A stretch of DNA of 64,000 nucleotides from the NCBI GenBank assembly GCA_937867305.1, contig CALMKJ010000022.1:23258-87257 (forward strand), written 5' to 3'. The notes under the pieces were generated by a model, which saw only the letters and a program-made list of their open reading frames with translations, made no database searches and was not told the origin of the DNA. Positions 1-64,000 of the stretch are shown one piece after another. The stretch's first letter is position 1. Every line of letters starts with the position of its first letter. The translations under genes were made by a program, and so were the position numbers. Source of the stretch: an uncultured Ectothiorhodospiraceae bacterium (GTDB lineage Bacteria > Pseudomonadota > Gammaproteobacteria > JAABTG01).

Positions 1-645
1 TGCGGTCGCGAAGGGATTCGCCTCCCGCGCCCGCGCCAGGAGCGTCTGCACCACTTCATGGACCGGCAGGCCCCGGGGCACGTCGACCCCGAAAAAGGAA
101 CCCGCCTGCTGGGCGGCGATGAGTATCGCCGCGCCCGCGGTGAAGCCCAGGACCACGGAGTGCGAAATGAAGTTGGCGAGCGCCCCCAGCCGGGCGAGGC
201 CCATGGCCAGCTCGATCGCCCCCACCAGGAGGGTCAGCGTCAGCGCGAGGCGGACATAGTCGGCGCTGCCCGGCTCAGCCAGGCCGCTCAGGCTGGAGAA
301 GAGGACGATGGAGGCGGTCGTGGTCGGCCCGGACACCAGGTGCCAGGAGGAGCCCCAGAGCGCAGCCACGATGGCCGGCACCATCCCGGCGTACAGCCCG
401 TACTCCGGGGGCATGCCGGCCACGGTGGCGAGGGCGACCCCCTGGGGGAGCACGACGACGGCGCCGGTGAGACCGGCTGCCAGGTCAGAGCGCAGGGACC
501 GGGCGTCGACCCGCTCACGCCAGGCGAGAAAGGGGAACAGCCTTGCGAGCCAGCGAGACCCGTGCCGGTGGCGGACGCCGGTGGGGCCGGGTGAGGGGGC
601 GGGTGAGGGGCCGGCAGACTGCCCCTCGCGGGAGGAATGGGTCAT
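1..645 (-). CDS. SulP/SLC26 family anion (sulfate) permease, 5' part (runs off the window)
   Basis: Manual translation from ATG at 645 (absent from the ORF track): RWLARLFPFLAW...DLAAGLTGAVVVLPQGVALATVAGMPPEYGLYAGMVPAIVAALWGSSWHLVSGPT, the SulP signature; GGAGAG upstream. Confidence 0.92.
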   Translation of the reverse strand, partial: MTHSSREGQSAGPSPAPSPGPTGVRHRHGSRWLARLFPFLAWRERVDARSLRSDLAAGLTGAVVVLPQGVALATVAGMPPEYGLYAGMVPAIVAALWGSSWHLVSGPTTTASIVLFSSLSGLAEPGSADYVRLALTLTLLVGAIELAMGLARLGALANFISHSVVLGFTAGAAILIAAQQAGSFFGVDVPRGLPVHEVVQTLLARAREANPFATA

Positions 646-767
646 GGGCTCTCTCCGGCCTTCCTCGAGGGCGTTCCCGCGGGGGCCGTCACTCTCGGGT
701 CCCTCGGGAAACGGTCCTGACCGATTTCTTGAAGTCTAGCCCCGGAGACGGGCGCGGAGTCTCGCGG

Positions 768-796
768 TTGCCTGCCGGCGGGTGTCCCTATAGCCT
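768..796 (+). promoter_or_regulatory. possible sigma70 promoter for sor
   Basis: TTGCCT-17 nt-TAGCCT, 150 nt upstream of the sor ATG. Confidence 0.35.
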
Positions 797-945
797 TGGC
801 CCCGAGAGTCTTCGAGCGACCCGCGCGGTGTACGGGGCATCCCCCGGCGGGGCAGTTCGCCGCGACCCGCCGCAACCGCGAGCAGGGTGGTGCCGGTCTC
901 CGCGGGGCCGGCGGTGTGAGTCGACCCCAAATGAGGGAGCAGCTG

Positions 946-1986
946 ATGGCACACAAGAGCAGCGATCTGGAGCGCAGGAAATTCCTCAAGATGACCGCCA
1001 TGGCGGCTGGAGGTGCGACGATGATGGGTGTGAGCGGGCGGACTGTGGCGGCCCCGCAGGCGCTGGACGAGCCCGACAGCCCCATCTATCTCGCCCTGAA
1101 TATCTCTCGGGTACTCAACAACGAAGAGAGCTTCCGACTGATGCGCGAGGTCGGGCCGAAGGTGTGCATCACCACGGCATCCCACCCCGGTTTCCTGGGC
1201 TTCCAGGCCAACGTGCAGACCGGTGCCATGTCCATTGCGGGCCGCTACGGCGGGGCCAGGGTGGACATGGACAAGGAGCTCAACCCCATCGGGAACTACC
1301 AGTACACCATGTGGAAGACGTGGCAGGACCACGATGACTTCCACAGCCGGCAGTTCAAGCGGGTCTTCGAGCTCTGCACGGCGTGCCTGCCCACCGTGGT
1401 CGAGGGACCGTGGGAGCCGGTCTACCGGGTCGTCAGGGCGAAGATCCCCCAGGTCCGCTCCATGGGCGAGATCACGAAGCTCGCCCAGGACCTCCAGCAG
1501 GGCAAGGATTTCGTGCGCTTCGCCACCCCGGGTCGCTGCGTCACGCTGGCTCCCCACACGGTCAAGCCCGGGGCGGAGGCCGCCTTCGAGAAAGGGGTGG
1601 TGGACACCCTGGAGGCCCTCTCGGATTCCACGGGGTTCCTGGGCTACATGGTGCTCAAGCAGATGGGGGTCTGCGCCCTCGGCAGCCTGATGCTGGACCC
1701 CGAGTCCATGGCCCAGGCCCTGATGACGCTGGGCGCCAACCCGCCGGACAACCCCAGGCCGGCCTTTGCCACTCCCGACGCCCGGCCCACCCCGCCGGAC
1801 TACCTGGTGCACACGGAGTGGGATTCGCCCGAGCTGGCCAAGCTCGGTTTCGCCAAGGTCCTGGTCAACCACCGGATCCGGAAGATCCACGACGATGGGG
1901 TCATGGCGCACCTCATCAAGGGCCCCTACATCAAGTTCTTCCGTCCCATGATGGAAGAGCCCGGCTGGCGCGACCATCTGCGCTGA
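946..1986 (+). CDS. sor: sulfur oxygenase reductase (SOR) family protein with Tat signal peptide
   Basis: VGPKVC, HPGFLGFQ, RYGGA, QYTMWK, HDDFH (H-x3-H), CTAC (CxxC) and GPWEP motifs of SOR; N-terminal ERRKFLK plus hydrophobic stretch; RBS GAGGGA before ATG 946. Confidence 0.92.
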   Translation: MAHKSSDLERRKFLKMTAMAAGGATMMGVSGRTVAAPQALDEPDSPIYLALNISRVLNNEESFRLMREVGPKVCITTASHPGFLGFQANVQTGAMSIAGRYGGARVDMDKELNPIGNYQYTMWKTWQDHDDFHSRQFKRVFELCTACLPTVVEGPWEPVYRVVRAKIPQVRSMGEITKLAQDLQQGKDFVRFATPGRCVTLAPHTVKPGAEAAFEKGVVDTLEALSDSTGFLGYMVLKQMGVCALGSLMLDPESMAQALMTLGANPPDNPRPAFATPDARPTPPDYLVHTEWDSPELAKLGFAKVLVNHRIRKIHDDGVMAHLIKGPYIKFFRPMMEEPGWRDHLR

Positions 1987-2004
1987 GAAGGTCAGCACGA
2001 GGGT

Positions 2005-2039
2005 CGGGCGGGCCCTGCCCACGCGGTGGGGCCCGCCCG
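2005..2039 (+). terminator. GC-rich stem-loop after sor (no U-tract)
   Basis: CGGGCGGGCCC (2005-2015) / GGGCCCGCCCG (2029-2039) perfect inverted repeat. Confidence 0.4.
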
Positions 2040-2114
2040 CAGTCTGCAGGCCCCAGCCCTGCCTGACCCGTTTCGCCTCACCAAGCCATTTCCTACCCTA
2101 GAGGAGAGCCGCCC

Positions 2115-2318
2115 ATGGCAACCCGCAAGCCCAACTACGCATTCGAGCGCAACCAGCGCACCAAGGCCAAGGCCGCCAAACGCCAGGCCAAACAACAGGC
2201 GAAAACGGAGGCGAGGCGCCGCGAGACTCCGGGCGAGCCGGCGGGTGCCCCATCCGCAGACCACGAGTCCGGCAGCGACGCGGCCGAGGACGAGGGTGGG
2301 GAGTCCGAGGGCGCGTAG
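2115..2318 (+). CDS. small hypothetical protein, basic N-terminus and acidic tail
   Basis: GAGGAG RBS; MATRKPNYAFERNQRTKAKAAK... resembles a small K-P-N-Y-x-F-E-[KR] protein type. Confidence 0.7.
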   Translation: MATRKPNYAFERNQRTKAKAAKRQAKQQAKTEARRRETPGEPAGAPSADHESGSDAAEDEGGESEGA

Positions 2319-2388
2319 GGGGCTCGAGAACTGGAGCAGAACCGCGCCCGTATACGGATGACCTTTCAGCAACGCAGGAGGGTGAGCC

Positions 2389-3327
2389 GTGCCCGTGCGT
2401 GACATCTCCGCGTGGACTCACGAGCACGTGTTCGACTCCGGCAACCGGGCCGGGGAGCGGGGTACGCGGGTCGTCACGTGGATCACCGCGGCCACCATGG
2501 TCGTCGAGATCGTGGCCGGCTGGGCCTACAACTCCATGGCGCTCCTGGCCGATGGATGGCACATGAGCTCGCACGCCGTTGCCATTGGCGTGAGCGCCTT
2601 TGCCTACGCGGCAGCCCGGCGCTACGCGGGTGACCCGCGCTTTGCCTTCGGGACCTGGAAGATCGAGATCCTCGGCGGTTTCGCGAGCGCCGTGTTCCTG
2701 CTCGTCGTCGCCGCCCTCATGGTCCTTGGCTCCGTGGAGCGCCTGGTGGTGCCGCAGGTCATCCACTATCCCGAGGCGATGGCCATCGCGGCGTTGGGCC
2801 TTGCGGTCAATCTCGTCTCGGCAGTGATCCTGGGCGACGCTCACGACCACCACGACGGGCCGGAGCACCAGGACCACGGGCCCCATCATCATCACGACCT
2901 GAACCTTCGGTCGGCCTACCTGCACGTCCTCGCGGACGCGGTGACCTCCGTGCTGGCGATGGTTGCCCTGGGTGGCGGTTGGCTGTACGGATGGTCGTGG
3001 CTCGACCCCCTGATGGGGCTCGTCGGAGCCGCCCTGGTCGCCCTCTGGGCACGTAACCTGCTGACGGAAACTGGAAAGGTGCTCCTCGACCGGGAGATGG
3101 ACCACACGGTGGTGGACGAGATCCGTAAAACGCTAGAGACGGGCTCCGACCGAGGGGGGACCCGGATCGCCGACCTGCACGTCTGGCGCGTTGGCAAGAA
3201 CGCCTACTCCTGCGCACTCAGCGTCGTGACGTACGATGCGAGCGTGAACCCGGCTCGCGTGCGGGAGTGGCTCTCCGTGCACCAGGAGATCGTGCATTCA
3301 ACCATCGAGGTGCACGTCGGCTCGTGA
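2389..3327 (+). CDS. dmeF: CDF-family Co/Ni efflux transporter DmeF
   Basis: SMALLADGWHMSSH, His-rich loop, DLNLRSAYLHVLADA, DLHVWRVG; AGGAGG RBS before GTG. Confidence 0.9.
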   Translation: MPVRDISAWTHEHVFDSGNRAGERGTRVVTWITAATMVVEIVAGWAYNSMALLADGWHMSSHAVAIGVSAFAYAAARRYAGDPRFAFGTWKIEILGGFASAVFLLVVAALMVLGSVERLVVPQVIHYPEAMAIAALGLAVNLVSAVILGDAHDHHDGPEHQDHGPHHHHDLNLRSAYLHVLADAVTSVLAMVALGGGWLYGWSWLDPLMGLVGAALVALWARNLLTETGKVLLDREMDHTVVDEIRKTLETGSDRGGTRIADLHVWRVGKNAYSCALSVVTYDASVNPARVREWLSVHQEIVHSTIEVHVGS

Positions 3328-3357
3328 CGGGGTCCGGCCGGCCGCAGGCGCGGTGAA

Positions 3358-3433
3358 TGGTGCCGGTTGAGGGAGTCGAACCCCCGGCCTGCCGCTTACA
3401 AGGCGGCTGCTCTACCAGCTGAGCTAAACCGGC
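3358..3433 (-). tRNA. tRNA-Thr(UGU)
   Basis: Reverse complement folds as a cloverleaf: GCCGGTT acceptor stem, AGCTGGTA D-loop, anticodon loop CT-TGT-AA, TTCGA T-loop, encoded CCA; 76 nt. Confidence 0.97.
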
Positions 3434-3443
3434 GTCGCGGCGG

Positions 3444-3473
3444 ATTCTAGGTGCCGGAGCGCGGTGGGTGCAA
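3444..3473 (-). promoter_or_regulatory. sigma70 promoter of tRNA-Thr
   Basis: minus strand TTGCAC-18 nt-TAGAAT followed by a GC-rich discriminator just upstream of the tRNA. Confidence 0.6.
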
Positions 3474-3494
3474 CGCGGGCCAGGGTCTGCTCCC

Positions 3495-3797
3495 TCAAGC
3501 GGCAGGCTCGGCAAGCTCCTCGACCCACTCGAAGCCGATCTCCCAGGCGTGGCCGTCCTGGTCGGCCCAGGTCTGGAACGACTCCCGGGCCTCCAGCAGT
3601 ACGTGCCGGCCCGGCGTGTGCCACTCCGGCTCCGGAACGTCGTCGTCGCAGGTGAACCCGACGGGCAGGCGTTGCGCAGTGACCGCCAGCTTCAACGCCT
3701 CCTCGCGGCTCGGCGCCTCGAGTAGCGCGTGATAGGTCTCCGCCAGGCCCCGGCCTTCCACGTCGCGGTAACTTGCCCAGATGCTCCAGCGTCTCAT
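3495..3797 (-). CDS. hypothetical protein (about 100 aa, Trp/acidic-rich)
   Basis: Protein-like composition and GC3-biased codons; start uncertain, no family recognised. Confidence 0.6.
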   Translation of the reverse strand: MRRWSIWASYRDVEGRGLAETYHALLEAPSREEALKLAVTAQRLPVGFTCDDDVPEPEWHTPGRHVLLEARESFQTWADQDGHAWEIGFEWVEELAEPAA

Positions 3798-4119
3798 GTC
3801 GGTGCGCTCGAATGGATGCCGACTCTCCCGATGCAACAACCGTGCACGGGGTGCCGAGAGGCCGCAATCACAAGGGGATGAGCCGTTCCTCCCTACGCTG
3901 TGTCGGCTCGCCCGTCAACTGTCTCGACAGCGCGTGCGCCCTGACCGGTCCAATCTGTGAAGGCCCTCACGGAGATCGGGGCATTTCCGGGCGCTCATCG
4001 GAAAACTTGACACGTGCTCGACGCCTTTTCAACTCCAGAGAACCTTTCAAGTCAACTGGTTCTGGAATGCATCTCAGATGAATTAGTATGGTCCAGGGTG
4101 GGTGACGGAGGGCGCGAGG

Positions 4120-4542
4120 ATGGCTGAAGGTGTTTCCCGCTTTTCCGCCGGGGTGGTCGTCCTGCGCCGGCAGGGGGAGACCTGCCGCTTCCTCCTCCTG
4201 CGTTCCTTCCGCTACTGGGACTTCCCGAAGGGTCAGGTGGAGCCGGGCGAGGAGCCCATCGACGCCGCCCGTCGCGAGGTGAGGGAGGAGACGGGCATCA
4301 CGGACCTGGATTTCCGCTGGGGGTTCGACTACCGGGACACCCCACCGTATGGGCGCGGCAAGGTGGCCCGTTACTACGTGGCGGAGACCGCAGAGCACCA
4401 CGTGACGCTCCCGGTGAACCCCGCACTCGGCCGTGCCGAGCACGAGGAGTTCCGGTGGGTGACCCGGGCCGCCGCGCGCGACCTGGTGGTCCCGCGGGTC
4501 GCCGCCATCCTGGACTGGGCGGTGTCCGTCGCCGGGTGCTGA
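4120..4542 (+). CDS. Nudix hydrolase (asymmetric Ap4A hydrolase-like)
   Basis: WDFPKGQVEPGEEPIDAARREVREETG Nudix box; SAGVV N-terminus; EH..FRW. Confidence 0.9.
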   Translation: MAEGVSRFSAGVVVLRRQGETCRFLLLRSFRYWDFPKGQVEPGEEPIDAARREVREETGITDLDFRWGFDYRDTPPYGRGKVARYYVAETAEHHVTLPVNPALGRAEHEEFRWVTRAAARDLVVPRVAAILDWAVSVAGC

Positions 4543-4640
4543 CCGGGCTCCCGGGTCGCGGGCTCGCCCGCACCGGTGCCGCCCCGGCAGGTGACCCGCC
4601 GGACGGCGCCGCAATGTCCTCCCGCCCTGGTTGAGAGGAG

Positions 4641-6182
4641 CTAGACTGCCCCGGCCCCGGCCGCTGGCGATTCCGCTGCCGCTGCCGGTCCGGGGGCTGC
4701 GGCGGGCCCCGGGGCCGCCGTCGCCCCGGGTGCCTCCACCCCGGACGGATTGGTGAAGCGGTCGTTCAAGCTCTGCACGTAGCGGTCCGCCTCGGCGAGA
4801 ACCGTGGCGAGTCTCCGGCGGGCGCGCTTGCCCCAGCCCGCCGGACGGGTGAAGAAGATCGAGCGCCAGGGGGCGGTGTTGCGCGCGAACGCTTTGCGCA
4901 GGGACTCCCGGGTGAGCAGGTGCGGGATGTCGGCGCCGAGCCGTTGGCCGATGCGCCGGGCGTGCACGCGCCGGGCGGTGAAGTGGGCGTACAGCGCCAG
5001 GGCAAGCGCGGCCAGCACCCCGAGCGCGGTCCCGAGGGTCCGGGCGAGAGGTACCTCGCCGCTGCGCCACGCATCGAGCGAGACGTTCTGCCAGAAACCC
5101 GTGTACAGGCCGAGGGCCAGGCCCAGGACCAGGAGGACACCGGCAATGGCGGCGTCGGTCCAGAGCACCCGGCGCTTCCAGGTCTCCTTGGCCTGGCGCA
5201 AGCGAGGCACCCAGTCGCCCTCGATGTTCTTCGCGGTCTTCTCCAGCACGCCCACGAGCCGGTAGGCGCGCTCCACCTCGACCTGGCGCATGCGGCCGTG
5301 GATCTCGGCCAGGTCCTGGTCGCGCTTGGCCTCGAAGCGCTGGCGCCTGACCGGGTCCTCGATGGGCACGGCGGCCTCGGGGCTGTAGATCCGGTAGAAG
5401 CGGCCGGCGGTGAGGCCGCGCTGGCCGAGGGCCCGCTGCCAGGCCGCAAACACCTCCTCGGGATTGTCCTCGCGCGCCGCGGTGTCGATCTGGTTCAGGA
5501 CGTAGAGGAACTTGTTGGAATCCGGCCGGTGGAAGGTGTTGGTGACCAGGTGCTCGAGGGTGTCCTGCATCGCCCCGGGCTCGGGGTGCCGGGCGTCGAA
5601 GAAGACCAGCACCAGGTCCGAGAGGTCCATGATGTGGTCGGTGATCCGCAGCGTCGACGTGCGCTGGGCATCGGCGTCGAATCCCGGGGAGTCGATCAGG
5701 ATCTTGCCCTTCAGTTTCTCGCTGGGGCAGGTCTTCAGCTGGAGGTAGGCGTCGACCCGCCGGCCCTCTCCGGTCGCGACGGCCTCGATGTCGGCGCTCA
5801 CCTGGTAGAAGGGGAAGCGCGGGTCGGCGTCGAGCGAAAGCCCGGGCAGGACGCGGCTCGTGCCGTCGTTGCTGTAGGTGATCACGGTGAACTTGTCGTC
5901 CACCGCCTGGTTCCCCGTGGACTGCAGCCGGGCCCCGAGGTAGTTGTTGATGAAGGTCGACTTGCCCGAGGAAAAGGTGCCCAGGACGGAGATGAGCGGC
6001 CACCAGGAGACCCGCGTGGCGTAGGACTCATCGCGATCGAGCAGTCCGAGGCGGTAGGCTACGGCGTCCAGCTCGCGGAAGCTGTGCACCGACTCGAGGA
6101 GGACCGGGTTCTCCCGCTCCAGGTGGTGCTCCAGGCTGCGGATGCGCTGCTCGATCGGACGGGGTTCGGCGGCGTGGCTCAT
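4641..6182 (-). CDS. dynamin-superfamily (EHD-like) P-loop NTPase with C-terminal TM hairpin
   Basis: GTFSSGKS P-loop, LIDSPG, NQID; two hydrophobic segments near the C-terminus. Confidence 0.85.
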   Translation of the reverse strand: MSHAAEPRPIEQRIRSLEHHLERENPVLLESVHSFRELDAVAYRLGLLDRDESYATRVSWWPLISVLGTFSSGKSTFINNYLGARLQSTGNQAVDDKFTVITYSNDGTSRVLPGLSLDADPRFPFYQVSADIEAVATGEGRRVDAYLQLKTCPSEKLKGKILIDSPGFDADAQRTSTLRITDHIMDLSDLVLVFFDARHPEPGAMQDTLEHLVTNTFHRPDSNKFLYVLNQIDTAAREDNPEEVFAAWQRALGQRGLTAGRFYRIYSPEAAVPIEDPVRRQRFEAKRDQDLAEIHGRMRQVEVERAYRLVGVLEKTAKNIEGDWVPRLRQAKETWKRRVLWTDAAIAGVLLVLGLALGLYTGFWQNVSLDAWRSGEVPLARTLGTALGVLAALALALYAHFTARRVHARRIGQRLGADIPHLLTRESLRKAFARNTAPWRSIFFTRPAGWGKRARRRLATVLAEADRYVQSLNDRFTNPSGVEAPGATAAPGPAAAPGPAAAAESPAAGAGAV

Positions 6183-6460
6183 CGTTGTGCTCCTGTGGCC
6201 GGCGCCAGGGCATCGGCGGCTGCGGTGGGCGTGGGTTTCTGGGAGAACCGCCCCGGCACCCGCTCGGGGCGTGGGGAGGTTTCCGGCACGGTCTGGTACT
6301 GCAAGGACGCGGGACCAGTATACCCCAGGGGTGGCCCGGGTCGTCGGCCGGGGAGGGGAAAGGGGGCGCCGGGGGAGAGATCCGGGGCCTGTGGCCGCGG
6401 GTCGCCCGGCTCCGGAAAGGGTGCGGACCGCGGGGGTGTTGCCCCCGGAGGCTGAGGCCC

Positions 6461-7174
6461 ATGCGATTCTCCTCGGCGCTGACCGAGGGCCGCCTGGCGC
6501 GGCGCTACCAGCGGTTCTTCGTGGACGTCGACCTGCCGGACGGCCGGCGGGTGACCGCCCACTGCCCGAACACGGGCTCGCTCATGGGTTGCGCGGACCC
6601 GGGGCTCCGGGTGTGGCTGAGCGACGTGTCCGGGGTGGGCCGCAAGCTGGACCTGCGCTGGGACCTCGTGGAGGTGGGGGGTGGCGCCCTCGTCGGTGTC
6701 AACACGCTCTTCGCCAACCGGCTGGTGCGCGAGGCCATCGGGGCGGGTGTGGTCCCGGAACTCGGGGGCTACGGGGAGGTGCGCGGGGAGGTCCGTTTCG
6801 GCAGTGAGGGAAGCCGGGTGGACCTGCTGCTGTCCCGCCCGGAGGGTGGGGCGCGCTGCTTCCTCGAGGTAAAGAATGTCACGGCCGCCGTTCAGGGGGG
6901 AGTTGCGCTCTTTCCCGACGCGGTGAGCCGTCGGGCGAGCAAGCACCTCCGGGAGCTGATGGCGGTGGTGGCGGGGGGTGAGCGGGCGGCCCTTCTGTTC
7001 TGCGTGCAGCGCGGCGACGTGGAGGAGGTCCGCCCTGCGGACGCCATCGACCCGGTCTACGGCCGCACGCTTCGGGAGGCCGTGGCCGCGGGAGTGGAGG
7101 TCCTGGCCTACCGCGCCCGCGTGAGCCTCGCGGGCATCGCGCTCACCGACCGGGTCCCCGTGGTCTGCGAGTGA
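6461..7174 (+). CDS. sfsA: DNA/RNA nuclease SfsA
   Basis: RRYQRF, AHCPNTGS, EVKNVT, FPDAVSRRASKHLREL. Confidence 0.95.
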   Translation: MRFSSALTEGRLARRYQRFFVDVDLPDGRRVTAHCPNTGSLMGCADPGLRVWLSDVSGVGRKLDLRWDLVEVGGGALVGVNTLFANRLVREAIGAGVVPELGGYGEVRGEVRFGSEGSRVDLLLSRPEGGARCFLEVKNVTAAVQGGVALFPDAVSRRASKHLRELMAVVAGGERAALLFCVQRGDVEEVRPADAIDPVYGRTLREAVAAGVEVLAYRARVSLAGIALTDRVPVVCE

Positions 7175-7199
7175 GCGCGAGGGGAGCGCGAGGGGAGCG
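7173..7199. repeat. 11-bp tandem repeat (about 2.5 copies) between convergent sfsA and moaC
   Basis: GAGCGCGAGGG x2 plus GAGCG. Confidence 0.7.
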
Positions 7200-7216
7200 G
7201 CCTCTCCCCGGAGCGG

Positions 7217-7708
7217 TCAGGGGGTCTCGGCCGGTGGGCGCCGCCAGGTGCCTGACTTGCCCCCGGATTTTTCCAGGAGCCGGATGTCGGTAAGGGTCAT
7301 CCCCCGGTCGACGGCCTTGCACATGTCGTACACGGTGAGCAACGCGACCTGCACCGCGGTGAGGGCCTCCATCTCCACGCCGGTGGGCCCTACCGTCTCG
7401 GCCCGCGCGCGGCAGTGGACCGATGGCGGGTCGTCGTGGGGCTCGAGATCGAGCTCGACCCGGGTGAGGGCGATGGGGTGGCAGAGCGGGACGAGGTCGG
7501 CGGTCCGCTTCGAGGCCATGATCCCGGCGACCCGGGCCACGCCGAGCACGTCGCCCTTCTTGTGGCCGCCCTCGACGATGAGGCGCAGGGTGGCGGGAGC
7601 CATCCGGATGGTGCCCTCGGCGACGGCGACTCGGTGGGTTGCAGGCTTGGGGCCGACGTCGACCATGTGGGCCTCGCCCGCGTCGTTGAAGTGGGTCAGC
7701 TCGCGCAT
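7217..7708 (-). CDS. moaC: cyclic pyranopterin monophosphate synthase MoaC
   Basis: [44 protein letters not shown]. Confidence 0.97.
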
Positions 7709-7783
7709 ACACTGTGCCTTGCGGTGCGGGGGCATACTGGACACCCCGGGGGGCAGCCCTCGGTGGGGCGGAAGGAGGTGAGG

Positions 7784-8017
7784 GTGGCAATCACGGTACG
7801 GTACTTTGCCAGCCTGAAGGAACGGATGGGAAGGGCCGGGGACTCCCTGGGACCGGGCGCCGCGGGCACGGTGCGGGAGGTCTGGGAGCAGGTGGGGGGC
7901 GGCGTGCCCCTGCCGCCCCACACGCTGGTGGCGGTCAACCTGGAGTACGTCGACCCCTCGCACCCGGTGCGCGACGGTGACGAGGTGGCCTTCTTCCCAC
8001 CCGTCACGGGGGGCTGA
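7784..8017 (+). CDS. moaD: molybdopterin synthase sulfur carrier MoaD
   Basis: [11 protein letters not shown]...[13 protein letters not shown]; AAGGAGGT RBS. Confidence 0.95.
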
Positions 8018-8021
8018 GCCC

Positions 8022-8477
8022 ATGCGGGTGGAGATTCGAACGACGCCCTTCGACCCCTGGTCCGAGCTCGCGGCCTGGACCTCGCCGGTGGGGGACTCCG
8101 GGGCGGGGGACTCCGGCGCGGCGGATGCCGGCGCCACGGCGGTGTTCGTGGGCACGACCCGCGATTTCAACGGCCCCCATGCCGTGCGGGAGATGACGCT
8201 CGAGCACTACCCGGGGATGACCGAGCGTTACCTCGAGCGCATCGCGGGGGAGGCCACGGAGCGCTGGGCACTTCTCGACGTCCTGGTCGTGCACCGGGTG
8301 GGGCAGCTGCTGCCCGGCGACCCCATCGTCCTCGTGGCCGCGCGGTCCGCCCACCGGGGGCCTGCCCTGGATGCCTGCCGCTACCTCATCGAGGAGCTGA
8401 AGCATCGGGCGCCCCTCTGGAAAAAAGAGGTGACCCCGGGGGGCGACCGCTGGGTGGAGAGCAATACGCCCGGTTGA
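8022..8477 (+). CDS. moaE: molybdopterin synthase catalytic subunit MoaE
   Basis: [31 protein letters not shown]. Confidence 0.96.
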
Positions 8478-8538
8478 CCGGGGAGGCCGCCGCGGCCCGG
8501 GCGCAACCGGGCCGCCGCCTCGGCCCGGCGCTCGGGGC

Positions 8539-11211
8539 TCAGTCCGCCAGCGCCCTCAGCACGTGTTCCCTCAGGCGCGCGCACGCGGGCGCCGCGAGGG
8601 GCTCGCCGCTGCGATCCGTGACGTAGAAGAGGTCCTCGACCCGTTCCCCGAAGGTCGCGATGCGGGCGCTGTGCAGGCTCACGCCGCCTTCGCTCAGGGC
8701 GACGGCGATCCGCGCCAGTACGCCCGGCCGGTCGGTGGCCGTCACCTCGACGACCGTGCGCCCGGCCACGTCGTCCCGGTACCGCACCTCGGTGGACACT
8801 GCGAAGTGCCGCAGGCGCCGGTGCGCCCTGCGGCTCACCGGCGCCGGTGGGCCGGAGATGGCAACGAGCTCCCGGCGCAGGGTGTCCGAGACCTCGCGCA
8901 GGCGCTCCGGGTCCGTGAGGGGCCCGCCGTTCTCGTCGAGCACGATGAACGTGTCCAGCACCGTGCCGTCGCGGGAGGTGACGATCCGGGCGTCCTGCAC
9001 GTCGAGGCCGAGCCGGTCCAACACCGTGGTCGCGGTCGCGAAGAGATAGTCCCGATCGCGGGTGAGGACGAAGACCTCGGTGCCGCCGCGCCGGCTCCGG
9101 GGGCTCACCTCCACCAGGGGAAAGTCCTCCGGCGAGTTGTAGATCACCGCTCGCGCGTGGCGCGCGATCTCCTCCGGCGAGTGGCGCAGGAAGTAGTCCT
9201 CCGGCAGCCCGTCCCAGAACCGCGCGACGCGCACGTCGGTGCGCCGGAGCTCGGTCAGCCGTCCCCAGGCCTCGTCCCTCGCCTCGGCGACGAGCTCGGC
9301 CTTGTCCACCGGGTTCTCGAGCCCACGGCGCAGGGCGCGCAGCGTGGCCTCGTAGAGCTCGAGGAGCAGCGCCGCCTTCCAGCCGTTCCAGACCCTGGGG
9401 CTGGTGCCGCGGATGTCCGCGACCGTGAGCACGTACAGGTAGTTCAGGTGGACCTCGTTGCCCACGATTCGCGCGAAACGGTCCACGACGACCGGGTCCG
9501 TGATGTCCTCGCGCCGGGCCGTGCTCGACATCGTCAGGTGGTGACGCACCAGCCAGGCCACCAGGCGGGCGTCGTGGGCGCTCAGGTCGTGGCGCAGGCA
9601 GAACTGCAGCGCGTCCGCCGCGCCGAGCTCGGAGTGGTCCCCCCCGCGCCCCTTGGCGATGTCGTGGAACAGCGCGGCGAGGTAGGCCAGCTCCGGCTTC
9701 GGCAGGGCGTTCATCGCCTCCACCGCCCGGGGTGTCTCCTCGGCTCCCCCGCCGGAAGCGAGGCGGCGGAGGTTGCGCACCACCGCGAGGGTGTGCTCGT
9801 CGACGGTGTAGACGTGGAAGAGGTCGTACTGCATCTGGCCCACGATGGCCCCGAACGCGGGGACGTAGCCTGCGAGCACCCCGTAGCGGTGCATGGCGCG
9901 CAGGGCGTGGGTCACGCCCCGTGGCTGGCGCAGGACCTCGAGGAACAGGCTGCGATTGCGGATGTCGGCGCGGAAGGCGTCGTTGATGAGGTGGCGGTGG
10001 TCGCGGATGAGACGGATGGTCGATGCGCGCACCCCCCGCAGGCCCGGGTTCTGCTGCAGGATCAGGAACACCTCCAGCAGCGCGAAGGGGTAGCGCTCGA
10101 AGACGCGCGCGGCGGTGGCCTCCACGTAGCCGTCCCGAGCACGGAAACGGGAGTTGATCGGCGTGGTCCCGCCCGGCTCGTCGGCGGTCAGGATGGCCTC
10201 CCGGAAGAGCTGCAGCAGCAGCTCCGCGAGGCGGTCGATCTCGCCGATCGCCCGGTAGTAGTCCTTCATGAAGCGCTCGACGCCGAGCTGGTGGCCGTCG
10301 TCGCGGTAGCCGAAGGACTGTGCGAGGGCCCGCTGATGGTCGAACAGCAGGCGGTCCTCGCGCCGGCCGGTCAGGTCGTGCAGGCCGAACCGCACGCGCC
10401 ACAGGAAGTCGCGCGCCTCGATGAGCGTCGCGTACTCGTTGCGGTGAAGGAACCCGGTCCGGACCAAATCGCCGAGGTCGTCCGCGCCGAAGTGCCGTTT
10501 CAGGACCCAGCCGATGAGCTGGACGTCCCGCAGGCCCCCGAGGCCCTCCTTCACGTTCGGTTCCAGGTTGTAGACGGCGTCGTCGAGCCTGGCGTGGCGT
10601 GCCTGCTGCTCGGCGAGCTTCGCGGCGAAGAACTCGGCGCTCGGCCAGATGCGCTCGCGACCCGTCGCCTCGCGCATCCCTTCGAAGAGCCCCGGCGAGC
10701 CGGCGAGGTGGCGCGACTCCATCAGGTTCGTGACCACCGTGAGGTCGGCGCGGGCCTCCCGCGCGCAGTCCTCCACGGTGCGCACGCTGTGCCCCACCTC
10801 CAGCCCGACGTCCCAGAGCAGGGTGAGGTAGCGCTCGACCTCGCGCGCGCAGCGCTCCTGGCACTCGGGCTCGATGACGACCATGACGTCGATGTCGGAG
10901 GACGGGAAGAGCTCGCGCCGCCCGTAGCCCCCCACGGCCACCAGCGCCGCCGACGCGGCGTGGGGACCCAGGACGTGGCCCCAGAGGCCCGTCAGGACCT
11001 GGTCCGTAAGGTCCGAGGTCTGGTGCAGCAGCTCGCCCACCGCGAGCCCGGCCTGGTAGTGGAGTTGGATCTCCCGGCGTGCGCCCCTCAGGGCCTCGCG
11101 CAGGCCGGCGGCGAGGCCGCCCTCCGGCAGCGCCGACGCGAGCGCCTGCACGTCGAGGAGGGGGGCGCCGATGGGGGTGTCGTCGTCGGGGGCGGGCCCG
11201 GCCTCGCTCAC
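8539..11211 (-). CDS. glnD: PII uridylyltransferase/uridylyl-removing enzyme
   Basis: AVGGYGR..LFPSSDID, EPNVKEGLGGLRD, HVYTVDEH, HDIAKG, C-terminal ACT domains; GTG overlaps the map stop. Confidence 0.97.
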   Translation of the reverse strand: MSEAGPAPDDDTPIGAPLLDVQALASALPEGGLAAGLREALRGARREIQLHYQAGLAVGELLHQTSDLTDQVLTGLWGHVLGPHAASAALVAVGGYGRRELFPSSDIDVMVVIEPECQERCAREVERYLTLLWDVGLEVGHSVRTVEDCAREARADLTVVTNLMESRHLAGSPGLFEGMREATGRERIWPSAEFFAAKLAEQQARHARLDDAVYNLEPNVKEGLGGLRDVQLIGWVLKRHFGADDLGDLVRTGFLHRNEYATLIEARDFLWRVRFGLHDLTGRREDRLLFDHQRALAQSFGYRDDGHQLGVERFMKDYYRAIGEIDRLAELLLQLFREAILTADEPGGTTPINSRFRARDGYVEATAARVFERYPFALLEVFLILQQNPGLRGVRASTIRLIRDHRHLINDAFRADIRNRSLFLEVLRQPRGVTHALRAMHRYGVLAGYVPAFGAIVGQMQYDLFHVYTVDEHTLAVVRNLRRLASGGGAEETPRAVEAMNALPKPELAYLAALFHDIAKGRGGDHSELGAADALQFCLRHDLSAHDARLVAWLVRHHLTMSSTARREDITDPVVVDRFARIVGNEVHLNYLYVLTVADIRGTSPRVWNGWKAALLLELYEATLRALRRGLENPVDKAELVAEARDEAWGRLTELRRTDVRVARFWDGLPEDYFLRHSPEEIARHARAVIYNSPEDFPLVEVSPRSRRGGTEVFVLTRDRDYLFATATTVLDRLGLDVQDARIVTSRDGTVLDTFIVLDENGGPLTDPERLREVSDTLRRELVAISGPPAPVSRRAHRRLRHFAVSTEVRYRDDVAGRTVVEVTATDRPGVLARIAVALSEGGVSLHSARIATFGERVEDLFYVTDRSGEPLAAPACARLREHVLRALAD

Positions 11212-11975
11212 AGGCTCTCGTCCGAGCGCAGCGTGAGTACCTCGCAGCCCTCGGGGGTGACCAGCACCGTGTGCTCCCACTGGGCCGAGAGGCTGTGGTC
11301 CTTGGTGACGACGGTCCAACCGTCGGGCAGCACCTTCACCTGGCGTTTGCCCGCGTTCAGCATGGGCTCGATCGTGAACGTCATGCCGGGCTGCAGGACG
11401 AGGGAGGTCTTCGGGTCGTCGTAGTGCAGCACCTGCGGGTCCTCGTGGAACTCCCGCCCGATCCCGTGCCCGCAGTACTCGCGCACGACGCTGCAGCCGT
11501 TCGCCTCCGCGTGGCGCTGGATCACCCGTCCGATGGTGCGCAGGGAGGCGCCGGCACGGACCTCGGCGAGGCCGAGGAGCAGGCACTCCCGGCTCACCTG
11601 GGAGACCCTGCGGGCCTGAACGGAGACCTCGCCGATGAGGAACATCTGGCTCGTGTCCCCGTAGTAGCCGTCCTTGATGACGGTCACGTCGATGTTGACG
11701 ATGTCCCCACCGCGCAGCACGCGATCACCGGGGATGCCGTGACAGACCTGCTGGTTCACCGAGGTGCAGATGGACTTCGGGAACCCGTGGTAGTTGAGCG
11801 GCGCCGGCACGGCGCCCTGCACCCTCACGATGTGGTCGTGGCAGACCCGGTCGAGCTCCTCCGTGGTGACGCCCGCCTGGACGTGGGGTGCCACGACCTC
11901 GAGCACCTCGGCGGCGAGGTGCCCGGCGACGCGCATCTTCTGGATCTCCTCGGGGGTCTTGATCGTGACGGCCAT
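11208..11975 (-). CDS. map: methionine aminopeptidase type I
   Basis: [46 protein letters not shown]. Confidence 0.98.
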
Positions 11976-12030
11976 GGGTCTGGGGTCTCGGGCCGGTGCG
12001 GCAGGCCGATTGTCGGTACAGGGGGCGCTA

Positions 12031-12039
12031 TGGTATAAA
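12031..12039 (+). promoter_or_regulatory. extended -10 promoter of rpsB-tsf
   Basis: TGGTATAAA followed by a GC-rich discriminator, as in gammaproteobacterial rpsB promoters. Confidence 0.7.
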
Positions 12040-12099
12040 CCGGCGCCCCGTAAAGGCAAACCGAGGCCCGGGCTCGGCATCGAGCGGCGGGCCGCAAGC

Positions 12100-12190
12100 G
12101 ACGCACACGTGCCGTCACACGCGCCGGGGTGCCCCGCGGCTCGAAGCCCGGGGTTGGCGCGCGGGGCGCGTGGAGGCTCAACCCGACCCG
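12100..12190 (+). ncRNA. rpsB 5' leader (t44-like autoregulatory RNA)
   Basis: CACAC...CACACGCGCCGGGGTGCCC...GGGGTTGGCGCG...GTGGAGG pattern typical of the S2 leader; boundaries approximate. Confidence 0.65.
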
Positions 12191-12204
12191 CGAGGACGAA
12201 TCCG

Positions 12205-13056
12205 ATGGCAGCAGTGACGATGCGTGACATGCTGGAGGCCGGCGTGCACTTCGGCCACCAGACCCGGTTCTGGAATCCCAAGATGGCGCCCTTCATCTTC
12301 GGCGACCGCAACCGGATCCACATCATCAATCTCGAGAAGTCCCTTCCCCTGTACCTCGATGCCGTGAACTTCTGCGGCCGCATGGCTGCGAACAACGGCA
12401 CGGTCCTGTTCGTCGGCACCAAGCGCTCTGCCCAGGACGCGGTGCGCGAGGCGGCGCAGCGCTGCGGCATGCCCTACGTGAACCGGCGCTGGCTCGGCGG
12501 CATGCTCACCAACTTCAAGACCGTCAAGCAGTCCATTGCCCGGCTGAAGGAGCTGGCGGCGATGATGGAAGACGGCAGCGTGGACCGCGTGAACAAGAAG
12601 GAAGGCCTGCTGCTGCGGCGCGAGCTGGAAAAGCTCGAGGCCAGCCTCGGCGGAATCAAGGATATGGGCGGGCTCCCCGACGCGCTCTTCGTGATCGACG
12701 TGGGCTTCGAGAAGATTGCCATCAGCGAGGCCGCCAAGCTCGGGATCCCTGTGGTGGGGGTGGTGGACACCAACAACAGCCCGGACGGCGTGGACTACGT
12801 CATCCCCGGCAATGACGACGCCATTCGCTCGATCCAGCTCTACGTGGGCGGCGTCGCCGACGCCATCATCGACGGGCGCGAGCGGGCCCAGGCCGTTCTG
12901 ACGGGCAAGCCCGAGGAGGCGGACGACGCCTCCGCACGGCGGCCGGCCCGGCGCCGCCCGGCGGCGCGCCCGCGCGGGCGTGGCGCGGCAGGAGACGCGG
13001 CGGAGTTGGATTCGACTGCCGAAGACCTGGCCGCGGAAGCCGGCGCAGAGGGTTGA
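12205..13056 (+). CDS. rpsB: 30S ribosomal protein S2
   Basis: [36 protein letters not shown]. Confidence 0.99.
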
Positions 13057-13145
13057 CGGAGGCCCGGGGCCCCGAGGGGCCTGCCGGGTCGGATTCCACG
13101 TCCGCGGGAGGGTTCCCTCCCGCGCGGATAGCGAGGCCTATTCCT

Positions 13146-14030
13146 ATGGAAATCAACGCAGCACTCGTGCGCGAGCTGCGCGAGCGGACCGGCGCCGGCA
13201 TGATGGATTGCAAGAAGGCGCTGGTGGAGGCGGGGGGCGACATCGAGGTCGCCGTGGAGTTGATGCGCAAGTCCGGCGCGGCCAAGGCGGACAAGCGCGC
13301 CGGCCGTGTCGCGGCCGAGGGCGTGGTGACCCTCGAGACGTCGCCGGACGGTGCTGCCGTGGCGATGGCCGAGGTCAACAGCGAGACCGACTTCGTCGCC
13401 AAGGGCGACGAGTTCCAGACGTTTGCCCAGGAGGTGGCCGCCGCGGCGCTTGCGGCCGCGCCGACGGACGTGGACGCCCTGGGCGCGGTGGCGTTGCCGG
13501 GGCGCAACGGGCTGACCGTGGCGGAACGCCGGCGCGAGCTCATCGCCAAGATCGGCGAGAACATGAACGTGCGCCGCGTCTACCGGCGTGAGCGGGGGGC
13601 GGGGGTGCTCGGCGTCTACCGGCACGGAACCCGGATCGGGGTGGTCGTGCACCTGGAGGGCGGTGACGCCGCGCTCGCGAAGGACATCGCCATGCACGTG
13701 GCGGCCAGCCGCCCGGTGGCGATCGACGGCGCGGGGCTGCCGGCCGAGCTGCTCGCCAAGGAGCGGGAGATCTACCTCGCCCAGGCCCAGGAAAGCGGGA
13801 AGCCCGCGGACATCGTCCAGAAGATGGTCGAGGGGCGGGTCAAGAAGTTCATGCAGGAGGTGACGCTCCTCGGTCAGCCCTTCGTGAAGGACCCCGAGAC
13901 GACCGTCGCCCAGCTCCTGGCCAAGCACAAGGCGCGGGTGATCGCCTTCGAGCGTTTTGCCGTCGGGGAGGGCCTGGAGAAGAAGTCGGGCAACTTCGCG
14001 GAAGAGGTGATGGCCCAGGCGGGTCGCTGA
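13146..14030 (+). CDS. tsf: elongation factor Ts
   Basis: [27 protein letters not shown]. Confidence 0.99.
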
Positions 14031-14061
14031 CGCGGCCCGGCCCCTGCGAGGACGGAGCGTG

Positions 14062-14817
14062 ATGGAAGGGAAAATGGGGCAGGGGGCGGCTTCCACGGCC
14101 TATCGCCGGATTCTGGTCAAGCTGAGCGGCGAGGCGCTGATGGGTGAGGGGGAGTGGGGGATCGACCCGCTCGTCCTCGCCCGCGTCGCCAGCGCAGTAG
14201 GGGAGGTGCGGGCGGCGGGCGTGGAAGTGGCCCTGGTGATCGGCGGGGGCAACATCTTTCGGGGCGCGACGCTGGCGGCCTCGGGGCTCGACCGGGTCAC
14301 GAGCGACCACATGGGCATGCTGGCCACGGTCATCAACGCCCTCGCCCTGCAGGACGCACTCGAGCGTGCCGGCCTGTTCGTGCGCGTGATGTCCGCCATC
14401 CGGATCCAGGAGGTCTGCGAGGACTACATCCGGCGCCGGGCGGTACGCCACCTGGAAAAGGGGCGGGTCGTGGTCTTCGCCGCGGGGACCGGCAACCCGT
14501 TCTTCACCACCGATTCCGCGGCCGCCCTGCGTGCGGTCGAGGTGAACGCGGACCTCATGGTCAAGGCGACCAAGGTCGACGGCGTGTTCTCCGACGACCC
14601 GGTTCGCAATCCCTCGGCGCAGCGCTACGATTGGCTGGGATACGACGAGGTGATCGAGCGCAAGCTCAGGGTGATGGACGCCACCGCGGTCGTGCTCTGC
14701 CGTGACCACGGCCTGCCGCTGCGGGTGGTGGACATGAACCAGCCCGGTGTGCTGATGCGGGTCGTCTCCGGGGAGCCGGTCGGGACCCTGGTGAGCGCGA
14801 CACGCCCCGGCGCCTGA
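14062..14817 (+). CDS. pyrH: UMP kinase
   Basis: [25 protein letters not shown]; exact start uncertain (14059/14062/14074). Confidence 0.97.
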
Positions 14818-14835
14818 GTACGTGGAGACAAGTCC

Positions 14836-15396
14836 ATGACGATCAACGACGTCACCACTGACGCCAAGACCCGGATGGCCCGGAGCATCGACGCCCTGCG
14901 CCAGGAACTGAGCAAGGTCCGCACGGGGCGGGCACACCCGAGCCTGCTGGACCACGTCCGGGTCTCCTACTACGGATCCGACATGCCCCTCAACCAGGTG
15001 GCGAACGTGTCGGTGCAGGATGCCCGGACCCTGGGGGTCGCACCGTACGACAAGGGGATGGTCAGCGCGGTCGAGAAGGCCATCCGGGACTCGGACCTGG
15101 GACTGAACCCGGTCACCGCGGGGACACTCATCCGCGTTCCGTTGCCGGCCCTGACCGAGGAGCGTCGCCGGGACCTGATCAAGGTCGTCCGCCACGAGGC
15201 CGAGGCGGCTCGGGTCGCGGTGCGCAACGTCCGCCGGGAGGCAAACCACGCACTGAAGGAGCTGGTCAAGGAGAAGCTGGTCTCCGAGGACCAGGAGCGG
15301 CGGGCCGAGGAGGAGGTCCAGAAGCTGACCGACCGTTTCATCGTGGAGGTCGACAAGGTCCTGCAGGCGAAGGAAGCGGACCTGATGGAAATCTGA
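14836..15396 (+). CDS. frr: ribosome recycling factor
   Basis: [24 protein letters not shown]. Confidence 0.99.
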
Positions 15397-15410
15397 GGTC
15401 CGGTCCCGGC

Positions 15411-16178
15411 ATGCCAGTCGGCGAACAGACCGCCCGGCGCGAGAGGCGGGTTCCCAGGCACGTAGCCATCATCATGGACGGCAACGGCCGCTGGGCCGAG
15501 CGCCGTCACCTTCCCCGGTTCGCCGGCCACAAGGCCGGGGTGGACGCCCTGAGGGTCGCGGTCGAGAGCGCAGGCCGGCGCGGCGTGAAGGTCCTCACCG
15601 TCTTTGCCTTCAGCAGCGAGAACTGGCGCCGGCCCGAAGAGGAGGTTGGCCTGTTGATGGGGCTGTTCCTGACCGCGCTCGAGCAGCGGGTGCAGGAGCT
15701 CCACGAGAACAACGTCCGGGTGCGGGTCGTCGGTGACCGCACCGCGTTCAACGCCAGGCTCCAGCAGCGCATCGAGGAGGCGGAACGCCTGACCCGCGCG
15801 AACGACGGGCTGCAGCTGATCATCGCGGCCAATTACGGGGGACGCTGGGACGTGGTCCAGGCCGCGCGCCGGGTGGCCGAGGCGGTCCAATCCGGCACCC
15901 TCGCACCCGGGCAGGTCGACCTCGAGGTCTTCGCCTCCCACCTGTGCCTGCACGGCGTGCCGGAGCCGGACCTCTTCATCCGGACCGGGGGGGAGCGGCG
16001 GGTCAGCAACTTCCTGCTCTGGGACCTCGCCTACACGGAGCTCTATTTCACGGACACGCTCTGGCCCGACTTCGACGCCGAGGCACTCGACCAGGCCCTC
16101 GCCTCTTACGCGGCCCGCCAGAGACGGTTCGGGAAGACCGGGCAACAGGTCGAGCAGGGCGAAGGCGAGCACGGCTGA
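15411..16178 (+). CDS. uppS: undecaprenyl diphosphate synthase
   Basis: HVAIIMDGNGRWA, FSSENWRRP, IRTGGERRVSNFLLW. Confidence 0.98.
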   Translation: MPVGEQTARRERRVPRHVAIIMDGNGRWAERRHLPRFAGHKAGVDALRVAVESAGRRGVKVLTVFAFSSENWRRPEEEVGLLMGLFLTALEQRVQELHENNVRVRVVGDRTAFNARLQQRIEEAERLTRANDGLQLIIAANYGGRWDVVQAARRVAEAVQSGTLAPGQVDLEVFASHLCLHGVPEPDLFIRTGGERRVSNFLLWDLAYTELYFTDTLWPDFDAEALDQALASYAARQRRFGKTGQQVEQGEGEHG

Positions 16179-16274
16179 CGGCCGGTTCCCCCGTGCTCCA
16201 TGGCTTTTCCCACCCCGCCCCGAAGCACCCCTGGCTGGGGTGCCCCGGGCGATGGTTCTGACTCCGGAGGTACG

Positions 16275-17108
16275 GTGAGTGGTCTGAGACAGCGTGTCCT
16301 CACCGCCGTGGTCCTGGGGCTCGGTGCGCTCGCGGCCATCTTCTGGCTCCCGACCCCCGCATTCGGCGTCGTCACCGCGGGCGTCGTCCTCGCGGGCGGG
16401 TGGGAGTGGTCGCGGCTCGCCGGCTGGACCGACGCAGCCCACCGGCGGGTCTTCCTGCTCGTGCTCGCCGTGGTCCTCGCGGCGGCGGCAGTCCTGGTGC
16501 ACCGGGGTGGGCTCGCCCTCGTGCTGGTCGCCGGGGCCCTCTGGTGGCTCGCCGCCCTGGGGCTGGTGCTGCGCTACGAGCGGTCCGGCAGGGGGCTGCC
16601 GACCCCGGCGGGGCTGCGGCGCGCGCTGGCCGGGCACCTGACGCTCGTGCCGGCCTGGGCGGCCCTGGTGGCGTTGCACGCGCATGGGGATTGGGGGTCG
16701 GCGTGGGTGTTCTTCCTGGCCGCCCTGGTGTGGCTCGCGGACATCGGCGCCTATTTCGCGGGCCGGCGCTGGGGCCGCCGTCGCCTGGCCGTGCGGGTGA
16801 GCCCCGGGAAGAGCTGGGAAGGGGTCGCCGGCGGCACGTTGGCTGCGCTGGCGTGGACCCTCGTGGCCGCACTCGTGGCGGGGTTGCCGCCCACCCGGTG
16901 GCCCGCCCTGCTGCTCGTGGCGGTGGGTACCGTGGCCGCGTCGGTGCTCGGTGACCTGAGCGAGAGCCTGTTCAAGCGCGAGGCCCAGGTCAAGGACAGC
17001 GGCGACCTGTTGCCGGGGCACGGCGGCGTCCTCGACCGCATCGACAGCCTGACCGCGGCGGCGCCGGTCTTCCTGCTGCTCGGGCAGTGGGCCGGGGTAC
17101 TGCCGTGA
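16275..17108 (+). CDS. cdsA: phosphatidate cytidylyltransferase
   Basis: [45 protein letters not shown]; GGAGG RBS before GTG. Confidence 0.97.
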
Positions 17109-18295
17109 AGGGCGTCGCCATCCTCGGCGCGACGGGCACCATCGGGCTGAACACCCTGGACGTTCTCGCCCGTCACCCGGACCGTTTCCGCGTCGTGGCC
17201 CTCACGGCGAACACCGACGACGCCCGGCTCGCCGAGCAGTGCGAGCGCTGGAAGCCTGCCTTCGCGGTCATGGCCGACGCGGCCGCTGCCAGGCGCCTCG
17301 CGCGGCGGCTCCAGGCCTCGGCTCCAGAGGTCCGGGTGCTCTCGGGTGTCGCGGGGCTGGAGACCGTGGCGCAGCTGCCCGAGGTCTCCAGCGTGATGGC
17401 CGGGATCGTCGGTGCCGCGGCCTTGCTCCCGACGCTTGCCGCGGCGCGCGCGGGAAAGCGGGTGCTGCTCGCCAACAAGGAAGCGCTCGTGATGTCGGGT
17501 CGCCTGTTCCTGGACACCGCGCGGCGCCACGGCGCCGAGGTCCTGCCCATCGACAGCGAGCACAACGCCATCTTCCAGTGCATGCCGCGCGACTATGGCC
17601 GCGGGTTGGATTCCGTCGGCGTGCGCCGTATCCTCCTGACCGCGTCGGGGGGACCGTTTCGCACCCGCACGCTCGCGAGTCTCGATGCGGCGACGCCGGA
17701 AGAGGCCTGCGCCCACCCGAACTGGGTGATGGGGCGCAAGATCTCGGTCGACTCGGCCACCATGATGAACAAGGGCCTGGAGGTGCTCGAGGCCTGCTGG
17801 CTCTTCGACACCACACCCGACCGGGTGGAGGTCCTGGTGCATCCCCAGAGCGTCATTCACTCGATGGTCGAATACCAGGACGGCTCGGTGCTCGGGCAAC
17901 TCGGGAATCCCGACATGCGTACCCCCATCGCCCACGCGTTGGCCTGGCCCGAGCGCATCGGATCGGGCGTCGCCACGCTGGACCTGGTGTCCATCGGGCG
18001 GCTCGATTTCGAGCCCCCCGACCCGCACCGTTTCCCCTGTCTGCGGCTCGCCCGCGAGGTGGCCGAGGCGGGGGGCACGGCCCCCGCGATCCTCAACGCC
18101 GCCAACGAGGTCGCCGTGGAGGCGTTTCTCGGCCGCCGACTGCGCTTCACCGACATCCCGCGCGTCATCGAGGCGGCGCTGTCGGTCCTGCCGGCGCGTC
18201 CGGCCGAGGAGCTCGACGTGATCCTCGAGGACGACCGGCGGTCGCGCGAGGTCGCGCTCGATTTCGTGCGCCGGCTCGAGCCCGGGCACGCCTGA
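17105..18295 (+). CDS. dxr: 1-deoxy-D-xylulose-5-phosphate reductoisomerase
   Basis: [43 protein letters not shown]. Confidence 0.98.
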
Positions 18296-18298
18296 GCC

Positions 18299-19663
18299 AT
18301 GGAAGCGCTGTCCAGCCTCGTCTGGTTCCTGGTGGCCCTCGGCATCCTGATCACGGTGCACGAGGCCGGTCACTTCCTGGTGGCCAAGCGGCTGGGGGTG
18401 AAGGTGCTGCGCTTCTCCCTCGGTTTCGGCCGGCCTCTCTGGATGCGCCGGTACGGGCCGGACCGCACCGAGTACGTGGTGGCAGCCTTGCCGCTTGGTG
18501 GCTACGTCAAGATGCTGGACGAGCGGGAAGGGCCCGTGGCACCGGCGGAGCGGGGGCGGTCCTTCAACCGCCAGCCCCTGTGGGTGCGGTTCGCCGTCGT
18601 CGCCGCGGGACCGGCCGCCAACCTCGCCTTTGCCCTGTTCGCCTACTGGCTGATGTTCGTCGTGGGCGTGACGGGTCTGCGGCCTCTCGTGGGGTCGGTG
18701 GAGGTGGGCTCCCCGGCCGCGGGGGCCGGCCTCAAGGCGGGAGACGAGGTGCTGGCCGTCGCCGGTGAGCCGATCGTCACCTGGGACGGGGTGCTGCAAG
18801 GCCTCATCGACGCGGCGCTCGACGGAACGCCCGTCCTGTTGGAGGTCCGCGGTCGCGGGGGGGGCACGCGGGAGGTGGAGCTGGACCTCCGGGGGACCGA
18901 GCTCGAAGAACTCGCCGCCGGGTCGGTCCTGGAACATCTGGGGGTGCGGGCGGCACGCCAGGAGCTGGCCCCGGTGATCGGAAAGGTCGAGTCGGGTGGA
19001 GCCGCCGCCCGGGCCGGTCTGCGGCCCGGCGACCGGCTCACGAGCGCAGACGGCCAGCCGGTCGGGAACTGGCAGACCTGGGTCGAGTACGTCCGCTCCC
19101 ACGGGGGCCGTGACATCGTGCTCGAACTGGAGCGCGAGGGTGCCACCGTCACCCTCGAAGTGCGTCCCGACCTGGTCCAGGGAGCGCAGGGGCCGGTGGG
19201 CCGGGTCGGGGCCGCGGTGCAGGTCGACGAGGACGCCGAGGCCGGTGACTACGCGACCGAGCGGTACGGGCCCCTCGCAGCCCTCGGGCGGGCCGCCGGC
19301 AGGACCTGGGAGGTCTCGACGCTCACCCTGCGCATGATCGGCAAGATGCTGACCCTGCAGGTCTCGGTCGACAACCTGAGCGGCCCCATCAGCATCGCCC
19401 AGTACGCGGGACACTCGGCGCGCGGCGGGCTCTCGCGCTTCCTGGAGTTCCTCGGCGTCGTCAGCGTCAGCCTGGCGGTGCTGAACCTGCTCCCGATTCC
19501 GCTACTGGATGGGGGGCACCTGATGTATTATCTGGTTGAACTGATTAAGGGTAGGCCCGTGTCCGAGGAGGTTCAGATGATCGGTCAGCGGGTCGGGCTC
19601 GCCATGCTCATCGGGCTCATGGGTCTGGCGTTCATGAACGACCTGGCGCGCGTGCTGGGTTAG
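18299..19663 (+). CDS. rseP: RIP metalloprotease RseP
   Basis: HEAGH, two PDZ domains, NLLPIPLLDGG. Confidence 0.98.
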   Translation: MEALSSLVWFLVALGILITVHEAGHFLVAKRLGVKVLRFSLGFGRPLWMRRYGPDRTEYVVAALPLGGYVKMLDEREGPVAPAERGRSFNRQPLWVRFAVVAAGPAANLAFALFAYWLMFVVGVTGLRPLVGSVEVGSPAAGAGLKAGDEVLAVAGEPIVTWDGVLQGLIDAALDGTPVLLEVRGRGGGTREVELDLRGTELEELAAGSVLEHLGVRAARQELAPVIGKVESGGAAARAGLRPGDRLTSADGQPVGNWQTWVEYVRSHGGRDIVLELEREGATVTLEVRPDLVQGAQGPVGRVGAAVQVDEDAEAGDYATERYGPLAALGRAAGRTWEVSTLTLRMIGKMLTLQVSVDNLSGPISIAQYAGHSARGGLSRFLEFLGVVSVSLAVLNLLPIPLLDGGHLMYYLVELIKGRPVSEEVQMIGQRVGLAMLIGLMGLAFMNDLARVLG

Positions 19664-19686
19664 ACCGCGGTACCTCTGATCACGAT

Positions 19687-21987
19687 ATGACCTCGCTCGG
19701 CCGGGTTTTCCTCGCCCCGTTTCTCATCGCACTGTGGGTCTCGCCGGCCGCTCGGGCGGCGGAGAGCTTCGTGGTTCGCGACATCCGCGTGGACGGGTTG
19801 CAGCGGATCTCGGCCGGCACGGTGTTCAATTATCTCCCCGTCAAGGTCGGGGAGACCTTCGACGACGCGCGTTCCGCCGAGGCCGTGCGGGCGCTGTTCA
19901 AAACGGGATTCTTCCAGGACGTCTCGCTCCTGCGCGAGGGCCAGCTGCTGGTCGTGAACGTCGTCGAGCGGCCGGCGGTCGGAGAGATCTCCTTCTCCGG
20001 GAACAAGAACCTCGAGACCGACAAGCTCAAGGATTCGTTGAAACAGGTCGGATTCGCGGAGGGTCGCATCTTCGATCAGGCGATCCTCGATCGGGTGCAG
20101 CAGGACCTGCGCGAGCTCTACTTCTCCCAGGGCCGCTACGCCGTGAAGGTGGAGTCGACGGTCACGCCCCTCGAGCGCAACCGCGTCGGCGTCAACTTCG
20201 ACATCACGGAGGGAGACGTCGCCCGCATCAAGCAAATCCGGGTCGTCGGCAACCAGAGTTTCTCCGAAGACACGCTGCTCGATCTCTTCCAGCTCTCGAC
20301 GCCGACCTGGTCCAGTTGGTTCACCAAGAACGACCAGTACTCGAAGCAGAAACTCTCGGGCGACCTCGAGGCGTTGCGCTCCTTCTATCTGGACCGCGGA
20401 TTCATCAACTTCAACATCGACTCGACGCAGGTCTCCCTGACCCCGGACAAGAAGGACGTCTTCCTGACGGTCAACCTCTCCGAGGGTGATCGATACCGGA
20501 TCGGCGACGTCAAGCTCGCAGGGGAGCTCCCGGTGGCGGCGGACGAGCTCTCGAAGCTGGTGCAGATCCGGCAGGGCGCGGAGTTCTCGCGCAAGCAGGT
20601 GACCGAGACCAGCACCAAGATCGCAGAGCGCCTCGGGGACGAGGGCTACGCCTTCGCGAACATCAACGCGATCCCGGAGATCCAGGAGAAGACCAAGACG
20701 GTCAACCTGACCTTCTTCGTCGATCCGGGCAAGCGCGTGTACGTGCGCCGCATCGCCTTCAAGGGCAACGCCCGGACCTCCGACGAGGTCATGCGGCGCG
20801 AGATGCGCCAGATGGAGAGCGCCCCCATCTCGACGAGCAAGGTCAAGCGCTCCCAGCAGCGTCTGGAGCGCCTCGGATTCTTCGAAGAGGTCGACGTGGA
20901 GACCCCGGCCGTCGCCGGGACCACGGACGAGGTGGACGTCAATTTCAGCGTGAAGGAGCGCCCGTCGGGCAACCTGATGGCCGGCATCGGCTATGCCCAG
21001 ACCCAGGGCCTGATCTTCAATGCGAGCATCAGCCAGGAGAACTTCCTCGGCACCGGAAAGCGGGTCCAGCTCATCTTCAACAACAGCAAGGTCCTGCAGA
21101 CCTATCTCTTTTCCTACACCAACCCGTACTGGACGGCGGACGGGGTCAGCCGTGGTTTCGACCTCTACAAGCGCAAGGTCGACGCCGAGGACGCGAACAT
21201 CAGCGACTACACCGCCGACCGCTACGGCGGGAACGTCCACTTCGGCATCCCGCTGACGGAGCACGACACCATCAACCTCGGGGTCGGCGGCGAGCGCATC
21301 AAGATCAAGACCGGGACCTATCCGTCGAACGTCGTTCAGGACTTCCTGGAGGACGAAGGCGACGAGTACACGGTCGTCCCCGTCACGCTCGGGTACGCGC
21401 ACGATACCCGCAACCGCGCGATCTTCCCGGACGAAGGCGGTATCACGCGGGTGAGCGGGGAGGTCGACATCCCGGGGGGTGACCTTTCGTACTACAAGGT
21501 CACGCTGCGTCAGGAGTGGTATCAGGCCCTCACCGAGCGGTTCACCTTCCACCTGACCGGCGAGACGGCCTACGGAGACGGCTTCGGCGGCACCAACGGA
21601 CTGCCGTTCTTCGAGTATTTCTACGCGGGCGGTATCCGCTCGGTGCGTGGTTTCCGCGACAACACGCTCGGTCCGCGTGACAACTACGACGATCCGACGG
21701 GCGGAAACTTCCGGGCCTATGCCTCGGCCGAGCTCCTGATGCCCATGCCCTTCGCGAAGGACTCGAAGTCCGTGCGGCTCAGCACGTTCGTGGACGCGGG
21801 CAACGTCTGGATCACGGACGACCAGGTGAGGACGAGCGACGAAGGGCCGATACGGTACTCGGCGGGTGTGGCGACGAGCTGGTATTCCCCGCTCGGCCCG
21901 ATCTCCGTGAGCTTCGCGTGGCCCCTCAACAAGCAGAGCGGCGACGACACGCAGGTCTTCCAGTTCACTCTGGGTGCGATGTTCTGA
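19687..21987 (+). CDS. bamA: outer membrane protein assembly factor BamA
   Basis: POTRA (DIRVDGLQRI), VRGF motif, SPLGP, C-terminal FQFTLGAMF. Confidence 0.98.
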   Translation: MTSLGRVFLAPFLIALWVSPAARAAESFVVRDIRVDGLQRISAGTVFNYLPVKVGETFDDARSAEAVRALFKTGFFQDVSLLREGQLLVVNVVERPAVGEISFSGNKNLETDKLKDSLKQVGFAEGRIFDQAILDRVQQDLRELYFSQGRYAVKVESTVTPLERNRVGVNFDITEGDVARIKQIRVVGNQSFSEDTLLDLFQLSTPTWSSWFTKNDQYSKQKLSGDLEALRSFYLDRGFINFNIDSTQVSLTPDKKDVFLTVNLSEGDRYRIGDVKLAGELPVAADELSKLVQIRQGAEFSRKQVTETSTKIAERLGDEGYAFANINAIPEIQEKTKTVNLTFFVDPGKRVYVRRIAFKGNARTSDEVMRREMRQMESAPISTSKVKRSQQRLERLGFFEEVDVETPAVAGTTDEVDVNFSVKERPSGNLMAGIGYAQTQGLIFNASISQENFLGTGKRVQLIFNNSKVLQTYLFSYTNPYWTADGVSRGFDLYKRKVDAEDANISDYTADRYGGNVHFGIPLTEHDTINLGVGGERIKIKTGTYPSNVVQDFLEDEGDEYTVVPVTLGYAHDTRNRAIFPDEGGITRVSGEVDIPGGDLSYYKVTLRQEWYQALTERFTFHLTGETAYGDGFGGTNGLPFFEYFYAGGIRSVRGFRDNTLGPRDNYDDPTGGNFRAYASAELLMPMPFAKDSKSVRLSTFVDAGNVWITDDQVRTSDEGPIRYSAGVATSWYSPLGPISVSFAWPLNKQSGDDTQVFQFTLGAMF

Positions 21988-22018
21988 CGCAATCCGTTCG
22001 GATCGGGGGAGGCATATC

Positions 22019-22540
22019 GTGAGGCGTGTGCACGGGGCCGCCGCGGCCCTCCTCTGCATGCTGGGCACGGGCGCTATCGGGGCGGAGCTGCGCGTCGCCT
22101 ATGTGAACATGGCCAAGGTTCTGGAGGACGCCCCCCAGGCAACGGAGGCCTCGGCGAAGCTGGAGCAGTCGTTCTCCCCACGGGAGCGCGAGATCGTCGC
22201 GTTGCAGCGCGAGGTGCGCGAGCTCGAGGAGCGGCTGCTGCGGGACGGGCAGGGGATGACCGACGTGACGCGTGGTGGCCTGGAGCTGGACCTGCGCAGC
22301 CGCAAGCGGGAGTTGAAGCGCCAGCAGGACGAGTTCCGGGAGGACCTGAACCTGCGCAAGGGCCAGGAGCTGGCGGCCATCCAGCGGCTCGTGATCGACG
22401 CGATTCAGGGGCTCGCCAAGCGCGAGGGCTATGACCTGGTGCTGAGCGAAGGAGTGGTCTTTGCGAGCAGCCGCGTGGATGTCACCGACAGGGTCCTCGA
22501 GCGCCTGCGCCAGGCGGCCGAGCGCCGCGGCGGGAACTGA
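22019..22540 (+). CDS. skp: OmpH/Skp periplasmic chaperone
   Basis: signal peptide, RVAYVN, coiled coil, GYDLVL, DVTDRV; conserved position. Confidence 0.93.
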   Translation: MRRVHGAAAALLCMLGTGAIGAELRVAYVNMAKVLEDAPQATEASAKLEQSFSPREREIVALQREVRELEERLLRDGQGMTDVTRGGLELDLRSRKRELKRQQDEFREDLNLRKGQELAAIQRLVIDAIQGLAKREGYDLVLSEGVVFASSRVDVTDRVLERLRQAAERRGGN

Positions 22541-22549
22541 GGGGTCGCC

Positions 22550-23599
22550 GTGGGCCTGACCCTGGGGGACCTCGCCCGTGCGATCGGGGCGGAGTTGTCG
22601 GGGGACCCCGGGCTCGTCGTCGAGCGCGTGGCGACCCTGCAGGGCGCGGACGGCGCTGCCGTCAGCTTCCTCGCCAATCGGCAGTATCGCCGCCTCCTCG
22701 GCTCCACCCGGGCTGCCGGGGTGATCCTCTCCGCCCAGGACGCACCGGCGTGCCCGGTGGCGGTCCTCGTGATGGAGAACCCCTACCTCGGGTACGCCCG
22801 GGCGGCCGCGCTGCTCGGGCCCCAGGACAGGCCGCGCAGTGGCGTGGACGGGATGGCGTGGGTGAGCCCCGAGGCCCGGGTGCACGAGACGGCCTGGGTC
22901 GGGCCCCACGCCGTGGTCGAGTCGGGCGCGGAGGTGGGTCCCCAGGCGCAGGTGGGGCCCGGCTGCGTGGTGGCCGAGGGAGCCGTGATCGGCGCAGGCA
23001 CGCGGCTCGTCGCGAACGTGACCATCGGCGCGCGGGTGAGGCTCGGTGCGCGGGTCCTGGTCCACCCCGGGGCGGTGCTCGGGGCGGACGGCTTCGGGTT
23101 TGCCCAGGCGGGCGGCACCTGGGTGAAGATCCCCCAGCTCGGCTCGGTGGTGGTCGGTGACGACGTGGAGATCGGGGCCAACACGACCATCGACCGCGGT
23201 GCCCTGGACGACACGGTCGTCGAGGACGGAGTGAAGCTCGACAATCAGATCCAGGTCGGGCACAACTGCCACATCGGGGCGCACACGGCCATCGCGGGCT
23301 GCACCGGCATCGCCGGCAGCGCGCACATCGGACGCCACTGCATGATTGGCGGTGGGGTCGGCGTGAACGGCCACATCGACATTTGCGACGGGGCGGTGAT
23401 CTCGGGTCGGTCCGTGGTCTATCAGTCGATCACGAAGCCTGGCCAGTACGCCTCGGGCGTGCCCCTGCTGCCCCAGGAGACGTGGGCGCGGACCTTCCAG
23501 CGATTCCGCCAGCTGGAGGACCTCGCCCGCCGGGTCAAGCGGCTCGAGCAGGACGCGCCCGCGCGAGCCGCCTTTTCGGGAGCGGAGGAGGAAGAGTGA
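22550..23599 (+). CDS. lpxD: UDP-3-O-acylglucosamine N-acyltransferase
   Basis: hexapeptide repeats, [28 protein letters not shown]. Confidence 0.98.
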
Positions 23600-24060
23600 G
23601 CGATTCGGGCTCCAGATCCATGGACATCCACGAGGTGCGCCGGTACCTGCCGCACCGCTACCCCTTCATGCTGATCGACCGTGTCCTGGACTACGTCCCG
23701 GGGGAGTACCTCACGGCGGTCAAGAACATCACCTACAACGAGCCGCAGTTCACCGGGCACTTCCCCGAGCGGCCCATCATGCCGGGTGTCCTCCTGATCG
23801 AGGCGATGGCCCAGACGGCCGGGATCCTGGCCCAAGTGAGCACCGGCGTGCGCGTCGACGACCGCCATCTGTACTACCTCGTGGGTGTCGACAACGCGCG
23901 CTTCAAGCGCCCGGTGGAGCCCGGTGACCAGGTCATCCTGAGGGCCGAGCTCCAGCGCGCGATCCGCGGAGTCTGGAAGTTCAGCTGCGAGGCGCGGGTC
24001 GACGGGCAGGTCGTCGCCAGCGCCGAGGTGATGTCGGTCCTGAAGGAAGTCGGCGACTGA
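23596..24060 (+). CDS. fabZ: 3-hydroxyacyl-ACP dehydratase
   Basis: [29 protein letters not shown]. Confidence 0.98.
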
Positions 24061-24070
24061 GGCGTCGCCC

Positions 24071-24844
24071 GTGATCCACCCGACGGCGGTCGTGGACCCC
24101 AGCGCCCGGCTGATGCCGGGCGTGAGCGTGGGGGCGTACAGCGTCATCGGTCCCGAGGTCGAGATCGGGGAGGGGACCTGGGTCGGTCCCCACGTGGTCA
24201 TCAACGGCCCCACGCGGATGGGCCGCGAAAATCGGATCTATCAGTTCTCGTCCATCGGCGAGCAGGCGCAGGACAAGAAGTACTCGGGCGAGCGTACCTG
24301 GCTCGAGATCGGCGACCGCAACGTCATCCGCGAGTACTGCACCTTGAACCGGGGCACCGCCCAGGACGCGGGCGTCACCCGGGTCGGGGACGACAACTGG
24401 CTCATGGCCTACGTGCACATCGCGCACGACTGCGTGGTCGGCTCGGGCACCGTCTTCGCGAACGGCGCGTCGCTCGCCGGGCACGTGCGGGTCGAGGACT
24501 ACGCCATCCTCGGCGGCTTCGCCCTGATCTACCAGTTCTGCCGCGTGGGGGCCTACAGCCTCTGCGCGTTCGGCAGCCACGTGCGCAAGGACGTGCCGCC
24601 GTTCGTGGTCGTGGCCGGTCAGCCGGCGGAGCCCCACGGGCTGAACACGGAGGGCATGCGGCGCCGGAAGGTGCCCCAGGACACCATCGCGGCGCTCCGC
24701 CAGGCCTACAAGGTCCTGTATCGCGACGGCCTCACGCTGGAGGACGCCCGCGTGCAGCTGGCGGAGTTCGCCTCCGCGACGCCCGACGTGGCCCGGTTGC
24801 TCGAGTTCCTGCAGGGGGAAAGCCGCCACGGGATCGTCCGCTGA
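24071..24844 (+). CDS. lpxA: UDP-GlcNAc O-acyltransferase
   Basis: IHPTAVV, QDKKY, MAYVHIAHDC, LAGHV. Confidence 0.98.
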   Translation: MIHPTAVVDPSARLMPGVSVGAYSVIGPEVEIGEGTWVGPHVVINGPTRMGRENRIYQFSSIGEQAQDKKYSGERTWLEIGDRNVIREYCTLNRGTAQDAGVTRVGDDNWLMAYVHIAHDCVVGSGTVFANGASLAGHVRVEDYAILGGFALIYQFCRVGAYSLCAFGSHVRKDVPPFVVVAGQPAEPHGLNTEGMRRRKVPQDTIAALRQAYKVLYRDGLTLEDARVQLAEFASATPDVARLLEFLQGESRHGIVR

Positions 24845-26000
24845 GGCGGGTCGGGGGACCCTCCCCCGGCTGGGCCTCGTCGCGGGTGAACTCTCCGGCG
24901 ACCTGATCGGGGCGGGGCTGGTGGGCGCGCTCGCGCGGCGGCTCCCGGGCCTGTGCTGCGAGGGGATCGCGGGGCCGCAACTGCTGGCCGCCGGCTGCCA
25001 GGGCCTCTACCCCATGGAGCGGCTCTCGGTCGTGGGCCTGGCGGAGGTGGTCCGCCGCGTTCCGGAGCTTCTGCGGGCGCGCCGGCGCCTCCTCGCGCGC
25101 TGGGCCGCGAGCCCCCCCGGGGTCTTCGTCGGGGTCGACGCCCCGGACTTCAATCTGGGCCTCGAGCGCCGGCTGCGCGCGCGGGGCGTTCCCACCGTTC
25201 ACTACGTCAGCCCCTCCGTCTGGGCGTGGCGCCGCTATCGGGTACGCAAGGTCGCCCGCGCGGTGGATCGGCTGCTGGTGCTGTTCCCGTTCGAGGCCGA
25301 CTTCTACGAGCGCCACGGGGTGCCGGTGCGCCTGGTGGGTCACCCGCTGGCTGACCGGATCCCCATGGAGCCCGTCGTCGCCCAGGCGCGCCGGGAGCTC
25401 GGGCTGCCGGCCGAAGGTGAGTGGGTAGCCCTCCTGCCCGGGAGCCGGGCGGGGGAGGTCGCGCGGCTCTCCGCACCGCTGCTCGGTGCGGCGGCCTGGT
25501 TGCGCGCCCGGCGCCCCGGGCTCGGTTTCCTGGTGCCCGCGGCGAGCCCGGAGACCCGGGCGGTCTTCGAGTCCGAGTGGCGCCGTGCGGGGGCGGACCT
25601 GCCCCTGCGGGTCTTCGACGGCCACAGCCGTACCGTCATGGCGGCGGCCGACGTGGTCCTGCTGGCGTCCGGCACGGCGACCCTGGAGGCGCTCCTCCTC
25701 AAACGGCCCATGGTCGTCACCTACCGCGTGCACCCGCTGACCTACGCCCTCGCCCGACGCCTGGTTCGTGTGGCACACGTCTCGCTGCCGAACCTGCTGG
25801 CCGGCCGGGCGCTGGTGCCGGAACTCCTGCAGGACCAGGCGACCCCCGAGCGGCTGGGAGCGGCCGTGCTTCCCTTCCTGGAGGACCCCGGGGCCAGCGC
25901 CAGCCTGCAGGACGCGTTTCGGGGTCTGCACCGGACCCTGCGCCGTGGCGCCGACGACCGGGCGGCGGAGGCGGTGCTCGAGCTCCTCGGGCAGGGGTGA
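24828..26000 (+). CDS. lpxB: lipid-A-disaccharide synthase (start codon uncertain, see findings)
   Basis: GLVAGELSGD upstream of the first GTG, DAPDFN, YVSPSVWAWR, LLPGSR, SGTATLE. Confidence 0.95.
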   Translation, partial: TGSSAEAGRGTLPRLGLVAGELSGDLIGAGLVGALARRLPGLCCEGIAGPQLLAAGCQGLYPMERLSVVGLAEVVRRVPELLRARRRLLARWAASPPGVFVGVDAPDFNLGLERRLRARGVPTVHYVSPSVWAWRRYRVRKVARAVDRLLVLFPFEADFYERHGVPVRLVGHPLADRIPMEPVVAQARRELGLPAEGEWVALLPGSRAGEVARLSAPLLGAAAWLRARRPGLGFLVPAASPETRAVFESEWRRAGADLPLRVFDGHSRTVMAAADVVLLASGTATLEALLLKRPMVVTYRVHPLTYALARRLVRVAHVSLPNLLAGRALVPELLQDQATPERLGAAVLPFLEDPGASASLQDAFRGLHRTLRRGADDRAAEAVLELLGQG

Positions 26001-26006
26001 CAGGTC

Positions 26007-26585
26007 ATGCGGGGAACGGTTCTCGTGGCCGGGGTCGACGAGGTGGGAAGGGGCCCTCTCGCGGGGCCCGTCGTCACCGCAGCCGTCATCCTCGACCCGG
26101 CCCGCCCCATCGCGGGGCTGCGCGACTCCAAGACCCTGGCACCGGCCCGCCGCGAGGCCCTGGCTCTTCTCGTTCGCGAGCGGGCGCTGGCCTGGGCGCT
26201 CGGACGGGCGGAGGTCGAGGAGATCGACCGCTGGAACATCCTGCAGGCGACCCTGCTCGCCATGGAGCGCGCCGTGCGGGCCCTGGCGGTCGCCCCGGAG
26301 AAGGTGCTCGTGGACGGCAACCGCTGCCCCCGGGTGCCGTACCCCGTCGAGGCGATCGTCGGGGGCGACGGCCTGGTCGAAGCCATCAGCGCCGCGTCGA
26401 TCGTGGCCAAGGTGGCCCGGGACTCGGAGATGGTCGAGCTCGACGCCCGTTACCCCGGCTATGGGCTGGCGGGGCACAAGGGTTATCCGACCCGGGAGCA
26501 CCTGGAGGCCCTCGGCCGGCTCGGTCCCGCGCCGGTCCACCGCCGCTCGTTCGGGCCCGTCGCCAGGGCGGCGCGCACCACCTGA
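26007..26585 (+). CDS. rnhB: ribonuclease HII
   Basis: [36 protein letters not shown]. Confidence 0.98.
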
Positions 26586-26643
26586 GGGCTGCACTCGCGG
26601 CTCCTGGCGAGCCTCTCCAGCTCCCTGGTAAGGTAACCGGGTC

Positions 26644-30102
<3,459 letters not shown>

Positions 30103-30184
30103 ACGCCCGGGCCTTGCCTTGCCATCGGTGGGGGTGGCGTTTAATGTCTGCGGTCTGTCCGCACGCGCAGGACCATTCCCCGGC

Positions 30185-31141
30185 ATGAACCTGAACTTTC
30201 TCGACTTCGAGCAGCCCATCGCCGAGCTCGAGGCGAAGATCGAGGAGCTGCGCTACGTCGGCAAGGACGCGGAGCTCAACATCTCGGACGAGGTCGCGCG
30301 GCTCCAGAAGAAGAGCGACGAGCTCACCCGGTCCATCTTCTCGTCGCTCTCGCCCTGGCAGGTCTCCCAGCTCGCGCGCCACCCCCAGCGCCCCTACACG
30401 CTCGACTACGTGGACCGGATCTTCACCGATTGGCAGGAGCTGCACGGAGACCGGGCCTTTGCCGACGACCCGGCAATCGTGGGAGGGTTGGCCCGTCTCG
30501 ACAAACAGCCCGTCATGGTCATCGGGCACCAGAAGGGGCGTGACACGAAGGAGAAGATCCACCGCAACTTCGGCATGCCGCGTCCCGAGGGCTATCGCAA
30601 GGCACTGCGCCTGATGCAGATGGCCGAGCGCTTCCGCCTACCGCTCATCACCTTCATCGACACGCCGGGCGCCTACCCGGGCGTGGGCGCCGAGGAGCGC
30701 GGCCAGAGCGAGGCCATAGCGCGGAACCTGTTCGTCATGTCGGAGCTGCGCACACCCGTGCTCTGCACGGTCATCGGCGAGGGGGGATCGGGGGGTGCGC
30801 TGGCCATCGGGGTCGGCGACCGGGTGCTGATGATGCAGTACGCGACTTATTCGGTGATCTCGCCGGAGGGCTGCGCCTCGATCCTCTGGAAGAGCGCGGA
30901 AAAGGCGCCCGACGCTGCCGAGGCCCTGGGGATCACCTCGGCCCGGCTGCAGGAGCTCGGTCTCGTGGACGGTGTGATCGAGGAGCCGCTCGGGGGGGCG
31001 CACCGGGACGTGGCCGCGATGGCCGCGGCCCTGCGCGAGCGCCTCACCCAGGAGCTCGACGTCCTGAACGCCGTCCCGCTGCACGACCTCGTGGAGAGCC
31101 GCTACCGCCGGCTGAGGCAGTACGGGGCCTACCAGGGGTGA
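30185..31141 (+). CDS. accA: acetyl-CoA carboxylase carboxyltransferase alpha
   Basis: [34 protein letters not shown]. Confidence 0.98.
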
Positions 31142-31175
31142 GCCGGACTCGCGCCGGTACCCCCGTTCGACGCGC

Positions 31176-32846
<1,671 letters not shown>

Positions 32847-32943
32847 TTACTGTAACCGTAACCGCGGCGGCCGGGCCACCGCAGCGTACTGCCAGGGGAG
32901 GGGCCCGGTGCGGTTCCACGCTATCGACGCAGGGGGAGGGAGG

Positions 32944-34290
32944 GTGGCCGGAAGGGAGTTTTCGTGTGCCGCGTTGGTCCGAATCCTGGGGGAGTTGCCG
33001 CCGGCGCCGCGCTACCGGGTGGCGTTCAGCGGGGGACTCGATTCCGCCGTCCTCCTCCACGCCCTGGGAGAGGTCCGCGGAGACCTTCCGGGGGTGCTCG
33101 AAGCCCTGCACGTGAACCACGGGCTGCACGGGGACGCGGGGCGCTGGGCGGAGCACTGCCAGCGGGTCTGTGCCGGGCTCGGGGTTCCCTGCCGGGTGGT
33201 GAGGGTGGCGGATGCCGCAGGCTCGGCCGGTGAGAGCCCGGAGGCGGCCGCGCGCGCCGCGCGTTACCGGGCCTTCGCCGAGGGGCTCGAGACGGGCGAC
33301 GCGGTGCTGACCGCCCACCACCAGGACGACCAGGCAGAGACCCTGCTTCTCCATCTGCTGCGGGGGAGCGGCACCCGGGGACTGTCCGCGATGCCGGTGC
33401 GCCGTCCGCTCGGTGAGGGGTGGCTGGTGCGCCCCCTGCTCGGGTGGCCCCGGTCGGCCCTGCGTGCCTGGGCCGGGTCCCGGGGACTCGCCTGGCTCGA
33501 TGACCCCAGCAACCAGGACGAGCGCTTCGAGCGCAATTTCCTGCGCCGGCAGGTGCTGCCCCTGCTCGAGACCCGTTGGCCCGGTGCCGCCCGGGTCCTG
33601 GCCCGGGACGCCGTGCTGCAGGCCGAGGCAGCCTCCGTCCTGGAGGACCTGGCGCGGGGCGACGCACGAGGTGCCCGCGGTCCCGGCGCGGGGACGTTGT
33701 CGGTGCGGGCCCTGCTCGAGCTGTCGTCGGCCCGACGGGTCGGGGCCCTGCGGGAGTGGTTGCGCCAGCGGGGCCTGCCGCCGCCTGGAAGCGCGCATCT
33801 GGACCACGTCGTCCGCGACGTGCTGGCCGCCCGGTGGGATGCCGAGGCCCGGGTCGCCTGGCCTGGCGCCGAGGTCTGGCGCTACCGGGACACCCTTGCG
33901 GCCTTGCCCCCTGCGCCGGTGCTCTCCCCGGGGCAGGTCTGGAGCTGGCGGCCGCCGGCCCCGCTCGCCCTTCCGGCCGGCACGCTCACCGCGACGGCGA
34001 CCATGGGCGAGGGGCTGGCCGCGGTGCGCGTCGCGGCCGGGCCGCTGCAGGTCCGTCTGCGCACGGGCGGGGAACGCTGCCGCCTTCCGCACCGGGCGCA
34101 CACGCACGCCCTGAAGAAACTGCTGCAGGCCCAGGGTGTCTCACCGTGGGTACGCCGCTATCTGCCGCTCGTCTACCGGGGTGAAGAGTTGCTGGCCGTC
34201 GCCGATCTCTGGGTGTGCGAGCCCTGGGCCGCCGGTCCCGGCGAGGCCGGGTGGGCGCTGCGTTGGCAGCGTCCGGTGGGCTGGCCGTGA
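32944..34290 (+). CDS. tilS: tRNA(Ile)-lysidine synthetase
   Basis: SGGLDS PP-loop, HVNHGL, AHHQDDQAET, DDPSN, RNFLR; GGGAGG RBS before GTG. Confidence 0.96.
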   Translation: MAGREFSCAALVRILGELPPAPRYRVAFSGGLDSAVLLHALGEVRGDLPGVLEALHVNHGLHGDAGRWAEHCQRVCAGLGVPCRVVRVADAAGSAGESPEAAARAARYRAFAEGLETGDAVLTAHHQDDQAETLLLHLLRGSGTRGLSAMPVRRPLGEGWLVRPLLGWPRSALRAWAGSRGLAWLDDPSNQDERFERNFLRRQVLPLLETRWPGAARVLARDAVLQAEAASVLEDLARGDARGARGPGAGTLSVRALLELSSARRVGALREWLRQRGLPPPGSAHLDHVVRDVLAARWDAEARVAWPGAEVWRYRDTLAALPPAPVLSPGQVWSWRPPAPLALPAGTLTATATMGEGLAAVRVAAGPLQVRLRTGGERCRLPHRAHTHALKKLLQAQGVSPWVRRYLPLVYRGEELLAVADLWVCEPWAAGPGEAGWALRWQRPVGWP

Positions 34291-34413
34291 GGGTCGAGGT
34301 TGCCGAAAATTCCACCCGGCCGCTACAGTGGCCGACGTTCGTGAGCGAGGGGGTGTAAGGTGCGAGGCCGAGGTTTCGATGCCGATGGGCGTCGCGAGGG
34401 AGGCGCGAGGGAA

Positions 34414-35079
34414 ATGGTGCGCGGGTGGCTCGGGTCGGCGATGGTGTTCTGTCTCGTGCTCCTGGCGGGGCCCGCCCCGCGCGCCGAGTCCACGGACCCC
34501 GCGACCCTCCTGGCCGGGGTGACGGACCGCCTGGTCCAGGAGGCGTCTCGTCACGGCCAGGAGTACCGGCGCGATCCGGACCGCGCCCGGGCCCTGGCCC
34601 GGGAGCTGCTGGCGCCGCTGGTGGACTTCACCGGGATCGGGAGGCGGGTGCTGGGCGCCCACGGTCGTCGGGCGTCCGCCGAGCAGCTCGACCGTTTCGC
34701 GGCGGAGTACCGGGAATTCGTGGTCAACACCCTGGCCAGCGGCTTCGTGGAGCAGGTCGAGCGGGTGGCCCGCTATGGCCAGGGGGTGCGTTTCCTGCCG
34801 ACCCGATTTGGCGACGACCAGCGCACCGCCGCCGTCCGCGGCCGCGTCACCCTGGAAGGGGGTGTGCCGCTGGAGGTGGACTTCCGGGTCCGCGAGGTCG
34901 GGGGGGCCTGGAAGGTGTACGACGTGCTGGTCGCGGGGGTCAGTCTGGTTCAAGCCAACCAGGCCGCCTTCGCGCGCGAGCTGGAGTCGGCCGGAGTCGA
35001 GGGCCTGACGGCCCGACTGGCAAGCCGCAACCGCACGGCTGCCCCGAGCGAGGCGGGCCCGCGCGCCTGCTGCGGTTGA
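34414..35079 (+). CDS. MlaC/Ttg2D-family periplasmic lipid-binding protein
   Basis: signal peptide, VDF..IGRRVLG, WKVYDVLVAGVSLV. Confidence 0.88.
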   Translation: MVRGWLGSAMVFCLVLLAGPAPRAESTDPATLLAGVTDRLVQEASRHGQEYRRDPDRARALARELLAPLVDFTGIGRRVLGAHGRRASAEQLDRFAAEYREFVVNTLASGFVEQVERVARYGQGVRFLPTRFGDDQRTAAVRGRVTLEGGVPLEVDFRVREVGGAWKVYDVLVAGVSLVQANQAAFARELESAGVEGLTARLASRNRTAAPSEAGPRACCG

Positions 35080-35082
35080 GCG

Positions 35083-36222
35083 GTGGCAGGCCTCTGGTTG
35101 CCCGTGGGTGGGCTCGAGGTCGATGACCCGGGCGAGGGCGACCTGCGCTGGCTCCTGAAGGGTGACTGGACCACCCGCGCGATCCCGGCGTTCGAGCCGG
35201 CGCCTCCCGCTCCCTCCCGCCGCCCCGTGCGGGTCACGGTCCATGCGGGGGGGCTCACCGCCCTCGACACCGGCGGGGCCCTCCTGCTGCAGCGGCTGGT
35301 GGACGGTCTCGGGGGGGCGGGCGTGCAGGTCGGCGTGACCGGGCTCGCCCCGGCCCACCAGCGCCTGCTGGAACTCGTGCGCTCGCGGTCTGCGGCCGCC
35401 GGGTCACCGGTGCCGCCTCCGGCCCCCGAGCCGCGCCTGGAGGCGCTGGGGCGCCAGGTCTGGCGACACCTCGCCGAGGGTTGGGCGTTGCTCGGCTTCA
35501 TCGGGGAGACCACCAGCGTGCTCGCCCGCGCCGCGGTCCGCCCGGCCCGCTTCCGGTGGCGGGCGCTCCTCGCGACGCTGCAGTCGGCCGGTGTGGAGGC
35601 CGTCCCCATCATCTCGCTGCTGGCCTTCCTGATCGGTGTCGTGGTCGCCTACCAGGGGGGCGTGCAGCTGCGCGCCTACGGGGCGAACGTCTACGTGGTC
35701 GACCTAGTGATCCTCATGGTGCTGCGGGAGCTCGCGCCGATGATTGCCGCGATCATCGTGGCCGGTCGCACCGGGTCGGCCTTCACCGCGCAGATCGGGT
35801 CCATGAAGGTCCACGAGGAGGTGGACGCCCTGCGCACCATCGGCATCGACCCCGTGGAACTGCTGGTGGCGCCCCGGGTCGTGGGGCTCGTCCTCGCCCT
35901 GCCGCTGCTCACCGTACTGGCCGGTCTGATGGGGGTGGCGGGCGGGATGGCCATGGCGGCGGGGCAGCTCGGGGTCGGCTTCCACGACTTCCTGCAGCGG
36001 GCGCCCCAGGCGGGCACCCTTTCCTCGTTCCTGGTGGGGATGAGCAAGGCACCCGTCTTCGCGGCCATCGTGGCTACCGTGGGGTGCTTCCAGGGCTTTC
36101 GCGTCGGCATGGGGGCCGACAGCGTGGGACGGCACACGACGATGAGCGTCGTGCAGGCCATCTTCCTCATCATCGTGGCCGATGCGGCCTTTTCGGTCCT
36201 GTTCGGCTGGATGGGCGTCTGA
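35083..36222 (+). CDS. MlaE-family ABC permease with N-terminal STAS-like domain
   Basis: LDTGGALLL, LRELAP, AGRTGSAFTAQIGSMKVHEEVDAL, VGRHTT. Confidence 0.92.
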   Translation: MAGLWLPVGGLEVDDPGEGDLRWLLKGDWTTRAIPAFEPAPPAPSRRPVRVTVHAGGLTALDTGGALLLQRLVDGLGGAGVQVGVTGLAPAHQRLLELVRSRSAAAGSPVPPPAPEPRLEALGRQVWRHLAEGWALLGFIGETTSVLARAAVRPARFRWRALLATLQSAGVEAVPIISLLAFLIGVVVAYQGGVQLRAYGANVYVVDLVILMVLRELAPMIAAIIVAGRTGSAFTAQIGSMKVHEEVDALRTIGIDPVELLVAPRVVGLVLALPLLTVLAGLMGVAGGMAMAAGQLGVGFHDFLQRAPQAGTLSSFLVGMSKAPVFAAIVATVGCFQGFRVGMGADSVGRHTTMSVVQAIFLIIVADAAFSVLFGWMGV

Positions 36223-37008
36223 GTGGGCGGGGAGCGCGAGGCCGTCGTCGAGGTCCGCGGGCTCACCACCCGGCTGGACGGTGTCACCGTGCACGAGGCC
36301 CTCGACCTGGACGTGCGCCGGGGTGAAGTGCTCGCGATCGTCGGCGGCAGCGGCACGGGTAAGACCACCCTGCTGCGGGCGATGGTCATGCTGCTGCGCC
36401 CGGCGGCGGGGACCGTGCGCCTGCTCGGCGAGGACGTGAGGGATGCGTCACCGGCCGAGGCGTCCCGGCTGCGCGAGCGCATCGGGGTCACCTTCCAGCA
36501 GGGGGCCCTGTTCAGCTCCCTGAGCGTGCTGGAAAATGTGGCCCTGCCGCTGCGCGAGCACACGGCGCTGCCTGCGGCCCTGGTGCAGGACGTCGCCCGG
36601 CTCAAGCTCTCGCTGGCCGGCCTCCCGGCCTCGGCCGCCGACAAGCAGCCGGGGGAGCTGAGCGGTGGAATGACGAAGAGGGCCGCGGTTGCCCGCGCCC
36701 TGGCGCTCGACCCCGAGATCCTGTTTCTCGACGAGCCCACGGCGGGCCTCGACCCGGACAGCGCGTCGGCCTTCGACGAACTGGTGCTGGAGTTGCGTGA
36801 CTCGCTCGGCCTCACGGTGGTGATGGTCACCCACGACCTGGACACGCTCTGGCGCACCGCCGACCGGGTCGCGTTCCTGGGGGAGCGGCGCGTGCTCGCG
36901 CTCGACACGATGCGGGGCCTCTGCAGCCTGGGACACCCGCTGGTGAAGTCCTTCTTCGACGGCCCGCGCGGTCGCGCGGCGAGGGAGTGCGCGTGGAAGA
37001 GCGGGTAA
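36223..37008 (+). CDS. MlaF-like ABC ATPase
   Basis: GGSGTGKT, FQQGALF, LSGGM.KR, DEPTAGLD. Confidence 0.95.
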   Translation: MGGEREAVVEVRGLTTRLDGVTVHEALDLDVRRGEVLAIVGGSGTGKTTLLRAMVMLLRPAAGTVRLLGEDVRDASPAEASRLRERIGVTFQQGALFSSLSVLENVALPLREHTALPAALVQDVARLKLSLAGLPASAADKQPGELSGGMTKRAAVARALALDPEILFLDEPTAGLDPDSASAFDELVLELRDSLGLTVVMVTHDLDTLWRTADRVAFLGERRVLALDTMRGLCSLGHPLVKSFFDGPRGRAARECAWKSG

Positions 37009-37937
37009 ACTACGCCCTGATCGGGCTCTTCGTCGTGGTGCTGAGCGCGGTGTTCGTGGGGGTGGTCACCTGGCTTGCCGCCGCGGGCGGCGAGAAGACC
37101 TACGACACCTACGCCGCCTACACGGCGGAGTCGGTTTCCGGCCTGAGCCCGAAGGCGGCGGTGAAGTATCGGGGTGTCGACGTGGGCAGGGTCCGGGAGA
37201 TCGCGCTCGATCGGGACAACCCGGAGCGCGTGCGCCTGCTGCTCGAGATCGAGCGCGGCGCCCCGATCAAGGTGGATACGGTGGCCGTGCTCGCCACCCA
37301 GGGCGTGACCGGCCTGGCGTTCGTGGACCTGACGGGGGGGAGCCGCGAGGCCGAGGCGCTGGTGGCCCCGCCGGGACAGGAGTACCCGGAGATCCGGACC
37401 GGACCCTCCCTGATGATGCGGATCGACACGGCCGCCACGACCCTGTTGACCCAGTTGGGGCAGGTCGCGGGGGACCTCTCGAGGGTCACGGACCGGATGA
37501 CGTCCCTCCTGGACCCCGGGACCGTGGCCTCCGCCGGCGGCACCCTGCGCCACCTGGAACAGGTGACGGGGGCCGTGGCGGAGCGGGTGGGTGACCTGGG
37601 GGAGGGGATCCGCGAGGGGCGGGTGATGCTCTCGAACTGGGCCAGGGCCAGTGAGGACCTTCCCGCGCTGATCGGGAGCCTCAAGGACGGCGCCGCTTCC
37701 GTGCACGAGGCCCTGGGGGGGGTGAACCGCGCCGCGGCGGGGATCGACCGGATGGTCGCGGACACCCGCAAAGACCTGGTGCGGGCCTCCACGGACACGC
37801 TGGCCCAGCTCGAGGCGTTGCTGGTGGAACTGAAGCAGCTGACCCGCACGTTCCAGCGCCTGGGGGCCGACATCGAGCGCGACCCGAATCTTCTGCTGTT
37901 CGGGCGCAGGGGACGGGAGAAGGGACCGGGGGAGTGA
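36993..37937 (+). CDS. MlaD/MCE domain protein with helical extension
   Basis: N-terminal TM, SVSGL...AVKYRGVDVGRV, QGVTG, C-terminal ERDPNLLLFG. Confidence 0.92.
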   Translation: MEERVNYALIGLFVVVLSAVFVGVVTWLAAAGGEKTYDTYAAYTAESVSGLSPKAAVKYRGVDVGRVREIALDRDNPERVRLLLEIERGAPIKVDTVAVLATQGVTGLAFVDLTGGSREAEALVAPPGQEYPEIRTGPSLMMRIDTAATTLLTQLGQVAGDLSRVTDRMTSLLDPGTVASAGGTLRHLEQVTGAVAERVGDLGEGIREGRVMLSNWARASEDLPALIGSLKDGAASVHEALGGVNRAAAGIDRMVADTRKDLVRASTDTLAQLEALLVELKQLTRTFQRLGADIERDPNLLLFGRRGREKGPGE

Positions 37938-38602
37938 TACCGATGGGATGGTTGCTGAGCTCGGCGCCCGTCGCTCGGGGCCGGTACAGGGCGGTCGGCC
38001 TGGGGGCGCTCGTCCTGGCCGCCGCAGGGCTCGCCGGCTGCGCCTCGGGCGGGCCGCTCGCGCAGGACAGCCTGCAGACGCACGTGCTCTCGGTGCCCGC
38101 GGCGCCGCGGTCGGCACCGGCCTCCAGCGGACCCGTTCTGCTCGTCTCGCCTCCGGCGGCGCGCGCCGGGCTCGACTCCCGGCGTATCGCCTACATCCAG
38201 CGGCCCTTCGAGCTGAGCTACTTCGCCCGCAGCGAGTGGGCCGACACGCCAGCCCGCATGCTGCAGCCGCTGCTGGTGCAGTCGCTCGAGGGAAGCGGGG
38301 CGTTCCAGGCCGTGGTGGCGGGTCCGAGCCCCGTGGCGGCGGACCTGCGGCTCGAGACCGAGGTCCTCGCACTCCACCAGGAGTTCCTCTCGACACCGAG
38401 CGTCGCCCGGGTCGCCCTGCGGGCCCAGGCGGTCGACCCTACCTCGCGCCGGGTGGTGGCGACCGAGACCTTCGAGGCCACGGAGCCGGCCGATTCCGCC
38501 GACCCCTATGGTGGGGTGGTCGCCACGAACCGGGCGCTCGGCCGGGTGCTCGCCGACCTCACGGCCTTCGCGTCCCGACTCGGGCGGGGCCCGGCGCGCT
38601 GA
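37934..38602 (+). CDS. PqiC-like ABC auxiliary lipoprotein
   Basis: lipobox LAGC, LDSRRIAY, YF..SEWADTPARML; start may be slightly downstream. Confidence 0.88.
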   Translation: MIPMGWLLSSAPVARGRYRAVGLGALVLAAAGLAGCASGGPLAQDSLQTHVLSVPAAPRSAPASSGPVLLVSPPAARAGLDSRRIAYIQRPFELSYFARSEWADTPARMLQPLLVQSLEGSGAFQAVVAGPSPVAADLRLETEVLALHQEFLSTPSVARVALRAQAVDPTSRRVVATETFEATEPADSADPYGGVVATNRALGRVLADLTAFASRLGRGPAR

Positions 38603-38613
38603 ACGCCTCACAC

Positions 38614-39981
38614 CTAGGTCTGCGTCCGGAGCCGGGAGAGGATCTCGGTGCGGGCGGAGTTGAGGAGCGAGTCCCGGTCCAGGGTGTCGAGGATCTCCTG
38701 CACCGCGCGCTTCGGGCCGAGCTCGCCCCAGGACCGGCCCTGCTGGAAGTAGCGCTGGGCGGCCCGGCCGACCACGTAGGTGGCGAAGTAGGCGACGGCA
38801 CCCTGGGCCGTCCCCGTCACGAGTGTCGATAGCCCGAAGGTTCCCCCCTTCAGCAGGGAGGACACCAGGTTGACGCCCCACACCGTCCCCAGCACGAGCC
38901 CCATCTGGGCGCCGATGGTGCGCACCAGCGCCCCTGCCTCGTTGTGGGTGACCGGCAGTCCGTAGACCCGGGACAGGTGCCAGACGAGGCTCACGTCCAC
39001 CGCGACGGCCGCCATCAGGTCGGAGATCGGCACGGGGTTGAGACCGACGAGCACGCCTTTGGCCAGGCTCCAGTTGCGCAGGATGCGCTCGGCCAGGTCC
39101 CGCTGGGCGTCCACCGCTCGCCGGGCGAGGGTGTCGCTCAGCTTTCCGGCGAACAGGGTCGCGTTGAGGGCGGCGAGCGTCTTGCCCTCCCGCTCCAGGA
39201 TGGTCCAGAGCCGGTCGCGCAGGTCCTGCACCTCCTTGGGCGGGGTCCGCTGGGTCTCCCTCTCGTTGCCCTGCGCGTCCACCTCCAGGTAGACCCTGGG
39301 CGCAGGCGCGGCGGCCGAGGTGACGATGTTCGCGGCGGGCACGATGCCCGCCGTTCGCCGCGCGAGCGACTCGATCACGAGGGCGCGGTCGGCCCGGGTG
39401 TAGCGGTCGGCCTTGTTGAATACGAGCAGCATCGGCCGGGACTCGGCCGCGATACGCCGCAGGGCGGCAATCTCGGGCTGGGTGATGTCACCGTCCACCA
39501 CGAAGAGCACCAGGTCCGCGCGCCCCGCCACCTCGTGCGCCAGCCGCTCCCGGGCCTCGCCGTCCACCTCGTTGATGCCGGGGGTGTCGATGAGATAGAC
39601 CCCCCCACCGCCCGACTCGGTCCGCCAGTGGGCCATGCGGGCGTCCTTCGTCTCCCCGTGCAGCGGGCTCGTCGCGAAGCGTGGCTCCCCGAGCAGCGCG
39701 TTCAGGAGCGCGGACTTGCCGACGCCGACCCGGCCGAAGACCGCGATGTGGATCTGGCCGTGCTCGAGCTTGTCGAGCATCGCCTGGACCCGGGCGAATT
39801 CGCCCGACAGCGCCCGGCGCACGGGCGCCGGGACGTCGGTGTCGCTCACCAGGGCGCGCAGGGAATCGCGCGCCCGCTCCAGGTGCTCGTCGCCGGCCTC
39901 AGGAGCGCGTGGAGCGCGTGAGGCGGACTTCGGCCAGAGCGAGCTTCGCCAGGCGACGAGCGCGTCCTTCCACGTCTTCAC
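38614..39981 (-). CDS. Era-like GTPase with C-terminal DUF697/YcjF-like domain
   Basis: GRVGVGKS, IDTPG, NKAD; NPVPISD..LSRVYG C-terminal domain; start uncertain. Confidence 0.85.
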   Translation of the reverse strand: MKTWKDALVAWRSSLWPKSASRAPRAPEAGDEHLERARDSLRALVSDTDVPAPVRRALSGEFARVQAMLDKLEHGQIHIAVFGRVGVGKSALLNALLGEPRFATSPLHGETKDARMAHWRTESGGGGVYLIDTPGINEVDGEARERLAHEVAGRADLVLFVVDGDITQPEIAALRRIAAESRPMLLVFNKADRYTRADRALVIESLARRTAGIVPAANIVTSAAAPAPRVYLEVDAQGNERETQRTPPKEVQDLRDRLWTILEREGKTLAALNATLFAGKLSDTLARRAVDAQRDLAERILRNWSLAKGVLVGLNPVPISDLMAAVAVDVSLVWHLSRVYGLPVTHNEAGALVRTIGAQMGLVLGTVWGVNLVSSLLKGGTFGLSTLVTGTAQGAVAYFATYVVGRAAQRYFQQGRSWGELGPKRAVQEILDTLDRDSLLNSARTEILSRLRTQT

Positions 39982-41407
39982 TCAACCTCTCCTCGAACGT
40001 CTTCAGGGCGACCTGCTCGGGCAGGGTGCCCCGTGAGGCCAGGGTGTCGGCCACGGCCCGCCCCAGGCTGTCGAACAGTAATCCGTAGGCGACCGCGTGA
40101 ACCAGGCCGCCCGTGAGGGTGCCCACCCCCGGGAAGGCCTTCAGGGCGTTGCCGGCGACTGCGAGCAGGACCGGGACTGTTTTGTTCACCCGCCCGCTGG
40201 CGTTCAGCAGAAAGCGCTCCACGTCCACCTTCGAGAGAGGGACCTCGTAGATGTCCGCGAGGCCCCGCAGCATCTGAAAGCCCAGGTAACCCTGGATGAC
40301 CACGTCGGTTCCCGGGCTCACGGCCGCCATCGCGCCGAGAATCGCCTTGCGGGTCGAGCTCGACACGACCTCGAGGGCGCGCGTGCGTCGGTGGGTGGCG
40401 AGCGACTCGTCGAGCTTGCGCGACGCCAGGACGAACACCGCGGCGTCGCGCAGCCCGTCCAGCACCTTCCGGTCCCCGTCGATGCGCCGCTGGATCGCCT
40501 GCGCCAGCTCTTCCGTTCGGGGCGGGATGACACGGGTCACGACGTCCTCGCGGCCGTCGCTGTGCATCCGGACGAGCTCCCGCTCGGCCCCGGCGCTCAC
40601 CGAGACGACGTCGACCCGGCTTCCGCCGGCCACCCTCGCCGCCAGCCGCGCGCGCAGGGTCTCCTGGTCCTGGGCGCTCATCAGGTCGCTCTTGCCGAGC
40701 GCCAGGACGACCGGTTTGCCGAGGGCCAGCACCTCGTGCAGGGCAGTCAGCTGGTCCCGGGTCAGGTCGCCCTCGATGAGATACACGACGAGGTGCGCCC
40801 GCAGGGCCTCTTCCCTGGCGACCGTGTCGAGGGTCCCGTCGGCCTCCAGGAGCCCGGGGAGGTCGCTGATCACCAGGCGGTCTCCCGCGGGGCTCTCCCA
40901 GGTGTACCGGGTGATCTCCCGGGTGGTACCTCCCACCGGGCTCACCGCCGCGGTGGCCCCGGGCAGCAGGGCACGGACCAGGGAGCTCTTCCCCGTGCTG
41001 ACGGGGCCGAGCAGCGCCACGTGGATCTGTCCCGCCTCGCGCCGGGCGGCCAGCTCCTCGAGCTCCTGGCGCGCCTCCTCGGCCTCCGCCACGGCGCCCT
41101 TCGAGACTGCGCGCTCGATCCGGGCCCGGATCTCGGCCTCGGTCGGCGCGGGCGGCGATTCGGCCTCGCGTCGCGCGCGGCGGCGCCGGCGGGGGGTCAG
41201 CACGCGCCAGATGAGGCGGGCGCCGAATCCCGTGAGCAGGGCCAGCCCGAGCGCGTAGAGTGCGACGAACCAGACCGGTGACTGCCGCAGGTGGTCCCAG
41301 ACCTGGAAGGCGATGCTGGTCGCGTAGAGCACGACGAGCAGCAGCAATGCGAGACCGAGCGAGAGCCCGACGGCGATGAGCAGGCGCAGGGGCAGGGAGG
41401 ATCGCAT
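39899..41407 (-). CDS. membrane-anchored Era-like GTPase with DUF697-like C-terminus
   Basis: two N-terminal TMs, GPVSTGKS, GTT, DLPG, GKSD; LADIYE...KAFPGVGTLTGG. Confidence 0.85.
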   Translation of the reverse strand: MRSSLPLRLLIAVGLSLGLALLLLVVLYATSIAFQVWDHLRQSPVWFVALYALGLALLTGFGARLIWRVLTPRRRRRARREAESPPAPTEAEIRARIERAVSKGAVAEAEEARQELEELAARREAGQIHVALLGPVSTGKSSLVRALLPGATAAVSPVGGTTREITRYTWESPAGDRLVISDLPGLLEADGTLDTVAREEALRAHLVVYLIEGDLTRDQLTALHEVLALGKPVVLALGKSDLMSAQDQETLRARLAARVAGGSRVDVVSVSAGAERELVRMHSDGREDVVTRVIPPRTEELAQAIQRRIDGDRKVLDGLRDAAVFVLASRKLDESLATHRRTRALEVVSSSTRKAILGAMAAVSPGTDVVIQGYLGFQMLRGLADIYEVPLSKVDVERFLLNASGRVNKTVPVLLAVAGNALKAFPGVGTLTGGLVHAVAYGLLFDSLGRAVADTLASRGTLPEQVALKTFEERLSEDVEGRARRLAKLALAEVRLTRSTRS

Positions 41408-41515
41408 GGTGGCCGGTGTTGCCTCGTTGGGGCCATCATAGTCGGCATCGTGGCCGCCGACGACAGGGGCGTTGCGGTCGGCGCGGCTCGCTCCACTTCT
41501 CGACTCGAGGCGACC

Positions 41516-42034
41516 ATGCGTAGAGAACTGATCCTGCTGCGCCACGCCAAGTCCGATTGGGCGGTTGCGGGTGAGGCCGACTTCGACCGGCCGCTCACCG
41601 ACGGGGGCAAGAAGGAGGCGCCCAGGGTCGGGAAGTGGCTGCGCCGCCGGGGGCTCGCACCGGACCTCGTGGTCAGTTCGCCGGCGAAGCGCGCCCGCCA
41701 GACCACCCGGCGGGTGTGCGAAGGGCTCGGTTACGACGCCGGGCTCGTGGTCTGGGATCCGCAGGTCTACGGAGCCGAGCCGGACACCCTGTTGGAGATC
41801 CTGGGCGCCTGCCCGGGCACTGCCCGCCGCGTGCTGCTGGTCGGCCACAACCCCGGCCTCGAGAGGCTGCTCGCCTACCTCTGGGGGGCGGGATGCGTGG
41901 TGCCTGCGGACGGCAAGCTTCTGCCGACTGCCACGGTGGCCTGGTTGGAGCTTCCCGAGGACTGGTCGGCGCTGGCCCGCGGGAGCGGTGTGCTGCGCGG
42001 GCTGACCCGGCCTGGGGAGATGGCGGACGACTAG
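41516..42034 (+). CDS. sixA: SixA-family histidine phosphatase
   Basis: LLRHAKSDW, DFDRPL, SSPAKRARQT, LVGHNP. Confidence 0.9.
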   Translation: MRRELILLRHAKSDWAVAGEADFDRPLTDGGKKEAPRVGKWLRRRGLAPDLVVSSPAKRARQTTRRVCEGLGYDAGLVVWDPQVYGAEPDTLLEILGACPGTARRVLLVGHNPGLERLLAYLWGAGCVVPADGKLLPTATVAWLELPEDWSALARGSGVLRGLTRPGEMADD

Positions 42035-43659
42035 CCTGGCGATGTCCCGCCCGCCCGTGCGCGACCTGCGTCGGCCACTTCCTGGACGCCGTTGCGCCGG
42101 CGGAAGGTCTGGCGAAAGGCGCGGACCGTTTCCGGTGCGGAGAATGCGTCGAAGCGCTCCGCGAACTCCAGCCGGACCTTGGTCTGGCGCTGGGCCAGGC
42201 CCGCGATCAACTGCCCCATGGCCGCCGCCGTCTCCGGCGCCAGAGTACCCTCCTTTGCCATCTGTCGCTCGAAGCGCCCCAGTTGCTCCTGCTGGACGTG
42301 CAGGTCCTGCATCTCCCCCAGGTTGTCCTGGAAGGTCTTCAGCGCCCGCACGGGGAGGTCCACGGCCTCGGGCGGGAACAGGCTGCGGAAGAATTCCATC
42401 AGGTAGCGGAGCTTCTTCCCGGCGATCCGGACCTCGTGCAGGTCGCCGGGGGGGGAGTCCCGGTGGATGGCCTCGCCCAGGTGCATCAGGTTCCGGTACG
42501 CGCGCCAGATGCGCTTGCGCGCTACCTTCCCGACCGGCCGCAGCGCCCATTTCGCCACCGGCCGCCGGGGCAGGGGGCGGCCGGCGAGGAGGCGCCAGCG
42601 CCTGGTCAGCCGCCGGAACCGGGCGGACTCGAGGCAGGCCGCCAGTTCCCCGTAGGCCCTGGTCTGACGGGCGGTGAGGAAGGTCCGGAAGGGCTCCAGA
42701 TGCGGTCGGACCCCGGCAGGCAGCCGCGCGGCGTAATCGTCGAAGGCGAGCAGGTAGACGTCCACGTCCCGGGCGGCACTGGTCGCGTGCCCGAGCCAGC
42801 CCAGATCGTCGCGCAGGACCGCGACCCGCCGGTCGGGGAAGACGCCGCGGACCTGCCCCAGGAGGGAACGGGCGCGGCGGACGGAGACCCGGAGGTCGTG
42901 CAGGAACTCGGTGTCGATGTGCTCCCGCACCCCCTTCTCGTTGGCGAGCATGGTTTCCAGCAGTTTGCGCAGGATGGCCTGCAGGGCGGCGTCGGTGCGC
43001 TGGTCGGCGGCGAGTCGGAAGGAAAGGCTGGGGTCGTAGTCGCCGGGGGGGTGGCCGGCGCGGGTCAGGGCCTCAGCCCGCAGCGCTGCTGTGGCCACTG
43101 CGAGACCCAGAGCGTCCCGGACGATGGTCTCGGCGGCGGTCAGGGCCTCAGGGCAGCCCCGCACCGGCAGCAGACGCAACCGCCGGGGCCCGAAGCCTGG
43201 CCGGCGACCGGCGCGGCGCAGGTGCAGCGCCTCGATGCCGATGCGCAAGACGGTCTTGCCCTCCGGGTCCGTCGCGTCGAGGGTGGTCCTGGCTCCCGAC
43301 AACCGCACCAGCGGCAGCAGCGCGCGGACCCCGAGCCGCGGGCCGAGCGTGTCGCGCAGGTGTCCCGGTGGCAGGTCGCGGGCGAAGCGGGGCAGGCCCT
43401 TCACCGGGGTGCTCGCGCGCACCTGCGACTCGTCGGCGGAGCGCCAGGTCAGGCGGTCGGTCCGGCCGGTGCTCTCCAGCTCGAGCCAGCCCCCGTCCTC
43501 GAAAACCCGCCAGTCGAAGGTGTCGAGAAGCACCAGGCTCAGCTCGTGGGCGGATTCCTCGCGCAGAGGCCAGGGCAGGTGGTGACGCAGCCGCGCGACC
43601 AGGGTCGCGGTGTCCAGGCCGTCGGGAAGCAGGAACTGCGGGGCTGCGGTGGTCGTCAC
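42031..43659 (-). CDS. CHAD domain protein with degenerate CYTH-like N-terminus
   Basis: LDTFDWR, EFLHDLRVSVRRARS, RDVDV, LHEVRIAGKKLRY, QDNLGEMQD. Confidence 0.9.
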   Translation of the reverse strand: MTTTAAPQFLLPDGLDTATLVARLRHHLPWPLREESAHELSLVLLDTFDWRVFEDGGWLELESTGRTDRLTWRSADESQVRASTPVKGLPRFARDLPPGHLRDTLGPRLGVRALLPLVRLSGARTTLDATDPEGKTVLRIGIEALHLRRAGRRPGFGPRRLRLLPVRGCPEALTAAETIVRDALGLAVATAALRAEALTRAGHPPGDYDPSLSFRLAADQRTDAALQAILRKLLETMLANEKGVREHIDTEFLHDLRVSVRRARSLLGQVRGVFPDRRVAVLRDDLGWLGHATSAARDVDVYLLAFDDYAARLPAGVRPHLEPFRTFLTARQTRAYGELAACLESARFRRLTRRWRLLAGRPLPRRPVAKWALRPVGKVARKRIWRAYRNLMHLGEAIHRDSPPGDLHEVRIAGKKLRYLMEFFRSLFPPEAVDLPVRALKTFQDNLGEMQDLHVQQEQLGRFERQMAKEGTLAPETAAAMGQLIAGLAQRQTKVRLEFAERFDAFSAPETVRAFRQTFRRRNGVQEVADAGRARAGGTSPG

Positions 43660-43770
43660 GGTGGCGCGAAATCCCGCCCGGGTGCGCCGACGCGCAGGGG
43701 TCGGGGATGATGGCCCCGGCCAACGCGCACGCCCGCCGGGGCGCGCGGCGGGGCTCGTCGATGGCGTCGC

Positions 43771-44094
43771 CTAGCGCTGCAGATATTGCAGCTTGCCCTT
43801 CTTGCCCGCCCACTCGGCGGCGTCGGGCAGCGGCTCCTTCTTCTCGGTGATTGTGGGCCAGACCTTGGCCAGCTCGGCATTCAGGGCGATGAAGGCGCGC
43901 TGGTCGTCCGGGACGTCGTCTTCGGCGCGGATGGCCTCGGCGGGGCACTCCTGCTCGCAAAGACTGCAGTCGATGCACTCGTCCGGATCGATGACCAGGA
44001 AATTCGGGCCCTCGTGGAAGCAGTCGACGGGGCAGACATCGACGCAGTCCGTGTACTTGCACCGGATGCAGTTCTCGAGCACGACATAAGCCAT
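43771..44094 (-). CDS. fdxA: 7Fe ferredoxin FdxA
   Basis: [30 protein letters not shown]; 107 aa. Confidence 0.95.
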
Positions 44095-44216
44095 GGCTGC
44101 CTTCCCCTTCGCTTGCGGAGGATGCGGGGATCTTAGTCCCGACCGGCCCGGCCTGGCGAGCCCCGGCGCAGTCTTTCGCCCCGGGCCGGGGGACTGGCGC
44201 AGCTCAGGCACACCGC

Positions 44217-44251
44217 CTGACACGAAGCTGTCACATTTCCGTGCCCATAAT
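44217..44251 (+). promoter_or_regulatory. PhoB box and -10 element of the pstS promoter
   Basis: CTGACAC-GAAG-CTGTCAC direct repeat with 11-bp period, then CATAAT 11 nt downstream. Confidence 0.8.
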
Positions 44252-44352
44252 GCCCCCGCTTCGAGAGGCCGTCCGTACCCCATCCACGGTGCCCGGGGGT
44301 GGCCGGGGCGGCACTCTACCCACGACCTCAAAGCGGATATCGGAGGCTTACC

Positions 44353-45405
44353 TTGAGCAAGACCGCTACCCTCATCGCGACCGCTGTTGCAGCCGTCCTC
44401 TGGGTCCCGGCGAGCCAGGCCCAGACCTCGCGTGACTACATCAACGTGGTCGGATCGTCCACCGTCTTCCCGTTCTCCACCACGGTGGCCGAGCGGTTCG
44501 GGAAAGGGTCGAAGTTCAAGACCCCGAAGGTCGAGTCCACTGGCTCGGGCGGGGGCATCAAGCTCTTCTGCGAGGGCGTCGGCGTGCAGTACCCGGACGT
44601 CACCAACTCCTCGCGGCGGATCAAGAAGGGGGAGGTGGAGACCTGTGCCAAGAACGGGGTGACCGAGGTCGTCGAGGTCAAGATCGGCTACGACGGCATC
44701 GTGGTCGCCAACTCCAAGAAGAACGCCCCCAGCAAGATCAGCCTGAAGGACATCTACCTCGCGCTGGCCAAGGACGTGCCGGACCCGAAGGGTGGCGACA
44801 AGATGGTCCGCAACCCCTACAGGACCTGGAAGGAGGTCAACCCCGAACTCGCGGACAGGAAGATCGAGGTGCTCGGCCCACCGCCGACCTCCGGTACCCG
44901 CGACGCCTTCGTGGAGCTCGCGATGGAGGGCGGCTGCAAGAAGGTCCCCGCCTGCGCGGCCCTGGAGAAGACCGACAAGAAGGCCTTCGAGGCCGCCTTC
45001 AAAGGCATCCGCGAGGACGGGGCCTTCATCGAGGCGGGTGAGAACGACAACCTGATCGTGCAGAAGCTGGAGGCCAATCCGAACGCCTACGGCGTGTTCG
45101 GGTACAGTTTCCTGGACCAGAACGCCGACAAGATCCAGGGTGCCGTGATCGACGGGGTGGCCCCGGACTACGAATCGATCTCCTCGGCCAGGTACCCCGT
45201 GGCCCGGTCCCTGTACTTCTACGTCAAGAAGGCCCACCTGGACGTGATCCCGGGGCTCCGGGAGTTCGTCGCCGAGTTCACCAGCGAGAAGGCCTCCGGT
45301 CCGGACGGCTACCTGGCCGACAAGGGCCTGATCTCGCTGCCGCCAGACCTGCGCGCTCAGGTCCGGGACGACGCCAGGGCCATGAAGCCTCTCGTCCTCG
45401 AGTGA
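44353..45405 (+). CDS. pstS: phosphate ABC transporter substrate-binding protein
   Basis: signal peptide, [35 protein letters not shown]; GGAGG + TTG start. Confidence 0.96.
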
Positions 45406-45409
45406 GCCC

Positions 45410-45443
45410 GCGGGGCGGGTCGGCCTGGTGCCGGCCCGCCCGC
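45410..45443 (+). other. stem-loop between pstS and pstC (possible mRNA stabiliser)
   Basis: GGGCGGGTCGGC / GCCGGCCCGCCC inverted repeat just after the pstS stop. Confidence 0.55.
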
Positions 45444-45478
45444 ACACCGCGCCAATCCCGAGCGCACGGAGCCACCCC

Positions 45479-46867
45479 ATGCATCCCATGCTGTTCCTCG
45501 CCGTCCTGCTCGGGCTCTCGGCCTTCGCCTACCAGGTCGGACGCCGCCGGTCCGTGACCGTCGCCGGCGGCCTCCAGCACGCCGGGACGCTGCACTCGCG
45601 GCCCTCGTACTACGGTGCCTACGCCGCCCTCTGGGCCCTGGTTCCCGCCCTCGCGGTCCTGTTCTTCTGGCTCGTGTTCGAGCAGTCGGTGATCACCGAG
45701 GTCGTGCTGGCGGGGATGCCGCCAGAGGTCCGGGAGGTCGCACCCGACCGTCTGAACCTGCTGGTCAACGACCTGCGCAACCTGGTCAAGGGCAACATCG
45801 TCGCGGGCCACGTCGGGCCCGCGATGCAGGCGGCGGCCGAGCACTACCGCAGCCTCGCGGCCACGAGCCATGCCGCCCTGGGTGTCCTGGTCGTGGTCAT
45901 CGCAGCCGGTGGCCTGATGCTGGCGCGCAGTCGCATCACCCCCACCCTGCAGGCCCGCAACCGGGTCGAGCAGGTGGTGACGACGTTCCTGCTCGCCAGC
46001 TCGCTCGTGGCGATCTTCACCACCGTGGGCATCGCGCTCTCGGTCCTCTTCGAATCGCTGCGCTTCTTCCAGGCCGTTCCCGTGACCGAGTTCCTGTTCG
46101 GGACCAACTGGAGTCCGCAGATGGCGATCCGGGCGGACCAGGTCGGTTCCTCGGGGGCCTTTGGCGCTGTGCCGTTGTTCACCGGCACGCTCCTCATCGC
46201 GCTGATCGCCATGCTGGTGGCGGTGCCCATCGGGCTCACTTCGGCGATCTACCTGTCCGAGTACGCGGACCGACGCTTTCGCGCGGTCGCCAAGCCCCTG
46301 CTGGAGATCCTGGCCGGCGTGCCCACGGTCGTGTACGGGTTCTTCGCGGCCCTCGTGGTTGCGCCGCTGGTGAGAGAGGCTGGCCGGTATCTCGGGCTCG
46401 ACGTGGCGTCGGAGAGCGCGCTGGCCGCGGGGCTGGTGATGGGGGTCATGATCATCCCCTTCATCTCCTCACTGTCGGACGACGTCATCAACGCCGTCCC
46501 CCAGTCCCTGCGTGACGGGTCCTATGCCCTCGGCGCAACCCAATCGGAGACGATCCGCAGGGTCGTGATCCCGGCGGCCCTCCCCGGCATCGCCGGTGGG
46601 ATCCTCCTGGCCATGTCGCGCGCCATCGGCGAGACCATGATCGTGGTGATGGCCGCCGGCCTCTCGGCGAATCTCACCGCCAATCCGCTCGCGGCGGTCA
46701 CTACGGTGACGGTGCAGATCGCGACCCTTCTCGTCGGCGACCAGGAGTTCGACAGCCCGAAGACCCTGGCTGCCTTCGCACTCGGGCTGGTGCTGTTCCT
46801 GGTGACCCTGACCCTCAACGTCATCGCCCTCCACATCGTGCGCAAGTATCGCGAGCAATACGAATGA
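45479..46867 (+). CDS. pstC: phosphate ABC permease PstC
   Basis: [28 protein letters not shown]. Confidence 0.97.
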
Positions 46868-48189
46868 ACAGCGTCAAGCATCCCCCGGCCGGAGGGCGCG
46901 CGTCCGGCGGCGCCCCCAGGACCATCGACGTGGTGCGAGCGACCCTCGCGCGCCGGCACGCGTCGGAGCGGCGGTTCCGGCGCTACGGCATCACGGCCAT
47001 CGTCACGGCGCTGGCGTTTCTCGCCTTCCTGTTCTCCAGCGTCCTGGTGAAGGCCCACGGGGTCCTGCAGCAGACCTACATCGCCCTCGACGTGCACCTC
47101 GACGCTGGCGTCGTGGACCCCCAGGGCAACCGCTCCCCGGACTCGCTGCGCGAGGGGGACTACGGGGCCCTCATCAAGGACGCGCTGCGCGACGCCTTCC
47201 CGGATGTGAAGGAGCGGCGCGAGCAGCGGGACCTGTTCGCGCTGGTCAGCCCCGGCGCGGTCTTCGATCTCCGCACGGCAGTGATGCAGGACCCGTCCCT
47301 GGTCGGTGCGACCCGTATGTTCTGGGTGCCCGCGAACGACGACGTCGACATGCTCGAGAAGGGCGTCATGCGGCGCGAGTCGGCGGAGGGCGAGCGGCGG
47401 CTCAACGACCAGCAGGTGAAGTGGGTCGATCAGCTCGTCGCCGCGGGGCGGGTCGAGCTGCGCTTCAACAGCCGTTTCTTCCTGGGCAGCGACTCACGCG
47501 AGCCGGAGATGGCGGGCATCTGGGGTGCGGTCGTCGGCTCTTTCTACACGCTGCTCGTGGCCCTCTCCCTGTCCTTCCCCCTCGGTGTGGCGGCGGCGGC
47601 CTACCTGGAGGAATTCGCGCCGAAGAACCGCTGGACCGACCTCATCGAGGTCAACATCAACAACCTCGCGGCGGTGCCCTCGATCATCTACGGTTTGCTC
47701 GGGCTCGCGGTCTTCATCAACGTGTTCGGCGTGCCGCGCTCCTCGCCGCTGGTGGGGGGGCTCGTGCTGACGCTGATGACGCTGCCGATCATCATCATCT
47801 CGGGCCGCGCTGCCCTGAAGTCGGTTCCGCCGTCGATCCGGGAAGCCGCTCTCGGCGTCGGCGCCTCCAAGATGCAGATGGTGATGCACCACGTGCTGCC
47901 GCTCGCGATGCCCGGCATGCTGACCGGGACCATCATCGGCATGGCGCACGCGTTGGGCGAAACGGCGCCGCTGCTGATGATCGGCATGGTGGCCTTCATC
48001 GTCGACATCCCCCAGGGGATCACCGATCCGGCGACCGTACTGCCCGTGCAGATCTACGTCTGGGCGGACAGCCCGGAGCGGGCCTTCGTGGAGCGGACGG
48101 CGGCGGCCATCGTCGTCCTGCTCGTGTTCCTGGTGGTCGTGAACGCGGCCGCGGTGATCCTGCGCAAGCGCTTCGAGCGGCGGTGGTGA
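46864..48189 (+). CDS. pstA: phosphate ABC permease PstA
   Basis: [26 protein letters not shown]. Confidence 0.97.
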
Positions 48190-48214
48190 GCCGCCCAGGC
48201 TGAGGAAGAAATCG

Positions 48215-49108
48215 ATGTCCATTATCGAGACGGTGCTGACGGAACAGTTCGACAAGCCCAGGACCGGCCGGGCCGACGGTTCCGTCAAGTCCGTACGTCC
48301 CGGTGCGATCGACCGCCACAACCGGCAGACGGTCGGGGATTTCACGCACCCGCATCCCCGGATGACGGCGCGCCTGGTGAACGTCTACTACGGCGACAAG
48401 CACGCCATCAAGAACGTGAGTCTCGACATCGGGGCCAACGAGGTCATCGCGATGATCGGGCCCTCCGGTTGCGGGAAGTCGACCTTCCTGCGCTGTCTGA
48501 ACCGGATGAACGACACGATCGAGGGGTGCCGCGTCACGGGGACGATCACGCTGGACGGGCAGGACATCTACGAGAAGGGTCTCGACGTGGTGCCGTTGCG
48601 CGCCCAGGTCGGAATGGTCTTCCAGAAGCCGAACCCCTTCCCCAAGTCGATCTTCGAGAACGTCGCGTACGGACCCCGCATCCACGGGATCGCCTCGACG
48701 CGCACGGAGCTCGACGAGGTGGTGCAGAAGAGCCTCGAGCGGGCCGGGCTGTGGAACGAGGTGAAGGACCGCCTGGCGCAGCCGGGCACCAGCCTCTCGG
48801 GTGGGCAGCAGCAGAGGCTCTGCATTGCGCGGGCGATCGCGGTCAACCCCGAGGTCATCCTCATGGACGAGCCCGCCTCTGCGCTCGACCCCATCGCGAC
48901 CGCCCGGATCGAGGAGCTGATCGACGAGCTGAGGGAGCACTTCAGCATCGCGATCGTCACCCACTCCATGCAGCAGGCGGCACGTGTCTCGCAGCGTACG
49001 GCCTACTTCCACCTCGGGGACCTGATCGAGGTCGGGGACACCAACCAGATCTTCACCAATCCCCGGCACCCGTTGACCGAGGACTACATCACCGGCCGTT
49101 TCGGCTAG
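48215..49108 (+). CDS. pstB: phosphate ABC ATPase PstB
   Basis: [32 protein letters not shown]. Confidence 0.98.
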
Positions 49109-49147
49109 GACACGACCCGGGACAGGCGATCAGCAGGGGACCAGAGC

Positions 49148-49879
49148 ATGAGTGAGCCAACCACCGGCCACACCGTGAAGCGCTTCGATGACGAGATGAT
49201 GAATCTGCACCGCCTGGCGCTGGAGATGGGCGGGCTCGCCATGGACCAGCTCGAACGGGTCGTGAAGGCCCTGGACCACGAGAGCCCCGAAGAGGCCCGC
49301 GAGGTGATCGAGCGCGACCGGCTGATGAACGAGCTCGACGTCCGGATCGACGAGGCCGTGGTCAAGCTCCTGGTCCGGCGCCAGCCGATGGCGAGTGACC
49401 TGCGGGCGATCATGACCGTCGCCAAGTCGGTCGTGGACCTGGAGCGGATCGGCGACCAGACCCGGCGCGTGGCGCACCTGGTCGAGCACCTGTACGGCGA
49501 CGGGCCCATGGCCCCCAACCCGAAGCTGTTGGAGGACATCCACCGACTGGCCGAGACCGCCATTCGCCTGTTGCGCTCCAGCATGGAGGCGTTCGAGCGT
49601 TTCGACGCCGGCCAGGCGGTCGAGGTCATCCAGGAGAACCAGAAGCTCGAGGCAGAGTTCCAGTCGGCGCTGCGCCGTTTGACCACGTTCGTGCTGGAGG
49701 ACCACCGCACCATCGGCCATATGGTGGACGCAGTGCTCGGCCTGCGGGCGCTGGCGCGCATCGGCGGCCACGCCAAGAACATCGCCGGCTACGTCATCTA
49801 CCTCTGCACCGGTCGCGACGTCCGGCACGTGGATCTGTCGACCATCACCGAGGAGATCCTGGCCCAGGACCAGGACTGA
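49148..49879 (+). CDS. phoU: phosphate signalling protein PhoU
   Basis: RQPMASDLR, DLERIGD, RIGGHAKNIA, GRDVRH. Confidence 0.96.
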   Translation: MSEPTTGHTVKRFDDEMMNLHRLALEMGGLAMDQLERVVKALDHESPEEAREVIERDRLMNELDVRIDEAVVKLLVRRQPMASDLRAIMTVAKSVVDLERIGDQTRRVAHLVEHLYGDGPMAPNPKLLEDIHRLAETAIRLLRSSMEAFERFDAGQAVEVIQENQKLEAEFQSALRRLTTFVLEDHRTIGHMVDAVLGLRALARIGGHAKNIAGYVIYLCTGRDVRHVDLSTITEEILAQDQD

Positions 49880-49972
49880 CCACCTTCTGCCCGCGATCCG
49901 CTCGGCCAGGGCTCCAGGTTGTATCTTTGGGCGCCCGTGCCGACAATCCGGTCGGCACCGAGGGGGCGGCCC

Positions 49973-51184
49973 ATGGCGAAGACGGTGGTCATCGACCCGG
50001 AGGAGGGGACCCGAGCCCCTTTCCTGCGCGGCATCCTCACGCGCTCCCTCCAGGACTCGGGCCTCGCGTTCGACGACGCCTACAAGCTTGCCTCGCGGGT
50101 CCGCCAGGACCTCGCCAGCATCCCCGAGATCACGGCCGGAGAGTTGCGCCGGCGCGTCGCCACGTATCTCCAGGAATGTCACGGGGCCCAGGCCGTGCGC
50201 CGTTACCAGGAGCCCTCCGGCCCCGCAGCGGCGGTCCTGGTGCGCGACGGCGCGGACCAGGCGGTGCCGTTCTCCGACGCGATCTACCGGCGCACGCTCC
50301 AGATCTGCGGACTGTCCGACGATACGGCCGCCGTCATGGCCGCGCGGGTCTCCCGCTTCCTGGCCGAGCGGGCCGAGGCGGAGGTCAGCTCGGCCACCCT
50401 GGGCCGCACCACCTATCACTGGCTCGCGCAAGACCTCGGCGAGGCCGTGGCGCGCCGCTACCTCGCCTGGGTCGACTTCCTCCATAGCGGGCGGCCCCTG
50501 ATCCTCCTTCTGGGTGGGAGCGCGGGGGTCGGCAAGAGCACGGTGGCCACGGACCTCGCCACCCGGCTCGACATCCCGCGCACCCAGTCGACCGACATGC
50601 TGCGGGAGGTCATGCGCATGATGCTCCCGCAACGGCTCCTGCCGGTGCTCTACGCCTCTTCCTTCGAGGCCTGGCGCACCCTGCCGCGGGCGCAGGACCC
50701 GACGGTGGACCGCGGGGCGCTCCTGGCGGAGGGGTACCAGACCCAGGCGGAGCTCATCGCGTTGCCGTGCGAGGCCGTCATCCGGCGCGCGCTGAAGGAG
50801 AGGGTCTCGCTGATCATGGAGGGCGTGCACGTGTGCCCGTCCCTGATCGCGCGGATCCCGACCGGTGACGAGGCGGTGGTGGTGCCGGTGATGCTGGCGG
50901 TGCTCAAGCCGGAGCTGCTCCGGGCGCGGATCCGAGGGCGGGCCGGACGTGCGGTGCAGCGCCGCGCCGAGCGCTATCTCCGGAGCTTCGAGTCCATCTG
51001 GGGGCTCCAGGACCATCTCCTCTCGGAGGCGGACCGCCGGCAGATCCCGATCGTCTTGAACGAGGACAAGGATCGCGCCGTCGAGGCGATCCTGGCGAGG
51101 GTGATCGATACCCTCTTGGTCGGTTTCCGGGCCAGCCCGCGCGCGGTCTTCGGAAACCAGGACGCGCCCCGCAGGCGGGGCTGA
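49973..51184 (+). CDS. 2-phosphoglycerate-kinase-like P-loop kinase with N-terminal ATP-cone-like domains
   Basis: PFLRGILTRSL and PFS..IY.RTL..CG cone-like repeats; GGSAGVGKST, STDMLREVMR, SSFEAW, EGVH. Confidence 0.8.
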   Translation: MAKTVVIDPEEGTRAPFLRGILTRSLQDSGLAFDDAYKLASRVRQDLASIPEITAGELRRRVATYLQECHGAQAVRRYQEPSGPAAAVLVRDGADQAVPFSDAIYRRTLQICGLSDDTAAVMAARVSRFLAERAEAEVSSATLGRTTYHWLAQDLGEAVARRYLAWVDFLHSGRPLILLLGGSAGVGKSTVATDLATRLDIPRTQSTDMLREVMRMMLPQRLLPVLYASSFEAWRTLPRAQDPTVDRGALLAEGYQTQAELIALPCEAVIRRALKERVSLIMEGVHVCPSLIARIPTGDEAVVVPVMLAVLKPELLRARIRGRAGRAVQRRAERYLRSFESIWGLQDHLLSEADRRQIPIVLNEDKDRAVEAILARVIDTLLVGFRASPRAVFGNQDAPRRRG

Positions 51185-51201
51185 GCTGGCACAGAGAGAC
51201 C

Positions 51202-52089
51202 GTGTTCACCGACAACGTACTGGACCTGATCGGCAATACGCCGATGATTCGGCTGCGAGGGGAGTCCGTCTTCGCCAAGGCGGAATTCCTGAACCCCGGA
51301 GGCAGCATCAAGGACCGCGTGGCCATGGCCATGCTCGACGGGGCGGAGAGCAGGGGCCTGCTGAAGCCCGGCTCGATCATCGTCGAGCCCACGAGCGGCA
51401 ACACCGGGATCGGTGTCGCCCTGGTGGGCCGGCTCAAGGGCTACCACGTCCGCATCGTGATGCCGGAGAACATGAGCGACGAGAGGAAGAAGCTCATCCG
51501 GGCCCTGGGGGCGGAACTGATCCTGACCCCCGCGGAGAAGAGCATCGCCGGCGCGGTGGAGAAGGTCCGCGAGATGCAGCGCGAGGACCCGCGCGTGTTC
51601 GTCCCTCAGCAGTTCGAGAACCCCGACAACCCGCGCGTGCACTACGAGGAGACCGCGCACGAGATCTGGCGGCAGATGAACGGGGACATCGCGTGCTTTG
51701 TCGCCGGGGTGGGCAGCGGAGGCACCCTGCAGGGTATCGGGCAGTTCCTGCGGGAGCACAAGCCCGGCGTGGTGATCGCCGCGGTCGAGCCCAAGAACGT
51801 CTCGGCGCTGCTCGGCCACGAGCCGGGGCTGCACCAGATCCAGGGCATCGGGGACGGGTTCGTGCCCGCGGTCCTCGACGTCTCGATGATCAGCGAGGTC
51901 ATCGAGGTGACGGACGAGGACGCCATCGCCACCACGCGGGAGCTCAACCGGGACTTCGGGCTGCTCGTGGGCATCTCCTCGGGGGCCAACGTGTGGGCCG
52001 CGCGGCAGCTGGCGGAGCGGATCCAGGGCAACATCGTGACGGTGCTGCCGGACCGGGCGGAGCGCTACTTCAGCACCTCTCTCATGTAG
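51202..52089 (+). CDS. cysK: cysteine synthase (PLP-dependent, CysK-like)
   Basis: IGNTP, NPGGSIKDR, TSGNTG, QFENP, GVGSGGT, IQGIG, GISSGA. Confidence 0.9.
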   Translation: MFTDNVLDLIGNTPMIRLRGESVFAKAEFLNPGGSIKDRVAMAMLDGAESRGLLKPGSIIVEPTSGNTGIGVALVGRLKGYHVRIVMPENMSDERKKLIRALGAELILTPAEKSIAGAVEKVREMQREDPRVFVPQQFENPDNPRVHYEETAHEIWRQMNGDIACFVAGVGSGGTLQGIGQFLREHKPGVVIAAVEPKNVSALLGHEPGLHQIQGIGDGFVPAVLDVSMISEVIEVTDEDAIATTRELNRDFGLLVGISSGANVWAARQLAERIQGNIVTVLPDRAERYFSTSLM

Positions 52090-52110
52090 GCCGGCGCGTG
52101 GTCCGGGGCG

Positions 52111-52992
52111 TCACGCGAGCGCCGTGTCCAGCAGCATCATGACGATGAAGCCGCCCATCAGCCCCAGGGACGCGAACTGCTCGTGGCCCTTGCGGTGCGT
52201 CTCCGGGATGATTTCGTGCGAGACCACCCAGATCATCGCACCGGCGGCGAAGCCCAGGCCGAGGGGGTAGAGCAGGGCGAAGCCGGTGGTGAGCAGGCTG
52301 CCGACGACGGCGCCGACGGGCTCCGCCAACCCCGTGAGGGCTGCGATCCAGGCGGCCCGGAACGGGCTGACGGCCACGGCGCGCAGGGCGACGGCCACCA
52401 CGAGGCCCTCCGGGACGTCCTGAACGGCGATGGCCGCCGTGAGGGGCATGCCGACGCCAGGGTCGTTCCCACTGAAGGCGACCCCGATCGCCATGCCCTC
52501 CGGGAAGTTGTGCAGGGCGAGGGCGAAGACCATCAGCCAGACCTTTCTCAGGCCCTCCACCTCCGGGCCGTGATGGCCCACGGCCACGTGGTCGTGGGGG
52601 ATCCACCGGTTGGCGAAGAGGAGGGCGAGCGCGCCGAGGGCGAGCCCGAAAGACACCCAGCCTGCCCCGAGGGCCCGGTGGCCCAGCATGCCGTCGGCTG
52701 CGTCGACCCCAGGGATGATCAGGGAGAAGGACGAGGCGGCTGCCATGACCCCGGCGCCGAACCCCAGCATGACGTCCTCCGTGCGGGGTGAGATGCGCCG
52801 GATCAAGACCGCGGGAAGGGCGCCCAGGGCCGTCGCCAGGGCGGCCAGGAACCCCCCCTGAACGGCCTTGCCCATGGGGCTGGCGAGGTCGGTCGCACCC
52901 TGTTGCACGGCGACCCAGGCAATAGCCACGGTCAGTGCCGCGCCAAGCCCCCACCAGGTGGTCCCCCGCCCCGGTGTGACTGCCAGTCTCAT
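52111..52992 (-). CDS. ZIP-family (GufA/ZupT) metal transporter
   Basis: HNFPEGMA, QDVPEG, EPVGA, HEIIPE; alternative start at 53082. Confidence 0.93.
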   Translation of the reverse strand: MRLAVTPGRGTTWWGLGAALTVAIAWVAVQQGATDLASPMGKAVQGGFLAALATALGALPAVLIRRISPRTEDVMLGFGAGVMAAASSFSLIIPGVDAADGMLGHRALGAGWVSFGLALGALALLFANRWIPHDHVAVGHHGPEVEGLRKVWLMVFALALHNFPEGMAIGVAFSGNDPGVGMPLTAAIAVQDVPEGLVVAVALRAVAVSPFRAAWIAALTGLAEPVGAVVGSLLTTGFALLYPLGLGFAAGAMIWVVSHEIIPETHRKGHEQFASLGLMGGFIVMMLLDTALA

Positions 52993-53074
52993 GCCTGCCT
53001 CGCGACCATCGACGCTGTCTCCGCCCCCTTTCCGACCTTGCCCGAGGGGCGTGCCGATCGGTCCGGCACCGGGC

Positions 53075-54268
53075 TCAGGCATGTCGCCCGAGGCGGCGGC
53101 CCAGGCCGCGCAGCGTCTCCACGAAGCGCTGAAGCCGTGACGTCTCCTTCGCGGCGGTCCGACGGAGGAGGAAGTAGAGCAGCAGGGCCGTCAGTACCAC
53201 CCCGAGCACCACGACCCCGGCGAGGGTGACCGGGGAGGTGCCCGGACCGGCTGCCGTCCTCCCGGAGGTCTCCGTGCGAGGCGCGCCGGGCTCATCGGGA
53301 CGGGGCGAGGCGGCGGCAGTCTCCAGGAGGCCCACCAGCTCCGACGCGCCCAGGCGACGGGCGAGATTGAGCGGTGTCTCTCCGCTCATGCCCACGGCCC
53401 CGAGGTCGGCCCCTGCCGCGAGCAGCAGCTTGACCATCTCGGTATCCCGCCTCGCGACCGCGCTGTGCAGGGGGGTGCTGCCGTGCTGGCTGGCGACGTT
53501 CACCGAGGCCCCGCGGTCGGCGAGCAGCCGGGCCGTCCCGACCTGCCCGTGGCGCACTGCCCAGTGCAGAGGGGTCACGCCGATCCGGTTCTGCCGGTCG
53601 ATCTGCGCCCCACGGTCGAGCAGACAGGCCGCGGTCTCCACGTGTCCGCCGCCCGCCGCGTGGTGCAGGGGGGTGAGGCCCCGGCGGTTCGTCGCGTTGG
53701 GGTCCGCGCCGGCGCGCACCAACTGCTCGCAGAGCCTGGACTCCCCGAACGCCGCCGCCTCGTGCAGGGCGCTGTCCCCCGCGTGGTCGGGGTTCTGCCG
53801 ATCCTCGTGCTGACTCACGGCCCCGACGGCGGCGCCGCGCTCGAGGAGGAGTTTCACCAGGGCGAGGTCCCGAGTGCGCACCGCGAGGTGAAGCACGGGG
53901 TCCCCCGGTCCGGGAGGCAGGCGGTTCGGGTCGGCCCCGGCCTCCAGCAGCAAGCGGGCGACCCCGGTGTGCCCTCGCTGGACGGCGGCGGCGAGCGGCA
54001 GCTCGCCCGCGCCGGTGCCGTTCGGGCTCGCGCCCGCGGAGAGGAGCCGGCGGACCTGCTGCTCGTCGCCGCCCGCCGCTGCGGTGGACAACGGGTCAGG
54101 CGCCGGCCCCTGGGTCGGAGCCGCCGGCGAGAAGAAGGGCACCCAGGGCTGGAGCAACTGCCCGGCCTCCTGCGCGACCCCGGAAACCGGGGGGGGCTGT
54201 GCCCAGCCACTGTCGAGAAGCAGGAAGGCCCCGAGCGTTCCGCACGCGAGACACCAGCCCCGGTTCAC
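53075..54268 (-). CDS. ankyrin-repeat protein with signal peptide and C-terminal TM anchor
   Basis: about 8 G-x-T-P-L-H..A..G...LL..GA repeats; GTG overlaps the upstream TGA; hydrophobic VTLAGVVVLGVVLTALLLYFLL followed by RR. Confidence 0.88.
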   Translation of the reverse strand: MNRGWCLACGTLGAFLLLDSGWAQPPPVSGVAQEAGQLLQPWVPFFSPAAPTQGPAPDPLSTAAAGGDEQQVRRLLSAGASPNGTGAGELPLAAAVQRGHTGVARLLLEAGADPNRLPPGPGDPVLHLAVRTRDLALVKLLLERGAAVGAVSQHEDRQNPDHAGDSALHEAAAFGESRLCEQLVRAGADPNATNRRGLTPLHHAAGGGHVETAACLLDRGAQIDRQNRIGVTPLHWAVRHGQVGTARLLADRGASVNVASQHGSTPLHSAVARRDTEMVKLLLAAGADLGAVGMSGETPLNLARRLGASELVGLLETAAASPRPDEPGAPRTETSGRTAAGPGTSPVTLAGVVVLGVVLTALLLYFLLRRTAAKETSRLQRFVETLRGLGRRLGRHA

Positions 54269-55371
54269 TTCGATGCCCTCGGCGTCTTTGCGGACAGCCC
54301 TCGCCGGGCGAGCCAGCGGTCGATCTGCTCCCGCAGGAAGTCGGTGACCTCCTCTTCGACGCGGACCGCCCGCAGGAAGTCTCCGAAGTACTGGCAGGCC
54401 GTCGTGTCGGGCGGCGTGTCGGGGTAGTGCCCGTAGAGGATGATGCGGTTGGTCATGAACGCGAAGGTCTCGTCCAGGTTGCAGCGCCGCTGTTCCACGT
54501 CCCTCGCGATCATCGTCGTGAGCCTCTCCACCACCCGGAACCGCGGAGGGCTCTGTTCGCCGAGCTTCCACAGCTCGGCGGCCTCGCCGCTCCCGTGGAT
54601 GAACTGGAAGTACTGCCACAGCTTGGCCAGCATCTGGGCGGTGACCTCGTCTGCCTCGAGCTGCAGTTCGGCGAGGTGGTCGTAGGTCTCGTCGAACCCG
54701 GACTCCGGGGTGATCCCGTACTGGCGCAGGATGCGCACGATGTGGGCCGTGCACCGGTCCCAGGACGGCACCGTGTCGGGCTCCAGGTAATCCGGGTCGC
54801 GCTCCCGGATCTCTTCCAGGTAGAGCCCCTGGATGAAATAGGCGAGTGCCTCGTTCACCTTGGTCTCGGAGTTGTAGGGCGCGAAGCGCCCCTCGAGGAA
54901 CAGGTGGTGCGCGATGGCGTGCACCGCCTCGTGGACGACGAAGCTCGCGGCGGTGTACAGGCGCCCCCGGGCCTCCGGGGTGTCCCCGCCGGACCCCTCG
55001 AACAGGCTGGCGCTGACCGCGAGCTCTCCGCTCTCGAAGTACTCGGCGGCAGGCCCCCCGTCGCGGCGCACCTCGACCAGGCGCAGGTGGCTACCCGAGC
55101 TACCGACCCCGCGCGCGCGGAAGCGCTCGATCGCGCTGACGACGAGCGTGCCCACCTGGGTGCCCCGAAGGACGTCGTAGAGCGCGCTGACCCGCTCGGG
55201 CGGGAGAGGCGTCCGGGTCTCGTCCTCGCCGCGGGATGGCGAGAGGAAACGGCACTCCTCGAGCTCGATGGCGGCGTCGCCACTCGGCTCCACGTGCGCC
55301 GGGAGCGGGGTCGTCACCAGGAGGAGGACCAGGGGGAGCAGCCGGCGGAACAACCGCAAATCCATCAGCAT
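54265..55371 (-). CDS. secreted hypothetical protein with HExxH (zincin-like) motif
   Basis: signal peptide RRLLPLVLLLVTTPLPA; VVHEAVH plus downstream NEALAY; GGGAGG RBS. Confidence 0.75.
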   Translation of the reverse strand: MLMDLRLFRRLLPLVLLLVTTPLPAHVEPSGDAAIELEECRFLSPSRGEDETRTPLPPERVSALYDVLRGTQVGTLVVSAIERFRARGVGSSGSHLRLVEVRRDGGPAAEYFESGELAVSASLFEGSGGDTPEARGRLYTAASFVVHEAVHAIAHHLFLEGRFAPYNSETKVNEALAYFIQGLYLEEIRERDPDYLEPDTVPSWDRCTAHIVRILRQYGITPESGFDETYDHLAELQLEADEVTAQMLAKLWQYFQFIHGSGEAAELWKLGEQSPPRFRVVERLTTMIARDVEQRRCNLDETFAFMTNRIILYGHYPDTPPDTTACQYFGDFLRAVRVEEEVTDFLREQIDRWLARRGLSAKTPRASK

Positions 55372-55455
55372 CTTGCGTGTGAGCCTCCCAAGACTTCCTG
55401 TACCGGTCCGCCGGGAACCCCTGGAGACAGCCCCTCAAGGATTCCTGTGGAAACT

Positions 55456-58038
55456 TTAGCGCATCTTGGCCCCGGCGAGCTCCCGCAGGCGGTAGAGCGT
55501 GTCCAGGGCCTGGCGCGGGGTCAGGCGGTCGGGGTCCACCCGGCGCAGGGCGTCCAGGGCCGGCGCGGGGTCCGCGGTGGCGAAGAGGTCGAGCTGGCGC
55601 CGGGGGGCGCCGGCGTCGCGGGGGCGGGCTTCCAGCTCCGCCAGGCGAGCCCGCGCCCTGGCGACCACTTGGGCCGGGACCCCGGCCAGCGCCGCCACCT
55701 GTAAACCATAGCTCTGACTGGCCGGTCCTTCCTTGACCGCGTGCAGGAAGACGATCCGCTCGCCGTGCTCGACCGCGTCCAGGTGCACGTTCGCCACCCC
55801 CTCGAGGGTGTCGGCGAGCACCGTCAGCTCGAAAAAGTGGGTGGCGAACAGGGTGTAGGCGCCGATCTCCCGCGCCAGGTGCTCGGCGCTCGCCCAGGCG
55901 AGCGCCAGGCCGTCGAAGGTGCTGGTCCCGCGGCCCACCTCGTCCACGAGGACCAGGCTCTCCCGGGTCGCGTTGTGAAGGATGTTGGCCACCTCGGTCA
56001 TCTCCACCATGAAGGTGGAGCGACCTCCGGCCAGGTCGTCCGCCGCCCCGATGCGGGTGAAGATGCGGTCCACGGGCCCGATGACGGCGCGCTCGGCGGG
56101 CACGAAACTGCCGGTGTGGGCCAGTAGCACGATGAGCGCCGCCTGGCGCATGTAGGTCGACTTCCCGCCCATGTTGGGGCCGGTGACCACGAGCATCCGG
56201 CGTCCCGTCCCCAGTTCCAGGTCGTTGGGCACGAACGGGCCGTCGAGGCAACGCTCCACCACGGGGTGGCGGCCCCGCGTCACCTGGATCCCCGACTCCT
56301 CGGTCAGCTCCGGCCGGGTGAGCTCCAGCGCGTCGGCCCGCTCCGCGAGGTTGGCGAGGACGTCGGCCTCCGCGACCGCCTCGGCACAGGCCTGCAGGTC
56401 CGCGAGATGCCCTGCCGCCCCCTCCAGGAGGTCCGCGTACAGGGCGCGCTCGCGCGCGAGCGCCCGCTCCCGCGCGCTGAGCACCCGGTCCTCGAAGGCC
56501 TTCAGCTCGGAGGTGACGTAGCGCTCCACGCCCTTCAGCGTCTGCCGGCGGACGTAGTCGGCCGGGGCGTTCGCCGCCTGGGCGCGGCTCAGCTCGATGT
56601 AGAAGCCGGAGACGCGGTTATAGCCCACCCGCAGGCCGGCGATCGCGCTCCGGGCGCGCTCCCGGGCCTCGAAGTCGGCGAGGGCCTGTCCCGTGTCCCG
56701 GTCCAGGGCGCGCAGCTCGTCGAGCTCCGGGTCGTAACCGTCGGCGATCACGCCCCCGTCCCGCACCGTGGGCGGGGGTGACTCGACCAGGGCCTGCTCC
56801 AGTCGCTCGCGCAGCTCCGGGAACGGGCGCACCGCCTCGGCCAGGGCGGCGAGCCGCGGGTCCCCGGCGCCGCCGAGGACGTCCTGGACCTCAGGCACCA
56901 CCGCGAGGGCCAGCCTGAGCTGGACCAGGTCGCGGGGGCGGGCGGACCGCAGGGCCACGCGGGCGAGCACCCGCTCCAGGTCGCCCACCGCACGCAACGC
57001 GGCGTCCAGGGTCTCCCAGAGCCGGTCTCCCAACAGGGTCTCGATCGCCTGCTGGCGCTCCCGCAGCGCGGTCCGGTCGCGCAGGGGGCGGGCCAGCCAG
57101 CGCCGGAGCAGGCGGGCGCCCATGGGGGTGCGCGTCGCGTCCATCACCTGCACCAGGGTGTTCTCCCGGCCCCCGGCGAGGTTGACCTCGACCTCGAGAT
57201 TGCGCCGGGCGACGGGGTCCACGTAGAGGCTGTCCTCCCGGCGCTCGACCCGCAGGCCCCGGACGTGGGGCAGGGCGGAGCGCTGGGTTTCGCGCGCGTA
57301 GACGAGCAGGCTGCCGGCGGCCCCGATGGCCGCGGCGAGGCCCGCGCACCCGAAGCCGGCGAGGTCGCGGGTCCCGAAGTGCTCGGAGAGCAGCCGCGTG
57401 GCCGCCTCGGGGTCGAAGTGCCAGGGTGGGCGCCGGCGCAGGGCGGCACCCGGGGCGCCGCCCGGCAACGGCCCGGTCTCCGGGACGAGCAGCTCGGCAG
57501 GCTGCAGCCGGGCGAGTTCGGCCGCCAGTCCCTGCGAGCCGTCCCCCTCCGAGCCGTCGCCCTCCGTGACGGTGAATCGCCCGCTGGTGAGGTCGAGTGC
57601 GGCGACGCCCCACCGCTCCCCCAGCACGTGGGCCGCGACCAGCAGATTGTCGCGTCGCTCCTCGAGCAGGGCCTCCTCGGTGACGGTGCCGGGGGTGACC
57701 ACACGGGTCACCCTCCGCTCCATCGGGCCGCGCCCGGGGGCCTCCCCGAACTGCTCGCAGATCGCCACCGACTCGCCTTGGCGCAGCAGCCGTGCCAGAT
57801 AGCCATCGACCGCGTGGGCAGGCACCCCGGCCATGGGGATGGGCTCGCCCGCGGTCTGCCCCCGGCGGGTGAGCGCGATGTCGAGCAGCGCCGCGGCGCG
57901 CCGGGCGTCGTCGAAGAACAGCTCGTAGAAATCCCCCATGCGGTAGAAGAGCAGGCAGTCGGGGTGCTCGGCCTTCAGCCGGAGGTACTGCTGCATCACG
58001 GGGGTGTGGCGGGAGAGGTCCTCGGGGCTGCTCGGCAT
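55456..58038 (-). CDS. mutS: DNA mismatch repair protein MutS
   Basis: [51 protein letters not shown]. Confidence 0.99.
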
Positions 58039-58073
58039 GGGAGAAGTGTACCGGAGGCGGACCGGCCGGGGGG

Positions 58074-58100
58074 TTGAAAACGGCGGGAGGCACCCCACCT
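58074..58100 (+). promoter_or_regulatory. sigma32 (RpoH) heat-shock promoter of htpG
   Basis: TTGAAA-13 nt-CCCCACCT, close to the RpoH consensus TTGAAA-N13-15-CCCCATNT. Confidence 0.8.
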
Positions 58101-58140
58101 CTGGAGCAGCGCGTTGCACCCCCGGAGGACAGGCACACCC

Positions 58141-60024
58141 ATGACCGTCGAAGCCCACAAGGAAACCCTCGGGTTCCAGACCGAGGTCCGCCAGCTGCTG
58201 GACCTGGTGATCCACTCCCTCTACAGCAACAAGGAGGTGTTCCTCCGGGAGCTCGTCTCGAACGCCTCCGACGCGGCGGACAAGCTGCGTTTCGAGGCGC
58301 TCACCGACGACGCCCTGTACGAGGGCCAGGGCGAGCTGACGATCAGCGTGTCCTGCGACAAGGGCGCCCGGACCGTCACGGTGCGCGACAACGGCATCGG
58401 GATGAGCCGGCAGGAGGTGGTGGACCACATCGGGACCATCGCCCGCTCCGGCACGCGGGCCTTCTTCCAGAGCCTGACCGGAGACCAGGCCAAGGACAGC
58501 CAGCTGATCGGCCAGTTCGGGGTCGGCTTCTACTCCGCCTTCATCGTGGCCGACCGGGTCACCCTGACGACCCGCCGGGCCGGGCTCGGGCCGGAGCACG
58601 GGGTGCGCTGGGAGTCGACGGGCGGAGGCGACTACACGCTGGAGACCCTGGAGCGCCCGGAGCGGGGCACCGAGGTGGTGCTGCACCTGAGGCCGGACGA
58701 GGACGAGTTCCTCGACGGCTGGCGCCTGCGCGCCATCCTGCGCAAGTTCTCCGACCACATCGCCCTGCCCATCCGGATGCCGAAGGAGGGCAACCCCCAG
58801 GAGTGGGAGGTGGTGAACCAGGGCACCGCCCTCTGGGCGAGGCCCAAGGCCGAGGTGAGCGAGGAGCAATACCGGGAGTTCTACCGTCACGTCAGCCACG
58901 ACTTCGGCGAGCCGCTCGCGTGGACCCACAACCGGGTCGAGGGCGCCCTCGAGTACACCTCGCTTCTCTACCTGCCCACACGCGCGCCCCTCGACATCTG
59001 GGACCGCCGCGAGCGCCACGGCGTGAAGCTCTACGTGCGCCGGGTGTTCATCATGGACGACGCCGAGCAGTTGATGCCGCCCTACCTGCGGTTCGTGCGC
59101 GGGGTCATCGACGCCCAGGACCTGCCCCTGAACATCTCCCGGGAGATCCTCCAGCAGAACCGGCAGGTCGAGTCGATCCGCTCCGGCTCCGTGAGGAAGG
59201 TCCTCGGCCTGCTCGAGCACCTGGCGAAGGAAGAGCCCGAGAAGTACGCGACCTTCTGGAAGGAGTTCGGGCGCGTGTTCAAGGAGGGCGTGGTCGACGA
59301 CCCGGCCAACCGCGAGCGCATCGCCGGGCTCCTGCGCTTCGCGTCGACCCGGGGCGAGGGCGAGAAGCCCTCGGTCTCCCTCGGCGACTACGTCGCCCGC
59401 ATGAAGGAAGGGCAGGACGCCATCTACTACATCACGGCCGACTCCTATTCCGCGGCCCGCCACAGTCCGCACCTGGAGGTCTTCGAGCAGGAGGGGGTCG
59501 AGGTCCTGCTCCTCACCGACGGGATCGACGAGTGGGTGGTGAGCAACCTGACCGAGCTCGAGGGCAAGCCCCTGCGCTCGGTGGCGAAGGGGCAGCTCGA
59601 CCTGGGCAAGCTCCGGGACGAGACGGCCCGGCAGGCGGCCGAGGCGGCGGCGGACGCGCTGAAGCCCCTTGCCGAGCGGGTCACGGCCGTGCTCGGCGAC
59701 CGGGTGCAGGAGGTCCGGGTGAGCCAGCGGCTGTTGACCTCCCCGGCGTGCCTGGTGGCGGGGGAGCACGACTTCGGGCGTCACCTGGAGCGACTCCTGC
59801 GGGCCTCGGGCCAGGAACTCCCGGCGGCGCGGCCCATTCTCGAGCTCAACCCCACCCACCCCCTGGTGAAGCGCCTGGAGCAGGAGACCGGCGACCGATT
59901 CGGCGAGTGGGTGGAGATCCTCTTCGACCAGGCCCTGCTCGCGGAGGGCAGCCAGTTGGAGAACCCCTCGGCCTTCGTCGGCCGCCTGAACCGCATGCTC
60001 CTGGAGCTGAGCGGAGGTGTCTGA
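58141..60024 (+). CDS. htpG: chaperone HtpG (Hsp90)
   Basis: [42 protein letters not shown]. Confidence 0.99.
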
Positions 60025-61429
60025 CGGCGGTGTGCGCCGCAGGGCGGGGGGGGCGGCGAGCCCCCCCGGGGCCGCGCCCCGCGTCGGCTTCGTCAGCCTC
60101 GGCTGTCCCAAGGCCACGCGCGATTCGGAGCTGATCCTCACCCGCCTGCGGGCCGAGGGCTACCGCATCGTGCCGAGCTACGGGGAGGCGGACCTGGTGG
60201 TGGTGAACACCTGCGGTTTCATCGACCCCGCGGTGGAGGAGTCGCTCGAGGCCATCGGCGAGGCGCTCGCGGCGAACGGGCGCGTCGTGGTGACGGGCTG
60301 CCTCGGTGCCCGCAGCGAGGTCGTCCTCCGGGCGCACCCGGAGGTGCTGGCCGTCACCGGGCCCAACGCCCTCGAGGAGGTGATCGCGGCGGTGCACGCC
60401 CACCTCCCGCCCGCGCACGTTCCCTTCGAGCATCTGGTCCCGCCCCAGGGGGTGCGACTGACCCCCCCTCATTACGCTTACCTGAAGATCTCGGAGGGCT
60501 GCAGCCACCGCTGCACCTTCTGCATCATCCCGTCGCTGCGCGGCGACCTGCAGAGCCGCCCTTTCCCGGAGGTGATGCGCGAGGCCGAGACGCTGGTCGC
60601 GGCGGGGGTGAAAGAGCTGCTGGTCATCGCCCAGGATACCGGCGCCTACGGGGCGGACGTGCGGCATCGGCGGGAGACGTGGGGCGGAAAGGCGGTGCGC
60701 ACGCGCATCCGGGACCTCGCCGAGGCCCTGGGGGGGCTGGGTGCGTGGGTGCGGCTGCACTACGTCTATCCCCACCCCCACGTGGACGAGCTCGTCACGC
60801 TGATGGCCGCGGGCCGGGTCCTGCCCTACCTCGACGTGCCCCTCCAGCACGCAAACCGCCGGGTCCTCCGGGCGATGCGCCGGCCCGCGAACACCGAGAA
60901 CGCCCTGGCCCGGATCCAGGCCTGGCGCGCGGAGTGTCCGGAGCTGACCGTGCGCAGCACGTTCGTCGTGGGCTTTCCCGGAGAGACGGAGGCGGAGTTC
61001 GAGGAGCTCCTCGCGTTCCTGCGCGCGGCCGAGCTCGATCGCGTCGGCTGTTTCGCCTACTCACCGGTGGAGGGTGCGGTGGCCAACGCCCTGCCGGGCG
61101 CCGTGCCGGAGCCGGTGCGCGAAGAGCGCCGCCGTCGCCTGATGGAACTGCAGGCCGGGATCAGCGCGGAGCGCCTGGCGCGCCGGGTGGGCCAGACCCT
61201 CACCGTCCTGGTTGACCAGGTGGACGGGAAGGGGGCCGTCGCCCGCAGTGCCGCCGACGCACCGGAGGTCGACGGTCAGGTCTATGTCCCGGCGGCGGAC
61301 GGCATGCGCCCCGGGGAGTTCCACTCCGTGCGGGTCGTCGCGGCCGGCGAGCACGACCTCTGGGCCGAGCCCGCCGTGTCCGATGCGCGGGGGTCGGGAG
61401 GTGACGGGGAAGGGGCCCGGGGAGCCTGA
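60017..61429 (+). CDS. rimO: ribosomal protein S12 methylthiotransferase
   Basis: [38 protein letters not shown]. Confidence 0.97.
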
Positions 61430-61512
61430 GCCCGGCTGGATCTTGATAGACTGCAACTCCCTGCCGCCGTCCCCCTGGCGAGGACCTCGCCCATGCCCGG
61501 ACACCGCCGCCC

Positions 61513-62436
61513 GTGAACGCCGACGCCGAAGAACGGAACGAACTGATCGGGGAGCTGGTGACCCCCCGCGACTTCGTGCGCTGGGGTGCGAGCCGCTTCA
61601 ACGAGGCCGGGCTGTTCTTCGGCCACGGCACGGACAACGCCGTGGACGAGGCGAACGTGCTGGTCCTGCACGCCCTGCACCTGCAGCCCGGGGTCCCGGA
61701 CGAGCTGATGCGGGCCCGTCTCACGCGCGCCGAGCGGGCGCAGGTGCTGGACCTGCTGCGCCGGAGGGTCGCGGAGCGTGTTCCCGCGCCCTACCTCACC
61801 CACGAGGCCTGGTTCGCGGGGCTCGACTTCTACGTCGACGAGCGCGTCCTGGTGCCACGCTCGCTCATCGGCGAGGTCATCGAGCAGGGCTTTTCGCCCT
61901 GGCTCGACGGCGTGACGGTGGACCGTGTCCTCGACCTCGGCACGGGCAGCGGTTGCATCGCCGTGGCCTGTGCCCTGGCCTTCCCCGAGGCCGCGGTCGA
62001 CGCGGTCGACGTCTCGCCGGAGGCCCTCGAGGTCGCCCGGGTCAACGTGGAGCGCCACGGGGTGGAGGACCGGGTGCGTTTGTTGCGGTCCGACCTCTAC
62101 GGGCAACTCCCGAAGGGGCGGTACTCCCTCATCGTCAGCAACCCGCCCTACGTCGACGCCGAGGAGCTCGCGCGCATGCCCCAGGAGTTCCGGCGCGAGC
62201 CGCTGGTGGGGCTCGCGGCCGGAGAGGACGGCCTCGACGTCGTGCGCCGCATCCTCGCGGGTGCGGCGAAGCGGCTCACGCGGGACGGTGTCCTGGTGGT
62301 CGAGGTCGGAGCGAGCCGCCCCGCCCTCGAGCGCGCCTTTCCCGACGTGCCCTTTACCTGGCTCGAGCTGCAGCGCGGGCCGGACGAGGTCTTCCTGCTG
62401 ACGAGCGCTGAGCTGCGCAATGTGATGCCTGATTGA
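61513..62436 (+). CDS. prmB: 50S ribosomal protein L3 glutamine methyltransferase
   Basis: FFGHGTDNA, YVDERVLVPRS, DLGTGSGCI, SNPPY. Confidence 0.96.
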   Translation: MNADAEERNELIGELVTPRDFVRWGASRFNEAGLFFGHGTDNAVDEANVLVLHALHLQPGVPDELMRARLTRAERAQVLDLLRRRVAERVPAPYLTHEAWFAGLDFYVDERVLVPRSLIGEVIEQGFSPWLDGVTVDRVLDLGTGSGCIAVACALAFPEAAVDAVDVSPEALEVARVNVERHGVEDRVRLLRSDLYGQLPKGRYSLIVSNPPYVDAEELARMPQEFRREPLVGLAAGEDGLDVVRRILAGAAKRLTRDGVLVVEVGASRPALERAFPDVPFTWLELQRGPDEVFLLTSAELRNVMPD

Positions 62437-62446
62437 CTCAGGTCAA
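62433..62446. promoter_or_regulatory. FNR/ANR/DNR-type box upstream of hemN
   Basis: TTGAC-TCAG-GTCAA, symmetric variant of TTGAT-N4-ATCAA. Confidence 0.65.
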
Positions 62447-62482
62447 ACCCCCGTCCGAGCCCCCTCCACTAGCCTTCTGCCC

Positions 62483-63889
62483 ATGTCCGAGTCCCAGCCG
62501 ATCCCTTCGGTCACTTTCGATCCGGACCTCATCCGGCGTTACGACCGTTCAGGCCCGCGGTACACCTCTTACCCCACCGCGGTCCAGTTCCACTCCGGGT
62601 TCAAGGAAGAGAACTACCGGGCCTGGGCGCAGCAGACCAACGAGGAGCCCATCCCGCGGCCCCTGTCGCTCTACTTCCACATCCCGTTCTGCGACTCGGT
62701 CTGCTACTACTGCGGCTGCAACAAGATCGTCACCAAGAACCGCGCCCACGCGGTGCCGTACCTGGAGCGTCTGCACCGGGAGGTGGCGATGCAGGGCGCG
62801 CTCTTCGACCGGGACCGCCCGGTGGACCAGCTCCACTGGGGCGGGGGCACCCCGACCTTCCTCAGCACGGCGCAGATGGAGGAGTTGATGGCGGTCACCC
62901 GCCAGCACTTCAGCCTGCGCGACGGTGATCAGGGGGAGTACTCCATCGAGATCGACCCGCGCGAGGCGGACGCGCGGACCATCGCGCTGCTCCGCCGGCT
63001 CGGTTTCAACCGCATGAGCCTCGGGGTGCAGGACTTCGACCCGCGGGTGCAGAAGGCCGTCAACCGCATCCAGACCTACGAAGAGACGATGGCGGTCCTC
63101 AACGCGGCGCGGGACGAGGGCTTCCGTTCCATCAGCGTCGACCTGATCTACGGACTGCCCTTCCAGTCGGTGGGGAGCTTCAAGGGCACCCTCGACAGCA
63201 TCATCGAGGCGAGCCCGGACCGCATCTCGGTGTTCAACTACGCCCACCTGCCGGAGCTGTTCAAGACCCAGCGCCAGATCAACGCGAGCGAGCTGCCGTC
63301 CCCCGCCGAGAAGCTCGACATCCTCGCCATGTGCATCGAGCGGCTGACCGCGGCCGGCTACGTCTTCATCGGCATGGACCACTTCGCCAAGCCGGACGAC
63401 GAGCTGGCCGTGGCGCAACGCAGCCGCACCCTCTACCGGAATTTCCAGGGGTACTCGACGCACGCGAACTGCGACCTGGTGGGCCTCGGCATCACCGCGA
63501 TCGGGATGGTGGGCGAGTCCTACAGCCAGAACGTCAAGACCACCGAAGACTACTACACCGCCCTCGACGCCGGGCACCTGCCGATCCTGCGCGGAGTCCA
63601 GCTCACCCCCGACGACCGCCTGCGCCGGCGGGTGATCACGGAGCTCATCTGCCATTACCGCCTGGACTTCGAGCAGATCGAGCGCGAGTACTCGGTGCGC
63701 TTCCAGGAGTACTTCGCGCCCGAGCTGCAGGACCTCAAGGGGATGGAGGCCGACGGGCTGCTGACGCTGGATGCCGAGGGGATCCGGGTCGGCCCGCGCG
63801 GCAAGCTCCTCATCCGGAACGTCTGCATGACCTTCGATCGCTACCTGCGGGAGAAGGCGACGGTCCAGCGGTTCTCCAAGGTCATCTGA
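62483..63889 (+). CDS. hemN: oxygen-independent coproporphyrinogen III oxidase
   Basis: [42 protein letters not shown]. Confidence 0.98.
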
Positions 63890-63893
63890 CCCT

Positions 63894-64000
63894 TTGTCCG
63901 GGAACACCGTCGGCAGGCTTTTCACCGTCACTTCCTTCGGCGAGAGCCACGGCCCCGCGATCGGCGCCATCGTGGACGGCTGCCCGCCGGGGCTCGAGCT
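63894..64000 (+). CDS. aroC: chorismate synthase, 5' fragment (runs off the window)
   Basis: Manual translation from TTG: (M)[34 protein letters not shown]. Confidence 0.93.

What the first reader, a model, noticed from the sequence alone, without database searches (positions are those of the whole stretch)
946..1986. Sulfur oxygenase reductase with a twin-arginine (Tat) export signal
Seen: all SOR catalytic elements are present (VGPKVC = Cys31 equivalent of Acidianus ambivalens SOR, H-x3-H and GPWEP Glu iron ligands, CxxC). They follow a roughly 35-aa extension with ERRKFLK, a Gly/Ala hydrophobic stretch and a VAA cleavage-like site. Established: characterised SORs are mostly cytoplasmic 24-mer hollow spheres. 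From memory, a Tat-type SOR was described in Thioalkalivibrio paradoxus (needs checking), so the feature is rare rather than unique. Inference: this organism oxidises or disproportionates S0/polysulfide in the periplasm, and the cage must assemble after export or be smaller.
Basis: partly seen in the sequence, partly recalled or inferred. Interest (0 to 1): 0.75.

Follow-up and report, generated by a model that had tools for sequence, protein, structure and literature searches.

The report
Exported (Tat-signal) sulfur oxygenase reductase
An oxygen-respiring, sulfur-oxidising bacterium common in wastewater encodes a complete sulfur oxygenase reductase that carries a conserved export signal, so this enzyme, always described as working inside the cell, most likely works in the periplasm here.

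Summary
Window 946-1986 (+) encodes a 346-aa protein that matches the SOR family end to end (Pfam PF07682, 444 bits). The catalytic Cys, the H-x3-H and Glu iron ligands and the CxxC are all present. About 36 residues of twin-arginine signal (ERRKFLK) precede the enzyme and pass NCBI's curated Tat model.

The signal is not chance and not a mis-called start. Seventy of the 120 closest metagenomic protein clusters carry it, as do 21 of 75 full-length SOR genes from named species genomes. A same-genus genome keeps this ATG while the DNA upstream loses frame.

The host is an uncultured gammaproteobacterium with TatC, SoxB/SoxY, FccB, RuBisCO and two haem-copper oxidases. No DsrA, SoxC or AprA was found. 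Best reading: iron-loaded subunits are exported by Tat and act on zero-valent sulfur made in the periplasm.

The enzyme belongs to an uncharacterised SOR clade found mainly in Desulfobacterota genomes, 46-48% identical to the studied bacterial SORs. Among 401 sampled gammaproteobacteria, only this genus has the exported form.

I found no paper that describes an exported SOR. This scan flagged the same kind of gene before, in a Desulfobacterota genome (e1-3223547). Export, activity and oligomeric state are untested.

The parts
946..1986 (+). SOR precursor gene, 346 codons plus TGA
   Evidence: Searches give the ORF. Pfam PF07682 scores 444 bits. The best solved relative is 6qpa_A at E 2e-93. 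GC3 is 0.89 for the extended ORF 796-1986, like the neighbouring genes.
933..939 (+). Shine-Dalgarno-like GAGGGAG, 6 nt before ATG 946
   Evidence: Read from the sequence. A GGAGG core is kept in the same-genus genome although the flanking bases differ.
946..1053 (+). Predicted Tat signal peptide, residues 1 to 35 or 36. It has an n-region, ERRKFLK (nt 970-990), a Gly/Ala/Thr/Met h-region, Arg32 and TVAA.
   Evidence: TIGR01409 scores 18.9 bits against a cut-off of 16.7. RR sits at the same offset (index 9) in most orthologues. Compared with the same-genus copy there are 6 synonymous and 3 non-synonymous codon changes. The cleavage site is inferred, not predicted by a dedicated tool.
1084..1971 (+). 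SOR catalytic domain (residues 47-342). Cys74 is at nt 1165-1167, His129 at 1330-1332, His133 at 1342-1344, Cys144 at 1375-1377, Cys147 at 1384-1386 and Glu157 at 1414-1416.
   Evidence: all six residues invariant in 23 sequences.
2005..2039 (+). G+C-rich hairpin with a 15-bp stem, 19 nt after the stop codon and without a U-tract. It is a possible transcript end or stabiliser.
   Evidence: strand folding on 1987-2060 gives -47 kcal/mol, z -2.84, and 0 of 200 shuffles fold as well. The terminator scan did not call it because there is no T run.
768..794 (+). Candidate promoter: TTGCCT, a 15-nt spacer, then TATAGC. This is weak.
   Evidence: The block is conserved in the same-genus genome. The 5'-most ends of short metatranscriptome contigs lie at 812, 823 and 833 in three studies. 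The consensus scan found no sigma-70 site. This part is inference only.
1..645 (-). Divergently transcribed SulP-family anion transporter. The full gene is 620 aa and runs past the window start.
   Evidence: Pfam Sulfate_transp. The full length carries Sulfate_transp plus STAS. TIGR00815 sulP matches. The pairing is kept in the same-genus genome. A functional link is not shown.

Best explanation
The gene encodes a functional sulfur oxygenase reductase made as a precursor with a cleavable twin-arginine signal. Inferred mechanism: the subunit, or the dimer that I recall as the family's building block, folds and takes up its mononuclear iron in the cytoplasm. TatABC exports it and signal peptidase cuts near Ala35/Ala36. 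The mature protein, essentially a full-length SOR, then works in the periplasm, where it may assemble into a larger oligomer. There it uses O2 to convert zero-valent sulfur or polysulfide to sulfite, with sulfide and thiosulfate as side products. In this organism that sulfur is produced in the periplasm by FccAB and by a Sox system without SoxCD. The products can re-enter Sox and FccAB or be moved by anion transporters. Shown here: family membership, intact catalytic residues, a curated-model Tat signal conserved across orthologues, the start codon, and the presence of TatC and the periplasmic sulfur enzymes. Shown with caveats: the gene appears in RNA libraries. Inferred: export itself, the cleavage site, the substrate source and the oligomeric state.
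For: Family and residues. Tat signal: TIGR01409 is above its cut-off. Of the RR-bearing orthologue clusters, 60 of 70 also reach the cut-off, against 0 of the 50 others (my count from the output). Presequence length (42-46 aa) and RR offset are conserved.

Start codon: the same-genus genome keeps the ATG and the coding frame. A 1-nt indel and many substitutions lie just upstream, and the in-frame ATG at 931 is not conserved.

Machinery and host: TatC is present. BamA, Skp and LpxABD mark a diderm. The same motif type sits on the hydrogenase small subunit, Mo-enzymes, FccB and SoxY of this genome.

Physiology: two haem-copper oxidases, SoxB at 844 bits, SoxY and FccB and RuBisCO are present. 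No DsrA, SoxC or AprA was found in a genome rated 100% complete.

Expression hint: short contigs from three metatranscriptome studies cover nt 812-1285 and beyond, including the signal-coding part.
Against: No export, cleavage, activity or oligomer data exist, and no dedicated Tat or signal-peptidase predictor could be run. Pro37 directly after VAA is unfavourable for cleavage there.

Ten of 70 RR-form orthologue clusters fall below the TIGR01409 cut-off. The protein scores 306.6 bits on NCBIfam's SOR equivalog model, whose cut-off is 400. The whole clade scores 287-327 bits, so equivalence of function with studied SORs is not certified.

The roughly 15-nm 24-mer of studied SORs (recalled size) is far too large for Tat, so the exported form must differ at least in when it assembles. 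Three conserved Cys would sit in an oxidising compartment.

RNA-library contigs can contain DNA, and the long X14 contigs probably do. The AlphaFold model was unusable, with pLDDT 43. An sHdr-type pathway was not recognised but is not excluded.
Confidence: 0.75

Rival explanations
1. The Tat signal is used but not cleaved. The enzyme stays tethered to the periplasmic face of the inner membrane by its N-terminal helix, as I recall for Rieske proteins.
For: Pro follows the VAA motif. No cleavage predictor was run.
Against: The h-region is weakly hydrophobic (mean Kyte-Doolittle 0.73 over 16 residues) and rich in Gly, Ala and Thr. Orthologues have clear AxA motifs at the aligned place, such as AQA, ANA and ARA.
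Confidence: 0.1
2. The twin-arginine extension is a relic or has another cytoplasmic role, and the enzyme stays in the cytoplasm like the studied SORs.
For: All characterised SORs are described as acting in the cytoplasm (passages read in PMC6335251, PMC12345210 and PMC7398979). Signal-less forms 66-75% identical exist in the same clade.
Against: RR, the hydrophobic stretch and the length are conserved in 70 protein clusters. Synonymous changes outnumber non-synonymous ones between the two species of the genus. One locus where the signal has decayed (L016) shows what a relic looks like.
Confidence: 0.06
3. The enzyme is exported, but its main role is not energy metabolism. It scavenges O2 or detoxifies reactive sulfur at the cell envelope. 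That role would also make sense in the anaerobes that hold most relatives.
For: Most relatives lie in Desulfobacterota, Chloroflexota and similar genomes. SOR genes of this clade often sit beside peroxiredoxin, catalase, desulfoferrodoxin, rubrerythrin, MsrB or DJ-1 genes. From passages read, PMC12345210 states that SOR reactions do not allow energy conservation.
Against: The host here is an aerobe with Sox, FccB and RuBisCO and no other recognised S0-oxidising system. The neighbourhood evidence comes from other organisms and was not tested statistically.
Confidence: 0.2
4. The start is downstream or upstream of ATG 946, and the RR stretch is not part of the protein as made.
For: The open frame extends up to TTG 796 and holds another ATG at 931.
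Against: Both upstream starts would still include the RR motif. No in-frame start lies between 946 and the RR. The next ATGs encode Met16 and Met19, and starting there would leave a hydrophobic stub. A Shine-Dalgarno sequence sits 6 nt before 946. Orthologues start 8-12 residues before RR. The same-genus genome loses frame upstream.
Confidence: 0.02

Closest known systems
Halothiobacillus-type bacterial SOR (PDB 6qpa, 24 chains; identified by its 674-bit match to a Halothiobacillus MAG protein)
   Same: Same fold family, alignable over residues 45-346. The catalytic Cys, H-x3-H, Glu and CxxC are the same (E 2e-93).
   Different: Only about 48% identical. It has no N-terminal signal. It lies in a different clade of the tree. 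The solved entry holds 24 chains, whereas the oligomer of the exported form is unknown.
Acidianus ambivalens SOR (PDB 2cb2 and mutants), the reference enzyme
   Same: The active-site residues align with a constant offset of 43, using AaSOR numbering Cys31, His86, His90, Cys101, Cys104 and Glu114 (recalled). The positions I recall as lining the hydrophobic 'chimney' (Met130, Phe133, Phe141) are Met173, Ile176 and Leu183 here, by my reading of the 6qmv (A. ambivalens-like chain) alignment.
   Different: It is archaeal, thermoacidophilic and cytoplasmic (E 3e-75). It scores as an NCBIfam equivalog by definition, whereas this protein does not (306.6 of 400 bits).
Signal-less SOR-family proteins of Syntrophales, Smithellaceae, Anaerolineales and similar MAGs (for example P0086, P0108, P0119)
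   Same: Same clade. They are 66-75% identical in the mature part and share all catalytic residues.
   Different: They lack the 35-residue signal, and the upstream frames were checked back to the previous stop codon. None is characterised.
Tat-signal SOR of a Desulfobacterota genome noted earlier in this scan (e1-3223547)
   Same: Same architecture and the same closest solved relative. It shares 26 of 90 short words with this protein.
   Different: Its host is a presumed anaerobe. Here the host is an aerobic, CO2-fixing, Sox-bearing gammaproteobacterium.
Tat-exported periplasmic sulfur and redox enzymes of the same genome (FccB, SoxY, Mo-oxidoreductases, NiFe hydrogenase small subunit)
   Same: Same type of signal and the same export route, suited to proteins that fold or bind cofactors before export.
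   Different: The protein families and chemistry are unrelated.

Membership tests
Sulfur oxygenase reductase (Pfam PF07682; EC 1.13.11.55) | Full-length match to the family profile | tested here: met
   444 bits, E 2.5e-133, profile positions 2-300 of 300.
Sulfur oxygenase reductase (Pfam PF07682; EC 1.13.11.55) | Essential active-site cysteine (AaSOR Cys31; numbering recalled) | tested here: met
   Cys74 in VGPKVC, invariant in 23 of 23 aligned sequences. It aligns with the solved chains.
Sulfur oxygenase reductase (Pfam PF07682; EC 1.13.11.55) | 2-His-1-carboxylate iron site (AaSOR His86, His90, Glu114; numbering recalled) | tested here: met
   His129, His133 and Glu157, invariant in 23 of 23.
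Sulfur oxygenase reductase (Pfam PF07682; EC 1.13.11.55) | Second cysteine pair CxxC (AaSOR Cys101/Cys104; numbering recalled) | tested here: met
   Cys144 and Cys147, invariant in 23 of 23.
Sulfur oxygenase reductase (Pfam PF07682; EC 1.13.11.55) | NCBIfam equivalog score (NF047630, cut-off 400 bits) | tested here: not met
   306.6 bits. All 120 clade relatives score 287-327 bits. It is therefore a family member, but not certified as functionally equivalent.
Sulfur oxygenase reductase (Pfam PF07682; EC 1.13.11.55) | O2-dependent conversion of S0 to sulfite, thiosulfate and sulfide | not testable with these tools
   Needs the purified protein.
Sulfur oxygenase reductase (Pfam PF07682; EC 1.13.11.55) | Hollow 24-subunit sphere | not testable with these tools
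   The monomer model failed (pLDDT 43). No complex job was sent, because a pass would only mirror the solved homologues.
Twin-arginine (Tat) export substrates | Consensus S/T-R-R-x-F-L-K near the N-terminus (consensus recalled) | tested here: met
   E-R-R-K-F-L-K at residues 9-15.
Twin-arginine (Tat) export substrates | Curated Tat signal model TIGR01409 above its cut-off | tested here: met
   18.9 bits against 16.7.
Twin-arginine (Tat) export substrates | Moderately hydrophobic h-region, a basic residue in the c-region and a signal-peptidase site | tested here: inconclusive
   The h-region has mean hydropathy 0.73, and Arg32 is present. VAA is followed by Pro, so TVA/A is the alternative site. 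No dedicated predictor was available.
Twin-arginine (Tat) export substrates | Tat translocase in the same genome | tested here: met
   TatC PF00902 at 234.5 bits on contig C204.
Twin-arginine (Tat) export substrates | Signal conserved in orthologues | tested here: met
   The signal is present in 70 of 120 clusters, 21 of 75 species genes and the same-genus copy.
Twin-arginine (Tat) export substrates | Tat-dependent export shown experimentally | not testable with these tools
   A bench test is needed.

The most novel reading that the evidence does not exclude
In this aerobic sulfur oxidiser, which lacks recognisable Dsr, SoxCD and sHdr routes, the exported SOR is the main enzyme that oxidises zero-valent sulfur. 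After Tat export of iron-loaded subunits it self-assembles into a 24-subunit reaction chamber in the periplasm. That would be an extracytoplasmic protein nanocompartment, and it would remove the need to bring insoluble sulfur into the cytoplasm.
Probability: 0.2. Interest if true: 0.85.

Novelty: new variant of a known kind. Interest (0 to 1): 0.62.

Why it matters
SOR is taught as a cytoplasmic cage enzyme, and how insoluble sulfur reaches it has never been settled. An exported form would place the enzyme where Sox and FccAB deposit sulfur. It would also raise a concrete assembly problem, because a cage of the recalled size cannot pass through Tat. A further question is what an O2-dependent sulfur enzyme does outside the cytoplasm of the many anaerobes that carry it.

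This host is an aerobe found in wastewater, river and biofilm metagenomes from 13 studies. Several of those runs may be the source of this DNA. It therefore offers a more tractable physiological setting than the anaerobe versions, and the gene could matter for sulfur-cycle models in engineered systems. Genome surveys that score SOR as a 'cytoplasmic S0 oxidation' marker would need a second category.

Tried and rejected
The AlphaFold2 model built on the 23-row alignment had mean pLDDT 43 and pTM 0.35. It was unusable, so no fold search was run.

Three papers are not held, so their statements on signals and localisation are unseen: Ruhl et al. 2017 (by DOI and by PMC5287398) and Veith et al. 2012 (PMC3264067).

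Literature searches for an exported SOR found nothing on the point. I read passages in 7 papers. The search for '6QPA' found 0 papers.

YeeE/YedE transporter genes lie next to SOR in 6 of 21 Tat loci and also in 10 of 41 signal-less loci. The link is therefore not specific to export.

Residues that separate Tat forms from signal-less forms in the mature part: only five columns differ by 0.6 or more in frequency, mostly extra Lys or Arg, with no extra Cys. No adaptation can be claimed.

A single origin of the signal is undecided. The free tree needs 5 changes, of which at least 2 are forced by starred branches. A tree holding all 22 Tat rows together is not rejected (p-AU 0.089).

The sigma-70 consensus scan found no promoter in 600-2400. 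Its one terminator-like hit, at 704-720, lies upstream of the gene.

Stretches of the window with no short RNA contigs, such as 524-811 in X15-X17, are not evidence of silence.

The 'same genome' notes returned by the search of earlier findings describe an actinobacterial conjugative element. They do not fit this Gram-negative contig and were not used.

No complex-prediction job was sent.

Full report
**What is there**

Window 946-1986 on the + strand is an open frame of 346 codons. It matches the Pfam SOR family over the whole profile: PF07682, E 2.5e-133, 444 bits, residues 47-342 against positions 2-300 of 300. The closest solved structures are all SORs. The best is 6qpa_A (E 2e-93, query residues 45-346 against chain residues 5-313), followed by the Acidianus enzymes at about E 3e-75. 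A Halothiobacillus MAG protein matches 6qpa at 674 bits, so 6qpa is a Halothiobacillus-type SOR.

They are Cys74 (VGPKVC), His129 and His133 (HDDFH), Glu157 (GPWEP), and Cys144 and Cys147 (CTAC). All are invariant in a 23-sequence alignment of relatives.

**The N-terminal extension**

Homology to solved SORs begins at residue 45-48, so about 44 residues precede the enzyme core. Residues 8-26 hit NCBI's curated Tat signal model TIGR01409 at 18.9 bits, above its cut-off of 16.7. The sequence reads MAHKSSDL-ERRKFLK-MTAMAAGGATMMGVSG-R-TVAA-PQALDEPD. This gives a short polar n-region, a consensus twin-arginine motif, a weakly hydrophobic Gly/Ala/Thr/Met stretch (mean hydropathy 0.73), a basic residue and a small-residue motif. 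No dedicated predictor was available.

**Start codon**

The frame is open back to TTG 796 and holds an ATG at 931, but ATG 946 has a GAGGGAG six bases upstream. In the same-genus genome G004 the protein is 97% identical and starts MTHKSSDLERRKFLK. The DNA alignment shows a 1-nt indel and dense substitutions just upstream of the ATG, no counterpart of ATG 931, and a retained GGAGG. Within the 36 signal codons the two species differ by 6 synonymous and 3 non-synonymous codon changes, as expected for a translated, constrained segment. Either upstream start would still include the RR motif.

**More than chance**

In the window's own genome I screened 4105 candidate ORFs. A strict RRxF[LIVM][KR] motif with an uncharged hydrophobic stretch occurs at 8 N-termini. 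One is the SOR. The rest are a NiFe hydrogenase small subunit, three molybdopterin-enzyme proteins, FccB and a DUF882 peptidase present on two contigs. SoxY and an Fe/Mn superoxide dismutase carry looser versions.

**Conservation elsewhere**

The protein search returned 295 relatives, of which the best 120 were listed. Seventy of these 120 have the RR motif at the N-terminus and are about 345 aa long. The others are about 310 aa, or are truncated. By my count, 60 of the 70 reach the TIGR01409 cut-off and none of the other 50 does.

In one-genome-per-species contigs, 114 stretches encode a relative and 80 were kept. Of these, 75 are full-length and 21 have the signal. Eighteen of the 21 are labelled Desulfobacterota or 'Deltaproteobacteria', two Proteobacteria/Pseudomonadota and one Myxococcota. 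For the signal-less genes I read the frame back to the preceding stop and found no signal. Presequence length (42-46 aa) and RR offset are nearly fixed.

**Phylogeny**

In a quick maximum-likelihood tree of the mature parts (76 rows; 5 truncated loci left out), the window's protein lies in a 63-row clade with L001 as sister (SH-aLRT 96). That clade is separate from the classical Halothiobacillus, Acidithiobacillus, Thiomonas and Sulfobacillus SORs, which are 46-48% identical. The Tat label needs 5 changes on the free tree. However, a tree with all 22 Tat rows together is not rejected (p-AU 0.089), so one or several origins remain open. The whole clade scores 287-327 bits on NCBIfam's SOR equivalog model, whose cut-off is 400. 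None of its members appears among the solved or, as far as I could read, the characterised enzymes.

**The host**

The window carries rpsB-tsf-pyrH-frr-uppS-cdsA-dxr-rseP-bamA-skp-lpxD-lpxA-lpxB-rnhB-dnaE-accA at 70.8% G+C. Its DnaE is 67-68% identical to those of Thiohalobacter, Thiohalophilus and an Ectothiorhodospiraceae isolate, with closer unnamed metagenomic relatives. The genome is 2.80 Mb in 222 contigs, rated 100% complete with 4.1% contamination.

| Feature searched in the genome | Result |
|---|---|
| SOR gene | one copy |
| TatC | present |
| Haem-copper oxidases | two |
| SoxB | present, 844 bits |
| SoxY, FccB | present |
| RuBisCO | present |
| DsrA | not found |
| SoxC | not found |
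| AprA | not found |

Its CCG-domain proteins form an HdrA-HdrA/MvhD-HdrC-HdrB cluster and a GlcF-like protein, not the two-HdrB layout I recall for sHdr. I did not recognise an sHdr system, but I cannot exclude one.

**Distribution among relatives**

In the small order that holds this genome, 5 of 7 genomes have an SOR-family gene, of three kinds:
- The two Tat-SOR genomes are G000 and G004, in the same genus.
- Genus g3 has classical signal-less SORs, 45-48% identical.
- G005 has a 31% identical SOR-like gene.

In an even sample of the class, 14 of 401 genomes have a hit. Of the 11 loci newly fetched from that sample (outside this order), none has a signal. Five are classical and six belong to a distant family, 31-33% identical. 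The exported form in this genus therefore looks acquired from the anaerobe-centred clade. The gene's codon composition is like its neighbours' (GC3 0.89), so the acquisition is not recent.

**Neighbourhood**

The gene stands alone. A divergent 620-aa SulP/STAS anion transporter lies upstream, and this pairing is kept in G004. Downstream lie a 15-bp G+C hairpin, a 67-aa basic ORF without family and a DmeF-type CDF transporter.

In other genomes, split YeeE/YedE sulfur-transporter genes flank SOR in 6 of 21 Tat loci and 10 of 41 signal-less loci. A 483-aa protein with a 5'-nucleotidase C-terminal domain, and oxidative-stress genes, also recur. These fit a sulfur and oxygen context for the clade, but they do not distinguish exported from cytoplasmic forms.

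**Occurrence and expression**

Nineteen public runs from 13 studies hold the stretch, 15 of them with half or more of its sampled words. They come from wastewater, river, biofilm, manure and digester samples, and six are RNA libraries. Thirteen of the DNA runs are marked as possible sources of this DNA, so they are not all independent support.

I laid four RNA runs from three studies on the window. Short contigs cover 812-1091, 823-1285 and 833-979, plus later parts of the gene, so they include the signal-coding region. Their 5'-most ends (812, 823, 833) lie just downstream of a conserved TTGCCT-N15-TATAGC block at 768-794. This is a weak hint of a start site, and it would exclude TTG 796 as the initiation codon. 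The long contigs of run X14 span several genes and may be DNA.

**Mechanism**

The best-supported reading is export by Tat of a folded, probably iron-loaded subunit or dimer, followed by cleavage and action in the periplasm. There FccAB, and a Sox system without SoxCD, generate zero-valent sulfur, by established knowledge of those pathways. The studied 24-mer (about 15 nm, recalled) cannot cross through Tat. Either assembly follows export or the exported form is a smaller oligomer. The positions I recall as forming the hydrophobic entry channel in the Acidianus enzyme remain hydrophobic here (Met173, Ile176, Leu183, by my reading of the alignment). This says nothing decisive.

The rivals are a membrane-tethered uncleaved form, a relic signal, a mainly protective O2-scavenging role, and a wrong start. 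They are listed with their odds in the Rival explanations section.

**Literature**

Six searches and passages read in seven papers turned up no description of a signal-bearing or periplasmic SOR. Reviews and surveys call the enzyme cytoplasmic (PMC6335251, PMC12345210). The Bohai Sea survey found 33 of 39 SOR-bearing MAGs to be Desulfobacterota without commenting on signals. The scan itself noted the same architecture earlier in a Desulfobacterota genome (e1-3223547), and my results agree with that note.

**Verdict**

This is a real feature, and a new variant (new compartment) of a known enzyme family. It is rare, but it is shared by a sizeable uncharacterised clade. This window places it in an aerobic, autotrophic, Sox-bearing gammaproteobacterium where a physiological role can be proposed and tested.

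Noticed in passing
G000 contig C204:12749-13477 (-), locus L093 (outside the window): An Fe/Mn superoxide dismutase carries a Tat-like leader (GRRHFLL followed by a hydrophobic stretch). This suggests a second iron enzyme exported in folded form in the same organism.
   Followed up: partly
L016 (Desulfonema MAG), upstream of the SOR core at about 4177-5205: The SOR gene nests among Tat forms, but its leader has decayed (NRKHFKKK and no hydrophobic stretch). It looks like a recent loss of the export signal.
   Followed up: no
Loci L003, L011, L014, L018, L024, L064 (Tat) and L028, L030, L032, L033, L034, L040, L042, L045, L047, L050 (no signal): Split YeeE/YedE (PF04143) sulfur-transporter gene pairs lie directly beside SOR genes of the anaerobe-centred clade.
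   Followed up: partly
Loci L017, L028, L034, L037, L040, L045, L051: A protein of about 483 aa with a 5'-nucleotidase C-terminal domain follows SOR. I recall that SoxB belongs to this superfamily. It may be a conserved partner of unknown role.
   Followed up: no
Loci L010, L021, L025, L036, L038, L044, L048, L053, L063: Oxidative-stress genes sit next to SOR genes in presumed anaerobes. They include rubrerythrin, AhpC, MsrB, catalase, DJ-1/PfpI, cytochrome c peroxidase and desulfoferrodoxin. This hints at an O2-defence role.
   Followed up: no
L086 (G005, same genus) and L104-L109 (six other gammaproteobacteria): A distant SOR-like family, 31-33% identical and without a signal, passes the Pfam SOR cut-off at about 195-218 bits. 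Its core starts EPKSPLYVAINRV in L104-L107 (L108 and L109 differ by one residue there). Its function is unknown.
   Followed up: no
window 2115-2318 (+): A 67-aa Lys/Arg/Ala-rich ORF lies between the SOR hairpin and the CDF transporter gene. It has no NCBIfam match. RNA contigs touch the area.
   Followed up: no
window 3495-3839 (-) and 4641-6182 (-): One is a 114-aa ORF with high GC3 and no family hit. The other is a 513-aa dynamin-family GTPase with C-terminal membrane segments and a Pro/Ala-rich tail.
   Followed up: no
G000 contig C134:848-5885, locus L098: An HdrA, HdrA/MvhD, HdrC, HdrB gene cluster is present in a genome where neither AprA nor DsrA was found. Its partner pathway is unclear.
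   Followed up: partly
The search of earlier findings, scope genome: All five notes filed under 'same genome' describe an actinobacterial conjugative element. That does not fit this Gram-negative gammaproteobacterial contig. The cause may be contaminant contigs (the bin is rated 4.1% contaminated) or an index mismatch.
   Followed up: no
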